A stretch of DNA of 59,323 nt from Malassezia furfur (lineage: Eukaryota). The translations under genes were made by a program, and so were the position numbers. Numbering within the stretch: position 1 is the first letter of the stretch; each line of letters opens with the position of its first letter. The stretch is from NCBI GenBank assembly GCA_052055015.1, contig JBQJIT010000023.1; one strand, given 5' to 3'. The notes beneath the pieces were generated by a model that saw nothing but the letters and a program-made list of their open reading frames with translations, made no database searches and was not told where the DNA came from. This document shows positions 1 through 59,323 of the stretch, in pieces.

Positions 1-431
1 CCAAGCCCGCGGCGCGTGCGCCGCCGCCCGCCCCACCGGTGCGCAGCCGTGCGCCGCGCTACCGCGCGCTGTACGACTTTGCGACGGTCGAGCAAGGTGA
101 GCTGCCGCTCGTCCAGGGCGATGTCGTCGAGCTCGAAGAGAAGGAGGCGAGTGGGTGGTGGCTCGTCAAGAAGAACGGCACGTCGGGGTGGGCGCCCGCG
201 GACTACTTGGAGCTGGTGCAAGACGCGCCCAAGCCGCCGCCGCCCGTTGCGCCCAAACCGAAACCGAGCGCGGCAAGTGCCAAGCCCGCCGAGGCGCCGA
301 CGTGGTCGGCGCCCGACACGAACGCGGCGCCCGTGGCGGTGATGCCCGGCATGGGCGAGCCCGGTGGCTTCGCCGCGGTGCTTGCACGCAAGAATGCCGA
401 GGCGGCCGCCGCGGCGCAGAACCCAAGGTAG
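1..431 (+). CDS. MYO1: Type I myosin, C-terminal fragment (Pro-rich region + SH3 + tail); 5' end outside the window
   Basis: SH3 domain (YRALYDF...GELPL..GD.VE......GWWL....G..GWAPADYLE) flanked by Pro-rich segments. The VAVMPGMG.PGGFAAVLA tail resembles Ustilaginomycotina myosin I. Confidence 0.8.
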   Translation, partial: KPAARAPPPAPPVRSRAPRYRALYDFATVEQGELPLVQGDVVELEEKEASGWWLVKKNGTSGWAPADYLELVQDAPKPPPPVAPKPKPSAASAKPAEAPTWSAPDTNAAPVAVMPGMGEPGGFAAVLARKNAEAAAAAQNPR

Positions 432-493
432 CCGCGCCTCCTCCATAGTCCCTGCCACGACCGTGCCCACTTTAGTCAGCAGCCCGGACGACG

Positions 494-2033
494 ATGGCGG
501 TCGAGAGCCCCGACGCGCCGCCGCGGGCGCCGCACGGCGCGCTCGACTCGGACACCGATGACGACGATGAGCGCACGGGCGAGTCGATGGACCTGCTAGA
601 CATCCCATCCTCGCAGAAGGCACGACCCCGTGCCGTGCTCAGCCCGACCGAGGGGTTATGGTAGGTGCGAAGCGACGCACGGCTCATACAGGATCACGGG
701 CGTCGTGCTGCTCATGGCATTCTTGCATATCACGCCGCAGGTATTCATCATGCTGCCCTACTATCGCGCTACGCGCTCATTCACATCCCAGCAGCTCCTG
801 CACGCGCTCGTACCCTACAATGTGCTCATTGCGTACATGTACCTCACCTACTACCTATGCGTCACGAGCGACGCAGGCGGCGTGCCGTACGGCTGGTCGC
901 CCGACGAGGCGATGGCGGAGCACGGTGTAGAGCTCACCGCAGAGCACCGCCGCTTCTGCCACAAATGCGACGCGTTTAAGCCGCCGCGCGCGCACCATTG
1001 CAAGCAGTGCAAACGGTGCGTCTTGCGCATGGACCACCATTGCCCCTGGATCGGCAACTGCGTGGGGATCCATAACCATGCCCCGTTTATGCGCTTCCTG
1101 GTCGCGGTGAGCGTTGCGGGAGCCTATCTGTTGTCGATGATCAGCCTGCGCGTCGGCGACTGGTGGAACACAGACTGGTACTTGTCGCCGCCGTCCAACT
1201 CCGAAACGGTGATGATCGTGCTGAACTACATCCTGGGCACACCACCAGTCGCACTCACAAGCCTCATGATGTGGTACCAGTGGTACCTGCTCTCGATCAA
1301 CACTACCACCATCGAGACCCACGAACAGGACCGGGTCACACGGCAGATCCGCCGCGGCCAGATCCCTTTTTTCGAGTATCCGTTCGATGTGGGTGTGTGG
1401 CGCAACATGACCGATGTGATGGGACCCAACATTCTGCTCTGGCTCTGGCCGTTCTCGCAGACCGAGCACGACGGACTGCTGTACCCCGTGTCCCAACCAT
1501 ACCCCGAGGCCCAGTTCCTGTGGCCCCCGTACGACCGACGCGCCAAGCAGCGCCGCCGCCGTCCCTTGCCCGAGTCAGCGTTCACCTATGGCGAAGAGCA
1601 GCTGAATCCCGACCTACATCCCTCCAATGCGGCGGTCGAGTTGGGGCGTCGCACCCAGTACGCCGTGAACGGCCCGATCGGTGTGGATGAGGACGAAAGC
1701 GACGACTACGAGGATGACACACAGCAGCACAGCCGCGTACGCATTCGCCGCGGCAGCGAGGGCGTTGAAATCCGGCCGCCACAGTACAGCCGCATGCTGT
1801 ACGAGATGCAGCAAGAGTACAGTCACCTGCATCCTGATGCGTTCGCCGACGATACATCCGAGCCAACCGGCCCTGACGCCGACGAGCTGCCCACCGACAC
1901 GCCTGCACCCAAAATCGTCAACATCCAAGCGGACGACGCCGCGGAAGCAGATGAGGGAATACCGCTCGGCCACCTCGTCCGCCGCCACCTCGTCAGCAAT
2001 CCACACGGTCTAGAAGAAATGCACACTACATAA
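494..2033 (+). CDS. PFA4: DHHC palmitoyltransferase (Pfa4-like); intron 661-691
   Basis: RFCHKC..FKPPRAHHCKQCKRCVLRMDHHCPWIGNCVG, TTIE motif, YPFDVG and TM helices. ATG 494 joins the long ORF through GTAGGT...CTCATACAG. Confidence 0.9.
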
Positions 2034-3016
2034 CGCTGCAGTTGTCGTCGGCGTCACCGCCGAGCATACCATTGAGCCCAGATAGCTCAGGAGGCATGTC
2101 GCCCAGCAGTTCCTGGGGTGGGGAGCCGAGCTCTTGCATTTGCGACACAAGATCCGACACGCGCTTCTTGCACGCCGGGTCCGAATCGCTGTAGGATTTT
2201 TCGTCAAATACGGCAAGAATGTCCGCCATAATCGCCTGCTGGTCCTTATACCGCTTCCGCTCCTCCTCGTTGAGCTTTTTGCCCTCGCTCGACTCAAAGA
2301 AACCGGGGAAGCGAGAGTGCATATCTTTCAGTGGCTCATAGAGTACATCCTTGTTCATCAGGTCGTCCATCATCGAGCTGAGCATCTTGGACAGCTCGGA
2401 CATGTCGTCCCCTTCGCCTTCGCCCGCATTGCCGAGCGCCTCGAGCATCTGTGCAAGATCGGTATTTCCATCGAGACCCAGGTTGGCAAACAGGTTGCTC
2501 GGATCGTTGGCACCTTTCGCACGAGCGTCTGCGTTGGCGTCCGCATTGGACTGTTTCAGCTTGGCCATAGTCGCCTGGATCACGTCCTGGAAGCTCGCAT
2601 CTGATGACGGCGCATTGGTAGATGGCTTGTCCTCCGATGCATCTTCTTTGGCACCGGACAGCATGCGCTCAAACTGCTTCATCATCTCGTCTTCGGCCAA
2701 CGTGTTTTTGTTGCCGCCCTCAGCCTTGTTATCAGGGACGGCAGGCCGTTCGGGCATATTCTGGCCCATCTGTGCCATGAATGCCTCCATGTTTCGCGTG
2801 AGTTCCTGCACGAATTCGTCGGACAACGGATCGTCGTCGCCGTCGTCATCGTCGTTTTTCGGTGCGGACGCCTTCGTACTGGTGGCTGCGCTCTCCGAAG
2901 GCGTCGCAGAGGCAGGCTCCTGTTGGAAGTCATCTAGGATATCTTTTGGTCAGTTACTTTCAATACACACCATCGAGATCATCGAGATCCTCCGCAGTTG
3001 GCTTGGGTGCAACCAT
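2026..3016 (-). CDS. PEX19: Peroxin Pex19; intron 2943-2970
   Basis: N-terminal EDLDDLDDILDDF (Pex3-binding), LMNKDVLYEPLKDM, MQELGSPPQELL and C-terminal CAAX box CSVM. Confidence 0.95.
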
Positions 3017-3098
3017 CTCGCTTGTGGGGAACCTGTGTGAAACTCTTCCTGCGGACACGTGGTTTTCTTTCGAGCCTCCGGCCCCCGCACTCCACAAG

Positions 3099-4552
3099 AT
3101 GGAAGACGCGCTGGTCGCGTTCGTGGCCAAGGGGTCACGACGTGCACCGAAAGTCGCGCTGTCTCATAGTGTTCCTGGTATGTCATGCATCTCATGTAGC
3201 TGGACGCGGTCTCGTGCTTACCACGGACGTGGAACCAGGCGAGGTGATTCTGGAAGTACCGTCGAGTGTATTGCTTCACCCGGGTGCCTTGGCGAAACAG
3301 GGGCGGTTGACTTGTGCTCCGCGCAAAACATACAGCACGGGCAAGCCATCCAAGAGCACGCTATCCACCCATCAGATCGTTGCGTACGCGCTCGCGCAGT
3401 GGCGATGTACAGGGCGTCCCAATTGTCCCCTATCCCCCTTCTTGTATTCGCTACCGACCGAATTTCCAACGGCGCCGCTGACCTGGCAGGTGGGCTCCAA
3501 TCCTGAAGAGAAGCGTCTGATAGAAGCCCTCTCTCCTACTGCGCAGCTTCGCGCGGACAAAGTATTCAAGGGCTTCGAGCGCGACTGGAACCGACTCATC
3601 GATCTAGAGACAAAGTCTCCCGACGTGCTGGAAGAAATTTGGGCGTGTATGAGAACAAGCACCCCGCGAAAACCACTTGTACGCGCCGACTTACTCTGGG
3701 CATGGCTTTGCACCAACTCGCGCTGTGTCTATATGGATTTACATTACGAGCGACACGAAGACAATTTTACTCTGGCGCCCTTGCTCGATATGGCCAACCA
3801 CACCCCTATCCCTTGGCTGGAGTGCAAAGTGCGCTACGATGCACGGGGCGGTCTCGAGTTGCTCGCGCCAAATCATCCGCGACCTGAGGATGCCGGTCGG
3901 GCGGGTTGGCGAAAAGGGGACGAAGTATGCATTACGTATGGTGCACATGCGAATACGACGCTGCTGGCGGAGTATGGCTTTGTTCTCCCGCGTATACTGC
4001 ACTCAAGTAATTGCCATTGGACGGGGAATCGCTATTGCGATGTGCTCCTGGACGCACCAGTCGGGGAACTCTTCGGAGAAGACGAAAACGGATCATGGAA
4101 ACGTGAGCTCCTGGAAAAAGAGGGCTATTGGGCGTATGTTCTCCCATTCACACAGCGATTATTCAATACATCCATACCCAACGCCGGCACACCCTTCACA
4201 CCGTCTGCATACAGCGCTGCGGCTGCTCTGCATGAGCGTAGAGCAGCGTGCAAAGCGTCCGCGACGGGAGGAGGCCGACGAGGTTCCCAGGTCACGGCAC
4301 GATGCCGAACGAGCGTGGATGCTGGCAGCACAAGGTACGACTGCGCGGATCTCTCGAGCCAATGAGGATGCAGTTCGAGCCACAATGGCTCAGCTATGTG
4401 CGGCTGTCCAAAAAGACCTTGAGCGTCGCCTGCAGATGCTGGATACGCTGCGATGTTCGGATTCGGAACAGATGGTGAGGCAGGTCTTGGATGAGGAGCG
4501 AACCATTGCGGAGCTGGTTCGCCAGAGTGCTGCATGTGGAGACGACTGGTGA
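3099..4552 (+). CDS. SET-domain protein lysine methyltransferase (Rkm2/SETD4-like); introns 3178-3199 and 4134-4155
   Basis: GRGLV, WAWLCTNSR, LAPLLDMANH and ITYGAHANTTLLAEYGF SET motifs. Two 22-nt GT-AG introns link three ORF frames. Confidence 0.85.
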
Positions 4553-5365
4553 TCATGTCGTCTTCTGTTTCTTGGGGAAACGCTTCTGGATCGCCTGGAT
4601 CATCTTGGAGAACCAGAAGTAGTTGAGACTGTTCAGGGTGACCAGGCCCAACGTGTAGAATACCTTCCACAGCATAGGGATATGGTGCTTGTGCAGCTCC
4701 GCGGGCGCCCACAGCATGGTAATGATGGAATACGAAATGTAGACGCCAAGAATAAGGCGCATGGCCACGTAACTGGTCAGCAGGAAGCCGGCGTTGATCA
4801 GCTGTGCCTTGCTTCCGGTCATTCCCAGTTTGTCCATGAACCAGTGAATGTTGAGGAATGGCGTGCTTGCCTCCCAAATGAGAATGCCCAAGCCATCGTA
4901 CATCAAGAAGGGATGCCAGACAAGCGTCGCCGCGACAGTGGCAAGTGCGCCATGGACAAAGAATTGCAGACCCTCGTATCGCAGCGACTGGATCGTGTCC
5001 CAGATAAAGTAACCGTAGGAAAGGGCGTACAGTTGGCCCGTGTAGTAGTCGTATCCGAACACCATGTCAGTGGTATACCGGTCCGTGGTAACCCAGATGT
5101 ACAGGGCGGTCGGTGCAACAATCACCGAGTGGACCAGTGCAACAAAGTGCATGTCCCATTGCACCCGCTTGGTGGCGTTCATGCCGTTCAATTGCTTGGG
5201 GAAGAGGAGAGGCGATACCCCTGCCGACAGGAACTGAAGCGAGAACCAGAACAGGACTGCACGAATGACCGTCATGAGGTGGGGAGCCAGGAAGGGCAGC
5301 CCCAGCTCAGCAAGATAAGGCGCTGAATAGGCATGCACCGTCTCAGAAAGGGTGGCACGGGCCAT
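4553..5365 (-). CDS. TLC (TRAM/LAG1/CLN8) domain membrane protein, TMEM56/Tda4-like
   Basis: VALVHS, GYFIWD, FFVHG, WEASTPFLNIHWF and LNYFWFSKMI motifs; C-terminal KQKTT ER-retrieval-like motif. Confidence 0.88.
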   Translation of the reverse strand: MARATLSETVHAYSAPYLAELGLPFLAPHLMTVIRAVLFWFSLQFLSAGVSPLLFPKQLNGMNATKRVQWDMHFVALVHSVIVAPTALYIWVTTDRYTTDMVFGYDYYTGQLYALSYGYFIWDTIQSLRYEGLQFFVHGALATVAATLVWHPFLMYDGLGILIWEASTPFLNIHWFMDKLGMTGSKAQLINAGFLLTSYVAMRLILGVYISYSIITMLWAPAELHKHHIPMLWKVFYTLGLVTLNSLNYFWFSKMIQAIQKRFPKKQKTT

Positions 5366-5661
5366 GATTGTAGGTCGGTGCGGAAGAGGAGGAAAACAGG
5401 TAGCTGTCGCGATCGAGATCGATCGGGCAAAAGCTGCGCGTCTGGGGTAGGGGTCCAGGCGCGGCTTTAAGTGTGCCGACCGGTCCTGTCTCTACCTCCA
5501 CTGCGGAATTGGGCTAATTTTGGCCAAACCACTGGGGGTGCCGGCTGTGTCGCAAATCTCCGAGCCACGCACCACTTCTAGCCAGCATCCACACGGTGTC
5601 CCAGACCATAGGTGAATCGACAAAAGTGGTTGTTGCATTGCAGAAAAAAGAAAGCTATTAA

Positions 5662-7517
5662 CTAAGCCATGTTCGAAAGGGCGCTCAGCACGGCTTTCAG
5701 ACTGGTGGCCGTGATGTCGACGTCGATACCAACGCCCCAGAAGCCTGTTGCCTTGTTGGCGCCGACCTTGGCGCTCTCCTCGGGACGCACAAGCTCGACG
5801 TACGATGCGGCCTGAGCGCGCGTCTGGCCCTTCTTCGTGTCGGCCTCGCCGCCAAGCTGCATGGTATGAGGGCGCAGAGCGTGCTCACTGTATTCACGCA
5901 CATCCGCCGAGACGCCAAACGTCTTCTCCATCGCATCAAGCAAGGCGGAGATGGGCCCGTTGCCTGTACCCGACACCTCGTGCACTTCACCATCGCAAGC
6001 AATCTTACCCGAGAAGCTGCGGTAGCGCGGCGTAGAGCCGTTGGCGACGTTGCCGTTGGACGCCGAGCCGTTGACCTGATTTTGCGTCTCCGAGAGCGAG
6101 AAAGAACGCAGAGCAAACTTGCCCTCGTTCTTGCCCAGCTCAAGACTCGGCAGGTGGTAGTGCTGGCAGAACGCCTGCGTAATGTCCTCGATCGACAGCT
6201 CCTTGCTGGTCTGGTCGGCGATGGCCTGGATGACCTGATAGAAGGAGACCTGCATGCGGCGGGGCAGGTCGACACCGAGGGCCTGCGTCAGCAGGTAGGC
6301 GATACCGCCCTTGCCGCTCTGGCTGTTCACACGGATCACAGCCTCGTAGTTCAGACCAAGGTCCTTCGGGTCCACGGGCAGATAGGGCACGCTCCACACG
6401 GGGTCGCCGGCGGCGTTCCGCTTCTCCTGGGCGAGGAAACCCTTCTTGATGGCGTCCTGGTGCGAGCCACTGAACGCAGTCATCACCAGCTCACCAGCGT
6501 ACGGGTGACGCGGGTGCACGGGCAACTCATTGCAGCTCGTCACCACATCCACGAGCGACGGCAGGTCCGACAGGTCGAGCGGGCCAGGCTGGACACCCTG
6601 CGAGAAGAGGTTGAGGGCGAGGGTGACGAGGTCGACGTTACCGGTGCGCTCGCCGTTGCCAAACATGCAGCCCTCCACGCGGTCGGCGCCGGCGAGCAGG
6701 CCAAGCTCCGCCGCAGCGATACCACAGCCACGGTCGTTGTGCGGGTGCAGCGAGATTTCAATCACCTCGCGGTCGCCAATCTTGCGGCCAAAGTACTCAA
6801 TCATGTCCGCATAGTGGTTGGGCGGCCCAATCTCGACGGTGGCGGGCAGGTTGAAGATGATCTTGTTGTCCTTCGTCGCCTTGCCGTAGGCCGTGCGCAC
6901 CGCCTGACACAGCTCCACCGCAAAGTCCGGCTCGGTCTGGGTGAACGTCTCCGGGGAGTATTCATAGCGGAAACGCGTCCCACCGTTCTCCGGCTTGCTG
7001 TAGTGGTCCATGAGTTCGGTAACGAGCTTGGTGTGGCGCACGGCGAGCTCAACCGTCTTGGCCTGGTCGTTGCCGAACACCACTTCACGGAAGAGGGGGC
7101 TGCTTGCATTGTACATGTGGAGAATGACGTTCTTGGCGCCCTTGATGGACTCAAAGGTACGGCGAATCAGCTCTTCGCTGGCGGGTTAGAGGGGGAGAAA
7201 ACGTACCGCGCAGGGGTCAGCACCTGGATCCAGACGCCGTCCGGGATGAGGCCCGACTCAATAATGTGACGCACGAAGCCAAAGTCGGTGTCGCTCGCCG
7301 AGGGGAACGCCACTTCGATCTCCTGGAAGCCGACTTCCACGAGTTTCTTGAAAAAGAGGATCTTTTGCCTCTCGTTCATGGGGTTAGCGAGGGCCTGGTT
7401 GCCATCACGCAGGTCCACCGACGTCCAAATCGGTGCCTTGCGCAGCACCTTTTCAGGCCATTGCCGGTCGCTGAGCTTCAGAGGCTCGTAAGGCTTATAC
7501 TTCTTCCCCGGATCCAT
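5662..7517 (-). CDS. LEU4: 2-isopropylmalate synthase; intron 7178-7206
   Basis: [63 protein letters not shown]. Confidence 0.96.
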
Positions 7518-7539
7518 CGCGGCGGAAACTAATTCCCAC

Positions 7540-7547
7540 TGACTCAT
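7540..7547. promoter_or_regulatory. Gcn4/CpcA-type site TGACTCAT upstream of LEU4
   Basis: Exact consensus 22 bp upstream of the ATG of an amino-acid biosynthesis gene. Confidence 0.5.
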
Positions 7548-7718
7548 TTGCCGCGGCGTCTTTCTTCCTCGCCTGCCACGCTGACACATGCTGACACATG
7601 GGCTAGAGTTGTAGGGTCCCCACACGTGCATGCCACGTGGAAACGATCAGGGCCCGCGCCCCGCCCGTGCATATATGGGCTGGCCCGTGTCCCTAAGCTC
7701 TTCTCACCTCGACCCATC

Positions 7719-9847
7719 ATGACGTTCCAGCCTCAGGAAGTCGACAAGAACGCTATTGCGACGATTCGTACGTACTACGTCGTGGGCCTATCTAACCACA
7801 GGCATGCTCGCCGCTGATGTGGCGGCCCAGTCCAAGTCGGGTCATCCGGGTGCCCCCATGGGCCTGGCCCCGCTGGCGCACCTGCTGTGGAGCCGGTAGG
7901 TGAAGTGGCACTGACCACAGCTTCCTGCTTTGCGACCCCAAGGACTCGCACTGGCTCAACCGTGACCGCTTCGTGCTGTCGAACGGCCACGCCTGTATCC
8001 TGCAGTACACCATGCTCTACCTGCTGGGCTACAAGCTGACGCTGGACGACCTTAAGCACTTCCGCAAGCTGAACTCGCTTACCCCCGGCCACCCCGAGGC
8101 GAACCACACGGACGGTATCGAGGTGACCACCGGTCCTCTCGGCCAGGGCTTTGCCAACTCCGTCGGTCTTGCCATTGCCGCCAAGAACGCCGCTGCCGAG
8201 TTCAACCGTGACGGCTTTGAGCTGTTCAACAACCACACCTACGTGTTCCTTGGTGATGGCTGTATGATGGAGGGTGTTGCGAGCGAGGCAGCCTCGCTCG
8301 CGGGCCACCTGCGTCTCAACAACCTGATCGCCTTCTACGACAACAACAAGATCAGTATCGACGGTGACGTTGCGTGCTCCTTCACCGAGGACGTCTCGGA
8401 GCGCTTCAAGGCGTACGAGTGGAACGTGCTCAACGTCGGTGACGGTGACAAGGACTTGAAAGACATCTACGATGCCATCACCAAGGCCAAGGAGTGCAAG
8501 GACAAGCCGACGCTCATCAACATCCGCACCACGATTGGTTTCGGCTCGCTGCACCAGGGCACGCACTCGACCCACGGCTCGCCGCTCAAGGAGGATGACA
8601 TCCGCCAGCTCAAGGAGAAGTTTGGCTTCAACCCCGACGACAAGTTCATTGTTCCCCAGGAAGTCATTGATGCATACAAGGGCTACGCCAAGCGTGGCGG
8701 TGACGCGCATGCCGAGTGGAACAAGTTGTTCGCCGCCTACGGCGAGAAGTACCCCAAGGAGAAGGCCGAGCTCGAGCGCCGCGCCGCGCACAAGCTGCCC
8801 GAGGGCTGGGAGAAGTGCCTGCCCACCTTCACGCCGGAGGACAAGCCCGCCGCCTCGCGCAAGCTCTCCGAGGGCGTGCTCACCAAGCTCTCGGCGGCGC
8901 TTCCCGAGCTGCTGGGTGGTTCGGCCGACCTTACGGGCTCGAACCTCACCCGCTGGTCGGATGCGACCGACTTCCAGCCGCCCGCGACGCACCTCGGCGA
9001 GTGGAGCGGTCGCTACATCCGCTACGGTGTGCGTGAGCACGCCATGGGTGCGATCATGAACGGTCTGCATGCCTACGGTCTGCACATCCCCACCGGCGGC
9101 ACCTTCCTCAACTTCGTGTCGTACGGTCTGGGTGCGGTCCGTCTCTCGGCGCTGTCCCAGTTCCGTGTGATCTGGGTCGCCACGCACGACTCGATCGGTC
9201 TCGGTGAGGACGGCCCGACCCACCAGCCTATCGAGACGGCCGCGGCGCTGCGTGCGGTGCCCAACCTCGCCTTCTGGCGCCCTGCGGACGGCAACGAGGT
9301 GTCGGCCGCGTACAAGGTGGCCATCGAGTCGTCCAAGACCCCCTCGGTGCTCGCGCTCACCCGCCAGAACCTGCCGCAGCTTGAGGGCTCGTCGATTGAG
9401 AAGGCCGCCCTCGGTGGTTACGTCCTGATCGATGAGTCGGACGCGGACCTGACCATCGTGTCGACCGGCTCGGAGGTGTCCATCTGCCGCGACGCCATCA
9501 AGCTGCTCAAGGAGAAGGGCATCAAGGCGCGTCTCGTGTCGCTGCCCTGCTTCCACGTGTTTGACAAGCAGTCGCTGGACTACCGCCTCAAGGTGCTGCC
9601 CGACGGCCACGCCATCCTCTCGGTGGAGGCCTACAGCACCTACGGCTGGGGCCGCTACGCGCACGTCCACCACGGTATCAACCGCTTCGGTGTGTCGGCG
9701 CCGTACGACGACGCATACAAGTTCTTCGACATGACCGACTCGGCGATCGCGGAGAAGGCGGTCAACGTCGTGAACCACTTCAAGAAGCTCGGCACGCCGC
9801 TCGAGTCGCCGCTTGGCCTCGAGGCTAAGTTCCTCGCGGACAAATAA
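7719..9847 (+). CDS. TKL1: Transketolase; introns 7768-7801 and 7897-7920
   Basis: SGHPGAPMG, RDRFVLSNGH, GDGCMMEG, THDSIGLGEDGPTHQP; strong codon bias. Confidence 0.97.
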
Positions 9848-9899
9848 ATAAAATAGGGTTATGATACACTAGCAACCAACCAACTTTTTTTTGTCGCGA

Positions 9900-10458
9900 C
9901 TACCCACGCCGGCGAGCGGGTTTCACCGTGGCGCTCTCGATGTCGCTCTTGGCCGCCTCGGCGCGCTGCGCCTCAAGCTCGGGATCCGCCGCCGCAGCAG
10001 CCTGGCGCGTTTGCTCGAGCCGCCGCTGCTCGCGCGCTTGCTGCTCGGCGAGCGCCTGCGCATGCTCCTGCTGGCGCACCGCCTCGAGCTGCGCCTGCGC
10101 TGCCTGCTCCCGCATCTCAATCACGCGCGCATTGTGCAGTACAATCCGCTGCCGCTCCAAATCCTGCATCAGCTCCTGGATCGTCGGGGGCTGACGCCGC
10201 GTATGCCGCATCCAAGCGTCCCATTGGATGGGGATGTCCTTGGGGTTGTAGTCGGACATGTGCCGCGACTCTTTCCATTTGATCACGCTGCGTAAGTGGC
10301 GCACTCGCACATACGTACCGCCGTGTATGCCGCGGGTCCTTGGACCCATTGATCGCGGGGAACTCATAGTAGGTATTCTCGGCTAGGTCCTTGCCCACCA
10401 TGTAGCGCGCATGCCCTATCCGCAACACGCGCGACAGCGTTTTCCAGAAGGACGACAT
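9900..10458 (-). CDS. NDUFA12/NDUFAF2 (mimitin) family complex I assembly factor; one ~30-nt intron near 10288-10317
   Basis: VGKDLAENTYYE...R|VIKW...IPIQWDAWMRHTRRQPPTIQEL. Confidence 0.85.
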
Positions 10459-10474
10459 GGTGGAGGTGTGTGTT

Positions 10475-11719
10475 CTACAATCCAGCGTCGGCCCAAGCGC
10501 ACCAGGTGGAGCTGCCCGGCGTGCGCAGGAGAATGTTTGACTGTTGCGGGCCGAAGTAGCCCTGTGATGCCCATTCCCGCAGCGCACTCGCGGGAAAAGG
10601 GCCAAAAGTCTCGGTTTCGGGGTTGGTTGGGGTATTCGAGGAGCGCGCAACTTGCGCCAGGTATGCGGGCGTCCATTTGTATTCCCAAGTCCCACCCGCT
10701 CGCGCGTCGGCCCCCGCGTCCGACGCACGCTCGGGCTCGACCGACCGCGACGGGTCCCAATCCTCGGGAACCAGCTTGGACCGCCGCACTTGTCGTACCA
10801 GACCCTCATACACCTCGTCGTAGATATGAATCTGACCAAAGGACGACATGAGCAGCGTCGTGAGGTGCGTGACCTTCTCGAGCAACGCCGCGTCTCCCCC
10901 CTTCCGCTTCGCTTGTGCCCCAATGCGCTGCAATGCGTCCAGCACAGACTCACCAGGCTGGAGACATTCGGCCAACGCCCGCATAGCATGTTCCGCCGTG
11001 GGGTACTCGGCTTCGTCGGCCGCGGCACGCGCTTCGGCGTCTTGCTCGCGCTTGCGCTGTGCATCGTGTGCAGCCTTAATTTGCTTCTTGGAATAGTTTC
11101 CTTCCAACCAGCGGTCGTTCTGCGAAAACGGGTCCTTCTTGTTGCGGATGTAGTTGCCCTCTTCATCAAACTGGCCGCTAGCCATCTCGTCTTTCATGTT
11201 GAACTTTTCCATGCGGAACCCCATGCCTTTTTTACTCTGCCGCGGCTGGTCCTCGTCATCTGATCCAGGCGGTGTACGCTCTGCATCCGCATTAGCGTCC
11301 TGGTACCGTGTATCCTGCAGCGCGCGCTCCAGCTCATATTCCGGATCGACGTCCTCATCCTCGTCCTCGTCTTCGTCACCGTCCAGCTGGGTCGTCGAGC
11401 CAAACTCTTGGCCCTCAATCTCTGAGAGCTTAAGAAAACGTGGTTCTTTCTTGGTGTCTTTTGCCTTGGCATCGTTGTCGCCGAACATGTCGTCGTCGTC
11501 ATCCGGTTTCTTGTCCGTCCAGTTGCGCTTGTGTGTGGGGTCCTCGTCGTCCGACTCCTCGGAATCGTAGCCCTCGGTCACAACCTGACCAGGCCGCGCC
11601 TTGTGCTGCCGGTTTGTCTGCTCGTCCAAATCTAGGTCTCCTCCCTCATCCTCGCGGTGCGCACGTTTCTCCGGCGCCTGCGACGCTGGGAACGCGGCCT
11701 TGCGTTTCATGCCGCTCAT
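10475..11719 (-). CDS. LIN1: Lin1/CD2BP2 (U5-52K) GYF-domain protein
   Basis: MEKFNMKDEMASGQFDEEGNYIR, GESVLDALQRIG and C-terminal WEYKW...FGPFPASALREWASQGYF. Confidence 0.88.
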   Translation of the reverse strand: MSGMKRKAAFPASQAPEKRAHREDEGGDLDLDEQTNRQHKARPGQVVTEGYDSEESDDEDPTHKRNWTDKKPDDDDDMFGDNDAKAKDTKKEPRFLKLSEIEGQEFGSTTQLDGDEDEDEDEDVDPEYELERALQDTRYQDANADAERTPPGSDDEDQPRQSKKGMGFRMEKFNMKDEMASGQFDEEGNYIRNKKDPFSQNDRWLEGNYSKKQIKAAHDAQRKREQDAEARAAADEAEYPTAEHAMRALAECLQPGESVLDALQRIGAQAKRKGGDAALLEKVTHLTTLLMSSFGQIHIYDEVYEGLVRQVRRSKLVPEDWDPSRSVEPERASDAGADARAGGTWEYKWTPAYLAQVARSSNTPTNPETETFGPFPASALREWASQGYFGPQQSNILLRTPGSSTWCAWADAGL

Positions 11720-11753
11720 CGTCTTTGTCAACCTCCACCTCGACGTCGCTGCG

Positions 11754-13629
11754 ATGGAACAAGAGACGCGCCGCGTGCAGCTTCCGCCGCGGTCCGAGTA
11801 CCGCATCGAGCTTGACGCAGGCGAAGCTCTCTCGGTTCGGTTCATAGCAGATCCATCGGGGCACTATGGCGACGCGGAAGTATTTGGCGCACCGCTGATC
11901 GGTGGGACTCAGGAGCGTTGGTACACGTTTGGCAACGAGGCCAAGTTTGCCATTTCCTCATGGGGCGGCGCCGAGATTGAGCTGGCGGGGAGTGCATCGA
12001 CCGAGTACATGGCGGACGAACCATCCCCCGTGTACACGTACTATACCAATCTCCATCTCAATCTCGAACGCGCTCGTATTCGGGCTCGCGAACAGCTGCG
12101 TACCGACAAGAATCTGGTTCAATCGCTCAAGGAGCAGGATGTATCTAAGACGGACGCAGTGCCTTCTTATGATGACCCACACGCTAAGCCCCAAAACGAA
12201 CTGTATCATGCCGCAGGCCAGGGACCTCGACTTATGGTAGTGGGTCCCGAATGTGCCGGGAAGACGTCCCTGATCAAATTCCTGGCGAATTATGCAATGC
12301 GCTCGCCTGCCCTCGCAAGCATTCAAGAGGGACTGGAGGCAGAGCGAAAAGCGCAACAGGATGAAGAAGAGGCGCTTTCTGAAGACGAAGACGCACCGTC
12401 TACGCGCAAAGCGACAGACGGAGAGGAGTTTAGCGAAGTGACGGGGTGGTGGCCCATGATTGTGGCGCTTGACCCCTCGGAGGGAGCGGTGCCCGTGCCC
12501 GGGTGCTTGAGCGCCATTCCTCTGCGTCCGACGCCGGTTAACTGTTTGCCATCGCCGTCGCCTGCCCTGCCGTATGGCGTGACGCCGCAAACGACGGGCG
12601 CACTGCCCCCCACTGTTTCTACGGCCGAGAGTGTCATGCCCTTGGTGCACTGGTTGGGCAAGCAGAACGTGCGCGAGAACGAACAGCATACCCGTCGTGT
12701 CGTGGACTGTCTCGCACACCAAGTCGAGAAGCGTATGATCAAAGACACACGCGCACGCATGTCGGGTCTCCTGCTCGATATGCCCGGCGTTGTGACGTCC
12801 GACTCGCGTACGCGCTACTCTTACATCCAATACTGTGCGCGTGCTTTCAAGGTGGACATGATCGTGGTGCTGGGTCATGAGAAGCTCAATCTAGAACTCT
12901 CTAAGATCTTTGCGGCGGATCCCGCTGGGAGCGCCATCCAGATCGTGAAAATGCCGAAATCGGGAGGGGTACGTTTCGCTATTAACCCAGGCCGTGGATG
13001 TCGACGAAGTGTATCGCCAGAAACTGCAGGATCTCCAAATCCGCTCCTACTTCTATGGCATGCAGCCTGCAATTCCCAAGGACATTGGTTCGGGTGAAGC
13101 CGAGGAAGGAACAGCGCTGTACGGCGGTCGTGCGCCCTTGCCTGGTCACACAGAGCCGCTTGGTGGTGTACCGACGCTGAATCCCTACTCGTCCTCCATT
13201 CCGCTGGACCTCCTTGGTCTTTTCCGTGTCGGGCAAGGTACGTCTGCCCCACTCATCCAGACCGCATTGCTCCATCGTCTGCTCTTCCCATTGGGGCAGA
13301 GCGTGTGGTGTCGGAACTTCAGGTCGTCAAGCTGGACCCCATCAACTCGACGAGTGATACCTCTTCACTATTGCACTCGATCGTGGCCCTGGTGGATGTG
13401 CCCAGCGATGTGGAATTGAATGAAGACGGCTTACCTTCGGAAATGTCGCTGCTGCGTGCGGGTGTTTTGGGATTCATCCACGTCTCTGAGATTGACACCA
13501 ACCGGAAAAAGATGACCGTCTTGTCGCCCAAGCCTGGCAAGCTTCCCACTAAGACGGCACTAATTGGTGTACGTATTACGATGAATGAGTCTACTAACAT
13601 GCTAGAACTTGCACTGGCAAGATGCATAA
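11754..13629 (+). CDS. CLP1: mRNA cleavage factor / polynucleotide 5'-kinase Clp1; three introns (~12970-12990, ~13238-13260, ~13569-13605)
   Basis: EYRIEL, AEVFGAPL, P-loop VVGPECAGKTS, PKSGG, IRSYFYG, GVLGFIHVSEID...MTVLSP. Confidence 0.9.
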
Positions 13630-13642
13630 TGGGTCTCCACGC

Positions 13643-14355
13643 TTAGAAGTCGCCGCCGCCCATGTCGCCGCCCATGTCGCCACCCATGTCGCCACCGCCC
13701 ATGTCGTCGTTCATCTGGCCCTGCATATAGCCGTCCTGGTAGGCGTCCATTTGCATGTGTTCTGTGTTAGAGCGGCATACATACCCATGCCATTCGCAAG
13801 CGCCATACCACCGAGCAGACCAACACCACCGCCAAGCAGACCGGCGCCCATGTTGCCCATACCTCCACCCATACGGCCGCCGCCGAGACCGCCAAAGCGG
13901 CCGCTGCTCATGTAAGACTGTTGCATCATGGGCTGCTGGTATTGTTGCTGGGGATAATACGGTTGCTGGTACGCCTGTTGAGGGTAGTATTGCTGTTGCG
14001 GGTAGTACCCCTGCTGTGGATACGGCTGCTGGCCGGGGCCACCGCCCGACCCGCTGCCGAACTGCCGCTGATCTTGACCCGGTGGCGGACCCGAAGGAGC
14101 CGAATACTGGTTCTTCTCATCCTCCGGGTGAATCCACGTAGACCGAGGCGGGTTCGCGCGCGTGTCCACGTAGAAGTGCTGTTTGTAACTGGGTGAGCAA
14201 GCGGGGAAAACGTACTTGTTATCAAACTGCTTCACCCAACCGTCCGGGAGCGGGCGGGAGTCAGCGCCCTTGGATCCACTGGGCGCATTCTGGCTACTGT
14301 TGCCGTTGTTTCTCGTGCTGTCTTGGTACGCGGGAGGGTCTTCCGGTTTGCCCAT
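13643..14355 (-). CDS. WW-domain protein with Gln/Gly-rich tail (Wwm1-like); two introns
   Basis: RPLPDGWVKQFD|YKQHFYVDTRANPPRSTWIHP, PPAY motif, AYQDGY...DMGGDMGGGDF ending. Confidence 0.8.
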
Positions 14356-14688
14356 GATGGCTAAAGCGCGAAATGCTTGGCGCGTGCCTGAAATGTGGGC
14401 GCCGGGGCCGGAGAAACCCACGTGCAATGACGTCATTTTCCCCGCAGCGGGAGCCGCGCGTCAACACTGCCGAACCACGTGTATGGTGCTGGGGAAGCAC
14501 GTTTGCCAAGGCAAGACTAGAATACGCTCTACGGCTGGCGTTCGCGGATGCCATCCATCGCCGAGCGTGATTGGAGGCGCACACGACCGGGTTGTGCGAG
14601 GAGGATTGCAAGTGAAGTCGCAGAAGCAATCCATGCGTTGCTTCCAACTCCCCTGGAGTAGATCGGTATATACATTCCTCCTGGACAA

Positions 14689-15747
14689 TTATGCAGATCG
14701 GTCACCTTTCTTCTTCTGTTTGCGGGGCGGCGTCATGGGCCGGCCCATGTTGATCCCCCCATACGCATATTTTTGCTTCTTTTCCGCCGGTTTCAAGATC
14801 TGGAAAGAGCAAAGAAGCGTCTCGTCGACGCTCATCATCGCGCCTGCATTGTCAAACTCGCCACAGTAGTTCGGCGCAGAGAAGAGCGTAACCAGCTGCC
14901 GCTTTGCAAAAAACTCATACCCATCCTCAACCACCTGGTGAGCACGGCAAATGAGGTCCATGTCATGCTTGGCCAAGAACCGTGAAACGACATCTGGACC
15001 GAACGTGAAAGATACACCACGGTCGTTCTCCGACCAACCCGAAATGTCCTTGTCGGGATCCGACCACAGCAGATCGCACAACAGGCCCGTATCGGGGACG
15101 TCCGTCGGCCTCATGACACGGCGAATCTGCTCCATACTTTGGAGATCGGGCGAAAGGCCACCGTGCATGGTAAAGATCTTCTCATCGATGATAGCAGCAA
15201 TGGGCAAGCAGTTGAAGCAATCAGTAAACGTCTTCCACAGCTTGATGTTGTAGCGACGCTTACATTCGTCGTAGAACCCATAGATACGGTTGATACTGGC
15301 ACATTCGTGGTTGCCACGCAGAATGAAGAAGTTTTCGGGATACTTGATCTTGTATGCCAGCAGTAGACAGATCGTTTCCAAGCTCTGCTTGCCTCGGTCG
15401 ACGTAATCGCCCAGGAACAGGTAGTTGCTCTCCGGCGGGAAACCACCGTATTCGAACAGACGCAGTAGATCGTAATATTGCCCGTGAATGTCACCTAAGG
15501 TCAGTTGCTGCCCACGTACCGCAAATCTTGATCGGCGCCTCTAGCTCCAACAAGATAGGCTGGTTGATAAAGATGTCACGCGCCGTCAGGCAGAGATACT
15601 TGATCTCGTACTCCTCGAGATGCACGGGCTTCCCCGGTCGGGAGCCACGGACTGATGGTAAGCGTTGCGTGCGGAAGCAGACATACCTTCGAGAAGCCGG
15701 TCGATGATATTGTCTATGTCGACCTCGGCAGGCTGATTGTCCGCCAT
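14689..15747 (-). CDS. GLC7: Ser/Thr protein phosphatase 1 catalytic subunit; two short coding introns (~15496-15519, ~15652-15686) and a 5'UTR intron 15765-15878
   Basis: [35 protein letters not shown] and the TPPR CDK site. Confidence 0.97.
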
Positions 15748-16184
15748 ATTGCTTTGTATCAATTCTGTTGCGTTAGCATATGTCTTCGGTACGGCGAAGA
15801 TATCGTGTGCGCGCCTGCCAGCATCCTCTGCTAAGGGCGAGGAGGGACGCGCGTACACGTCTTCCGAACCATACGTACAAGTTTGAGAAGGTTGAGCACC
15901 AGTGCGGTTTGTGGCAAATTCGTCGCCAACAATGGGATATACGAAGGTGAGTGGGCGACTGCAGGTATTCCTGAAACAGTCTCACAACACTCGGTGGAGA
16001 CGGCAAAGGAAGACGGGTGTCACGTCTCGAGCCAAAGGTGGTACGATGGCGCAAGGTTTGTTCGCGGCTCGGGTTCTTTACAGCCCCGTTGTTTGGCTGG
16101 TACGGCCGAAAGAGTTTTGCAATTAAGATGCTAGGCCCGCGTGCCGGAGCGTCCGATCGGGCTCCCGATCGCCCCAACGTGGAT

Positions 16185-17183
16185 CTACGGAGGCACGTTC
16201 GCCAGGCAGCCCCGTGCTGCAGCGCGCACGGCCGGCGGCGCTGGTTCGCGCGCGTCGGCTGCGTACACTTTATTCAGAAGTAGCTCGGTGGCCATTGCAT
16301 CGATCGCGGGGATCTTCTCGGCCACCGCGTCTCCGTCACTCTGCTTGTCTTTGTGCGCCAGGAGCTGCGTCGCACACTGCGTCAGTGCGAGTGTACCTAC
16401 CAATTTGAGACCCCATAGTGTACGCACCCATGGACCTGACACACGGTCAATGTGGCGCGAATCTTCGCGTTTCAAGTTCCCCTGTCCTAGTTCGAGAATC
16501 CGCAAGTAGATCTTGTAGGCTTTGGCCCACTGCCCCATCGTATAGAGCGTCTCGGCGTACATGAGCAGATAGAAGCTGTTGTGCGGCGCGAGCAACACAA
16601 GCTCCTCAAGGGCATAGGCCGCTTGGGCATATTTGTTCTGCTGCAGGTAAAGCGAAGCCAGCTCCTGCCACGCCTCTTGGTCAAGTGGGAAATGATCGAC
16701 AAAGTCTGCAAGCGCGTCTGTGGCCTCGTGCAGACCATTTGGTTGGCCCCGCATGGCAGCAATACGACGTTTGACAATCAACTGGGTCAGCCAGGTCACG
16801 CACGAGGTGTGACGGTTCCTTGCGCAGGAACTCTTCGTAGAGCAGCTGTGCCTCCTTGAGCAGTCCCTTAGATTCGAGCACGGTGCCTTGGAAGAGCACG
16901 ACGCGTGAGGACTCAGGGAATCGTGTCGTGAGACGAGACAGACACAAGTCCGCGAGCTCATACTTGCCCAGCTCCGCCGACGCGAGGCCGAGCTGCTCCA
17001 AGAACGACCAAAGGTCGTCTCCGAGCGCGTACAACTCGTCATTTTCGAGGATCCACTCGCCATAGCGCACAATGTCAAATGCGTTTCGCTCTGGCGTACT
17101 GCGTGAGCCTCTGACACCTACACCCTGTGTTGCTTGAGCCACGCGAGCGCGCCCTCCAGCGTGATGGGCTCCGCGGCGGTCAT
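16185..17183 (-). CDS. EMC2: ER membrane complex subunit 2 (TPR protein); three short introns
   Basis: WSFLEQL..A, RFPESSRV, D.EAW.ELA.LY, YAQAAYALEELVLLAPHN. Confidence 0.88.
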
Positions 17184-17282
17184 GGCTGGAGACTCCACTT
17201 GCATTCCTCGGCCGAGGGCCTAGGCGCCTCGGCGACGGGTGGCTCCATCCTCGTCTCTGGATCGTATTTGCATTTGGACTCA

Positions 17283-17661
17283 ATGGTGCGTGGACGCGCG
17301 CGACGCTAATGCAGGGAGCCGGTCCTCGTTTTCCGTACCCCAAAGAGGTCTGGTCGCCTGCTGGTACGTGTATACACTCATAAACAGGTGGCTGGTGGAC
17401 TCGGTACGCCGCACTTCCCCGTGCTCTTACACAGTCCGAAAAACTGGGCGAGCAACACGTTCGTCGTCGCGACCGGTATCGGCATTGCAGCATACGGTCT
17501 CTGGAACCTGAGCAGTGAGCGCGAGGTACGTGGATACATCTCACGCAGTTCCGTCACCAGGCGCCTTTGCACCCCATCCCCTCGCAGCTTGTGCGTGACA
17601 CCAACTAACTCAGTGGGCGCGCCAGTTCAAGGATGGCGAGCTGAAGGTGAAGCCCGAGTAG
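17283..17661 (+). CDS. Small mitochondrial complex I accessory subunit (fungal NUUM-like); 6 exons, absent from the ORF track
   Basis: Exons 17283-17285, 17315-17363, 17388-17403, 17435-17525, 17549-17590 and 17614-17661 splice to MGAGPRFPYPKEVWSPAGGWWTRPKNWASNTFVVATGIGIAAYGLWNLSSEREFRHQAPLHPIPSQLWARQFKDGELKVKPE. Confidence 0.85.
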
Positions 17662-17674
17662 AGAATAGAAGAAA

Positions 17675-18681
17675 CTACTTGGTCAACTTAACTGTGCGCT
17701 TCTCATACAGCTGGTTGAACACGGGCATGTTGGCACTGTGTCAGTGCGCGAATACGTACTCGATGCAGCGCTGTACCTCTTGGGGATGCTCCACGGGCTC
17801 CGCCGTCTCCTTGGCCTTCTCCTTGATGAAGCCTGAACTCCCCTCGGCGGACTCGTGGTACTTGCCCCACTTGGCCCAGATGTCCACCGCGCCCGGGTTC
17901 CACGACAACATGGACTCGTCGAACGGCACGCCAAGGGCCCCGCAGTACTGCTCTAGCACTGCACCCGGGTTCTCCAAGAGTACCGAGGCGCTAACGAGCG
18001 GCGGGGGCATCGCCTGTTCCTGCACCGGGAAGCTGGCGTAGCGCTCGTCTGCATCGGCGGGCTGATGGAAGGTAGACGATGGATCAGCGATCCAGTCGTA
18101 CAGCAGCTTGAGCTCCTTGTAACCCGCCTCGGCCGGGTCAAAGAAGTCAAAGCCTGCAGCCTTCTCCTGGGTGCACTTGTAGTAACTCGGGATGCTCTTT
18201 TCCGGGGTGCGGATTAGGAAGGTGTGCTGGAAGCGCTGCAGGAGGGCCGTCGGCAGCACCGTCGGATTCTCACCCGGCTTAACGTTTGCCTGTTTCCCGT
18301 TAGAGGGAAACACGCGCGAGTCGGGGTGCAGCGCGTGCAGCGTCTCCTGCGAGATGATGTACTGGGCCATGTCCTGGTGGTCAGTGCGCCACCTACCTTA
18401 ATGAACACAAAACGGCACGGTGTCTCGCGCGTCTCATTGGCACTCTCAAGCAGGCTCAGAGCAACGCCCTCGAGCGTTTTGTTGTAGCCCTCGCTCTTCC
18501 GGCACTCTTCGTCCGAGTACCGGTGGCACGCGCGCTCCTGGCCGAAATAGAAGGGATCTCCCAGCGGTTCGTGGAACGTCTGCGTGTCTTTGCGCTGCAG
18601 AAACGCGCGCTCAAATGCGGTCGAGCACGAACGGGGATGGCACCACACAATGATCGGTTTAATGTCCTTGGAAACGTTCAT
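17675..18681 (-). CDS. Sulfotransferase-like P-loop protein (BCAT-like protein 2 N-terminal family); two introns
   Basis: VWCHPRSCSTAFERAF, FHEP, FIK|DMAQY, HTFLIRTPEKSIPSYY, LGVPFDESMLSW. Confidence 0.8.
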
Positions 18682-18797
18682 GGTGTCGGAATACGTATTT
18701 CCCGGGCCCGGCCCCAACCTCGCTCCCACGCATTCTTGGAACCCAGGCGGTGTACCGCTTAGATCCTATACACGTAACATTGGGTGTGCGCGGCGGC

Positions 18798-20036
18798 ATG
18801 CGAACGTCGTCGGTGTCGAAGCATACAGTGCCGCCGGTGTATGCGTGCTACCTGCTACGCTCGCAAGCCAAGCCGAATGTAACGTACGTTGGCTCGACCC
18901 CCGACCCGGCGCGCCGCCTGCGTCAGCACAACGGGCAGATTGCTGCGGGCGCATTCCACACGCGCTTCGCACGGCCCTGGCAGATGGATCTAGTGGTATG
19001 TGGTTTCCCGTCGCGCCTCGCGGCGCTGCAGTTCGAGTGGTCGTGGCAGAAACCCAACATTTCGCGGCACCTTCGCCGCGTGGACGTCGCGAGCCCGTTG
19101 GCAGTGCATGCGGGGCGAAGCTCGGAGCCATTGTTCCCCGGCGACCGACCGTCGGTGTCGACGGACCGCGCCGGCAAGCGGCGCACCAAGCTGCGCGTGA
19201 GCGTTGTACCAGAGAACCGTTTTCTTGTGATGCGTGCGCTGCTTGCCTCGGAGCCGTTCTGTTTCTGGAACTTGCAGGTGATCTTTTTCACCGAGTGGGC
19301 CTACGGCGTCTGGCTGCATTTGGAGCGCACGGCGCCGGCGCCGCTCTTTGCGACAGGGCGCGTCACGGGGCGTGTGCTCCCTGCAACATATCCACGAATC
19401 GTGTGCGACTTTACCGGCGTGAGCGGCACTGCGACGCCGCTCGCGTCCGACACTCCCTGGCCCGAGTTGCCTGAGGCCCAGACAGAGTCTGCATGGCAAA
19501 AGCAACAGCGCAATCCGCGTCGGCGCAAGAAACGTGACGAGGACGACAATACAGGGTGGCCGGAGCGCATGCCGCTGGCGCGCTCGGCGCCTGCGCTCGG
19601 ATTGACGTGGGACGAATTGCACCGCGCGCCCCAAGCGCCTACCCTGCCGCCGTCGCGGGCCAAAGCGTCTCCTGCGCCTCGGCACGACGACCATGCATGC
19701 ACAGCGTTGGAGCGAACGCTCCTAGAGCGCAGCACAGATACCCCCCTGCCGGCCGCGAAGCAGGCATTTGTGCAGAAGGCCCGGACGTGTGGTCTGTGCC
19801 ACGAGCCGGTGGACCTGCACGACGCGACGGCCTACTCGCTCTGCCCGTCGCGCACACAAACGTGCACCGACGTCTTCCACCTCGAGTGCCTTGCACAGCA
19901 CAGCCAGGATGCACACCCTGCGCCACGCACGTTTTGTCTGCCGCTTGAGAGCGCGTGTCCTTCGTGCCAAGGCACTCCGGCACCGTGGCCCGAGGTGGTG
20001 CGCCGCGTGTTCCGCCGTGCCGAGCTACTGTCCTAA
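18798..20036 (+). CDS. SLX1: Structure-specific endonuclease Slx1 (GIY-YIG + RING-like)
   Basis: YACYLLRS, YVGSTPDPARRLRQHNG, ALQFEWSWQ and C-terminal CxxC...HLECLA...CPSC. Confidence 0.93.
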   Translation: MRTSSVSKHTVPPVYACYLLRSQAKPNVTYVGSTPDPARRLRQHNGQIAAGAFHTRFARPWQMDLVVCGFPSRLAALQFEWSWQKPNISRHLRRVDVASPLAVHAGRSSEPLFPGDRPSVSTDRAGKRRTKLRVSVVPENRFLVMRALLASEPFCFWNLQVIFFTEWAYGVWLHLERTAPAPLFATGRVTGRVLPATYPRIVCDFTGVSGTATPLASDTPWPELPEAQTESAWQKQQRNPRRRKKRDEDDNTGWPERMPLARSAPALGLTWDELHRAPQAPTLPPSRAKASPAPRHDDHACTALERTLLERSTDTPLPAAKQAFVQKARTCGLCHEPVDLHDATAYSLCPSRTQTCTDVFHLECLAQHSQDAHPAPRTFCLPLESACPSCQGTPAPWPEVVRRVFRRAELLS

Positions 20037-22600
20037 TGTACACTCTCTCGGTACTCCAAAAATGCCCGTAGGTTCTCGACGCTTTCCTGCGTCGCCACGT
20101 AGAGCGGGACGTTGACGCGGCGGTCCATTTGCTTCAGCACACGCGCCGCAGGACCGACGAGTGCAGTAAGCTGCGCCTGCAGGTTGTGCGTGCGGTACAC
20201 CGAGTCCCACGGCGCGAGCTCGTTGGCGTACGTGTCCATCACCGCATTGATCGACGCCACGAGCAGCTCGGCATGCCGCGCGTCCTGGCACGCGGCGCGC
20301 ACCGCGTCCACAAACAGCTCGCCAAGCAGCCCATACACGTGCAGGTATGCGGCGGGCGGCTCGGGGGTGTGCACGCGGTACGCCTGCGACCGCGCAAGCA
20401 CCGCCAGCGTGCCGAGGCTCTTGACGCGGACGTCGGTCATGCGCGCGGATTGGTAGGCGGCCTGCAGCGCGGTGACGTAGGGCGCGGGCGCCTCGTCCTG
20501 CACAAGCGGCAGCTGCCCCTCGAGGATGCGCGCCAACGACCACAAGCTGCCGAGGCACGTATCGACGATCGCCAGCCCGTCCTGCGCGGCGGTCGCATGG
20601 GATGGGGCGGACAGGGCCGAGGCACGCTCGTCGCCCACGCCTGTTTCGACCTCGACGACGCTCGGCACGGCCGCCCAGTGCGCGGCGATCGCAAACATCT
20701 GCTCCCAGAGGCCGCGAAGTGTCTCGCCAGTGGGCGTCGGGGCCGCCGGCGCGTCTTCGAGGTACGCCGTGCCGACCCACGCGCGCCACAGCGCGATGCG
20801 CTCCAGCGTTTCATCCTCGCTGGGCCACTGCGACGGCGGTGGCGGCGCAAACAGTGCGAGGCGCAGCAGCACGTTGTTCACTGCAGCCACCGCCCGGAGC
20901 TGCACCGCGCGGCGCTGCGCGCTGGGCGTATCCGGCGCTTCGGACGCCGCGGAGGGCGCGGCGAGGCGCACGAGCACCGGCAGCAGCGGCGTCTGCAGCA
21001 GCCGCGCAAAAACCCAGTGGTCCAGCGCATGCGGCTCGGCACGCTCACCGGGATGCGCCGGCTCGCGCTCCATTGCTTCGTCCTCGGCATCACTTGCGTC
21101 CTCGAGCATCTCGAAGTCGCTCTCGTCGTCGTCGTCGAGTGGGAGCTGCGTGATGCTCAGCTGCTCGGCCTGCTCATCACCGCGGCCAAGCATACTCGCG
21201 AGCTCGGCGACAATCTCTAGTGCCAGCTCGACCATTTGCAGCGCGTCGGGCGTGCGCTGCGCGATCAGCTCGTCGACGTTCGCGCTCGCGAGCATCTGTA
21301 CGAGACGCGGGAGGATCTCGTGCACGGTATACTCGCCGAGTGGCCCGTGCTCCGCGACAATTACGGGCGCATCGAGGTGCTCTTCGGCGTGCACACTGCG
21401 CTGGATGTTGCACAGTGCGCCGCTCGTAATCACGCCAAGTGCAGCGTGTGCGGGTACAGGCCCCTCGCGCGGGAGCAGCGCGACTGCCTGCGCCAACAGC
21501 GCGAGACGCTGGCTGCCCTGCGCACGTTTGGCATGCATCTCGCCGGGCGTCGGCAGCGCGACGGCCTCGTGCTCGCGCCGGCGCGCCTTTTTGGAGGTTG
21601 GCAGCCGGCTCGGCAGGCCGACGAGCGCCTTGCCGAGGCCATACTTGGCGTCGTCGCACAGCGCGCACAGCGTGTTGGCACTCGCCATACCGAGACTCGT
21701 GAGCTGCGGCGCAAATGCGCCCTGCGGCGCCGTACCCAGCGCCACGGCCTCACACAGCCAGGCCGCAAGGGTGTCACCAGCAAACGCCGAGCGCACGCCC
21801 TCGGCGTCCGCGGCACCGAGGGCACCTTTGTGCCAATCCCATGACACGGCGCGGACCAGCAGCTTCTCACTCGTCTCGCACACGCACCCCAGCACGGTGA
21901 CCAAACTCTCGCACAGCTCCACCAAACACACGGCGGCGGCGGCGTCCATCGACGCGAGGCGCTGCGGCGCGTCGGCCGCCCACCCCTGGACGTCGACGAG
22001 CGCGAGCGCATCAGGAGCAAACTCGGCGTGTGCCTCCATGGTTTGCGGCAGCGTGCCAGCCTGCAGCTTGGCCGCCTGGCGCCGCTCCTTGCGGTTCATC
22101 TGCTCCACGGGCTTGGCAAGGAGCCGCTCGCGCGCCTCGCGGGCCGGTGCGCGCGCGCGCTCCATCTGGCGCTCCTGGCTCTGAAGGCCGAGCGTAGCCC
22201 AGCGCAGGCAGCCCAGCACGGCCTCGATGCCGCCCTTGTTGGCGATCTCGCCAAACAGGTCACCGGAGCCGTCGATGCACAGGTTTCGCAGCGCGCCGCT
22301 CGCCTCACGGCGCACCTCGAGGTCCGTGTTGGACTCAAGTGCATATATGATGCGACCCACAATGTTCTTCGAGAAAAGCAGGCGCCGGTTGCGCTCGGCG
22401 TGCTCGTCATCGAGCAGCGACGAGATCGACGCCAGCGCCCATACCTGCTCGCCGTTCGGTACTCGTTCGCCCGGACCCGCGGGCAGTTTCGACAACACAG
22501 GAACAACCTCTGCCTTTACCTCCGACACCACTGGCGCTGAGCGGCGCAGCGGGTCGTGCCGCGCCGGGCGCGATCCCAACGCGCGACGGGATTTGGGCAT
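20033..22600 (-). CDS. SYO1: Symportin Syo1/HEATR3 (ARM/HEAT adaptor for 5S RNP import)
   Basis: RHDPL N-terminal motif, RRLLFSKNIV, EASGALRNLCIDG, LALEIVAE followed by an acidic loop, NLRAFLEYR. Confidence 0.8.
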   Translation of the reverse strand: MPKSRRALGSRPARHDPLRRSAPVVSEVKAEVVPVLSKLPAGPGERVPNGEQVWALASISSLLDDEHAERNRRLLFSKNIVGRIIYALESNTDLEVRREASGALRNLCIDGSGDLFGEIANKGGIEAVLGCLRWATLGLQSQERQMERARAPAREARERLLAKPVEQMNRKERRQAAKLQAGTLPQTMEAHAEFAPDALALVDVQGWAADAPQRLASMDAAAAVCLVELCESLVTVLGCVCETSEKLLVRAVSWDWHKGALGAADAEGVRSAFAGDTLAAWLCEAVALGTAPQGAFAPQLTSLGMASANTLCALCDDAKYGLGKALVGLPSRLPTSKKARRREHEAVALPTPGEMHAKRAQGSQRLALLAQAVALLPREGPVPAHAALGVITSGALCNIQRSVHAEEHLDAPVIVAEHGPLGEYTVHEILPRLVQMLASANVDELIAQRTPDALQMVELALEIVAELASMLGRGDEQAEQLSITQLPLDDDDESDFEMLEDASDAEDEAMEREPAHPGERAEPHALDHWVFARLLQTPLLPVLVRLAAPSAASEAPDTPSAQRRAVQLRAVAAVNNVLLRLALFAPPPPSQWPSEDETLERIALWRAWVGTAYLEDAPAAPTPTGETLRGLWEQMFAIAAHWAAVPSVVEVETGVGDERASALSAPSHATAAQDGLAIVDTCLGSLWSLARILEGQLPLVQDEAPAPYVTALQAAYQSARMTDVRVKSLGTLAVLARSQAYRVHTPEPPAAYLHVYGLLGELFVDAVRAACQDARHAELLVASINAVMDTYANELAPWDSVYRTHNLQAQLTALVGPAARVLKQMDRRVNVPLYVATQESVENLRAFLEYRESVH

Positions 22601-22647
22601 GCCGACAAAAAAGTGGAAGGAGTGCTGACTCAGCTTGGACACGGACC

Positions 22648-25502
22648 ATGGCCCAGGCAGCGCAGCCGGGCGTCCTGGCGCCGTTCGAAGGGCAGCGCCC
22701 GCTCCAGCCAGGGACGCGCGTCCAGGTCGGCGAGCATGTGGTGACTGTACAGCGCTTCCTGAGCCAGGGCGGCTTCGCCCGCGTCTACCTCGTGCACGCC
22801 GATCGGGCCGTGTCCCTGCCGAGCGGGGAGCGGACCACCACGCTCGTGCTCAAGCACATGTGTGTCTGGAACAAGGACGCGCTGCGCAGTGTGCGTGGGG
22901 AGGTCGAGCACCACCGCGGGCTGCGTGGGCACACGTCGATCGTGCATTTTGTCGAGGCGTCCGCTGCGAACCTGCAAGGTGACGGCTGGGAGATCTTCAT
23001 TTTGATGGAATGGGCGGCCGGCGGCGGACTGATCGACTTTCTCAACACGCGCCTTCAAAAGCGCCTTGATGAGCGCGAGGTACTTGCGATCATGCGCGAC
23101 GTGAGCCGCGGCGTGCAGGTGATGCACACACAGCAGCTCGTGCACCGCGACCTTAAGATTGAAAACATCCTGTTGAGCGGCTCGACACCGGCACGCTTCA
23201 AGCTGTGCGACTTTGGATCGTGCTTTTCTGCGCGCGATGCACAACCAGCACGCACACCCGAGCAGAAAAAGCAGCTCGAAAAGGAGCTCAACATGCACAC
23301 CACTATCTGGTACCGAGCACCCGAGATGGTCGACCTGCGCCTCGAGCAGGTAATCGACCAGCGCGCCGACATTTGGGCCCTCGGCGTGTTTCTGTACAAG
23401 CTGTGCTACTACACTACGCCGTTTGAGGGGCCCCAGGGCGGCCCTGCGGCGATTATGCGCGCTCACTACATACTTCCTCCCACGCCGCCGTACTCGGCAG
23501 AGCTCAAGCAGCTGATTGGTACGTGATAATACCAGCTTACCCAGCTTCTATGCTCACCGTCGATCCTGCAAAGCGGCCGACGATCGCAGGCGTGCTAGAG
23601 CGCATCGACGCGTTGCTGCCCGCGCCGAAAGACACGCCGAGGGCCACGCCGCAGCAGCATACGCTGCCCCCGCGACCTCCGAGCGCTGCAGCGGTGCAGG
23701 TGCCCAGCAACCGTGCCAGCCCTGTTCCGCGCGCGCCAAGCACGCAACCAACTTCGGCGTCGCCCGTGCGTGTCGCGAGCCCCGAACCCGAGTCGATCGA
23801 GGAGGCCTTGGAGCGGTTCCCGAGCCTCGACGAGCTCCAGCGGCAGTCAAACGTGCGTAAACTCGCAGCGCGTTTCCATGCCGAGGAGGCGAAACCTCCT
23901 GCTCCGACCGTGCCGCGCGCCAAGCCCCGTCGTGGCCCCTTTACGATGCCCGAGCCTGCAGCGATGCCGTCGGCGGCTGCGCCGCCCCAACGAAAGCCGG
24001 TGCAGGCGCAAGCCGGCCACACTGCGGTCGATATCCAGTCGAGCGACGAGGACGAGGCACCCGAGGACGTCGAGGCACACTACCCCTTCCGAGTGCGCAA
24101 GCGTGACAGCGTCACGATCAATATGGAGCCGCATGTGCCGCGACCCAGCGGCGCAACGCCGCCCCGGGCACCAGTGCGTTCATTGAGCGAGCTGCTGTCG
24201 CAGGAGGAGGCGCAGACACCGGGTGATACCTCGCTACGTGCCGAGTCGCCCGAGCAGGACGAGCTGGCGTCGCTTGCCGCACACGAGAAGGCACTGGAGG
24301 CCCTGCTGCAGCCGAGCGAGGAAGATGTGGCGCCAGCGGAACCGGCCGTCGGCGATCTGCTCGGTATCGAGGGGCTCAGTGTGCACGACCGCGTGAACGC
24401 CTGGGGCCGCGACACCCCGAGCCGTATTGTAGCAAACGCTTCTGCGCCCCGCTCCGAGATGGCCACGCACCGGTCGCCGGCCCCGGATGCGCCGCGGGCA
24501 TTGTCGCCAGAGCCGATCCCCGCCGCTCCCTCGCCCGACGCGACGACACGCAGCACCCAGGCAGAGAACGCCGCAGCGCGCCCATCGGCAACGCTAAACC
24601 AGGGCGCATGGTCACCCCCGCCTCCTGGGCCCCCCCGGGCGGCGGTCGCCAACTTGCCGCCTCCATCGCGCGCACGGCCGGTGTCGTCCAAGCCGGTCAA
24701 GGTTGCTCCGCCGCGCGAGTCCGGTGCTGTTTCGCCGCGGCCGACGTCACCACCTGCCCCCCTTGCACCACAGCGGTCGGCGACGTGGGACGTGGCCAGC
24801 AAACCGCGTGTGGCGCCCAAGCCCGAGCCAAAGCCGAAGCCGAAACAGTACGTCGATGCGTCGACGTCGCCGGAGCTCAAGGGTCACGAGCTGCCGACCA
24901 TCTCGCCGCGGCACGACGCCGATGTCCTGAGCGATGCGCCGAGTGTGCAAGCGCGGATGGCACAGCTTCACGCCCAACGGACCCAAACACCGAACGAGTC
25001 CGCGCATCTCCCGCAACAGTCGCCCACGGCCAGCACCGAGAGAGAAATACCAGCGGCCGACGGCGGCCGCGCGTCGTCGCCGCGCCACGAGACCACGGAG
25101 CGCTCGGTACGTTCTGCATCGCCGTCACCGCCGCCCGTCGTGCAGTCGCCGTCGCCGGCTGCGCGCTCTTCGCCACCGGCTGCGCGCTCGCCGCCGCCGG
25201 CTGTGCGACCGGCCAAGCCCAGTGCGCCCAAGCCTGGTATGAGCGGCGCGGCAGACATTGGCGCAGCGCTGCTCTCCCAGCGTGCCGGCCAAGTACGTCT
25301 CACCAAGCGTGGCACACAGGGCGGACCCACCGTAAAGCCATGGGAGAAGGAGGCGGCGGCTGCGCGCGAGCGCCAGGGGCGTATGCTGGTGCCGCACGCC
25401 GAGACACCGTCGCCCCGCGACTCGCCGTCCGACGGGCCCGAGGAAGGCTTTGCCGGCGTAAATGCATTGATCCAGCGGTGGCAGACCCGCAACGTCTCGT
25501 AG
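22648..25502 (+). CDS. NAK-family (Ark1/Prk1/Akl1) kinase with long Pro-rich tail; intron 23519-23544
   Basis: LSQGGFARVYL, HRDLKIEN, KLCDFGS, HTTIWYRAPEMVD, ADIWALGVFLYKLCYYTTPFE. Confidence 0.9.
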
Positions 25503-25530
25503 ATCCATCGGTCTTTTTCACACTATGGGT

Positions 25531-27069
25531 CTACGCCGTGGGCCATGCAAGCGTGCGCAACAGCATGAAGCGGTCCTGCACCTCGTCGATCGCCAGAGCG
25601 GCCATCACGAGCCCGATCGTTGTGGGCGCCGTCAGCACGATGTACGACACAAAGATGGTGCCGCTGATCAGGTACTCGACGTTGCTGTTGGGGTTGCCGC
25701 GCTGCGACGTGATTTGCGCGAGGGTCAGCGCCGGCGGCGAGCCGATCACGAGGCAGGCACACGCGATAAACACGGGGTCGTCGACCACCTTGGACTTCGA
25801 CGCAATGCACAGGTACGCGAGCATCGGGATGAGGATCAGGGGCGTCAGGATCATGCGTGCCGTCGAAGCGGCGATGATCGTACGCCACGAATAGTCGGGC
25901 GTGTCCGACTCAGACGCCTCGTCGTCGCTTGGCTCGCGCTCGGGCGTCGCACCCATGTCCGCGGCAAAGTAGGCACCGAGCACCAGAATGGTGAGCGGAA
26001 TGCTGCACCCACCCAGCTGCTGCAACGCCCCCACAAGCGAGGTCATCGAGACGACCGTCCGCTGCAGCGGCGGTGTGAGCGCCACAACAAAGCTCGCGAC
26101 GGCCGCCCACAGCGGCACGGTCATAAAGTCGAGCACCACGCGCACCACGTACCGCAGTGCGCCGCCCACGCGGCGCAGGATGGATGCGCGGGGCGGTGCA
26201 AAGTGCACGCGGCGGTCGTCGGACGGAGGCGCCGTGGGGTCGTCGCGGTATGGTTCCTCCGCGCTGATCTGGCTTGCACTCGCCAGCTGGTCACGGTGCA
26301 CATCGTCCACAAGGAAATCGGTCACGTCGTCGGTGAAGCCGGTGCCGGTGCGCTGGTGCAGGTGCGGCGGCGCCTCGTTGGACACTTTGGCGAGCAGGTT
26401 CGAGGCAATGCTCCAGCGCTGCACGGTGCCGAGCGTCGAGAAGAGCACGAGGTAGGTCAGTGCACGTCCCAGCATGTCGTCGGGCGTGTCGGTGTCCTGT
26501 CCATTGCGCTTCCAGTGCAGCTCGGGCACCGTGCCGACCAGTGACTGAATCAGCGCGACCGGCAGCGTATTCGAGTTGGGCGTAATGGAGCCTGGGTCAG
26601 TACAAGGCACGCACAAGCCACGACAAAGTAGCGCTGGCCCGCGGGGATCCGCGTGACCCACGACATGATGTAGGCACTCAACGCGGACACCAGCGACACA
26701 ATCACGAACCCCAGCGGCACAATCGCCAGCTCCGTGAGCCGCTCCGGCGTGAGCGAGAAGGCGACCTTGGAGAAGAGCAGCGCGGGCGTCAGGATAGAGA
26801 CATTGAGCTGGGTAAGCGGGGAAATCATCAGGCGCCTACCTTGTTGAGTTTCTGGGTGAGTACGCGCGACGTACCGTTTGCGTCTTCTTATCGAGCACGC
26901 CGCGGCGCGCAAGGATGTAGCCAGCCAGACACATCACGACCACCTGCAAAATGGACGCGAGTGTAACTGAAACGAGCTTCATGAGTGAGCTGAGCGCAGG
27001 GAGCACCATCACCGTCGCAGCCGTGTTCACGACATCGCGACGGGCAAGCGCGTCCCAAGGTATGTACAT
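25531..27069 (-). CDS. Auxin-efflux-carrier/Mem_trans family transporter (Ecm3-like); introns 26852-26874, 26808-26839 and 26592-26614
   Basis: LAGYILARRG, LNVSILTPALLFSKVA, PNSNTLPVAL, LGGCSIPLTILVLGAY, SPPALTLAQIT. Confidence 0.88.
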
Positions 27070-27107
27070 GGCACGGGGAAAAGCACAGACTCCTCCACAT
27101 TACGAAG

Positions 27108-27586
27108 CTACGTGCGGCTGCGTGCCTGGCGCAGCCGCTGGGCACGGTGCAGCGCGCGCATACGTTTCCGGCGTCCCGCGCCGCGTTCTGGGTGAGTAGG
27201 GATACGTACTTGCGCCCGCGATGCGAACCTTGCCGTCGTTCTCCTCGAGCTTCTTGCGCGACGCAGCAAGAATTTTGTCGACGCGACGCTCCTTCGCCTT
27301 ATCGCGCTTCTTCAGCATGCCTGCGAGCTGCGTGCGCATCAGTGTGAGGTATTCCTGCTCGAATGTGGGCAGCTCAGCGGGCGGCACGACGGTGCTCAGC
27401 TTCGTTTTCCCTGTAGTCTTGCCATCGGTCGCACGGTAGAGCAGCGGCGCAGGATCGCTTGCCTCGGCCCGCTTCACCGTGACATACACGGTGTGCTTCT
27501 CGGCGGCACTCGCAAAGAGCGCCGTGAGCTTCGCGAGAAACTGGGTGAGCCGTGGGGCTACGCACCTCGTTCGGCGCAACGCGCAT
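27108..27586 (-). CDS. SRP14: Signal recognition particle subunit Srp14; two short introns
   Basis: MRVAPNE|FLAKLTALF...VYVTVKR...LYRATDGK...KLSTVV...LKKRDK and G.KRGAGRRKR. Confidence 0.88.
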
Positions 27587-30500
27587 GGTCGCGAACGAAG
27601 AAGCACGTGACGCCGCGGTGGGCGCGTTGGACCCTGTCGATGGCGGCCAGGCCAACATGCTTGGGCGCCATGCGGATTTTGATGACGAGTGGGAGGAAAT
27701 GCCCATCGAGCGCATGAGCGCCGTTGAGCTCGAAGACGATTCGGATGAGTCGGATACCCCGAACGTGCCGAGCCACGTCCGCAGCCAGCGCGCCCACGCG
27801 GCACGGCGCATGCATCTCGGCAGCCGCGGCACCTTGGCGCACGCGACGTCGAACCATGCGGGCGAGCACTTGGATGTGCACGACGTGCGTGGCTACGACT
27901 GGCGTACGCGCCCAGATGCAGATGAGAGCGTGGAAGAACCGCGCGGCACCGAGTATACACAGTTGCGGCTTGACGAGGCCGAAGACGAAGAAGAGCTGCA
28001 CGCCGCGACCGAGTACCTTTTCCAGGAGGACATGAACCGTATCGGCGACATGGACGACGACCCAACCGCTGCCCCCATCTCGCAGCTCGCCATGACCAAG
28101 CGGCTGCTGAACGAGACACAGAAAATCGCGTATGTCGGCCTCTGTTGCATCACCGCCTATGAAATGCTACGCGAGACGCAGCATCTCGAGCCCACCGAGC
28201 CCAAGCCTGCGTCGAAAAATACGAGCGAGTGGCTACTGCGTGTCATGGTGCGGCTGTACCAGCATCTCGACATTGACGTTCAAGGTACGTGGCCTGACTG
28301 ACCCAGAACAAACCATGATCGATTCGCTGGCGCACCATGGGATCCTGGCGTCCGATCTGGCGCGCAGCCTGATCACGACGCACACAATTGCGAATCCCGG
28401 GTACGATCCAACGCTGGACGATAGCACGGACGAGCCGCCCAAGCCGGTGCTCCCGACGCCGTCCACGGAGTCGGGGCCGCCGGCGGAACCGGCAGTCACT
28501 GCCGCCGCCGCGGACGATTCTGCTGCGGCAGCCACCGTCCTCCCTTCCTCGCCGCCGCTGGCGCCGGCACCGGTGCACGGCGACGTGAAGACGCCGGTGC
28601 GCACCGACCCGAATACCGCGGCGCAGATCGCCGAGCGCGATGCGGCTGCGACTGAATCCACGGCGTCCGCTCCCGTCGTCGATGCGCAGGCACTGCACCG
28701 ACCGGAGCCGAGTGTGCCGCCGTCGCAGAACACGCTGGAAGGTGTCACGACCGAGATCAGCGCCTCGTCCAAGACCATCACGCTTGATATCCGCTGGACG
28801 GTACTGTGCGACCTGTTCTTGGTGCTCACCGCCGACAGTGTGTACGATGCACGCTCTCGTGTGCTGTTGGAGCGGGTCGCCCAGGCGCTGCAGCTTACTT
28901 GGATGGACCTGACCAAGTTTGAGAAGCGCGTCACCGACGCGCTTGAGATCGAGGAGGACGTGCAAACGCTCAATGACGCGCGCATCTCGGAACGCCGGCG
29001 CGCGTCTGCCCAAAAGAAGCGCATGATGATGATGGGCCTTGCGACCGTTGGCGGCGGTCTCGTGATCGGCCTGTCGGCGGGTCTGCTGGCGCCCGTAATC
29101 GGCGCGGGGATCGGCGCGGCACTCGGTGCGGTGGGCATCAGCGGCACTTCGGCGTTCCTGGGCGGCGGTGTGGGTGCGGCAGCGATCACCACCACAGGCA
29201 CGCTCGGCGGCGCGGCGCTCGGTGGACGCGGCATGAGCCGGCGCACGCGCAGCGTCAAGACGTTCGAGTTCCGCCCGATGCACAACCACAAGCGCGTCAA
29301 CTGCATCGTGACCGTGCCGGGCTTTTTGCGCGGGCCGGAAGACGACCCTACGCTGCCGTTTGGTGTGATCGACCCTGTGATGGGCGATGCATTTAGCGTG
29401 ATGTGGGAGCCCGAGATGATGCGCGAGATGGGCAACGCCATGTCGATCCTCTGGAACGAGACGATCGTCCAGGGTGTCCAACAGGTGCTCGCGGCGACGG
29501 TCGCCGGTGCGATGTTTTCGGCGCTCGCGTGGCCGCTGTGGCTCACCAAGCTCAGCTACATTATCGACAATCCGTGGTCGAACGCGACGGAACGCGCGTG
29601 CGCCGCCGGCCTCATTTTGGCCGACGTGCTGATGAATAGGCAGCTTGGTGTGCGGCCCATCACACTGGTCGGTTTCAGCCTGGGGGCGCGCATGATCTAC
29701 TATGCACTGCGCGAGCTCGCGCACAAGAAAGCGTATGGTATCGTGCAGAACGTGTACCTGCTTGGCGCACCCGTGACGGCACGCGAGGCCGAATGGAAAC
29801 AGGTGCGCTCGGTGGTGTCGGGACGCTTTGTGAATGGTACGTGCCATGCTGACCCAGCTTTTTCACGTTCCGACTGGCTTCTGGCGTACCTGCACCGCGC
29901 CACCTCGGGTGGGTTCCACTCAATTGCTGGCCTGCACCCGATCGAGTACGACTGCAACATTGAAAACGTCGACGTGACACACCTCGTGCCTGGTCATCTC
30001 TCCTACCGTGTGCTGACGCCACTTGTTCTCGGTGAACTCGGCTTCAAGACGACGGCCGACTACTTTGACGAACCCGAGTCGCTCGACCAGGTACCCGAGC
30101 GCGAGGTGGTGTTTGATGCGGGACTTGACACGCCGTCGACCCCCAAGTCGAAACTCAGTTTCAAAAATATCTTTTCGCGCAAGACCCCGCGCGAGGACCG
30201 CACCGAACGGACCGCAGCGGCACTTAGTGCCGCCGTGCGCACCACTGCCGCCGATGCAGGCGCGCGCGACGAGTACGTCGTCGACGACGATGCTCCGGAG
30301 ACGGAGGACGATCAAAAGAGCGCGGGTGTGACGGGACCCCCTGCCGCGACCGAACAGGCGTCGGAGCCCATGCCTGGGTCTAAGGAGGGAGCGACGGAGG
30401 TGTCCGTGGACACCAAGGAGCCGACGCAAACCGTGGGCAGCGATGCAACGGCGGGTGCTGTGGAGCAAGCCGAGGCGCCTGCACAGCACAGCGTCGACAA

Positions 30501-31128
30501 CCTCGCTGCGTCTGCATCCGCTACGGATCTCGACGCGCCGTCACAGGTGCCTGTCCCCACCGAGCGCGAAGAGGCGAGCTCAGCTAGGCCCGGGCAAGAA
30601 GAGGTGCCTGTCAGCAAAAAGCCGGCATCTCCTTCGGCGGCGCTCGACTCGCCTGCCCGTGCTGCCTCCGCTGCGGCCGCTTCCGCAGAGGCGCTCACCG
30701 AGCCCCATCAGAACGTGCGGGCGGAACCCACCGCAGCACGCGATGCGGAGCCGGCAACGATGTCGCACGATGCCACGGAACGTTCCGAGGCGCCGTCCCC
30801 GTCTCCTCCAACGGTGCCCGTATCGCCTCCTGACACGGACGAACCTACGGACGCGCCGCCTGCACCTGCGCCGCCGGCCGCCGCATTCGCCTCGGTCGCG
30901 GCAACTGCCGGAAACTATGGATTGTCGTCCGAGGAAGCGGAGAGGTTGGCGTCGCAGTTCCAAAGCACTACGCTTTCGGCTGCGCCCACATTCTCTGCCG
31001 ACGACGCCTGGGACTCGCCCTCGCTTGCTATACCCCTTTCCGATTCGGCAGACGCGTCGAACGACCCCCGCCGTGCGGCGGACCGTGCGCGCTTGCCCGA
31101 ATGGGCGGCCGAAAATCCGTGGGGCTGA
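27585..31128 (+). CDS. DUF726/TMCO4 (Mil1-like) alpha/beta-hydrolase-like membrane protein; introns 28285-28306 and 29837-29857; start uncertain
   Basis: LDIRWTVLCDLFLVL.ADSVYDARSR, Gly-rich TM hairpin, IDNPW, RPITLVGFSLGAR (GxSxG). Confidence 0.88.
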
Positions 31129-31236
31129 ATAGGTCGCAAATAATTTGTGTTGCTTAGTCGCGCGCGTACGCTCAGACCGCCCATGCACGGCCAATGGGTG
31201 CGCTGCGTCACGGCCGTCGTCCTGCTCGTGACCGTC

Positions 31237-32430
31237 ATGCCGCTCCACCTGTCGAACCTGTTCAAGTCGCATCATCGCGGAAAGGTGCACGAACACGTCG
31301 CCGTAGGCTATTTCCCAAACTGGTCGATCTACCAGCGCAACTACAAGCCCGCAAATGTGCCGGTCGACCGTTTGACGCACATTCTGTACGCTTTCGCCAA
31401 CATCCAGCCGGAGGACGGGCGCGTGGTGCTCACCGATCTGTGGTCTGACCAGCAGATCAAGTACGACGGCGACCAGGAGCAACCGGATGCGCTCTACGGC
31501 AACTTTTACCAGTTCCTCCGCTTCAAGAAGCAGCACCGGCACCTTAAGCTCCTCCTGTCCATTGGCGGATGGAGCTACTCGGGCAACTTTGCGTGCCTGG
31601 CCGACGAGCAAAAGCGTGCGCGGTTTGTCGAGTCCGCCGTACAGCTGCTAGCGGACAACGGTCTGGATGGGCTGGACATTGACTGGGAATATCCTTCATC
31701 GAAGCAAGAAGCGCAGATTTATGTCGCGCTGCTGCGTGCGCTGCGCAAGCAGCTGGACGCCTATGGCGCACGCGCTACGCCCGAAGACCCACACTACCTC
31801 CTCACGGTTGCCGCCCCTGCGGCCCCACAAAAGTACGAGACGCTCGACATCGGCGCGATGGACGAGGTGCTCGATTTCTGGAACTTGATGACCTACGACT
31901 TCTCCGGTGCCTGGGACTCGGCGGCAAACGCCCAGGCCAACCTGTGGGGCAGCCCGCTGTCGGTGCAACGCACGGTCGAATACTACTGCAAGCATGGCAC
32001 CAAGGCGCACAAGCTGGTCGTCGGTATACCCCTGTACGGCCGTGGCTTTGACGGTACCCAAGGCCCAGGCGCGCCATATGCACGCGCTGCACCCGGCTCG
32101 CTCGAAGCCGGCGTGTACAGCTACAAGGAACTACCTCTGCCTGGTGCCGAGGAGCACTACGATGCGCGCGCCGGCGCTGCGTACTCGTTCAACCGACAGC
32201 AAGGACAGCTTGTATCGTACGACTCGGTTGAGTCGGCTAGCGCCAAGGCGCAGTTTATTGCCGAGCAGGGCGTGCTGGGCGTCATGTTTTGGGAGTTGAG
32301 CGGTGACCGGCCGCCTGCGGACGCACGTTCGCTCGTACGTCTCTTTGCCGAAAAGCTGGCTCCGCTCGACACGAGCACCAACCACGTACGCTACCCTGAG
32401 AGCCGGTTTGCCAATGTGCGGTCTACATAG
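31237..32430 (+). CDS. GH18 chitinase; alternative in-frame ATG at 31183
   Basis: THILYAFANI, LLSIGGW, LDGLDIDWEYP (DxxDxDxE), NLMTYDF, GVMFWELSGD. Confidence 0.93.
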   Translation: MPLHLSNLFKSHHRGKVHEHVAVGYFPNWSIYQRNYKPANVPVDRLTHILYAFANIQPEDGRVVLTDLWSDQQIKYDGDQEQPDALYGNFYQFLRFKKQHRHLKLLLSIGGWSYSGNFACLADEQKRARFVESAVQLLADNGLDGLDIDWEYPSSKQEAQIYVALLRALRKQLDAYGARATPEDPHYLLTVAAPAAPQKYETLDIGAMDEVLDFWNLMTYDFSGAWDSAANAQANLWGSPLSVQRTVEYYCKHGTKAHKLVVGIPLYGRGFDGTQGPGAPYARAAPGSLEAGVYSYKELPLPGAEEHYDARAGAAYSFNRQQGQLVSYDSVESASAKAQFIAEQGVLGVMFWELSGDRPPADARSLVRLFAEKLAPLDTSTNHVRYPESRFANVRST

Positions 32431-32432
32431 TA

Positions 32433-34238
32433 TTACTCGTCGTCGCCCGTCTCCTTCGCATAGATCGTCTTGGGCTGCGTCTTGGCATACACGCTGGTCC
32501 ACCGCGGGTCCTTTTCGGCCTTGTCGGCGTACTTGAGCAGCGCCTCGCGCGGGTCCTGCATACGGAGCGCCGCTTGGCCCTCGTACATGCCCTGTACCAG
32601 GTGCGTGTTGGCCGACTTGCCAACGCGACCACCGTAGCCCTGCCCGCGGATTGGCATCTGCGGAAGCTTGGTCTTGACCGGATCGCGACGGATACGGTTC
32701 TTGGCCTCCTTCCACGCGAGGTACTGCCGCTTGGGCTCGTCGAGCTCGTAGTAGTCCTCGTCCTTGTCCTCTGGCATAAAGATGGGCACATCGGCCGTAA
32801 CGCCGCCAGGCAGCTCCTCGATACCAAACGGATTCGAGCGCACACGCGCGCGCCGCTTGACACCCAACAGCGCGCCGAGCTGCGATGCTTCTTCGTCGTA
32901 AAATACATTCACCACACCGCTCCGTGTCCCGGCGAGCACCTGGTTGATACGCGGCTGCCATGCAACGCGCGTCACCGACGAGTGGTCGACAGGGTGGACG
33001 TGCTGCGTGGCGAGGTCGTCGCGCGACAGTACCGCAAGCTGACCCCACACGCCCATGAGGTCGTCCGGCGCATCGGGCATCGCCGTCATGCGCGCCTCCT
33101 TCGGCACGGACGCGGTGCCGGTCACGACATGCCGCCCGTTTGGGCTGAAGAGCACGTCGCAGTGCTCGCTGCCGACTGGTACGCCTTCACGCACCGCGAG
33201 CGGCTTCTTGAAGCTGCGCAGGTCAAAGAGCTTGACGGTGTCGTCGTTGCCACGCGTTGCGAGAGTAACGTTGTCGGAGGCGACGGCAATGCTCGACGTG
33301 CCCGCACCAAGCGCATGCGCACGCTCGAGCGATGCGGATGGCCGCGAATAGCTCCCGTTCGTCGACCACACATGTAGCGCACCGTCCTGGCACCCTGCAA
33401 CGATCGCACTGCCGTCCGGCGTATAGGTGGCCGACGTGACCTTGGTCTTGGTGCCGCGCTGCTTGGACCGCACCACAATCACAATCTTTTGCCCAGACAA
33501 GAAGTCCACGTCCCAGATTCGGATCGTGCTGTCTGACCCACCGGTAAGGAAGGTACTGGCATCACTCGGGTGCCATCCACCGCACGTCATCTCAGTCACA
33601 TGCCCGTTGGTGTGCTTCATGTCGCGCATAAACACGTTGCCCTTTTTGTACTTGGCCAACTCCTCGCCCTGGAAGTCGTACACCCGCGGCTCGGTTGTGG
33701 CGTTGATGCATAGCAAATTCCGCGAGACGGGCGAGAAGGCCAGCTGTACCACGGGGTAGTTCTCCGCGGGCTCAAACGTCTTAAAGGGGCGGAAGGTCTG
33801 GGTCATTCCACCAAAGTCCCACAGTTTCACCTCGTAGTCGTGCGACCCCGTGGCGACGCGCGTGCCCGACGGATCGATGGCCAGCGCCGAGATGGTCTTG
33901 GTATGATCTTTGAGCTCGACGCGCTGGTCGAGGGGAGCGCCCCCATATTCGGCGGTGCGGCCCTCGCCAAGTTCCGCAGGGTCGTGACGGTGCGTATGAT
34001 TGGGACTGCGCGAGGTATCGGCTGTGTCATCAGCATGCTCTGCGTCGCTATCACGCGCGGCTGCCGAACTCGTTTCGCTCGGCATCTGGGCTGCCGGCGC
34101 GGGCGGCCCTGCCGTGGCAACGGAAGCGGGCGCCTCATCCTCCGGTGGCGCCTCAGCCTTCCTCTTCCCCGGGCGTACGGGCTCCGCCGGGCGCCCAAAG
34201 CCCATGGGCAGCATCGCCCGCAGCGCGTCTTCGTCCAT
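32433..34238 (-). CDS. WDR70: WD40 protein WDR70
   Basis: LPMGFG N-terminus, WDFGGM, KGNVFMRDMKHTNGH, DPREALLKYA...AKTQPKTIY. Confidence 0.88.
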   Translation of the reverse strand: MDEDALRAMLPMGFGRPAEPVRPGKRKAEAPPEDEAPASVATAGPPAPAAQMPSETSSAAARDSDAEHADDTADTSRSPNHTHRHDPAELGEGRTAEYGGAPLDQRVELKDHTKTISALAIDPSGTRVATGSHDYEVKLWDFGGMTQTFRPFKTFEPAENYPVVQLAFSPVSRNLLCINATTEPRVYDFQGEELAKYKKGNVFMRDMKHTNGHVTEMTCGGWHPSDASTFLTGGSDSTIRIWDVDFLSGQKIVIVVRSKQRGTKTKVTSATYTPDGSAIVAGCQDGALHVWSTNGSYSRPSASLERAHALGAGTSSIAVASDNVTLATRGNDDTVKLFDLRSFKKPLAVREGVPVGSEHCDVLFSPNGRHVVTGTASVPKEARMTAMPDAPDDLMGVWGQLAVLSRDDLATQHVHPVDHSSVTRVAWQPRINQVLAGTRSGVVNVFYDEEASQLGALLGVKRRARVRSNPFGIEELPGGVTADVPIFMPEDKDEDYYELDEPKRQYLAWKEAKNRIRRDPVKTKLPQMPIRGQGYGGRVGKSANTHLVQGMYEGQAALRMQDPREALLKYADKAEKDPRWTSVYAKTQPKTIYAKETGDDE

Positions 34239-34262
34239 CGTCGCGCTGACTAAGCCCCCACA

Positions 34263-35632
34263 ATGGCGTGGACGACGCCGGCGTATGTCGTGCAGCAGGA
34301 TGCACAAGCGGTGCGTGTGCGCATCGAGTGCGAAGGAAGTCACGTACGTCAAGGACCCACACAGGCAACGACAGCACGCGCTGCAGCAGATGGCACGACG
34401 TTTGGCTGCTTCATCGATCCACTCTACCTGCCGTATGTGGAAAAAACTAAGACAGCCTGAAATTTCCAGAGCCCGTACGCGCCCTGGAGGCGATCGTACC
34501 GCTCGACACATCGAGCAGCGGAGAGAATTATACCTACGATGCGGGGAAGCGGATACTCGAGATTCGACTGACCAAGGCAACACCAGGCACCGGCTTCCCT
34601 GGGCTCGAGGAGCTCCGACCGCAGCTCCTGTCGGATGTCGAAATGCACGCATTCGAGCGAGATGCACAGCGGATGCAGCAGGAGGAACAAGCAAAGAGTG
34701 AAGCGCCTACTGTATCGGCGCCAGCCACCAATGCATCCAAGCCCACGTACCCTGTCGGGCTGCTGTGCCAGCCTTTGGCCTCCCAAGCGTACGACGTTGT
34801 GGTCGCCGGTGGGCGTGTCCCTTACCTGGACGTGGTAAATCCACAGCACACCTCGCCGGCCGACCGTCTTCGTGTCGCGCTCCGCCTCGAATGCGAAAAA
34901 TGGGACGAGGGGATGTACCTGTACGTGCTTTTCTAACGCAGCGATGCCACGGTCGATTTCGACGAGCAAGTCGCCGAGCTTTTGCGTGTGCCCGTGCACC
35001 TCCCTACGTCCCACCCAGAGGTCCCTTTGGGTCCGCTCCCGAATGACGAGCGTGCGCTGCTGCTCCTTGCTGAGCTCCTCTATGCGTACCTATACGAAGA
35101 TCGCATGTCGGTGCACGACCCTACGCCCGAGTCGGCCTGGACCGTGATCAAGCTTTCGCGCTCTTTGGCCTGCTGGGCAGACCCACTGGAAGGGACAGGT
35201 GATCTGCATCGCACACTCTGTGCCTCGTTCCGGCGTACTCTGACCTACCCACTATACCGCAGCCTCGCGGCTTGTGCCCAGATCTGCCAAGATGCCACGA
35301 TGCTTCTGTCCGAGTCGCCACGCGCACGGGTCCTGCATGCACTACACGCGCTCGATGCATGGTTTGCCTTAGCACCGACTGGAACGGGTCTTTCAGAGCA
35401 GACCACCACCGTGCTGTCAGCCGTGTGGGACCAGTGGATTGCACCTCTCTCCACATGGGTCGCGCACGGAGCCACCGACGCGCACTTTGCGCAGCTGCAC
35501 AAAGCCTATGCGCACGTCGCATTCACACCCGAGCTACTCGCTGAGATTGGAACGCCAGGCGATTGGGACCTGGCCGCGCTCAATGCCGCGGCCGACGAGG
35601 CCCGTGCAGAGGGCGAAGGCGCATTTGTGTAG
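34263..35632 (+). CDS. SHQ1: H/ACA snoRNP assembly chaperone Shq1; introns 34433-34455 and 34921-34941
   Basis: N-terminal CS domain (TPAY.V.QD...F.IDPLYLPL.FP...LTKATPG..FPGL) and YAYLYEDR.....PTPESAWTVIKLS...RRTLTYPLYRS. Confidence 0.85.
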
Positions 35633-35645
35633 TTTCTTCGTACAC

Positions 35646-36936
35646 ATGCTACCTCCACCTGCGCGGAAGCGTGCAGCATCGAACGACGCACGCATCTTGC
35701 AGCGGCCACGCGCCGAGGACGTGCGGTTGCCAGTGGTGCTCGAGTACCACCGTAACATTGCCCGGGCTACGGCGGTGGTGTGGGATGCGGCGGAGCCGGT
35801 GCGGTGCAATGTCTCCCAGGGAACGCTGACGCTGCGTGCCGGTGAGGCGTGCAATGTCCTGTCGCTCGATTGGCCGCTGGTCGACGGCGTATACATGGGG
35901 GAGGCACAGGACGGGGCCCAGGTGGTCACTTTGCCAGCGCACACCTCGCCGCCGCTCGCACTTGTGCCGCAGTCGCCGTGGCTGCAGTTCGCGTCGGAGC
36001 AGACTCCGGTTTTGGCCCTGGCATGTGCGGCGTGTGGAAGTACATTGATGCAGTGCAGCGGCGCGGCGACACTCCGTGCACTTCCGTCCGAGAACTGGGA
36101 GGAGCTCGTGGATGCGTGGATGTGCCACGGCGACCAACGCCTGAATGCGAGCGTCGTACAAGGGCGTGCGGATGTGGAGCCATCACGCACGCCAGAGCTC
36201 GATCAAATTTGGGTCGGTTCGCTGATGGTGCGCATGAATAGTGCGCAGCTGATGAATGTGCACGTCGCAGATGCTAAGATACCCGGCCCATGGGAGGTAC
36301 GTTTCATGGGGGGCATACCCACGGACCCGCAGAAAGCTCGCACTGGAAACCTACCGTGCGCGGCTGATACTAGGGTCCCAGATTTGGCATTTCACATACG
36401 CCGCGGCGCACGAGCCCCCCTGCACCGTGGCCACAAGGAATGCGACACTAACGCAGGGCGACGCATTCCCCGCATCTTGCGCGCAATGCTCGGCGGTGCT
36501 CGGTGCCGTGCCGGTCCACGACGCGCCGAGCGCCGCGCAACTGCTGCAGACGAGTGTGGTGCCGGTGCCGCGCACGCTGTCCTATGCAACCTACTTCTCC
36601 GAGATCCTTGCCAACTACCTCGTGGAGCAGGCAGACCGGCACGCCGTGCACCACTTCCTCATCCAAGCACTGGGTGCCGAGCCCCAGCCGCGCCTCTTCG
36701 TTTGGGTCTTCCAGCCGATCGTCGAGCTGTGCACCACCCAGCGGATGGCTGTGTGCAAAATTCTGTACCATACGAGCACGACACCCCCGCAGGTTCCCTA
36801 CCACTCCCTCACGCTACCCGCGACACAGTGCGACCTGCTCGCGCAGCTGCTCACCGAGAGCAACGCACTGTACCCCGCGGCACGCAAAAAACTCGCGCAA
36901 TGGCACGTAGGATATTTGCTGCGTACCCTTGTCTAA
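35646..36936 (+). CDS. IPA1: Ipa1/UBE3D (HECT_2 family) protein; one 160-nt intron 36297-36456
   Basis: LACAACG...LRALPSENWEELVDAWMCH is the family signature. Splicing GTACGT...CTAACGCAG restores WE|GDAFPASCAQCSAVLG and the C-terminal CKILY...SNALYP. Confidence 0.82.
36322..36450 (+). ncRNA. Intron-encoded box H/ACA guide RNA, snR81-like, predicted to guide U2 snRNA pseudouridylation
   Basis: Hairpin-hinge-hairpin-ACA layout. 5' pocket AGAA/GATACTA complements U2 UAGUAUC-[U]G-UUCU. AGATTT (degenerate H box) follows 14 nt after the upper stem; ACA is at 36445. Confidence 0.78.
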
Positions 36937-37883
36937 ATACGCTTCACCTTAGGCATCCCCGGGACGACCACCTCGCCCTCGACGGCGCGCGCCTCGACGC
37001 CGATCCGCGGCAGGAACGCCTGGTACCGGATCGGATCGCGCGACTTGAGGTAGCGCAGGATCTTGGCGCGCTTGTGCACGAGCTTCGTCATCGAGCGCCG
37101 GTTGCTGTTGTCCTTGCGTGCACTGCCAAGGTGCTCAGCTAGGTTACGAATGCGGTACGTGAGAATCGCTGCCTGCACTTCGGGCGAGCCGGTATCCAGC
37201 CCCTGTCCGTCGGGGCGAGCGCCAAAGTGCTGCACGATCCGCCGCGTGTTCTCCACCTGGATACCCTTGCCGCTCGCGTTGCGCAGGTCGAGGATACGCG
37301 CCAGTGCATCGGCGCTCTGCTGCTGCTCAGCTTCGCTCTGCGCATGCTCGGCAGCGAGCACTTCGGCCCCCTGGTCGCGGCCGACGTGGACGCTCGCGGC
37401 GTCCAGGACACGGTCCTCGGTCATGACGCGCGGCAGCGACTGGAACAGCGTACGGCGGTCCTTCACGCCCAGTCCAAAGTTGAGGCGCCGCGGGCCGCCG
37501 TATGTCGACGCCTCGGCATTGACCTGAGCATCGTCCGGGCGCGCCGTAGGTTCTACCGGCACGAGCTGCCCACGCCGGTCCTCGGCGAGGCCCCACACCT
37601 CCTCTTTCGAGAGGATAAGCTTGGCAAGTTCTGAGTTATTCCAGTAAGCGTATCCCTCGTCGTTCAGCTGGTGTGCCAGAACGGGGTCGGGCTTGGATAG
37701 CTGGAAGAGACGCTCCATAATTTCGTGGCGCTGCAGGTTGGCATTACGGCGCAAACGCGCGGCACGCCGCCGCTTGCTCTCCATAACAGGCGCACTTGTG
37801 TGTATCGCTGCGATGCTTTCTCTCGGCAGCGCCGCGCGCGCGCCCAGCGCGGCCTGCGCACGCCCAGCGATCGCGCGGAACAT
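36933..37883 (-). CDS. MRPS28: Mitochondrial ribosomal protein uS15m
   Basis: N-terminal targeting-like sequence; DTGSPEVQAAILTYRIRNLAEHL...KDNSNRR...LVHKRAKILRYLK. Confidence 0.92.
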   Translation of the reverse strand: MFRAIAGRAQAALGARAALPRESIAAIHTSAPVMESKRRRAARLRRNANLQRHEIMERLFQLSKPDPVLAHQLNDEGYAYWNNSELAKLILSKEEVWGLAEDRRGQLVPVEPTARPDDAQVNAEASTYGGPRRLNFGLGVKDRRTLFQSLPRVMTEDRVLDAASVHVGRDQGAEVLAAEHAQSEAEQQQSADALARILDLRNASGKGIQVENTRRIVQHFGARPDGQGLDTGSPEVQAAILTYRIRNLAEHLGSARKDNSNRRSMTKLVHKRAKILRYLKSRDPIRYQAFLPRIGVEARAVEGEVVVPGMPKVKRI

Positions 37884-37963
37884 GGTTAGGAACAAAGCCG
37901 ACCTTTGTGTCACGTGACAAAGGAAGAAAGCGGCGCGCGGCACTCGTTTGCAAGTTGATCAAA

Positions 37964-38121
37964 AACGCAAGCGTACGTGGGGGGTCCAGGTGCACTAACC
38001 GCAGCTCCCAGCCACACCCGGTCGTCTTTTGCGGTTCGGGTGCCAAGAGGGCTAATGGTCCTCGTGGGGGTCGAGAACAAAACTGCAACGGTATAGGAAC
38101 CTGTGCACAGTTTCGACAATG
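37964..38121 (+). ncRNA. Candidate independently transcribed H/ACA snoRNA interrupted by a spliceosomal intron (37973-38004); possible snR10 relative
   Basis: Canonical intron in a region with no credible ORF; CTCCCA/TGGGGG hairpin, H box AGAACA 38074-38079, AAACTG/CAGTTT hairpin, ACA 38116-38118. Confidence 0.55.
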
Positions 38122-38551
38122 ACTGCGCAGAGCCGAGAAATTGTAGGACATGTATGATAGTATTAGAAGAATGTGACGTACGAGAAAGTATACATTGACA
38201 GACATACAACGATGCTCTGTGTACAGGCATGGGTGCTAGTGCAGACCGTATGAGCGTCGGAATGGTGCGCGTGATGCTGTTTGGGCGAACCGTGGAAAGG
38301 GAACGACAGGCATACGCTTTCTACTTAAGGAAGTGATGGCGCGAAACCGTACGCATTACATCTTCATCGTACATAGTCACTGACTAGTCATGACGAGAAC
38401 AATTGTCTTGCTATAGTGTTGGCGCGCTTTGCACCATTCCGACCCGCGCCCTGGTCCCCGCTCTTTTTTTGGTGCACAGGCAAACCTCGGCGCACGTGGG
38501 GCCTAGGGTCTCTCCGCACGCCAACAATTTTTTTGGCTCCGTAGACGCGCG

Positions 38552-41339
38552 ATGAAGTTGTACGTGGGAGGCCTAACGCAGCGCGCGCTACTTGGAGGAA
38601 AATGCGGTGGATGAATGGCGGAAGGCGTACATTAACTACCGTGGGCTAAAAAAGCTCATTAAGCGCGTGCATGAACACCATGAAGCGCGCATTGCGCTCA
38701 AGCTGGAGGTGCCTGTCCCGAATGTGCCGCAGCCGGCGCGCACACGGGCCGGAAAGCTCCTGCGCCGCGGGACGAGCTTCTTTACAAACAAGTCCGATTC
38801 GCTACCCCACTATGGGAGTACAGACGACGACCGTTTCTCGGAGTTGCCCCCGGTTTCGCTCGAAGGTACAGGCCTCTCCCTGCCACGTAGTGTTCCGCCC
38901 GACGCCCGGAACAGCGAGGACCTTGAATCGCACGGAACGCATACGCCTGGCACCTCAAGCAGTGTACAGTATAGCAAGGCGGACAAGCGGTCCTCGGCGC
39001 ACGGTCCCCACGTCCAGGAGCCTGGTGAACCGGATGCCTACCCCGGCGAGACGGAGTCAACCGAGCACCCCGTGCCGATCGCGTGGGTGACACCGGACCC
39101 CAAGGCCGAGGGTGAAGACATCGACAAGCTCATTCCGCAGCTGTTTGATTCGGAGGAGCGCAAGTTTTTCTTGGCACTGGACGAGGAAGTGGCGCGCATT
39201 GTGCACTTTTACGAGGAGCGCGAGCGCGAAGCAATTGAGCGTCTCTCGACGCTCGTTACGCAACTCACGGAGCTTGCCGAACATCGCCGCGAGTTCAAGG
39301 CGCAGACGCAAAAAGTTGTGAGCGGCGCAGGTCTGTCGCGCATCTTTTCTTCGGTGCCGCTCAAGATGGGCTCCGAGGAGCTGAAGCGTGCACGGTTGAA
39401 TGCGCAGCACATCCACAAAGATAAGCAGGCCGAGTCTGCTGTCGACGCGGGTGACAAGCGACGTGCCAAGGCCATGGAGCACGTCCAGGCACTCAACATC
39501 GACGCACTACAGCCCGGGACGCCCTCATCGGAGAACCACGACGTGACGCATGCAGTGCATGACCCTGTGCAATACCGCGCGGCCCGCAAAAAGCTGCGTA
39601 CTGCAGTGATCGAGAACCACCGCGCGCTCGAGATCCTCAACAATTACCGCATTCTGAACCGCACCGGTTTCACCAAGATCTTGAAAAAGTTTGACAAGAC
39701 GATGGATTCCGAGGTACTGCAGCCCTACTACCAGACCCGCGTGGTGCCTACGCCCCTCGTGCAATCCGAGACAGTGCCGAAACTGCTCGGCGCAACCGAA
39801 GGTAGGTGGCGCGACTCACCCAGAAATCTTTACTGTATACTTTGAGCACGGCGATGCGAAGCGTGCGCGCGACCTGCTGCGGGAGCCGTCCAATATTCCG
39901 CCGGGGATGCGCGAACATAACCACCACAAGGCGGCGTTCCGTACGGGCTTGTACCTGGGCGTGGCCCTCTGTGCCACGATCCAGGGGCTGCGCGACGCCA
40001 TGCGTCACGAAACGCGCGCAACGATGCCCAACTGGGCGGCGGTGATGCAGCTGTATGGCGCCGAGTTCATCCCGACGATGTTTGCGCTGTTGTTTGGCCT
40101 GAATTTGGTGGGGTGGCAGGCGGTGCGAATCAACACCGTGTTCATTTTCGAGTGGGACGCGGGGCATGCGCTCGAGCCGGCGCAGTACTTTGAGATGCCG
40201 GCGCTGCTCTTGCTGCTGTTGAGCATCTTTTTCTGGGTATCGTTTGCGCAGCCAATGGCAACATCGATCGCGCCGTCGACGTGGCCGCTCGTATGGCTGG
40301 TAATCGTGGTGCTGCTGCTGCTCAACCCCCTGCCGGTGCTCCACCCGTCAAGCCGGCGGTGGTTTGTGGTGTCCTTGTCGCGCGTGTTTACGGGCGGCGT
40401 GCTGTACTCGGTCGAGTTCCGTGACTTCTTCTTGGGCGACGAGCTGAACTCGGTCATGTACTCGTTCGGCAACCTGTGGTTCCTGGGGTGCGAGTACGAC
40501 CACCATTTCCGTGTGCCTGACCAGTGTTCCATGACACGTTCGTGGTGGATTCCGGTGCTGATCGCCATCCCGGCGTTTTTGCGTTTCCTGCAGTGTTTCC
40601 GGCGTTATGTGGACAGCCGCCGGCTGGTGCGCATTCACCTGGTCAATGCGGGCAAGTATGCATCGTCTGTACTGAACGCCTTTTTCTACTTCCACTACCG
40701 CCGGCACGGCTCTACTGGGGGCACGCCGTTTGCGCTGTGGGTTCTGTTTGCGACGATTAACTCGACGTTTACGTGCTCATGGGACTTTATCATGGACTGG
40801 AACGTGCTGCAGCGCAACGCCAAGTACCCACTCCTGCGCAACAACCTGGCATTTGCCGAGGTGTGGCCGCTGTACTACGTTGCGATGGCGACGAACCTGT
40901 TTGTGCGCTTTATCTGGGTGATTTACCTGTTTGGCGGCCCAGCGACCGTGCCGCTGCGCAGCTTCTTGGCAGCGCTGCTCGAGATGCTGCGCCGCTGGCA
41001 GTGGAACTTTATTCGTTTGGAGAACGAGCACCTGGGCAATGCCGATTCGTTCAAGATTGTGCGCGACCGTACGTGGATGCGACTGACCCAGTGCCTTTGC
41101 CCTACCCCACGACGCGGCCCAAGATGGTCGTGGTGGGCGGCGACGACGACGACGACGACGACAAGGACTCGACGCACAGCGGATTCAGCATGCGGCCGTT
41201 CAGCATGCGCTCCGGCAACAGCCAGGCGCAGGCGCAGGACGACCGCACACACCAGACGCTGCAGCGTACGCGCGATGGCCTGCAAGAGGCGCGGCGGCGC
41301 AACACGCACGAGCTCGTAGAAGATGGGGGGTATGCCTAG
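38552..41339 (+). CDS. SYG1: SPX-EXS domain protein (Syg1/XPR1-like); three short introns
   Basis: MKF|ARYLEENAVDEWRKAYINYRGLKKLIK, LNRTGFTKILKKFDK, VEFRDFFLGD, LEMLRRWQWNFIRLENEHLGN. Confidence 0.93.
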
Positions 41340-41356
41340 GTCGTAGTTTCTGTATA

Positions 41357-43413
41357 CTAGCCGCTCCATGTCGCGCCGCCCACCTGCAGGGCCGGCACGG
41401 GTGTGTCTGAGTCGGGACGCAGCAGTTCACTGGGTAAGAAAAGAGACCACATACTCGAGTAGGAAAGTAAGGTTCAGCCCGACGTCGTTCAGGATATGCG
41501 CGCTGCTCATCGTGACGTCCTTGGCCTCGTTCACCACCTGCGGGTCCTGGTCGACGCCGTACACCTGCCGCCGGAAGGTGGCGGCGTACGCACGCACTTG
41601 GTCGGACGCCCATTGGACAAAGCCTGGGTGAGTTGTGCGACGTACCTGACGCCATCTTGTAGTCCTTGAATGCGCTCATGTACCAGTCGCCCGTATTCTT
41701 AATCAGTGTAAAGTAGAGCATTGACAGCTCGGAAATGTATAGGCTAACGTCGCCTTCGTACTTGATCTGCCGCGTGCGCCGGCGGAGCAACTCGGTGCGC
41801 GATGCGAGCAGCAAATCGCGCGCCTCGCGGCCCTTGTCGAGGCGAAGCAGGAGCGTAGCATCGCGCACGACCGTCGCTTTGCGCTGGAAAGGCGCGACAA
41901 GCTCGGCGCTGATCGCCGCAACGAGCTCACTGGCGCACGCGTTAAAGTTCTCCACGAGCAGGTACATCGGCCCCTCCGAAACGGGCCGGTTCGCGAGGCG
42001 CCCGCGCCCCTCTTCGACGAGTGCCACGGCCTCGTCCCACTCGCGCAGCGCAATGTGCACGGCCAGATCGTCCACGGCGCTGTTCAACCACGGCGCGAGG
42101 CTCGCGTCCGTCTTGGGCTCCTTTTCGGCGTCGCCCGTGAGCGTGCTCGAAGAAAGGTCCATCGCATCGCCCAGCACGGCGTCTGCACGCTTGGCATCCG
42201 TGCGTGACTTGCGCTCGCGCTTCATCTTGTTGCCGAGGTCCTCGCCAACGCGCCGGAACGCATTAAGCAGCGCGCGTTTGTCCTGTGCCTTGTCGGTGCG
42301 GTACACATACACCTCCTTGCCGCGCTTGATCTTGAGCGCGTTCTTCAAATCCTTGCTGTCCTTGAGGTCGACCACCACAATTTCAGACAGACCAAAGCAC
42401 TGCTCGGCGACCAGGTGGACGCGGTTGCCATAATGGCGCTTCTTCTGCACCGCGATGAGCAGCAGGTCGTCGAGGAGAAAGAGCGCGACTGCCTGCTTTG
42501 GCTTGTACGTTGCCGCGTTTACCTCGACGAACTGGCTCGTCTCGGCAATCAGGTGCCGCCCGGGGACGTACGGCACAAACTTTTGTGAGCCCTCAATGTT
42601 TTCCCAGAGCGCGGCGATCTGCGCCTTGTAGATCTGCTCGAGGTCCACGCGGCTGCTGCGGTGCCCCTTGACCGAGCCGAGCACGGTGTTGCTGCCCCAC
42701 GGCTTGGCCGCGTCCCCGGCCGGGTCCTCGATCTGGAGCTGCTGGGGGAGCTGCTTCCACTCGGACAAGAGATCCTTGAATTCGAGCATGTCGTTCTCGA
42801 GCGTGGCGATCTCCTTGCTGATGGTAATAAACTCCGAATAGTTCTTAAACACCTGCGTCTTGAGCTGCTTGGACGTGGTGTTCTGCATGCCGGTCAACGC
42901 GTCTTGCAGGTTGCGCAGCCCTGCCTCGTTTTGCTGCTGCTGCTGCGCAGAGACAAATGCACGCGCGTCAAACGAGTCCTGCGCAAACATGCCCGTGTCA
43001 ATCTGGGGTGTGCGCGCGAATGTGTCCCACGTCTCGCTCGCCGGCACCTGCGGCGAGGCCGTGGGCAGCGCCGGCAGGGGCGAAACGCCGGGCTGCGACG
43101 TCTGCAGGTACGCGAGTGGCTGCGGGGGCAGCGCCTTTTCCTCGACCTCCTCGGCCTCCTCAGCAACGCTTGCAATGGGTGCGAGCATGCTCAGTCCGCC
43201 GGAAAAGGTCGGCGCGGCGGGGGCACCGGACGCATAGCGCATCGACAGCCGATTGCGCACCTTGTCTTCGGCGTCGCCAGCGTCTGTCGGCAAAGGCTTC
43301 TTGACGGGCCGTGGCAGCGGGTACGATGTACCTGTTGGCGGCGCAGGCACACCCGGCACCGCCGTATCCTTGGCGTACAGCGTAGTGGGCCGCGAGCGCA
43401 GCGACCTCGACAT
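41357..43413 (-). CDS. EXO84: Exocyst component Exo84; two 3' introns
   Basis: RLSMRYA, VFKNYSEFITISKEIATLENDM, IEGSQKFVPYVPGRHL, PH domain, FTLIKNTGDWY. Confidence 0.9.
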
Positions 43414-43477
43414 CGCGGGGATGGGAGTGAGCGGGGTGGAGGTGGTGGTGCTGACTCAGCCCATCTCGCCACGACCC

Positions 43478-46400
43478 ATGCCAGGGTGGAACCCCGACGC
43501 GCTGGTGTCGCGGGCGGCCGCGACGCACGCGACAGTGAGCGACGTCGAAGAGTCTGCAGATGCGTGGCGGAGTGCTGCTGCCAAGTATGAGCAGAAGCGG
43601 TGGGCGGAGCACAGCGAAATGGGTGCGTAGATCGACGACTGACGTCCAGCGCTGCAGAGCGACGCCCAGTTCAAGCGGCACCAGGCAAATGTTGAGCGCG
43701 CGCTCGCGCGGTTCGAGAGCGTGAGCGAGTGGGCCGACTTTATTTCGTTCCTGTCGCGCCTGCTCAAGACGCTGCAGGGCGCGCCCAAGTTTAATGCGAT
43801 CCCTCATAAGCTCATTGTCGCCAAACGCCTGTCGCAGTGCCTGAACCCTGCGCTGCCATCGGGCGTGCACGCGCGCGCGCTCGACCTGTACAGCCACATC
43901 TTTACGGTGATCGGCGTGGATGGGCTGCGCCGCGACCTGCCAGTGTGGACGCCGGGGCTGCTGCCCTTCTTCCAGAATGCGGCGACGTCGGTGCGCCCGG
44001 CGCTGCTCGACATCTTTGACCGCTTCTACGTACCGCTGAATGCGGATTTGCGCCCGGTAACACATGCACTGCTTCTCTCGCTGCTGCCTGGCCTCGAGGA
44101 GGAGTCGAGCGAGTTCTTCGACCGCGTCGTGCGCCTCCTCGACCAGATCGCCGCATCCGTCTCCCGCGAGTTTTTCCTTCAAAACATCTGGCTCGTGCTC
44201 ATCTCCTCCAAGGCGATCCGCCTGAGCGCGCTCAACTACCTTGCACGGCGCATGCCCAAGCTTCGCGGCGCCAAGATCGATGCAGACGTGTCGGTCGACG
44301 GTGCGGGGGACACGTCGGTGGACACGGCCGTAGCCGCCCCGGCCGAGCCTGGTGTGCCGCTCGATACGCTGCGACCCAACGTGCTGGTGCGTGGTTTTGT
44401 GCACACGCTCGGTGACGACTCGCTGCTGGTACGCCGCAACGCGCTCGACTTCCTCGTGGTGCACTTGCCGCTGGCGTCGCAGGCATTTGGCGAAATCGCG
44501 CGCGCCGACCGTGTGCTGCTGCTCGACGCAGCGATCGGTGCGGTGCTGCGGCGCGATATCAGCCTGAACCGCCGACTGTATGCGTGGTTGCTGGGCCCGA
44601 GCGAAGCCGACGAGGCGCAGCAGGCGTATTTCCACCAGCACGCGATGCCCTACGTCACGGAGGCACTGCGCAGCGGCATGCAGCACCGTGGCGGCGACAG
44701 CGCCGCCCAGCAGCGCCCGTACAAGATCCTCGTGTCGCTCATGGACAAGGCGGCGATCGGGCAGCCGCTGCAGCGTGCCATCCTGCTGGACGCGTTTGCG
44801 GCGCTCGTCCATGATGCGCAGCTGCACGCGGGATCGGAGCTCTTTCCCACGGCACAGATGCTGTTTGAGTCGGTGAATGCCTATGTGCTGTACCAGCAGT
44901 TGTTTGTTGCGCTGCGCGACGAACTCAACCAGCCGGATGCCACGCCGCGGTACGGCTCGGCGGTGCGCCTGTTTGCCGCGATGTTGCGTGTATTTGTGCA
45001 CCACGACGAAGACGCCGTGGCGACGCACCTGCCTGCGCTCTACCTCGTGCTCGTCGAGTGGATGCACGGCAAGATGGGCGCGGGCGCCCTGCCTGCGCCG
45101 CTCGCGCTCGACGTCTTGGCGCTGCTCGAGCAAATCCAGGCGGCGCTGCCCGCGCGCGTCTATGTGCAGCACACGGCCTCGAGCGTGCGCCCGCTCGGGT
45201 ATGCGGCCACCTTCCTGTACGTCGATGGCGGCGCGGTCGAGCAGGTCGCCACGCTGCAGGACCAGGGGCAGTGCACACAGCTGGTCGAGCGACTGCTGGC
45301 CATGGGCCTCGAGCGCGCACCGCATGTCACAGCATGGCCCGACACGGCGCGGCACACGGCGTCGCTGCATTGCTTCCGCCTGCTGCTCGCCACGCTCGAG
45401 CGCCTGGACGCCGCGCAGGGCATCCCGAGCGCGGGCGACGACGCACACAAGCCTGGCGCGACGCGGCTCGAGCCGTTTGATGCTGCGGCTTGGGACGTGC
45501 GGATCCTGGCCTACCTCGCGACGCCGCTCGCGTTTCCCGAGTTTGTCGCGCTGCTCCGTGTCTCGATGCGCATGGCGGCGAGCGACGCGGTGCCTGGCAC
45601 GGTGCGCTTTGCCTCATACGCACACTTCGAGCCGGTGCTTTTGGCGCTGCTCGCCTACCTGCGCCCCGGCGCCTCGGCACATCATGCCGAGGCCGCCGAG
45701 CTGTTCTGGGCGCTGCGTGCGTGCTCGCCGAGCGACGCGGCATCGAGCATTCTGTGCACACGTCTAACGGACGGTGCGACGCGCGACGCGACGCTGGAGG
45801 CGCTCGGCACGCTGTGGCGCTCGGCCGTCGCCTCGGGGCATGCCGTCGAGCTGCTCGCGCCCGTGCTGCTCGTCCTCGACGGCGTGCGCTCTGCCCACAT
45901 GCCCGAGCGCAGCGCGAGTTGCCTGTGGCTGCGCATGTACGTTTCCGACTACGCCGTGCTGCTCACGCTTGTGCTCGACCGCCTGCGCGATGTGCATGCC
46001 GAGCGCGTGCCCAAGACGCTCAGCGTTGCGGACCGCGCCGTGCAGGCGTACGAGTACGCGGACGCGTTTGACCAGGACGTGCAGAACTACTACCTTGAGA
46101 CGCTCGGCACACTCCTCGAGCTCGGCGGCGCGCCGCTGCTCCGTGCGGCGCATGCGACGCCGCACGGCGAGGCCAGCGTGCTCGATGTGCTCACCGAGCA
46201 TGTCGTGCTCCTCTTGCGCTCTGCGCCGCCGCCGAGCGACTGGCTCGCGGCCGGCAACGAGGCGACACACGCGCTGTGCCTCGCGCTCGTCGGCCGCGTG
46301 CTCGCCGTCGAGTCGGTCGACCGTGCGTGGTGCGCAGACATCCAGCACCACCTCGTCGAGGCGCTACTGATTGCGCTGGCGAGGCGCGACGGCGCGGCAC

Positions 46401-48745
46401 AGATCGCGCTGCTTGCCGCGGTGCACTCGGTCGTCGAGACGCGGCATGTGCTGCTCGACGCCGAGTCGGGCGCGCTGTTTGCCGAGCTTGTGCGCCGGGG
46501 GCTGTACGATGCACCGAGCGACGGCGCGTTCTTTGCGTGGACCGCGTTCCTTGCGCAGCTCTTACCGTTTGCGCGCGAAGAGGCGACGGCGTTCCTTCTG
46601 CCGCTGTGCACGAGCCTCGGCGAGCTGCTCGCCGGCGCGACGCACCGCTTCGTCGGCGACGCGGCCAGTGAGGCGCTGCTGCCCACCCGCCGCGCAAAGC
46701 ACGAGCACGGCGCGGCATCCGAGGATGCACTCGTGCGCCTCATTGGCGCCATGGAGCCGACGCTGCTCCAGGCGCTCGCGCTCGGCGTGCCGAGCGACGC
46801 GGAGCGTGCCGCGGACCCCGAGCTGGCAGCCCCCACGGGCTTTTTGGGCAACATTTCGAGCGTGTTTACGAGCGAGGCGGCCCCGAGCGCGCTCGGCACC
46901 GTGCCGCCCGCGCTGCGCGTCGCGGCGCACACCGTGCAGGTACTGGCGTACGTATGGAGCGCCGCACAGGGCCCCGACGCAGCGCACCCCGCGTCCGCCG
47001 CGGTGCGAGCGCAGGCCACAACGAGCCTCGAACGCGTCTACCGGCAGCACGCCGCGCTCACGATCGAGGCGATTGTCGAGCTATGGTGGACGCGCGCGGT
47101 GCACGATGCCGACGACGCACGCACCGATCCTGTGCACGACGCGATTGTTGCGCTGCTTGAGTGCCTCACGGCGAGCGAGCAGGTGCTGGTGTCGTCGCTG
47201 AGCGACGCCATCACGTCGCGCCTTACGCACGCCGCGGAGCGCAAGCGCGCCGCGCCACGGGCGCTGCTGGGGGAGTTGGTCTTTTTCCGGTTTCTGGAGC
47301 GCTACCTCGCGCAGCTCGGCGCGGACGGCGTGGCACACACCTGGCCGCTCCTCTCGTTGCTCGCGAAGAACATTGCGAGCAACCACGCGGCGAACAAGGC
47401 GCTCGTATTTGCGACGCTGCGCGTCGTTGCGGCCGCGGGCGTTCCACTGGCCGCTTCGCGCCTGTACGAGGACCGCCGCACGCGCCGCGACGTCCAGGAT
47501 ACCCTTGTGCGCCTGTGCGAGCAGGTAATCTCGCTCTACGCACGCACGCTCGACGTGAGCGCCTCGCGCCGCGGCGCTCGCGACAGCGACTCGGCGTCGC
47601 ACACCGACGATACCCCGGACGACGCGCAGTCAGCAGACACGAGCGCCGCGGCACCTGCACCCGCGCTCGTCGTTGCTTTCTTTGCGACGACGCTCCTGCC
47701 CACGCTCGAGCCGCTTGCCGTCGACACGGACAAGAGCGTGGCGCTGTGCACGAGCCTCGTGTACTATGTGCTGACGCCCGGCTTCCGCGCGCGGCAGCGC
47801 ACCATGGACATCGACCCGCTCGTCTTGGAGCTGCTGGCAGCGGTGTGCCGCGTGCCGGGTACGATCAAGACGTGGCGCACGCTCGTCGTCGACACCTTTA
47901 CGGATGCCAAGTTTTTCTCGCTGCCCCCGAGTGTCGGGCGGCAGTGGTCGCCGATGATCGCGACGCTGTACGTCGCCGAGCGCGACCGCCTCGTGGATGT
48001 GGTGGGGCGCATCGCCACCACGCCCACAAACAACCTGTTCACCTCGCGCGAGACGGATCTGCTCGCGCGCGCCGTGAGCATCCGCCGTCTGGCCTACACG
48101 ATCTATGCGGGCGAGCGCAACACCTTCCTGGCACAGCTCCCGCTCATCCAGGAAAAGGTCGTCGACGTGCTCCGCTCGAATGCGCCCGAGCTCGTCCAGG
48201 CGGAGATCTACTTGTGCATGCGCGTGCTGTTGTGCCGCTTTGCGTCGCAGCACCTCGCCGGGTTCTGGCCTATCATCCTCACCGAGCTTCTCCGCCTGTT
48301 CGGCAAGGCCAAGATGGAGCTGCCCAAGGACCACACGGACACCATCCACCTGCTCTTCAGCACTGCTAAGCTCGCCGACTACCTGCTCACGCTGCAGACC
48401 GAGGACTTCCAGATCCACCAGTGGCTCCTCATCACCGACACGCCGGACGCCGTCGACCCACCCACGGAGTGGATCCCCGAGTCGCTCCTCGACTGTATCG
48501 GCCGCGTCGCCATCGAACATCTTGATCACACACCACCGGACCCTTGGTCGGACAAGCCCACAGCCCTACGCCGGCCTATGCTCAGCATTGCCCGTGCCGA
48601 TACCATGCAAACCCTCGAACCGTTCTTTGTGCATGTGTCGCGTATCGCATACGCCAACGAAACGGTGTGCACGGGCGTCGACTGGGAGGCAATCAACCAG
48701 GACCTCCTCCAGGACTTGTTTGAGCCGATCGTAATCCACTCGTAG
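43478..48745 (+). CDS. DOP1: Dopey/Dop1; intron ~43623-43649
   Basis: [67 protein letters not shown]. Confidence 0.95.
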
Positions 48746-48904
48746 ATGTACGAATTGTGCAATCAAGACGCTTGATGCCAAGGCGTGGTAACCGAATGAG
48801 GACGTGCCAAGGCCCGTGCACGGATTTGGGCCATTTTGCAAAAATCCATCGCATTTTTCTTCCCAAAAAAAAATGCTCGGAAATAGAGCTCAGCAACAAA
48901 AAAA

Positions 48905-48997
48905 TGACCAGCACGGGGCTCGAACCCGCAACCTCCTGATATGCTCAGTCCAGTGGACTTTCGTAGTCAGACACACTACCAATTGTGCTAACCGGCC
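48905..48997 (-). tRNA. tRNA-Arg(ACG) with 20-nt intron (48941-48960)
   Basis: Cloverleaf GGCCGGT..GCAC/GTGT..TCTGA-CTACGA^A-TCAGG..GCGGG-TTCGAGC-CCCGT..GCTGGTC-A, followed by an oligo-T Pol III terminator. Confidence 0.95.
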
Positions 48998-49067
48998 GTT
49001 CCTAGCCCCCAGTTTTCCTCGAAGCCTTCTTGAGCGCTGGCACATGTTGATGCAGAGAAGAAAAAGT

Positions 49068-49160
49068 TGACCAGCACGGGGCTCGAACCCGCAACCTCCT
49101 GATGTGCTCGGTCCAGAGGACCTTCGTAGTCAGACACACTACCAATTGTGCTAACCGGCC
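49068..49160 (-). tRNA. tRNA-Arg(ACG) second tandem copy, 20-nt intron (49104-49123)
   Basis: Exons identical to the first copy; T-run downstream. Confidence 0.95.
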
Positions 49161-49277
49161 AGACGTTGAACACACGTGTGCAAAAGGAATATACAAGCTA
49201 GTGGACCCTAGCAGTGGGTGCGGTCCTCTGCCACGCATCACCGGTGTGCTTCGTCAGAGCGGGCAGCGTCTTGTCAT

Positions 49278-51381
49278 CTACTTATCGTGGAAAATGGTGG
49301 TACCTTGCACATCCCACTGGGCGCGGCCATGAGCGACTGCCTTGCGCTTCTGGAAGTAGTCAGAATCGTTTGCAACGCCCCCATAGATGTACTCGGGGTC
49401 GTGCTCGCCCTTCTTGGGGTTCAGGTGGAACCACTGAGGGGTATACGTCCCCCCGGCCTCTTCCAGTTCCTTTCGCCGCTCACGCTGACGACCCTCGAGC
49501 TGTGCTTTGAGATTCTCGGCAGTGTCCACGTCGCCCTCCTCCAGCGCACGCTGGTCGGGGCGCAGACGCGAGTCGGTCGGCGGCAGGATATTTTGCAGAT
49601 CCGGCGTGACTTCGTTAAGCGACATAGCAAAGTTCGTGAAGCCATAGTACTTGGCCGAATTGGGTGGCATTGGTGCTGCCTCCCAGAGTACTTGCAGATG
49701 GTCCTTGTCAACTTGCCTCGCAAATTGTTCGTCCCACTTGCCTTTGAACGAGGCAATCTCAGAGCCGTTTGCATCGTACATCGTGCCCACAACGTGGTTG
49801 CGCGAGCTCGCGCCACCAAACATGCTCGATTCCTTGAACTGAATCACGAGACGCAGGTTGCTCTTGATCTCGGTCACGGTCATTTCCCCGACGTGCTCGA
49901 GGTATTTGTTGCCCGCCAGCAGGTTGCGCATGAAGGAGCTCGGCTTGGTGATGCTGTACACATCACCCGTGTCCAGTTCAACGATCTCACTGCCCTCGGC
50001 GATCAGCTCGAGCGATTTGCCCCAGAACTTGTTCTTCACCGTGCCCGACGACGAGGCCTTCCAGCCCTTGCCTTGCGCATACGCTGCGACAATCGGCGGG
50101 CGATGCACCACCTTTTCGGCCACAAAGAACAAGTTGCGGTCGGCGCGCACACACTCGTACGTTTCGCCCAGCAACGGGTTGAACGGTTTCCGGCTCGAGC
50201 GCTGAATGGTCGATGCATACCCGCTCACAGCAAATGCTCCGACCAGCGACAGTCGCTCGACCGCGTCGTCGGACTGTGCTGCACGTTCCAACAGGTCAGG
50301 GGCATATTCGTATTCCTCCGCAACGGCCTGCAGCAGCGACAGGGGGCAGTTAAATGTCACTGGGAACGATATGGTCGACAAGTCTTTGCCGACGTTCTTC
50401 TTGAGCATACTGAAGAGCGACACTTCCTCTCCCGACACGGGCGCAGGAAGTTCCTTGCGGTACGTCACCGCTTGCACGTCCGAGGCGGTCGACTTGGCCG
50501 CTTCGATCGAGGACACCTGCCCGCTTTCCTCGGGATCACTGCTTTCCTCTCCCTCGTCTTCGCTGTCGTCGCCCTCGTCAGCGGCATGTCCAGGCTCCTC
50601 CTCGATTTGGTATTCGACTCCTTCAAAGTCATCATACGCATCGTAAAAGTCTCCGTCATCTGCGGCACTGAACGACGATGCAGACGACCCCGCAACGCCG
50701 CCCATGGCGGCCCCGACGAGCGGCGACATGGAGGGGCTTGCCGAGGACAGCGAGTGGCCTACTGGCGTGCCCATCCGCGAGGTGCCAAACTCACCCGATG
50801 CGCGCCGCGAAGATGCGGCCCGGATTTCTCCATGCTTATTCCGGAGCTCTTCCAGCTTTTCAAGCACCTCGCAAATCTCCGGGTTGCTGTCACCGACAGA
50901 GAGACTCTGGAGCGAAACGATGCATGACTGCAACAATTCGTCCGCCTTGTCGACCAATTGTGAGGTGGGCCGAAACTCGGTGGGCGAGCTGGTTTCGCTA
51001 GGGTTACTGTGCAGGAATTTGCGCAACATGTTGCGCCATTTCACGAAATCGGCGTCGCTCAGCATTTTGAGGTCTGGGTCAGTAACTCGCACGCACGGAA
51101 CACGTTCGACCCGCTGTCAACGTGGATGGTGCCTGTGTGAGTAATCTTAAAACATACCGTGCCGAATATCCGAGCTGACACTGGCATGGGGTACATCAAT
51201 AATACCGCGCGCGCTCTTGTTGGGGTGAATCGAGTAAAACAGTGTGCCGTCCTGGAGAAGCACCAGCCAGCGCTTGGCGTAACCTGCGTTAGCATGCACT
51301 CGGCGCACCCTGAATCTTCTTCTTCTTTTTCTTCAGCACCCATCCTGAGTACAGGACTGGAACGTTGCTGCCTTCCATCAT
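49278..51381 (-). CDS. OSH3: Oxysterol-binding protein with N-terminal PH domain (Osh3-like); three 5' introns
   Basis: GWVLKKKKKKIQG|YAKRW PH start, FFAT-like DFYDA, KPFNPLLGETYE, EKVVHRPP, DSRLRPD. Confidence 0.88.
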
Positions 51382-51508
51382 ACCAGCAGCGCACGGTGGG
51401 CCGGGGCCTTGTGAAACTCGGTTCCGTTCGCGAAGTGGGGCGCAGCCAGGCCGGCGTACGCTTAGCTAAGCCGCACGGTGACGCCGATCGCTGTAGTTTA
51501 GGCTACGT

Positions 51509-53764
51509 TCATTCTGCGATCGGAGTGGAGGCCGCACGGTCCGAGCGGCCGGCGACCTCGTTTTGGAGGACAGCCTCGGCGTACATCACCTTGTAGCGCA
51601 CGAGCTCCTCGGCCATCTCTTCTTGCGAAAGCTTGGACATGACCACGCGCTTGACCAGGTCGACGTGCTCGGCACTCACTTGACTCAGCTGCTCCTCGAG
51701 CGCCTGGACCTTGAGGCGCAAATTTCGGTTCACCATCCGAAGGGCCTCCATCTCGACCGAACGCTCGTTGGCCGACTTCGCCTGGTCATAGAATTCGTTC
51801 GCAAAGGAATCCAGCGTGTACGGAGAAATCTTGACCGCAAACGCATCGCGTACCAGTTCACTCACGCGCACATGCGGCGCAGATTCCTGTTGTCGGTCGC
51901 TTGGTTCCGACTGCGTTAGCGTCCCACGTACCATGTAGGCATCCACGAGGTGAAGCTTGAGGAAATTCAGGCACTCTTCAAAGTCGAGCGCAAGCAATTT
52001 GCTCTCGTTTTTCTGCAGCAGCGCAAGTGCGAAGCGGAACATGGCCTCAATGCCCTCGGCGAAAATCGAATCCAAAATGCGGTACACAACCTCGAGCGGG
52101 AAGCGATAGGAACTGGGTTATTCAACATCACATACAAGACTGGGTCAGTGAGGAGGTAGCGTACGTGTCATAAACCATTGGCTCGCATACATGCTGCTTT
52201 TGATGCCCCGGCGCGTAAAGTGCAAATGCAGCACAGGCTGGGTTTCTTCCAGCAGCCGGTCGAATTGGTATAGCCGCAACTGGAGCGATGGCATGTTGGG
52301 AATAAAGTGACCGCGCAGGTCGTAGTTTTGCATCAGACGCACCAATGTGCTAAAAGCCTCCTCATCGGGCATGTTGAGCAGCAGCGGACCCACAACAAAT
52401 TGCATACCTTGACAGTAGCCACACTCAGGATCAAACAGAGAATAAGCTTTGACCACATTGTACAGTTGCTCCTGGCCTACCCCCTTGGCGTCCTTGAAAT
52501 AGTCTTGCGTGGGGAAGGTCCGGTTCAAATCGCGCCGGATATCACGTTCTTGCGGGCAGGGATGACCAAGGTATTTGGCATACTGTGCCTCCAGATCCTC
52601 GTCTTTGCTGCTGCTCAGCAGCTGCCACATCATACCGCGCAGCGCCGATGGAATGCCAGAGTAAATAGCCTTGCTGAGCTCAATAGGGCTCGTCGCCAGA
52701 ATGGTATTGTAATCGTTGATTAGACCGCCCCAGAATTCCCAGTCGATCTTCTCCGCAGTATCGTTTTCATGGTCTGTCATGTTGGAAGCGTCGTCCTCTT
52801 TCAAGACGCTGCCTACTCCAAACTCTTTGCTGCCTGCACCAACGCCATCCGCTTCGGTCTCGGAGCGGGGCTGCTTGCGCTGTTGCAGACGCTCAAAACT
52901 TTGGCGCAACTTGCCAATCCCTAGCGCGCTCCGCCGCATCGCGCGGGGGTCCTGGTTCAGCTTGCGGTTCTGGGCCACCATGCGCGCGAGAATCAGATCG
53001 TATTCCGAGTCGTTTATCTTCTCTGCCTTTTCGTTCGCAGCAATCTGGCGTGCAGCGCCAAGTGGCAATTTGGGCGGCGGTATCCGTAGTGCCTCGGTTT
53101 GTTTCGTGACCTTGTCCACATCGGCGTCCGACGTGCGCTCTTCCGAGAAGGGGTTTTGGATGATCATCTTGGGTTCAATCATGGATTCAGCGCCCACCGA
53201 GGGAGGCAACGGGTCGGAGTGGGGCGTCGAGGCAACGATCGCCTTGGCAGTTTCCAGATCGAGCGGCTCGCTTTGGTCCTGCACCTGCTCCATCTTTTGG
53301 GTTTTCCGAATAGCCGCTGAGGACAGACCAGACTCGTGCAAGACTTTGCGCTCCGTCGTCGTGGTATGGGTTGATGACGCATCCGATTCGTCCTTTCCTT
53401 CATCCTCGTCTTCGCCCGTGGACTCGTCTTCATCGTCTTCATCGTCGTCGTCGTCATCATCATCGTCATCGTCGTCGTCGTCGTCGTCGTCATCATCATC
53501 ATCATCATCATCATCATCGTCATCATCATCGTCATCCTCATCGTCATCATCTGTCTGTGTCGATGATGTCACAACGCTCTCCGTCTCCGTTTCGGCGTCG
53601 TCAGTTTCGTCGGTTTCGTCGGTATATTCCGTCGAGTTGTCTCCATCAACGGTGCTCGTATCGTCTTCCTCGGTAACAACGAGCCTGGACTGAGCTTTCT
53701 CGCGCGTCTTGTTGCGCGCTTGTCGACCTTCGGTGCTCCCCGTTGTTGTACTGGTCCGAGGCAT
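51509..53764 (-). CDS. Rab-GAP TBC protein (Gyp5/Evi5-like); introns 52140-52164, 52113-52135 and 51911-51931
   Basis: GIPSALRGMMWQ, IRRDLNRTFP, GYCQGM, YASQWFMTLFSYRFPL after splicing, C-terminal coiled coil. Confidence 0.9.
53423..53551. repeat. Coding (GAT/GAC)n trinucleotide tract encoding an ~40-residue Asp/Glu run
   Basis: (TCA/TCG)n on the + strand. Confidence 0.95.
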
Positions 53765-53900
53765 GGCGGCAGTCACGTTCGATTCGTTGGCCCACGCGGT
53801 ATGCAGGGCGTCCCAACTGCCTTAGGCACGCTACGTGCACCGGTTTGCGGGGTTGAGCGCATTCACGTGATGTCTCCACGTGGCTGTGTGGCGGCGCCAG

Positions 53901-53911
53901 CTTCCACGTCA
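53901..53911 (-). promoter_or_regulatory. UPRE-like element TGACGTGGAAG upstream of the HAC1-like gene
   Basis: CTTCCACGTCA on +, 87 bp before the ATG. Nearby ACGT cores are TCACGTGA (53863) and CCACGTGG (53876). Confidence 0.65.
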
Positions 53912-53998
53912 TCCCCCCACAAAGCGGTTTCCCTTGTTGCTTCATAAGCCCGGGCGGCGCACCACCCAGGTAGTGTAATCGTTGCTGGATTGGTGTGC

Positions 53999-55227
53999 AT
54001 GACAAGCGTACAAGAGGGTCCAGGAATTGATCCTACACTCCTGGTGTGCGCCCCAGAGGCGTTGCAGGCAGCTGCACCAAGCAGCACGCCATGTCCAGGC
54101 ACGAAACGCGCGGCGGACGCAGCCGAACGGCCATCGGTCAAGGTCGCGCGGTCCTGCGAAGAAGAAAAGAAGGCACGTCTTCTTGCGCGGCAACAACGGA
54201 ATCGGCAATCTGCGCAAGTTTCTCGGGAAAAGAAGAAGGCGCACGTTGAACAATTGGAGCAAGAAGTCCAACAATTGCGGGAAGAAAAGAAGGCGTGGGC
54301 ACTCCGCGATGTCGAGGCTCAGCAAAAGCAACGGCAACTCGAGACCCAAGTGTCTGATCTTGAGGCCAAGGTACACAACCTTGAAACGTTGTGGGCCCGG
54401 CTGGTCCAGCACACCCAGGCATCAAAGGAAGCTGGGTCGTGCGATGCGATCCCGTCGCAGCTAACCCAGATTGTGTCGGCTTTGTCGCCCCAGCGCTCCG
54501 CAGACGAGCGCGTAGCAGGAGCAGAAGCAGCAAGCGCAGCGCCGGCTGTTGCGCCATCTTCGGTCGTGCCTTCGCAGCGATTGTCTCCCTCTTTGGATAG
54601 CACTTGCCTTCCGGCAGCGAAGGCGACCAGTGCGGATTCGGCAGACTCTCTGTCTCCGCACTTGGCCCAGCAGCGGGTGCTGACAACTTCCAGGAGCTGG
54701 GGCAGCGCGACGAGAGCACACACCCGGAAATGGCGGATGCGACAGCCAATGGCAGCAGCATTGCGGGCTGGCTCCCCGACTACGTCCTCGAATCGGGCCT
54801 GGGCACAAAACTCCACGACCTGGCGGACGCCGACGATTCGCACGCGACCCTCGGCTCCTGGATGCCCTCGGCGAGTGCTTCGGATTCGGTTACGGATCCC
54901 TTCGCACCGGTTGTCTATGACCATGAAACTGGCCGCACGCCCGACGCCCACGCCCCTGTAAATACCGACATGGACATGAACCTCCTCTTTTCCTCGTTTA
55001 CGCCCTCCGACGCTACACACACGTCTGGATCACTTTCGTGCAGTGCGACTCCACCGAGTCAGCTGAGCGCCGACGACGACGCTTCAGTGGCATTGGAACC
55101 CGGCGTAGATGCGACGTTGTTCCCAGCTCACGAATTTTTGGATCTGGACCTCGCCCTGGACCCGTTGCCTATGGACGCAATGGACAAAGTGCTATTCCCC
55201 TCGGTTGGGACAGGGATTGCTGTGTAG
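53999..55227 (+). CDS. HAC1: UPR bZIP factor (Hac1/Cib1/Hxl1/XBP1-like); spliced form 53999-54614 + 54671-55227, unspliced form ends at 54961
   Basis: bZIP EKKARLLARQQRNRQSAQVSREKKKAHVEQLE. Two CNG^CAGC loops bound a 56-nt intron whose removal joins an acidic C-terminal ORF. Confidence 0.9.
54615..54670 (+). other. Ire1-type non-spliceosomal intron (56 nt)
   Basis: 5' site TTGCCTTC-CGG^CAGC-GAAGGCGA and 3' site CC-CAG^CAGC-GG. The intron does not begin with GT. Confidence 0.88.
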
Positions 55228-55544
55228 CCTGCTGTAGATTACCTATGTTGTCACCGTTGTTTGTACGCGTTTCACTAGTACGGCTGACCAACGCACCGTG
55301 GCCCGATTGCCCGATGCACCCGTCCTCCCAATATCGAAATCACGTGATATTATAGTTTCTATCACGTGGAAGCGGTGGGACTAAGAAGCAGTCTTCTGCG
55401 GTGCCTGCGCTCTTACCTACCGTCGTCAAGGTGCGTGAGCGAGGCTGCGAAGTGGACATATGGGCACGGCGCTGGCGCGCAGTATCTGTATTCGACGACG
55501 CAGCACAACCACACTTGAACACATACTAACGAAACAGGCTCAAT

Positions 55545-56162
55545 ATGGGTATTACTCGTGACTCCCGTCACAAGAGGTCGCTCACCGGTGCGCGCCGCGC
55601 GCAGTTCCGCAAGAAGAGGAAGTTTGAGCTGGGTCGCCAGGCCGCTAACACGCGTATTGGCCCCAAGCGCATCCACGACGTGCGTGTGCGTGGTGGCAAC
55701 ATCAAGCCCCGTGCGCTCCGCCTCGACAGCGGCAACTTTGCCTGGGGCTCGGAGAACATCACGGCCAAGACCCGTATCCTGGGTGTGGTGTACAACGCCT
55801 CGAACAACGAGCTTGTCCGCACCAACACGCTTGTCAAGGGTGCCGTGATTCAGATTGACGCTACGCCCTTCCGCGTGGCCTACGAGAAGGCCTACGGCCA
55901 GCCCGTGACCAAGCGCCGCAGCGCCGCCACGCAGGGTACCACCGAGGAGGTGAAGCGCAGCAACCACGTCGAGCGCAAGCTCGCTGAGCGCCGCAAGGAT
56001 GGCAAGGTCGACCCCATCGTCGAGCAGCAGTTCGGTGCCGGCCGTCTGTACGCCGTCATTTCGAGCCGCCCCGGCCAGTCGGGCCGTGCGGACGGCTACA
56101 TTCTCGAGGGTGCCGAGCTCGAGTTCTACGCTCGTCGCCTGCGTAACGCCAAGTCGAAGTAA
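55545..56162 (+). CDS. RPS8: 40S ribosomal protein S8 (eS8); 107-nt 5'UTR intron 55431-55537
   Basis: MGITRDSRHKRSLTGARR...RPGQSGRADGYILEG. Upstream intron GTGCGT...TACTAAC-GAAACAG. Confidence 0.98.
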   Translation: MGITRDSRHKRSLTGARRAQFRKKRKFELGRQAANTRIGPKRIHDVRVRGGNIKPRALRLDSGNFAWGSENITAKTRILGVVYNASNNELVRTNTLVKGAVIQIDATPFRVAYEKAYGQPVTKRRSAATQGTTEEVKRSNHVERKLAERRKDGKVDPIVEQQFGAGRLYAVISSRPGQSGRADGYILEGAELEFYARRLRNAKSK

Positions 56163-56500
56163 ATATTGATTCTTTTTACTTTGGCAATGACGTGCAAAAG
56201 GGTCGCTGGATGCTGGATGCGGGTCGGCACGTTTCTGAGCCGGCCTTGCCAGGCCGCTTGGCATGGACACGGCCGTGTCCATTCTCCTGTACTCCACTTG
56301 TGTGCACTCTGATCTAGCTTAGGCGTCCGTACCCTAAAATTGTGACCCATTCTGAACACGAACCATGCCCGCGCGCAGTCTTGGCGTGCCGCCTTTTTTC
56401 ACGCTGCGGCGGCCGTGGCGCGGCGCGTCGGCCGAGCATATTGGGCGCCCGTGCGCCGTCCAATGCAGCGCGCGTCGGAAGCATAGGCGTGTTGCGTGCC

Positions 56501-57647
56501 ATGACCACGAAACCTCGCGTGCTGATCGTAAACGACGACGGACCTCCATCGGCGGTACGTAGCACGTTTCTGACGCACCGTAGTCGTCGCCCTATGTTCT
56601 ACAGCTCTTCCAGGCGCTTGTCGCATTCGGCTGGGACGTGCGCGTCGTCCTGCCCAGCTCGCGTACGTGGCGTGATGTGGCACTGACCCGCAGAAAAGTC
56701 GTGGAGCGGCACCAATTACACGGTGCATGATGCGCAGCTGCGCTACTGGTAGTACGTGTACCGACTTTACCGCCCAGCTATTACCCAATCCGCGACAACT
56801 TTGATGGCTCACACCCCGACACGCAGCGGTGTTGGAGCAACACGCGCCGCGCGATTGACCACGATCGCGGCGAAATCGCCGAATGGGTGCTTGTGGACGG
56901 GGTACGTCGCTCTTCTGACATCCACAGACGCCGTCGACGTGTGCCAACATTGGTTTGTTCACCGGCAATACTCTGTTTGGTACGCCCGATGCGCCGCCCA
57001 TCTCGCTCATCGTGTCGGGTCCCAACTACGGCCGGAATACGGGCACGGCGTTCTCTGTCTCATCCGGAACACTGGGCGGAGCGCTAGCTGGCGCGCTGAG
57101 CGATGTTCGGGGCGTAGCGATCAGCTACGGCCACTTCCGGGAGTGTCCCCCGTGCCTCGATGGGCGCACGGATGCGCCGCGGCTCACGCCCGACGAAGAG
57201 ACGGAGATGCGAATGCTGGCATCGCGGCATAGCGCGTCCATCTTAGCGCAGCTATGGGAGCACTGGGATGCCGATGCAGCGGTAGAGGTGTACGCGATGA
57301 ACGTGCCGCTGTGCGAATGCCTCCGGGAGCCCAAGGTGGTCTGGACGCGGATCTGGCCGAGCCGGCATGTGCAGCAGTACGTGCCGCCGGCCAAGTCGCA
57401 TGACGACGACAGCGCGCGTGTGCGGCCCTTGGGTGTGTCGCCACTGCCCGTGCAGCATGCCGAACACGGCTCCTACCTCGACTTTCGGCCAAACTTGGCG
57501 CGTGCGATGCGCCCAGGCGACGGCGAGGCGCTCGAGGAAGGCACCGACGTCTGGGCGCTGTGCCAAGGGTACATTGGCATCTCGCGCCTCGTGGCGTCCT
57601 TTGCGCAAGTCGACAGCGGCGGCCGGGCGCCGCCGCAGTGTGCATAG
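56501..57647 (+). CDS. SurE-family 5'/3'-nucleotidase (stand-alone); four short introns
   Basis: VLIVNDDGPP, VVLPSSQKSWSG, VDG|TPSTCANIG, LIVSGPNYGRN, SSGTLG. Confidence 0.85.
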
Positions 57648-57656
57648 TCTATGGGT

Positions 57657-59323
57657 CTAGCGAACGACGAGCTTGCGTTTCCGCTGCGCACGCGCGTCGA
57701 GCTTTTCGCGCACGGCAGCCTCGTCAAGCTGGTCGAGGGGCACGTCGCTGCGCTCGAGCAGTTCGGCGGTGCGGTTCGCTGTCTCCTGCTGGCGCACGTA
57801 GCGCAGCGCCGCCAAATTGAAGCCAAGTAGCGTTTTTTGCTTGGCGAGCACGTCGCGCAGGTGCGTGCGCAGGCGCACGAGCGCCGTGCGCATCACGCGA
57901 TTGGACACGATCTGTGCATGGTGCGTGCGCAGCAAGAAGAAGAGGATGCGCGCGGCGAGCGACACATTCCACTCCTTGGTGACCCACACGTCGATGAACG
58001 AGAGCAGCGTCACGACCTGGTCGAACGGCAGAACAAGCAGCGCGTCCTCGAGGTGCGTCGACGGGATCTTTTCGACAACACGGAGCACGTATTTGTGCGT
58101 GTTGACCTCCTCGATGTTGTCCGTGAATACCGCCTGAATTACCGGGTTCACCGGAACGCTGTTGGCTGGTTGTCCCGCGCGCTCGGCAGCCTCACGCTGC
58201 GCCAAGTCCTCGCGCGCTGTGTTGATCGCGTCGAGGAGGCGCTCGCCGGCCATGAGCGATTCGGTAGAGGCTTTGGACACGGCGGTCGCCTCGGCGCCCG
58301 CCGGGCGCGGCACTTCGTCGGCACCTTCGGCGAGCTCGCCGATACCAAGCTCCTCGGGTGCGGGTGCCGCCGACTCGTACATCTCCTCGAGCTCCTTTTC
58401 GCGCTCTTCCTCGAGGAAGAGCGGCTCGTCGGTCTTCTCCCATACGCGGATGCTGCGGTCGCCGCCAGCGGTGACCACCACGCGCCCCTGCGCACCGGTG
58501 GCCAGCGCCCAGATCTCGCTGTGGTGCCCCTGAAGCGTCTGGATTAGGACGAAGCGGTCGCCGTCCCAGTACTTGAGCTTGCTGTCTTTGCTCACCGTCC
58601 AGAAGCGATGCGACGCACCCTCGCGCCCACCCATCAGGCCGCCGCCCTGCTGTCCGTGCTCAAACGCAATGTTCATGATGCTGTCGTCGTGCGCGAACAA
58701 GCTCTTGTGGCAGTCACCAAAGTCCAGGCCCCAAATCTTCACGTTTTTGTCCGCGGAGCACGTCACGCACAGTTTCGAGTCGTCCGAAATGTCGAGCGCA
58801 AGCACGGGCAGCTTATGACCGTACAGGCTCAGAAAGAACTTGAGTGTATCCGCGTAAAACACCTTGACCGTGTTGTCGAGCAGCGAAATGGCGAGCAGCT
58901 TGCCGTTCGGCGAGAAGCGCGCACACAGCACGTCGTCGGCGACCTTGAGCGTGCGCGTGTGCACGAGTGCAAGCTGCGGCGCACTGGGCGCCTCGCCGTC
59001 ACTTGCGGACGCCTCGGGCGGCGCCATCTCAAACTCCCAGAAGCGCACCTCCTTGTCGGCGCTGCATGTCACCGCGCTCTGACCGTCGGGGTGCACGACG
59101 CAGCTCCAAATCGGGCCGGCGTGCGCCTCGAGCGTCTCAATGGCGAGGCCCGCAGGGACGTCAAAGGTGTGCAGTGTGCCGTCCTTGCACCCAACCAGCA
59201 CGTAGCGATCGCCCGGCAGCCAAGTGACGCACAGCGCATACGAGGACACGGGCAGCGTGCGGATGCAACGCCCGGTGTGCACGTTCCACACCTTGAGCTG
59301 CCCGCTGCCGCACACGCTCGCAA
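57657..59323 (-). CDS. DIP2: U3 snoRNP WD40 protein Dip2/Utp12; 5' end outside the window
   Basis: LKFFLSLYGHKLPV, SADKNVKIWGLDFGDCHKSLFAH, LEEEREKELE and Utp12 domain LEDALLVLPF...LGFNLAAL. Confidence 0.95.
   Translation of the reverse strand, partial: ASVCGSGQLKVWNVHTGRCIRTLPVSSYALCVTWLPGDRYVLVGCKDGTLHTFDVPAGLAIETLEAHAGPIWSCVVHPDGQSAVTCSADKEVRFWEFEMAPPEASASDGEAPSAPQLALVHTRTLKVADDVLCARFSPNGKLLAISLLDNTVKVFYADTLKFFLSLYGHKLPVLALDISDDSKLCVTCSADKNVKIWGLDFGDCHKSLFAHDDSIMNIAFEHGQQGGGLMGGREGASHRFWTVSKDSKLKYWDGDRFVLIQTLQGHHSEIWALATGAQGRVVVTAGGDRSIRVWEKTDEPLFLEEEREKELEEMYESAAPAPEELGIGELAEGADEVPRPAGAEATAVSKASTESLMAGERLLDAINTAREDLAQREAAERAGQPANSVPVNPVIQAVFTDNIEEVNTHKYVLRVVEKIPSTHLEDALLVLPFDQVVTLLSFIDVWVTKEWNVSLAARILFFLLRTHHAQIVSNRVMRTALVRLRTHLRDVLAKQKTLLGFNLAALRYVRQQETANRTAELLERSDVPLDQLDEAAVREKLDARAQRKRKLVVR

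Follow-up and report, generated by a model that had tools for sequence, protein, structure and literature searches.

A predicted box H/ACA guide RNA directed at U2 snRNA in a conserved intron of a HECT_2/UBE3D/IPA1-like gene of Malassezia furfur

Why does a gene of Malassezia furfur carry an intron of 160 nt in a genome where introns of 21-37 nt are the rule? The window considered here is a stretch of 59,323 nt, and the original prediction put its other introns at about 21-37 nt, which holds approximately, as 23 candidate introns of this size could be picked out by splice signals alone. The same prediction proposed that the exceptional intron conceals an H/ACA guide RNA complementary to the part of U2 snRNA that recognizes the branch point. 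The analysis reported here indicates that the intron probably gives rise to a box H/ACA guide RNA some 130 nt long that would direct pseudouridine formation in U2.

Host gene and fold of the intron RNA

The proposed host, IPA1/UBE3D, is supported as a HECT_2/UBE3D/IPA1-like gene by matches to Pfam PF09814 in both exons (Table 1). The exon 1 product is 99% identical to M. furfur CBS9595_001139, and in the gene model that NCBI gives for CBS9595 (P0003, 99% identical) PWE is joined to GDAF at identical borders, showing that the intron, with its splice signals GT at 36297-98 and AG at 36455-56, is real.

When the 160-nt intron is folded without constraint, the minimum free energy (MFE) structure consists of exactly the two pocketed hairpins first described, in the order hairpin-hinge-hairpin-tail, and the positions originally given for the stems, the pockets, AGATTT, ACA and CTAAC all proved correct. 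The folding energy is unremarkable alone, as z is -1.82 and 7 of 200 shuffles fold equally well or better. Eukaryotic H/ACA RNAs carry an H box (ANANNA) in the hinge and an ACA box 3 nt from the 3' end, and the uridine to be modified lies some 14-16 nt away from the box. The upper stem of hairpin 1 is separated from the H box by 14 nt in the window, and by 15 nt in L001, L003 and most relatives. The corresponding distance to ACA in hairpin 2, 13 nt in each of the three Malassezia lineages, is a little under the usual 14-16 nt or so.

Table 1. Host gene, intron and parts of the predicted H/ACA RNA, in positions of the window.
Feature	Position	Strand	Basis or remark
Exon 1, host gene HECT_2/UBE3D/IPA1-like	35646..36296	+	ATG to 5' splice site; open translation; Pfam PF09814 E 6.3e-14
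Intron, 160 nt, GTACGT ... CTAACGCAG, RNA inside	36297..36456	+	NCBI gene model splice
Predicted mature box H/ACA RNA, ~128-131 nt	36320..36450	+	ends inferred from lower stem and ACA+3; fold; alignment with 54 relatives
Hairpin 1 lower stem, 5' strand GGACCC	36323..36328	+	MFE fold; helix 1 covariation
Hairpin 1 5' pocket strand GCAGAA	36329..36334	+	AGAA predicted to pair with U2 U44-U47 (numbered as in yeast)
Hairpin 1 upper stem and loop, AGCT-CGCAC ... GTGCG-C-GGCT	36335..36365	+	MFE fold; helix 2 covariation
Hairpin 1 3' pocket strand GATACTA	36366..36372	+	predicted to pair with U2 U35-C41; U42-G43 left unpaired
Hairpin 1 lower stem, 3' strand GGGTCC	36373..36378	+	MFE fold; covariation
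H box AGATTT	36380..36385	+	14 nt past upper stem; fits ANANN-, sixth base U instead of A
Hairpin 2 lower stem, 5' strand GCATTTC	36387..36393	+	MFE fold; compensatory changes, three Malassezia lineages
Hairpin 2 5' pocket strand ACATAC	36394..36399	+	compare AGATAAC in L001, TATAC in L003
Hairpin 2 upper stem and apical loop	36400..36431	+	CGAG at 36411-14, CAB box-like
Hairpin 2 3' pocket strand CACAA	36432..36436	+	CACAC in L001 and L003
Hairpin 2 lower stem, 3' strand GGAATGC	36437..36443	+	MFE fold; Malassezia comparison
ACA box	36445..36447	+	13 nt past hairpin 2 upper stem
Branch-point consensus CTAAC	36448..36452	+	directly 3' of ACA; 3' splice AG at 36455-56
Exon 2, host gene, up to stop codon	36457..36936	+	Pfam PF09814 E 1.6e-19

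Conservation at orthologous loci

Candidate RNAs were located with our own scanner, which looked for the pocket motifs flanked by a lower stem no shorter than 5 bp and an upper stem no shorter than 4 bp, with an A.A box at a distance of 13-16 nt. Run on both strands of the window, it returned a single site, the RNA of the 36297-36456 intron. When the window was dinucleotide-shuffled 200 times, no shuffle gave a hit with Watson-Crick pockets, and 36 of the 200 did with wobble allowed in the pockets (mean 0.185). Four distinct minus-strand hits in about 640 kb of related loci were judged to be background.

For an unbiased count of presence we used all 80 loci collected solely by protein similarity to exon 1. 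The RNA lies in the same intron at 73 of the 80, of which 68 were found through the pocket scanner and five more through the 3' hairpin; these five likewise have GATAC and AGAA, the 5' pocket residues seen in all copies. Five loci end less than 250 nt past the match, leaving 75 that are informative, and two (L011 and L060) have no intron at the site. A scanner hit at 1358 in L011 was dismissed, as this locus has no intron at the site, and GATACTA in L069, L072 and L076 was set aside as a chance occurrence, since it coincides in part with the branch point and 3' splice site belonging to a later intron. Of 25 loci checked, 24 have the RNA between the tblastn matches of both exons, and the 25th locus ends first. 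The closest named relatives of other loci are Marasmius (53%) and Tulasnella (52%). By sequence, Malassezia and Agaricomycetes (mushroom-forming fungi) share this RNA, at one and the same intron of the host gene, and it is old, which would account for an intron kept long amid introns of 21-37 nt.

Pockets, stems and boxes are conserved, with covariation, in orthologous introns of both other Malassezia-like fungi and Agaricomycetes. In an alignment (A3) of 55 distinct sequences, comprising the window and 54 relatives over 348 columns and scored by pair counting, 90.5% of cells pair, as against 33.5-47.4% when partners are slid by 1-3 columns. Both sides have changed in 15 of 22 stem pairs, double-change cells number 120 against 33.5 in shuffles, and none of five covariation measures was reached in any of 500 shuffles (0/500). 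All told, four helices are supported by covariation. Helix 1, the lower stem of hairpin 1, is 99.6% paired, with CG replaced by UA in 13 and GC by AU, CG or UA in 9; helix 2, the upper stem of the same hairpin, is 95.5% paired, with double changes in five of its six pairs. The three Malassezia lineages alone preserve 8 of 32 predicted pairs by double changes, and the lower stem of hairpin 1 reads GGACCC/GGGTCC, GGACC/GGTCC or GGGCT/AGTCC among them.

While the stems vary, the pocket residues are fixed. The AGAA columns are conserved in 54, 54, 55 and 55 of 55 sequences and the GATAC columns in 55, 55, 55, 54 and 55, figures that arise partly by construction because the rows of A3 were chosen by a scanner requiring the pocket motif; at the sixth position of this strand, 10 sequences have T and 43 have A. 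In the H box, A1 and A3 are invariant (55/55), and the sixth A is present in 41 of 55 and absent in 14, being replaced by T in only two sequences, the window among them. The ACA box has A in 55, C in 50 (A in three, T in two) and A in 55 of the 55. The loop of the 3' hairpin keeps AG in 53 and 50, respectively, of the 54 sequences with a base there, mostly with G before it.

Pockets, U2 and known guide RNAs

The branch-point recognition sequence of U2 is near-universal, and pairing was scored against this general sequence as quoted in the original prediction; the motif has no match within the window at up to two mismatches. Against it, the claimed complementarity of pocket 1 around the snR81 target uridine is upheld, GAUACUA and AGAA contributing 7+4 = 11 bp. 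In the accessible part of a yeast study, H/ACA pockets needed at least 8 bp and required both sides (PMC6049503), a minimum that 7+4 bp exceeds for a guide of the U2 Psi42 type. In L001 one extra A breaks the AGAA register, giving 2 contiguous bp there and 8-9 bp on the other side, and most Agaricomycete copies read GAUACAA in the 3' pocket strand, with only 5 contiguous bp to U2 on that side. The RNA most likely directs pseudouridine formation in U2 at the counterpart of yeast U42, which is U41 in vertebrates. By extension from intronic H/ACA RNAs, the H/ACA proteins (Cbf5/dyskerin, Nhp2, Nop10 and Gar1) would gather on the intron while it is nascent, it would be freed through splicing and debranching, and exonucleases would trim it to the protected two-hairpin core with an end 3 nt past ACA. 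The pocket of the 5' hairpin would then pair on both sides of one U2 uridine, with the H box 14 nt away, and Cbf5 would turn the U42-equivalent into pseudouridine.

The snR81 RNA is an independent gene in S. cerevisiae, and its 3' pocket guides 25S Psi1051. The M. furfur RNA is, by comparison, intron-encoded, has a 3' pocket for which the original prediction saw no convincing match to that 25S site, and has no detectable sequence or model similarity to snR81. Rfam 15, which presumably includes an snR81 model, gave no match at E<=10 in the intron, none at the gathering score in the window and none at E<=1 in eight related loci. The description of the RNA as snR81-like thus stands as to function, since the 5' pocket is set on the same U2 uridine, but no snR81 or scaRNA model of Rfam 15 matches it, so that it is better called a functional counterpart of snR81 than a shown family member. 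Both are two-hairpin H/ACA RNAs whose 5' pocket surrounds this uridine with U42-G43 unpaired, as far as snR81 is described in the text available (PMC6049503). Where a published fungal survey could be consulted (PMC5824354), it follows snR81 within Saccharomyces alone; Basidiomycota were omitted from a structural-RNA screen (PMC8216456). The same U2 uridine (vertebrate 41) is guided by SCARNA4/ACA26, which restores Psi42 to yeast deleted for snr81 (PMC5733568); this RNA shares the predicted target of the M. furfur guide but is an animal Cajal-body RNA, and is likened to it here by target.

The 3' hairpin invites comparison with the SCARNA15/ACA45 family, which the accessible sections of PMC5733568 describe from non-eutherian vertebrates, Drosophila (scaRNA:PsiU2-38.40.42) and C. 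elegans (C50C3.14), with a 5' hairpin that guides the U42-equivalent and a 3' hairpin that aims at U38/U40 in a partly non-canonical manner, with three unpaired bases. The Agaricomycete 3' pocket, ..AACAA / CUAC.. (52-55 of 55), is likewise complementary to U2, CUAC to G34-G37 and AACA to U42-U45, so flanking U38-C41, and a conserved AG in the fungal 3' apical loop lies at the place expected of a CAB box (ugAG; CGAG in the window). The fungal RNA differs from SCARNA15 in that it has no Rfam match, its predicted 4+4 pairing is non-canonical, with four substrate bases unpaired and an A.C mismatch beside the stem, and the Malassezia 3' pocket reads CAC / AUAC, which does not present U38/U40; human SCARNA15 has a different host gene.

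The Malassezia version of this pocket (CAC.. / ..AUAC), conserved across three lineages, would accept (G/U)UGUG-UN-GU(A/U)U, and U2 was the sole target compared with it. It pairs with U2 over 3+4 bp, G32-G34 and G37-U40, leaving U35-A36 unpaired; U2 U35 is the sole candidate target seen. Yeast modifies U35 with Pus7. That the Malassezia RNA is a dual-U2 guide, its 3' hairpin acting at U35 beside or instead of Pus7, is possible but rather doubtful. The preservation of CAC and AUAC beside the upper stem in three Malassezia lineages while the stems change speaks for it, as does the Agaricomycete pocket, whose complementarity to the same U2 stretch suggests that a U2-directed 3' hairpin may be ancestral. 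The pairing around U35 that was originally proposed does exist, but its 7 bp, in the window and L003, fall below the 8-bp minimum and equal the length that failed in yeast for the three pockets tested, to go by the part of that report available (PMC6049503); L001 requires a bulged A, and the Agaricomycete pairing is the non-canonical one described above.

Competing explanations and significance

The contact between the RNA and the splicing signals had been read as competition between snoRNP assembly and splicing. The abutment of ACA and CTAAC is indeed present, whereas the competition found no backing, as the adjacency is limited to compact Malassezia introns: the spacing is 0, 0 and 4 nt in three of these, and Agaricomycete copies have a longer tail past ACA. 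The ending CTAACGCAG is shared by ordinary introns of 21-22 nt in the window. All this makes the abutment look like a side effect of introns being compacted and not like designed competition.

Three alternatives to a U2 guide were weighed. A chance fold of a long GC-rich intron with accidental U2 complementarity would be in keeping with the modest z and with the pocket-type hits that shuffled windows yield once wobble is allowed, but the RNA is found in 73 of 75 informative orthologous loci with compensatory changes, and no shuffle gave a Watson-Crick hit; this reading is exceedingly improbable, and the comparative data have already refuted it to the extent that sequence allows. It is highly improbable that the intron instead harbors a conserved structure acting in cis, in splicing or 3'-end control of the UBE3D/IPA1-like pre-mRNA, with no guide RNP accumulating. 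The structure keeps to this one intron throughout, and in Malassezia its ACA sits within 0-4 nt of the branch point, as a cis element might; yet its conserved features are of the H/ACA type, two pocketed hairpins with A.A and ACA at fixed distances, its invariant single-stranded pocket residues are complementary to U2, and the loss of the whole intron in two species argues against an essential role in cis. Constancy of position has, moreover, precedents in the RPL7 intron with snR59 and the NOG2 intron with snR191, which, in the text accessible to us, were kept in place across intron-poor fungi including Malassezia because of their snoRNAs (PMC8476143); they differ from the present case, where the host is HECT_2/UBE3D/IPA1-like, a gene that this text does not name, and the predicted target is a spliceosomal RNA and not rRNA.

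It is also very unlikely that the RNA is a genuine H/ACA RNA whose 5' pocket guides some other substrate, such as an rRNA site, with the U2 match a coincidence. The GAUACAA of most Agaricomycete copies, with its shortened pairing, would fit such a reading, but the match spans 13 positions in the region of U2 that recognizes the branch point, the U2-complementary residues are those that never vary, and the unpaired uridine is exactly that guided by snR81, SCARNA4 and SCARNA15, as described in the accessible portions of PMC6049503 and PMC5733568. A U2 guide is accordingly the reading we retain, and within it a more far-reaching proposal, itself quite unlikely, is that the RNA is the fungal counterpart of a SCARNA15-type multi-site U2 guide, kept in the UBE3D/IPA1-like intron since before the split of Ustilaginomycotina and Agaricomycotina. 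The Malassezia 3' pocket would then have slid from U38/U40 to U35, and the intron would have shrunk around the RNA, so that ACA now lies on the branch point bound by U2 and production of a U2-modifying RNP would be coupled with splicing of the gene for a 3'-end-processing factor.

A search of the literature on Malassezia snoRNAs, fungal SCARNA15 orthologs and UBE3D intronic snoRNAs turned up no publication about this RNA. A gene of this kind is to be expected and is not a new mechanism, and its presence would explain the one long intron in a genome of 21-37 nt introns. With 55 or more sequences usable for a covariance model to annotate the family, the RNA provides a concrete, well-conserved candidate guide for the U42-equivalent in Basidiomycota.

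Host intron and predicted fold

The two exons flanking the intron encode one HECT_2 protein (PF09814; E = 6.3e-14 for exon 1 and 1.6e-19 for exon 2) whose closest database relative is M. furfur CBS9595_001139 (99% identity), and the NCBI model of that homologue joins ..PWE to GDAF.. across intron borders identical to those of the window. The intron is unusual here because the window (62% G+C) contains 23 candidates of 21–37 nt, defined by splice signals with reading frames unchecked; the contrast with short introns drawn in the original prediction holds approximately. Toward the 3' end of the gene, the open frame of the window runs on to ..GYLLRTLV and a stop, much as the M. caprae protein ends (..GWLPRSID), and the 3' end of the deposited M. 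furfur homologue model may be wrong. Elsewhere in the window, the 107-nt candidate might be another intron-borne H/ACA-like RNA, and both tRNA matches presumably contain introns.

Coordinates of features in the window
Feature	Position	Strand	Observation
Host exon 1	35646–36296	+	
Host intron	36297–36456	+	160 nt; starts GTACGT, ends CTAACGCAG
Host exon 2	36457–36936	+	
3' end of host gene	36800–36936	+	NCBI model of CBS9595 homologue (P0003) ends ..LPATQ then ATHCTPRHAKNSRNGT, implying an extra splice or frame change nearby
Intron candidate	55431–55537	+	107 nt, signal-defined; GTGCGT ... ACTAACGAAACAG; single long hairpin, then ACA 3–4 nt ahead of branch point
Intron candidate	15765–15878	-	114 nt, signal-defined; long hairpin with internal loop, ACA, then TATGCTAAC; layout matches 107-nt candidate
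tRNA match	48905–48997	-	93 nt; 43.4 bits, 71-position model
tRNA match	49068–49160	-	93 nt; 43.4 bits, 71-position model

All elements of the originally predicted RNA were located in the intron where they had been placed, and folding the 160 nt without constraints recovered the two pocketed hairpins as described. Folding energy is unconvincing by itself (z = -1.82, with 7 of 200 shuffles at least as stable). A scanner was used for hairpins with pockets complementary to U2 (3' strand to U35–C41, 5' strand to U44–U47 and adjoining the upper stem; yeast numbering), 4 bp or more in the upper stem, 5 bp or more in the lower stem and an A.A box 13–16 nt past the upper stem. Across both strands of the window it matched once, at the hairpin 1 (5' hairpin) site of this intron. 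When pockets had to be Watson-Crick paired, none of 200 shuffled windows with preserved dinucleotides matched; with G-U permitted, 36 of 200 did (mean 0.185).

Conservation and covariation among relatives

Homologues of exon 1 were aligned and then used to collect 80 metagenome-contig loci with protein similarity as the sole criterion. An early clue came from prokaryote-style read-through open reading frames of the homologues, whose tails past ..WE/VR.. imply conserved intron sequence. Two Malassezia-like loci, L001 (same as L002) and L003 (same as L004), at 39–50% protein identity, bear the same RNA in same-site introns of 215 and 199 nt, respectively, and the ACA lies 13 nt past the upper stem of hairpin 2 (3' hairpin) in both and in the window.

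Elements of the RNA in three Malassezia lineages
Element	Window	L001	L003
Hairpin 1, 5' pocket	GCAGAA	GCAGAAA	GCAGAA
Hairpin 1, 3' pocket	GATACTA	GATACTACG	GATACTACG
Lower stem	GGACCC/GGGTCC	GGACC/GGTCC	GGGCT/AGTCC
H box	AGATTT	ATATCC	AGATGC
Hairpin 2, 3' pocket	CACAA	CACAC	CACAC
Past ACA	CTAAC	TGTACTAAC	CTAAC

A relaxed scanner recognised the RNA in 68 of the 80 loci, and five more (L074, L017, L018, L023 and L028) were found through the 3' hairpin, with GATAC and AGAA also present. Five loci stop less than 250 nt past the protein match, while the fungal homologues at L011 and L060 lack an intron at this position, their coding frame being continuous there, and the locus DNA examined contains no copy of the RNA, which has been either relocated in the genome or lost. 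Every one of the 73 intron-bearing loci carries the pocket motifs, an unbiased count given selection by protein, and in 24 of 25 checked loci the tblastn match of the upstream exon lies on one side of the RNA and that of the downstream exon on the other, the 25th locus ending too early. Because their nearest named relatives are Marasmius tenuissimus (53%) and Tulasnella species (52%), the non-Malassezia loci are Agaricomycetes; the RNA-in-intron arrangement is older than the Ustilaginomycotina/Agaricomycotina split.

For 55 distinct aligned sequences (alignment A3), a four-helix structure was fixed beforehand from a single reference, L067, and pairs were then counted. Standard pairs filled 90.5% of 1205 cells, compared with 33.5–47.4% when the 3' partners were slid by 1–3 columns; two-sided changes occurred at 15 of 22 pairs, in 120 cells versus 33.5 in shuffles, and none of 500 shuffles attained any of five covariation measures. 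Pairing reaches 99.6% in the lower stem of hairpin 1, where UA stands in place of CG in 13 sequences, and RNAalifold on the three Malassezia sequences only recovered both lower stems, 8 of 32 pairs being kept via double changes. AGAA (54, 54, 55 and 55 of 55) and GAUAC (55, 55, 55, 54 and 55) are nearly fixed; the H box A.A is invariant (55/55), and the ACA box reads ACA in 50, AAA in 3 and AUA in 2. All of these fractions are partly built in because the rows were picked with the pocket scanner. The pocket and stem conservation in orthologous introns to which the original prediction looked is present, as motifs at 73 loci and as compensatory changes, and the comparative evidence indicates that the intron encodes a real, conserved H/ACA guide RNA.

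Agaricomycetes share two more conserved pieces in the upper part of hairpin 1 (A3 columns ~24–50 and 108–140). The first, CGTTGG ... C(C/T)AC-CAACG, is partly retained in the window as CTGG..CCTACCG. The second, a GAAGCCC ... GGTTTT side hairpin, is missing in Malassezia and in the L040 and L042 types.

Predicted pairing with U2, and the branch point

The U2 branch-point recognition region is nearly universally conserved, and the predicted target assignment rests on that conservation. Against the general U2 sequence, GAUACUA is complementary to U35–C41 and AGAA to U44–U47, with U42-G43 unpaired 14 nt ahead of the H box; the 11 bp of two-sided pairing in the window uphold the proposed complementarity around Psi42. 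Three yeast pockets described in PMC6049503, including that of snR81, required 8 bp or more and pairing on both sides. The majority of Agaricomycete copies have GAUACAA, giving 5 bp, a mismatch and 1 bp, and compensate by extending the 5' strand to ..AAGAA, or to AGAAGAA in the L042 group. The intron RNA is most likely an H/ACA guide for the U42-equivalent of U2.

Hairpin 2 of the three Malassezia lineages has CAC after the upper stem and (A)UA(A)C ahead of it, and would pair with U2 G32–G34 and G37–U40 around U35-A36. The originally suggested U35 match is found at 3+4 bp in the window and L003, below the working yeast length, and requires a bulge in L001; U35 is a weak candidate because yeast pockets with 7 bp failed in the experiments described in PMC6049503. 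The Agaricomycete pocket 2 differs, with ..AACAA before the stem and CUAC.. after it (52–55 of 55), and is complementary to U2 G34–G37 and U42–U45, flanking U38–C41 in a non-canonical predicted pairing. The 3' hairpin apical loop keeps AG (53/54 and 50/54), placed as a CAB box would be.

CTAAC follows ACA directly in the window and L003, with 4 nt between in L001. This abutment had been taken to suggest competition between snoRNP assembly and splicing. In the Agaricomycete copies a tail of tens of nucleotides separates ACA from the 3' splice site, and CTAACGCAG also terminates ordinary introns of 21–22 nt elsewhere in the window. The most plausible origin of the abutment is shrinkage of the intron until little more than the snoRNA and a minimal set of splice signals was left, steric competition with recognition of the branch point being a possible but unsupported alternative.

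Family placement and significance

Rfam 15 returned no family for the intron (E ≤ 10), the window (gathering score) or eight related loci (E ≤ 1), and a fungal snoRNA survey detected snR81 in Saccharomyces only (PMC5824354). For these reasons the RNA is placed in the U2-Psi42 functional class, the portion of the "snR81-like" label that stands, and not in the snR81 family. An N. crassa survey predicts no H/ACA targets in snRNAs (PMC2780460), and a fungal structural-RNA screen was limited to Ascomycota (PMC8216456). In the metazoan SCARNA15 family, modification of the U42-equivalent is directed by the 5' hairpin, whereas U40 and U38 are targets of the 3' hairpin, in part through a pairing that leaves three bases unpaired (PMC5733568). 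The Agaricomycete two-hairpin U2 layout recalls this family; the fungal 3' pairing is non-canonical and predicted from sequence. The significance of the RNA lies mainly in the depth of its conservation within one host intron and in a possible connection to SCARNA15-type guides.

Follow-up and report, generated by a model that had tools for sequence, protein, structure and literature searches.

A probable snR34/U65-type H/ACA snoRNA gene with a conserved small intron next to MRPS28 in Malassezia

In Malassezia a 670-bp gap separates MRPS28 from a SPX-EXS (SYG1-like) gene, and within it lies a short segment bearing the signals of a spliceosomal intron. Which RNA does the gap encode, and does the intron lie inside the mature molecule? 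An initial annotation had proposed a spliced H/ACA snoRNA divergent from MRPS28, possibly a processing-only relative of yeast snR10. We examined the fold, the conservation and the rRNA complementarity of the segment.

The locus and its relatives

The window, i.e. the whole stretch of 59,323 nucleotides analyzed, has a GC content of 62%, and its MRPS28 protein shares 85–86% identity with the proteins of Malassezia psittaci and M. yamatoensis. The features of the locus are collected in Table 1. On the plus strand, neither the spliced nor the unspliced sequence from 37955 to 38552 contains an ATG ORF longer than 36 codons, in line with the earlier description of a region without a credible ORF.

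Table 1. Features of the predicted snoRNA locus and its neighbors (positions in the window).
Feature	Position	Strand	Details
MRPS28 (uS15m)	36933..37883	-	PF00312; divergent neighbor; ATG about 70 nt from exon 1
Palindromic E-box-like element GTCACGTGAC	37909..37918		in a short intergenic stretch between the divergent MRPS28 and snoRNA genes
Exon 1	37955..37972	+	conserved 16–18-nt 5' leader; predicted start
Intron, U2-type spliceosomal	37973..38004	+	32 nt; predicted splicing; 5' site GTACGT, branch CACTAAC 37993–37999, CAG 38002–38004
Hairpin 1	38005..38073	+	basal stem 38005–38010/38065–38070; upper stem; 17-nt side arm 38047–38063
Pocket 1 strands	38011–38015, 38042–38045	+	GCCAC, GCCA; predicted target yeast U2826-equivalent
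H box	38074..38079	+	AGAACA; ANANNA in 8/8 sequences
Hairpin 2	38083..38146	+	lower stem 38083–38088/38141–38146; upper stem 38101–38107/38124–38130
Pocket 2 strands	38093–38099, 38132–38136	+	ATAGGAA, GCCGA; predicted target yeast U2880-equivalent
ACA box + 3 nt	38148..38153	+	ACA 38148–38150, invariant in the alignment; predicted mature 3' end 38153
SPX-EXS (SYG1-like) gene	38552..41319	+	SPX and EXS domains; start about 400 nt past the snoRNA; approximate end, taken from the ORF with the EXS domain

The stretch between MRPS28 and exon 1 contains the palindromic element GTCACGTGAC. Its TCACGTG core lies 48–68 nt upstream of the conserved GATC / first exon in the window and in all 6 relatives checked, and the TCACGTG(A) element is doubled in one of the relatives (L044). 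We regard it as a candidate promoter element common to MRPS28 and the snoRNA.

A search by MRPS28 alignment led to 22 metagenome loci. All ten Malassezia-like loci that include the 5' part of the gene plus 483 or more upstream bases have the snoRNA at the identical place and in the identical orientation; a comparison of synteny beside MRPS28 had been suggested in the initial annotation. These ten loci represent 7 distinct sequences from about four lineages besides the window, with MRPS28 identities of 61–78%. Among the other 12 loci ten have fewer than 70 upstream bases, one lies inside the gene (L042) and one is distant (L054, 34% GC); the latter was not matched by the snoRNA model R1. The same model detected one copy in the window and no match in 94 viral control loci (80 out of at least 120 from one snoRNA pattern, plus 14 from a second), and blastn against plasmids returned chance matches only. 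H box, ACA box and covarying stems are conserved across the homologous loci, and this conservation supports the proposal of a spliced H/ACA snoRNA divergent from MRPS28.

Scanning the window at Rfam gathering thresholds returned two tRNAs only. Two tandem, near-identical tRNA genes lie on the minus strand at 48905–48997 and 49066–49161, whose anticodon loops each contain about 24 nt outside the alignment, probably introns. ARAGORN assigns them to Ser(CGA); the general tRNA model of Rfam runs straight across the insert, which leaves the isotype uncertain.

Fold, boxes and rRNA complementarity

An alignment of exon 2 was evaluated against a structure of 36 base pairs, in which 94.4% of the cells are paired in comparison to 35–49% in slid controls. 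Two-sided changes occur at 9 pairs, a number reached in none of 500 shuffles; the structure was drawn from the same sequences and their relatedness can inflate this shuffle test. RNAalifold independently gave much the same consensus fold. Folded by itself, exon 2 of the window shows no unusual stability (z = -0.80), and the structure therefore rests on conservation and covariation, not on folding energy.

The fold has the hairpin-hinge-hairpin-tail order of box H/ACA RNAs, both in the RNAalifold consensus and by covariation. The first hairpin and its H box appear as originally annotated, with a basal stem, an upper arm and a side arm. The second hairpin had to be redrawn: the short hairpin AAACTG/CAGTTT is present in the letters of the window, but its arms occur in none of 5 relatives checked, and the ACA at 38116–38118 with a 3' end near 38121 gives way to the longer conserved hairpin and its downstream ACA. 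The predicted end at 38153 is taken from the end of the Rfam model. The hinge conforms to ANANNA in all eight sequences and the invariant ACA stands 3 nt before the predicted 3' end. The distance between pocket and box is 14–15 nt for pocket 1, excluding the side arm, and 16 nt for pocket 2, and the pockets pair with their putative targets over 9 bp and 10–12 bp, respectively. Published rules ask for an ANANNA H box and 14–16 nt from pocket to box (PMC5778458, PMC2780460) as well as a pocket-target pairing of 9–13 bp (PMC2780460).

The side hairpin at 38047–38063 is inserted in the 3' side of pocket 1. It measures 16–17 nt and shows 100% pairing in 8/8 sequences, with one-sided (G-U) changes only. 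A second small element is the invariant ATGAC (usually GATGAC) at 38119–38123 in the apical part of hairpin 2, mostly unpaired in the consensus fold, which is possibly a protein-binding or localization motif.

The sole relevant Rfam match is RF01292 (snoR2/U65), which aligns to 38003–38153 over the whole model (positions 1–149). The score of 15.3 bits (E = 4) is far below the gathering score of 44 and we therefore treated it as a lead only. MESTIT1_2, the other Rfam match there, looks like chance, and E-value scans of 11 homologous loci and the L041 segment found nothing, L041 giving no match at E <= 10.

Since the Rfam score falls below gathering, membership in the snR34/U65 family was judged by target and architecture. 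Both pockets were scored at all 173 uridines of a eukaryotic LSU fragment (L030), an rRNA of another organism and 667 nt only, on which the yeast numbering of the targets was deduced from spacing. Pocket 1 scores best at one single uridine with 5+4 bp (9, runner-up 6) in 8/8 snoRNA sequences. Pocket 2 scores best at the uridine located 54 nt downstream of this site, again in 8/8 sequences: in the window it forms 7+5 bp (12, runner-up 4), in the relatives 7+3 bp (10, runner-up 8), the 3' strand contributing just 3 contiguous pairs. Yeast snR34, the homologue of U65, modifies U2826 and U2880, which are 54 nt apart as well (PMC5778458, PMC11121408). On this non-host fragment the 5' pocket thus falls on the U2826-equivalent and the 3' pocket on the U2880-equivalent.

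A pattern built from the pocket complements matched at least 32 loci in genome contigs, of which 26 among the matches listed share a 67-nt span. Twenty of the matches listed were analyzed with Rfam: the 16 among them with the 67-nt span were all identified as LSU rRNA of eukaryotes, the 4 with another span were not. The register and gap range of the pattern were chosen in knowledge of the LSU sequence, and the result is to be read as confirmation rather than blind discovery. In viral contigs the rRNA-target pattern had 0 matches.

Taken from sequence comparison, the locus is almost certainly an orthologue of snR34/U65, i.e. a two-hairpin box H/ACA snoRNA.

The pattern search also showed that many bacterial and archaeal GTDB assemblies contain eukaryotic LSU rRNA contigs, mostly short (16/16 examined), which probably represent contamination. 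One of these contigs (L003) in addition has a group I intron match.

The intron and the mature RNA

The 32-nt GT-AG intron is found in the letters as first described. The window holds 7 copies of the strict intron motif, compared to a mean of 0.37 in 30 dinucleotide shuffles, and about 0.002 copies are expected by chance per strand of the 670-bp intergenic stretch. Its length is typical: curated introns of M. sympodialis average 30 bp (PMC5389616). A GT-AG intron of 28–47 nt is located at the identical position in 10/10 homologous loci, each displaying the pattern GTAYGT ... CTRAC ... YAG. The interior drifts while these U2-type signals are kept: identity to the window is 22–61% for the intron interior, 70–78% for exon 2 and 83–94% for exon 1 (7 distinct homologues), and falls to 45–65% for the flanks / 40 nt upstream. 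These observations make it very likely that the intron is spliced. Usage of the last exon base was dropped as additional support, with 22 other strong introns showing G 9, C 6, T 5 and A 2; the conserved T is not unusual.

We then determined how the exon junction relates to the fold. Once spliced, the RNAs of 7/7 distinct relatives are predicted to form two junction pairs, each with a probability of 0.91–1.0: the final dinucleotide of exon 1 is matched by the dinucleotide at which hairpin 1 closes, just ahead of the H box. The final AG of the intron cannot supply these pairs. The window forms only one of these two pairs, and its basal stem has a probability of 0.09–0.35 even when spliced. No compensatory change at the junction pairs was seen in the sequences compared. 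The two base pairs added by splicing in the relatives suggest that the intron probably lies within the mature RNA. It is likely, as judged from predicted folds, that the snoRNA is interrupted by the intron and that exon 1 is retained; that splicing is strictly required is even less certain.

In the relatives the basal stem is predicted with a probability of 0.00–0.45 unspliced versus 0.89–1.0 spliced, and a G-run in the intron resembles the 3' strand of this stem. We considered the intron as a specific folding decoy and rejected the idea, given that introns with shuffled or random interiors disrupt the basal stem about as much. In 5 out of 6 sequences 68–95 of 100 composition shuffles were at least as disruptive as the natural intron; L035 had 9 of 100.

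Read from the sequence with its boxes, conservation, covariation, complementarity and spacing, the following scheme emerges. The snoRNA would be transcribed by Pol II as a unit of its own, from a short promoter divergently common with MRPS28 in which the TCACGTG element may have a role, and transcription would start just upstream of the intron. The conserved signals predict that the spliceosome removes the 32-nt intron after a first exon of about 10–18 nt. The joined and presumably capped RNA of about 160–167 nt would fold into the two hairpins, with the exon junction in the basal stem of hairpin 1. Predicted assembly with Cbf5/Nop10/Nhp2/Gar1 and trimming of the 3' end to ACA+3 would yield a particle able to pseudouridylate 25S rRNA at the U2826-equivalent (hairpin 1) and the U2880-equivalent (hairpin 2) in the peptidyl-transferase center. 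As a whole, a Pol II-transcribed, spliced and capped snR34/U65 guide is the best explanation of the locus, and we consider it probable. A stronger version is put forward tentatively and appears to us slightly more doubtful than credible: the guide would be genuinely split, the mature capped snoRNA spanning the exon junction, splicing completing the basal stem of hairpin 1 and maturation depending on the spliceosome as that of U3 does.

The alternative that fares best accepts both the snR34/U65 guide and the intron and places the latter in a precursor leader. Exon 1 would be trimmed off in a Rnt1/Rat1-type reaction and the mature RNA would consist of exon 2 only. Every box and both pockets are indeed contained in exon 2, the Rfam match begins at 38003, and without exon 1 most relatives still reach the correct fold, the basal stem being formed in 5/7 of them (0.83–0.99). 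Exon-encoded snoRNAs are described in spliced non-coding fungal hosts (PMC5033589, PMC2780460), and the conservation of exon 1 could reflect start-site and splice-site context. Yet conservation is higher in exon 1 than in exon 2, and the last two bases of exon 1 complement the end of the stem in 7/7 relatives. Yeast snR34 furthermore has a 5' extension before hairpin 1 (PMC5778458), and independently transcribed yeast H/ACA RNAs mostly keep their TMG cap and hence usually their 5' end (PMC10557570). We consider trimming of exon 1 unlikely on these grounds. Since deletion of the 5' extension of snR34, or mutation of the lower stem, left its in vitro activity intact (PMC5778458), exon 1 may nevertheless be dispensable.

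The snoRNA could also be intronic itself, with 37973 joined to a 3' site past the snoRNA, or be cut from a long 5' UTR of the SPX-EXS gene, which lies on the same strand. The window has a branch/3'-site-like sequence, CTGACTAG, about 226 nt after the snoRNA, and fungal snoRNAs in UTR introns are known (PMC5033589). A downstream branch and 3' site is, however, found in 0/7 relatives, and in all of them such a site immediately precedes the snoRNA. The distance to the SPX-EXS start is moreover variable (160 nt at the shortest, 398 nt or more at the longest), with 1–9 upstream ATGs in the 7 sequences whose start falls inside the scanned stretch, which renders this arrangement highly improbable. 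Less probable again is a retained 5' leader in which the intron-like segment stays unspliced or partly spliced and the splice-like motifs serve another role. The 5' portion of the intron is moderately conserved and G-rich and splicing is deduced from sequence, but 5' site, branch point and YAG are kept in 10/10 loci whose introns vary in length and interior, and the chance expectation for such motifs in the intergenic stretch is minute.

The processing-only snR10-like RNA ending at 38121 is barely credible: its basis was a supposed resemblance between the spliced 5' end and that of yeast snR10, whereas both pockets match snR34 sites, neither forms a single pair (0 bp, 8/8 sequences) with the A-loop uridine 97 nt downstream of the pocket 1 site, the short hairpin is not conserved, and CAGCCA occurs in the window only (1/8 spliced sequences). 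The offset of the A-loop uridine corresponds to that of the snR10 target U2923, which is 97 nt from U2826. CAGCCAU had been noted as the processing motif of snR10, but the published element is C75CAUGAA81 (PMC2879522), and the GCCAC at the motif annotated in the window forms the 5' strand of the pocket for the U2826-equivalent. Of the boxes whose conservation was in question, the H box and an ACA, the latter at 38148–38150, are kept and CAGCCA is not. The second hairpin had been described as short; in full length it offers the U2880-equivalent a pocket of 12 bp.

Comparison with known snoRNA genes

The predicted snR34/U65-type guide can be compared to several known systems. Yeast snR34 (S. cerevisiae), vertebrate U65 (SNORA65) and plant snoR2 (RF01292, clan CL00042) are two-hairpin H/ACA guides likewise, alike in a 5' pocket for U2826, a 3' pocket for U2880, ANANNA, ACA, the 14–16-nt spacing and a 5' extension (PMC5778458). 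In contrast to snR34, for which the accessible part of PMC5778458 mentions no intron, the Malassezia RNA has one at the base of hairpin 1; its pocket 1 also contains, on the 3' side, the conserved side arm of 16–17 nt, and it scores below the Rfam gathering score. With snR10 only the H/ACA architecture is common: snR10 guides U2923 and needs C75CAUGAA81 in its 5' hairpin (PMC2879522), and the Malassezia RNA has neither in 8/8 sequences.

Fungal U3 genes with introns (PMC5832005) provide a parallel in gene structure. U3 is a box C/D processing RNA, whereas the Malassezia RNA is a predicted H/ACA guide, and its intron of 28–47 nt is short compared to the U3 average of 92 nt (PMC5832005). In spliced non-coding fungal hosts snoRNA biogenesis is likewise tied to spliceosomal introns (PMC3596301, PMC5033589, PMC2780460). 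Such snoRNAs lie wholly inside an intron or exon, whereas the Malassezia intron is too short to host a snoRNA and appears to split one. Only intronic or exonic snoRNAs, or none, appear in the parts consulted of PMC5824354, PMC5033589, PMC2780460, PMC8216456, PMC8476143, PMC5209728, PMC3990503 and PMC3596301. In the literature searched, mostly excluding subscription papers, U3 alone among snoRNAs is said to carry introns frequently, and neither an H/ACA guide split by an intron nor snR34 of Malassezia is described. Introns have been reported in other basidiomycete snRNA genes too. The guide family is known; what is unusual and rarely described is the structure of the gene, an H/ACA guide that is likely split by a conserved tiny intron.

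The locus would represent a snoRNA annotation missed by Rfam in Malassezia; the M. sympodialis annotation is described as being without snoRNAs (PMC5209728). If the proposed structure is true, H/ACA genes interrupted by introns may make up a wider fungal class that has escaped annotation. Losses of 86–92% of H/ACA RNAs have been reported for three species of Basidiomycota (PMC5824354), and such genes could explain part of these 'losses'. Intron-aware searches may recover fungal snoRNAs that are currently scored as missing. The intron described here separates only a leader and two base pairs from the remainder of the RNA, so that it alone would not defeat a homology search. A position-conserved intron in a compact and intron-reduced genus would moreover offer a simple test of splicing-coupled snoRNP assembly.

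The neighboring SPX-EXS gene has a small first intron as well. In the window it comprises 22 nt (38560–38581, plus strand) after a coding exon of 8 nt, and its removal leads to an open frame of 409 codons. A similar first intron is seen in L034, L035/L036 and L044, and the corresponding frames of L040/L041 read through without an intron. Judged by these reading frames, the first intron of SPX-EXS is a presence/absence difference inside Malassezia.
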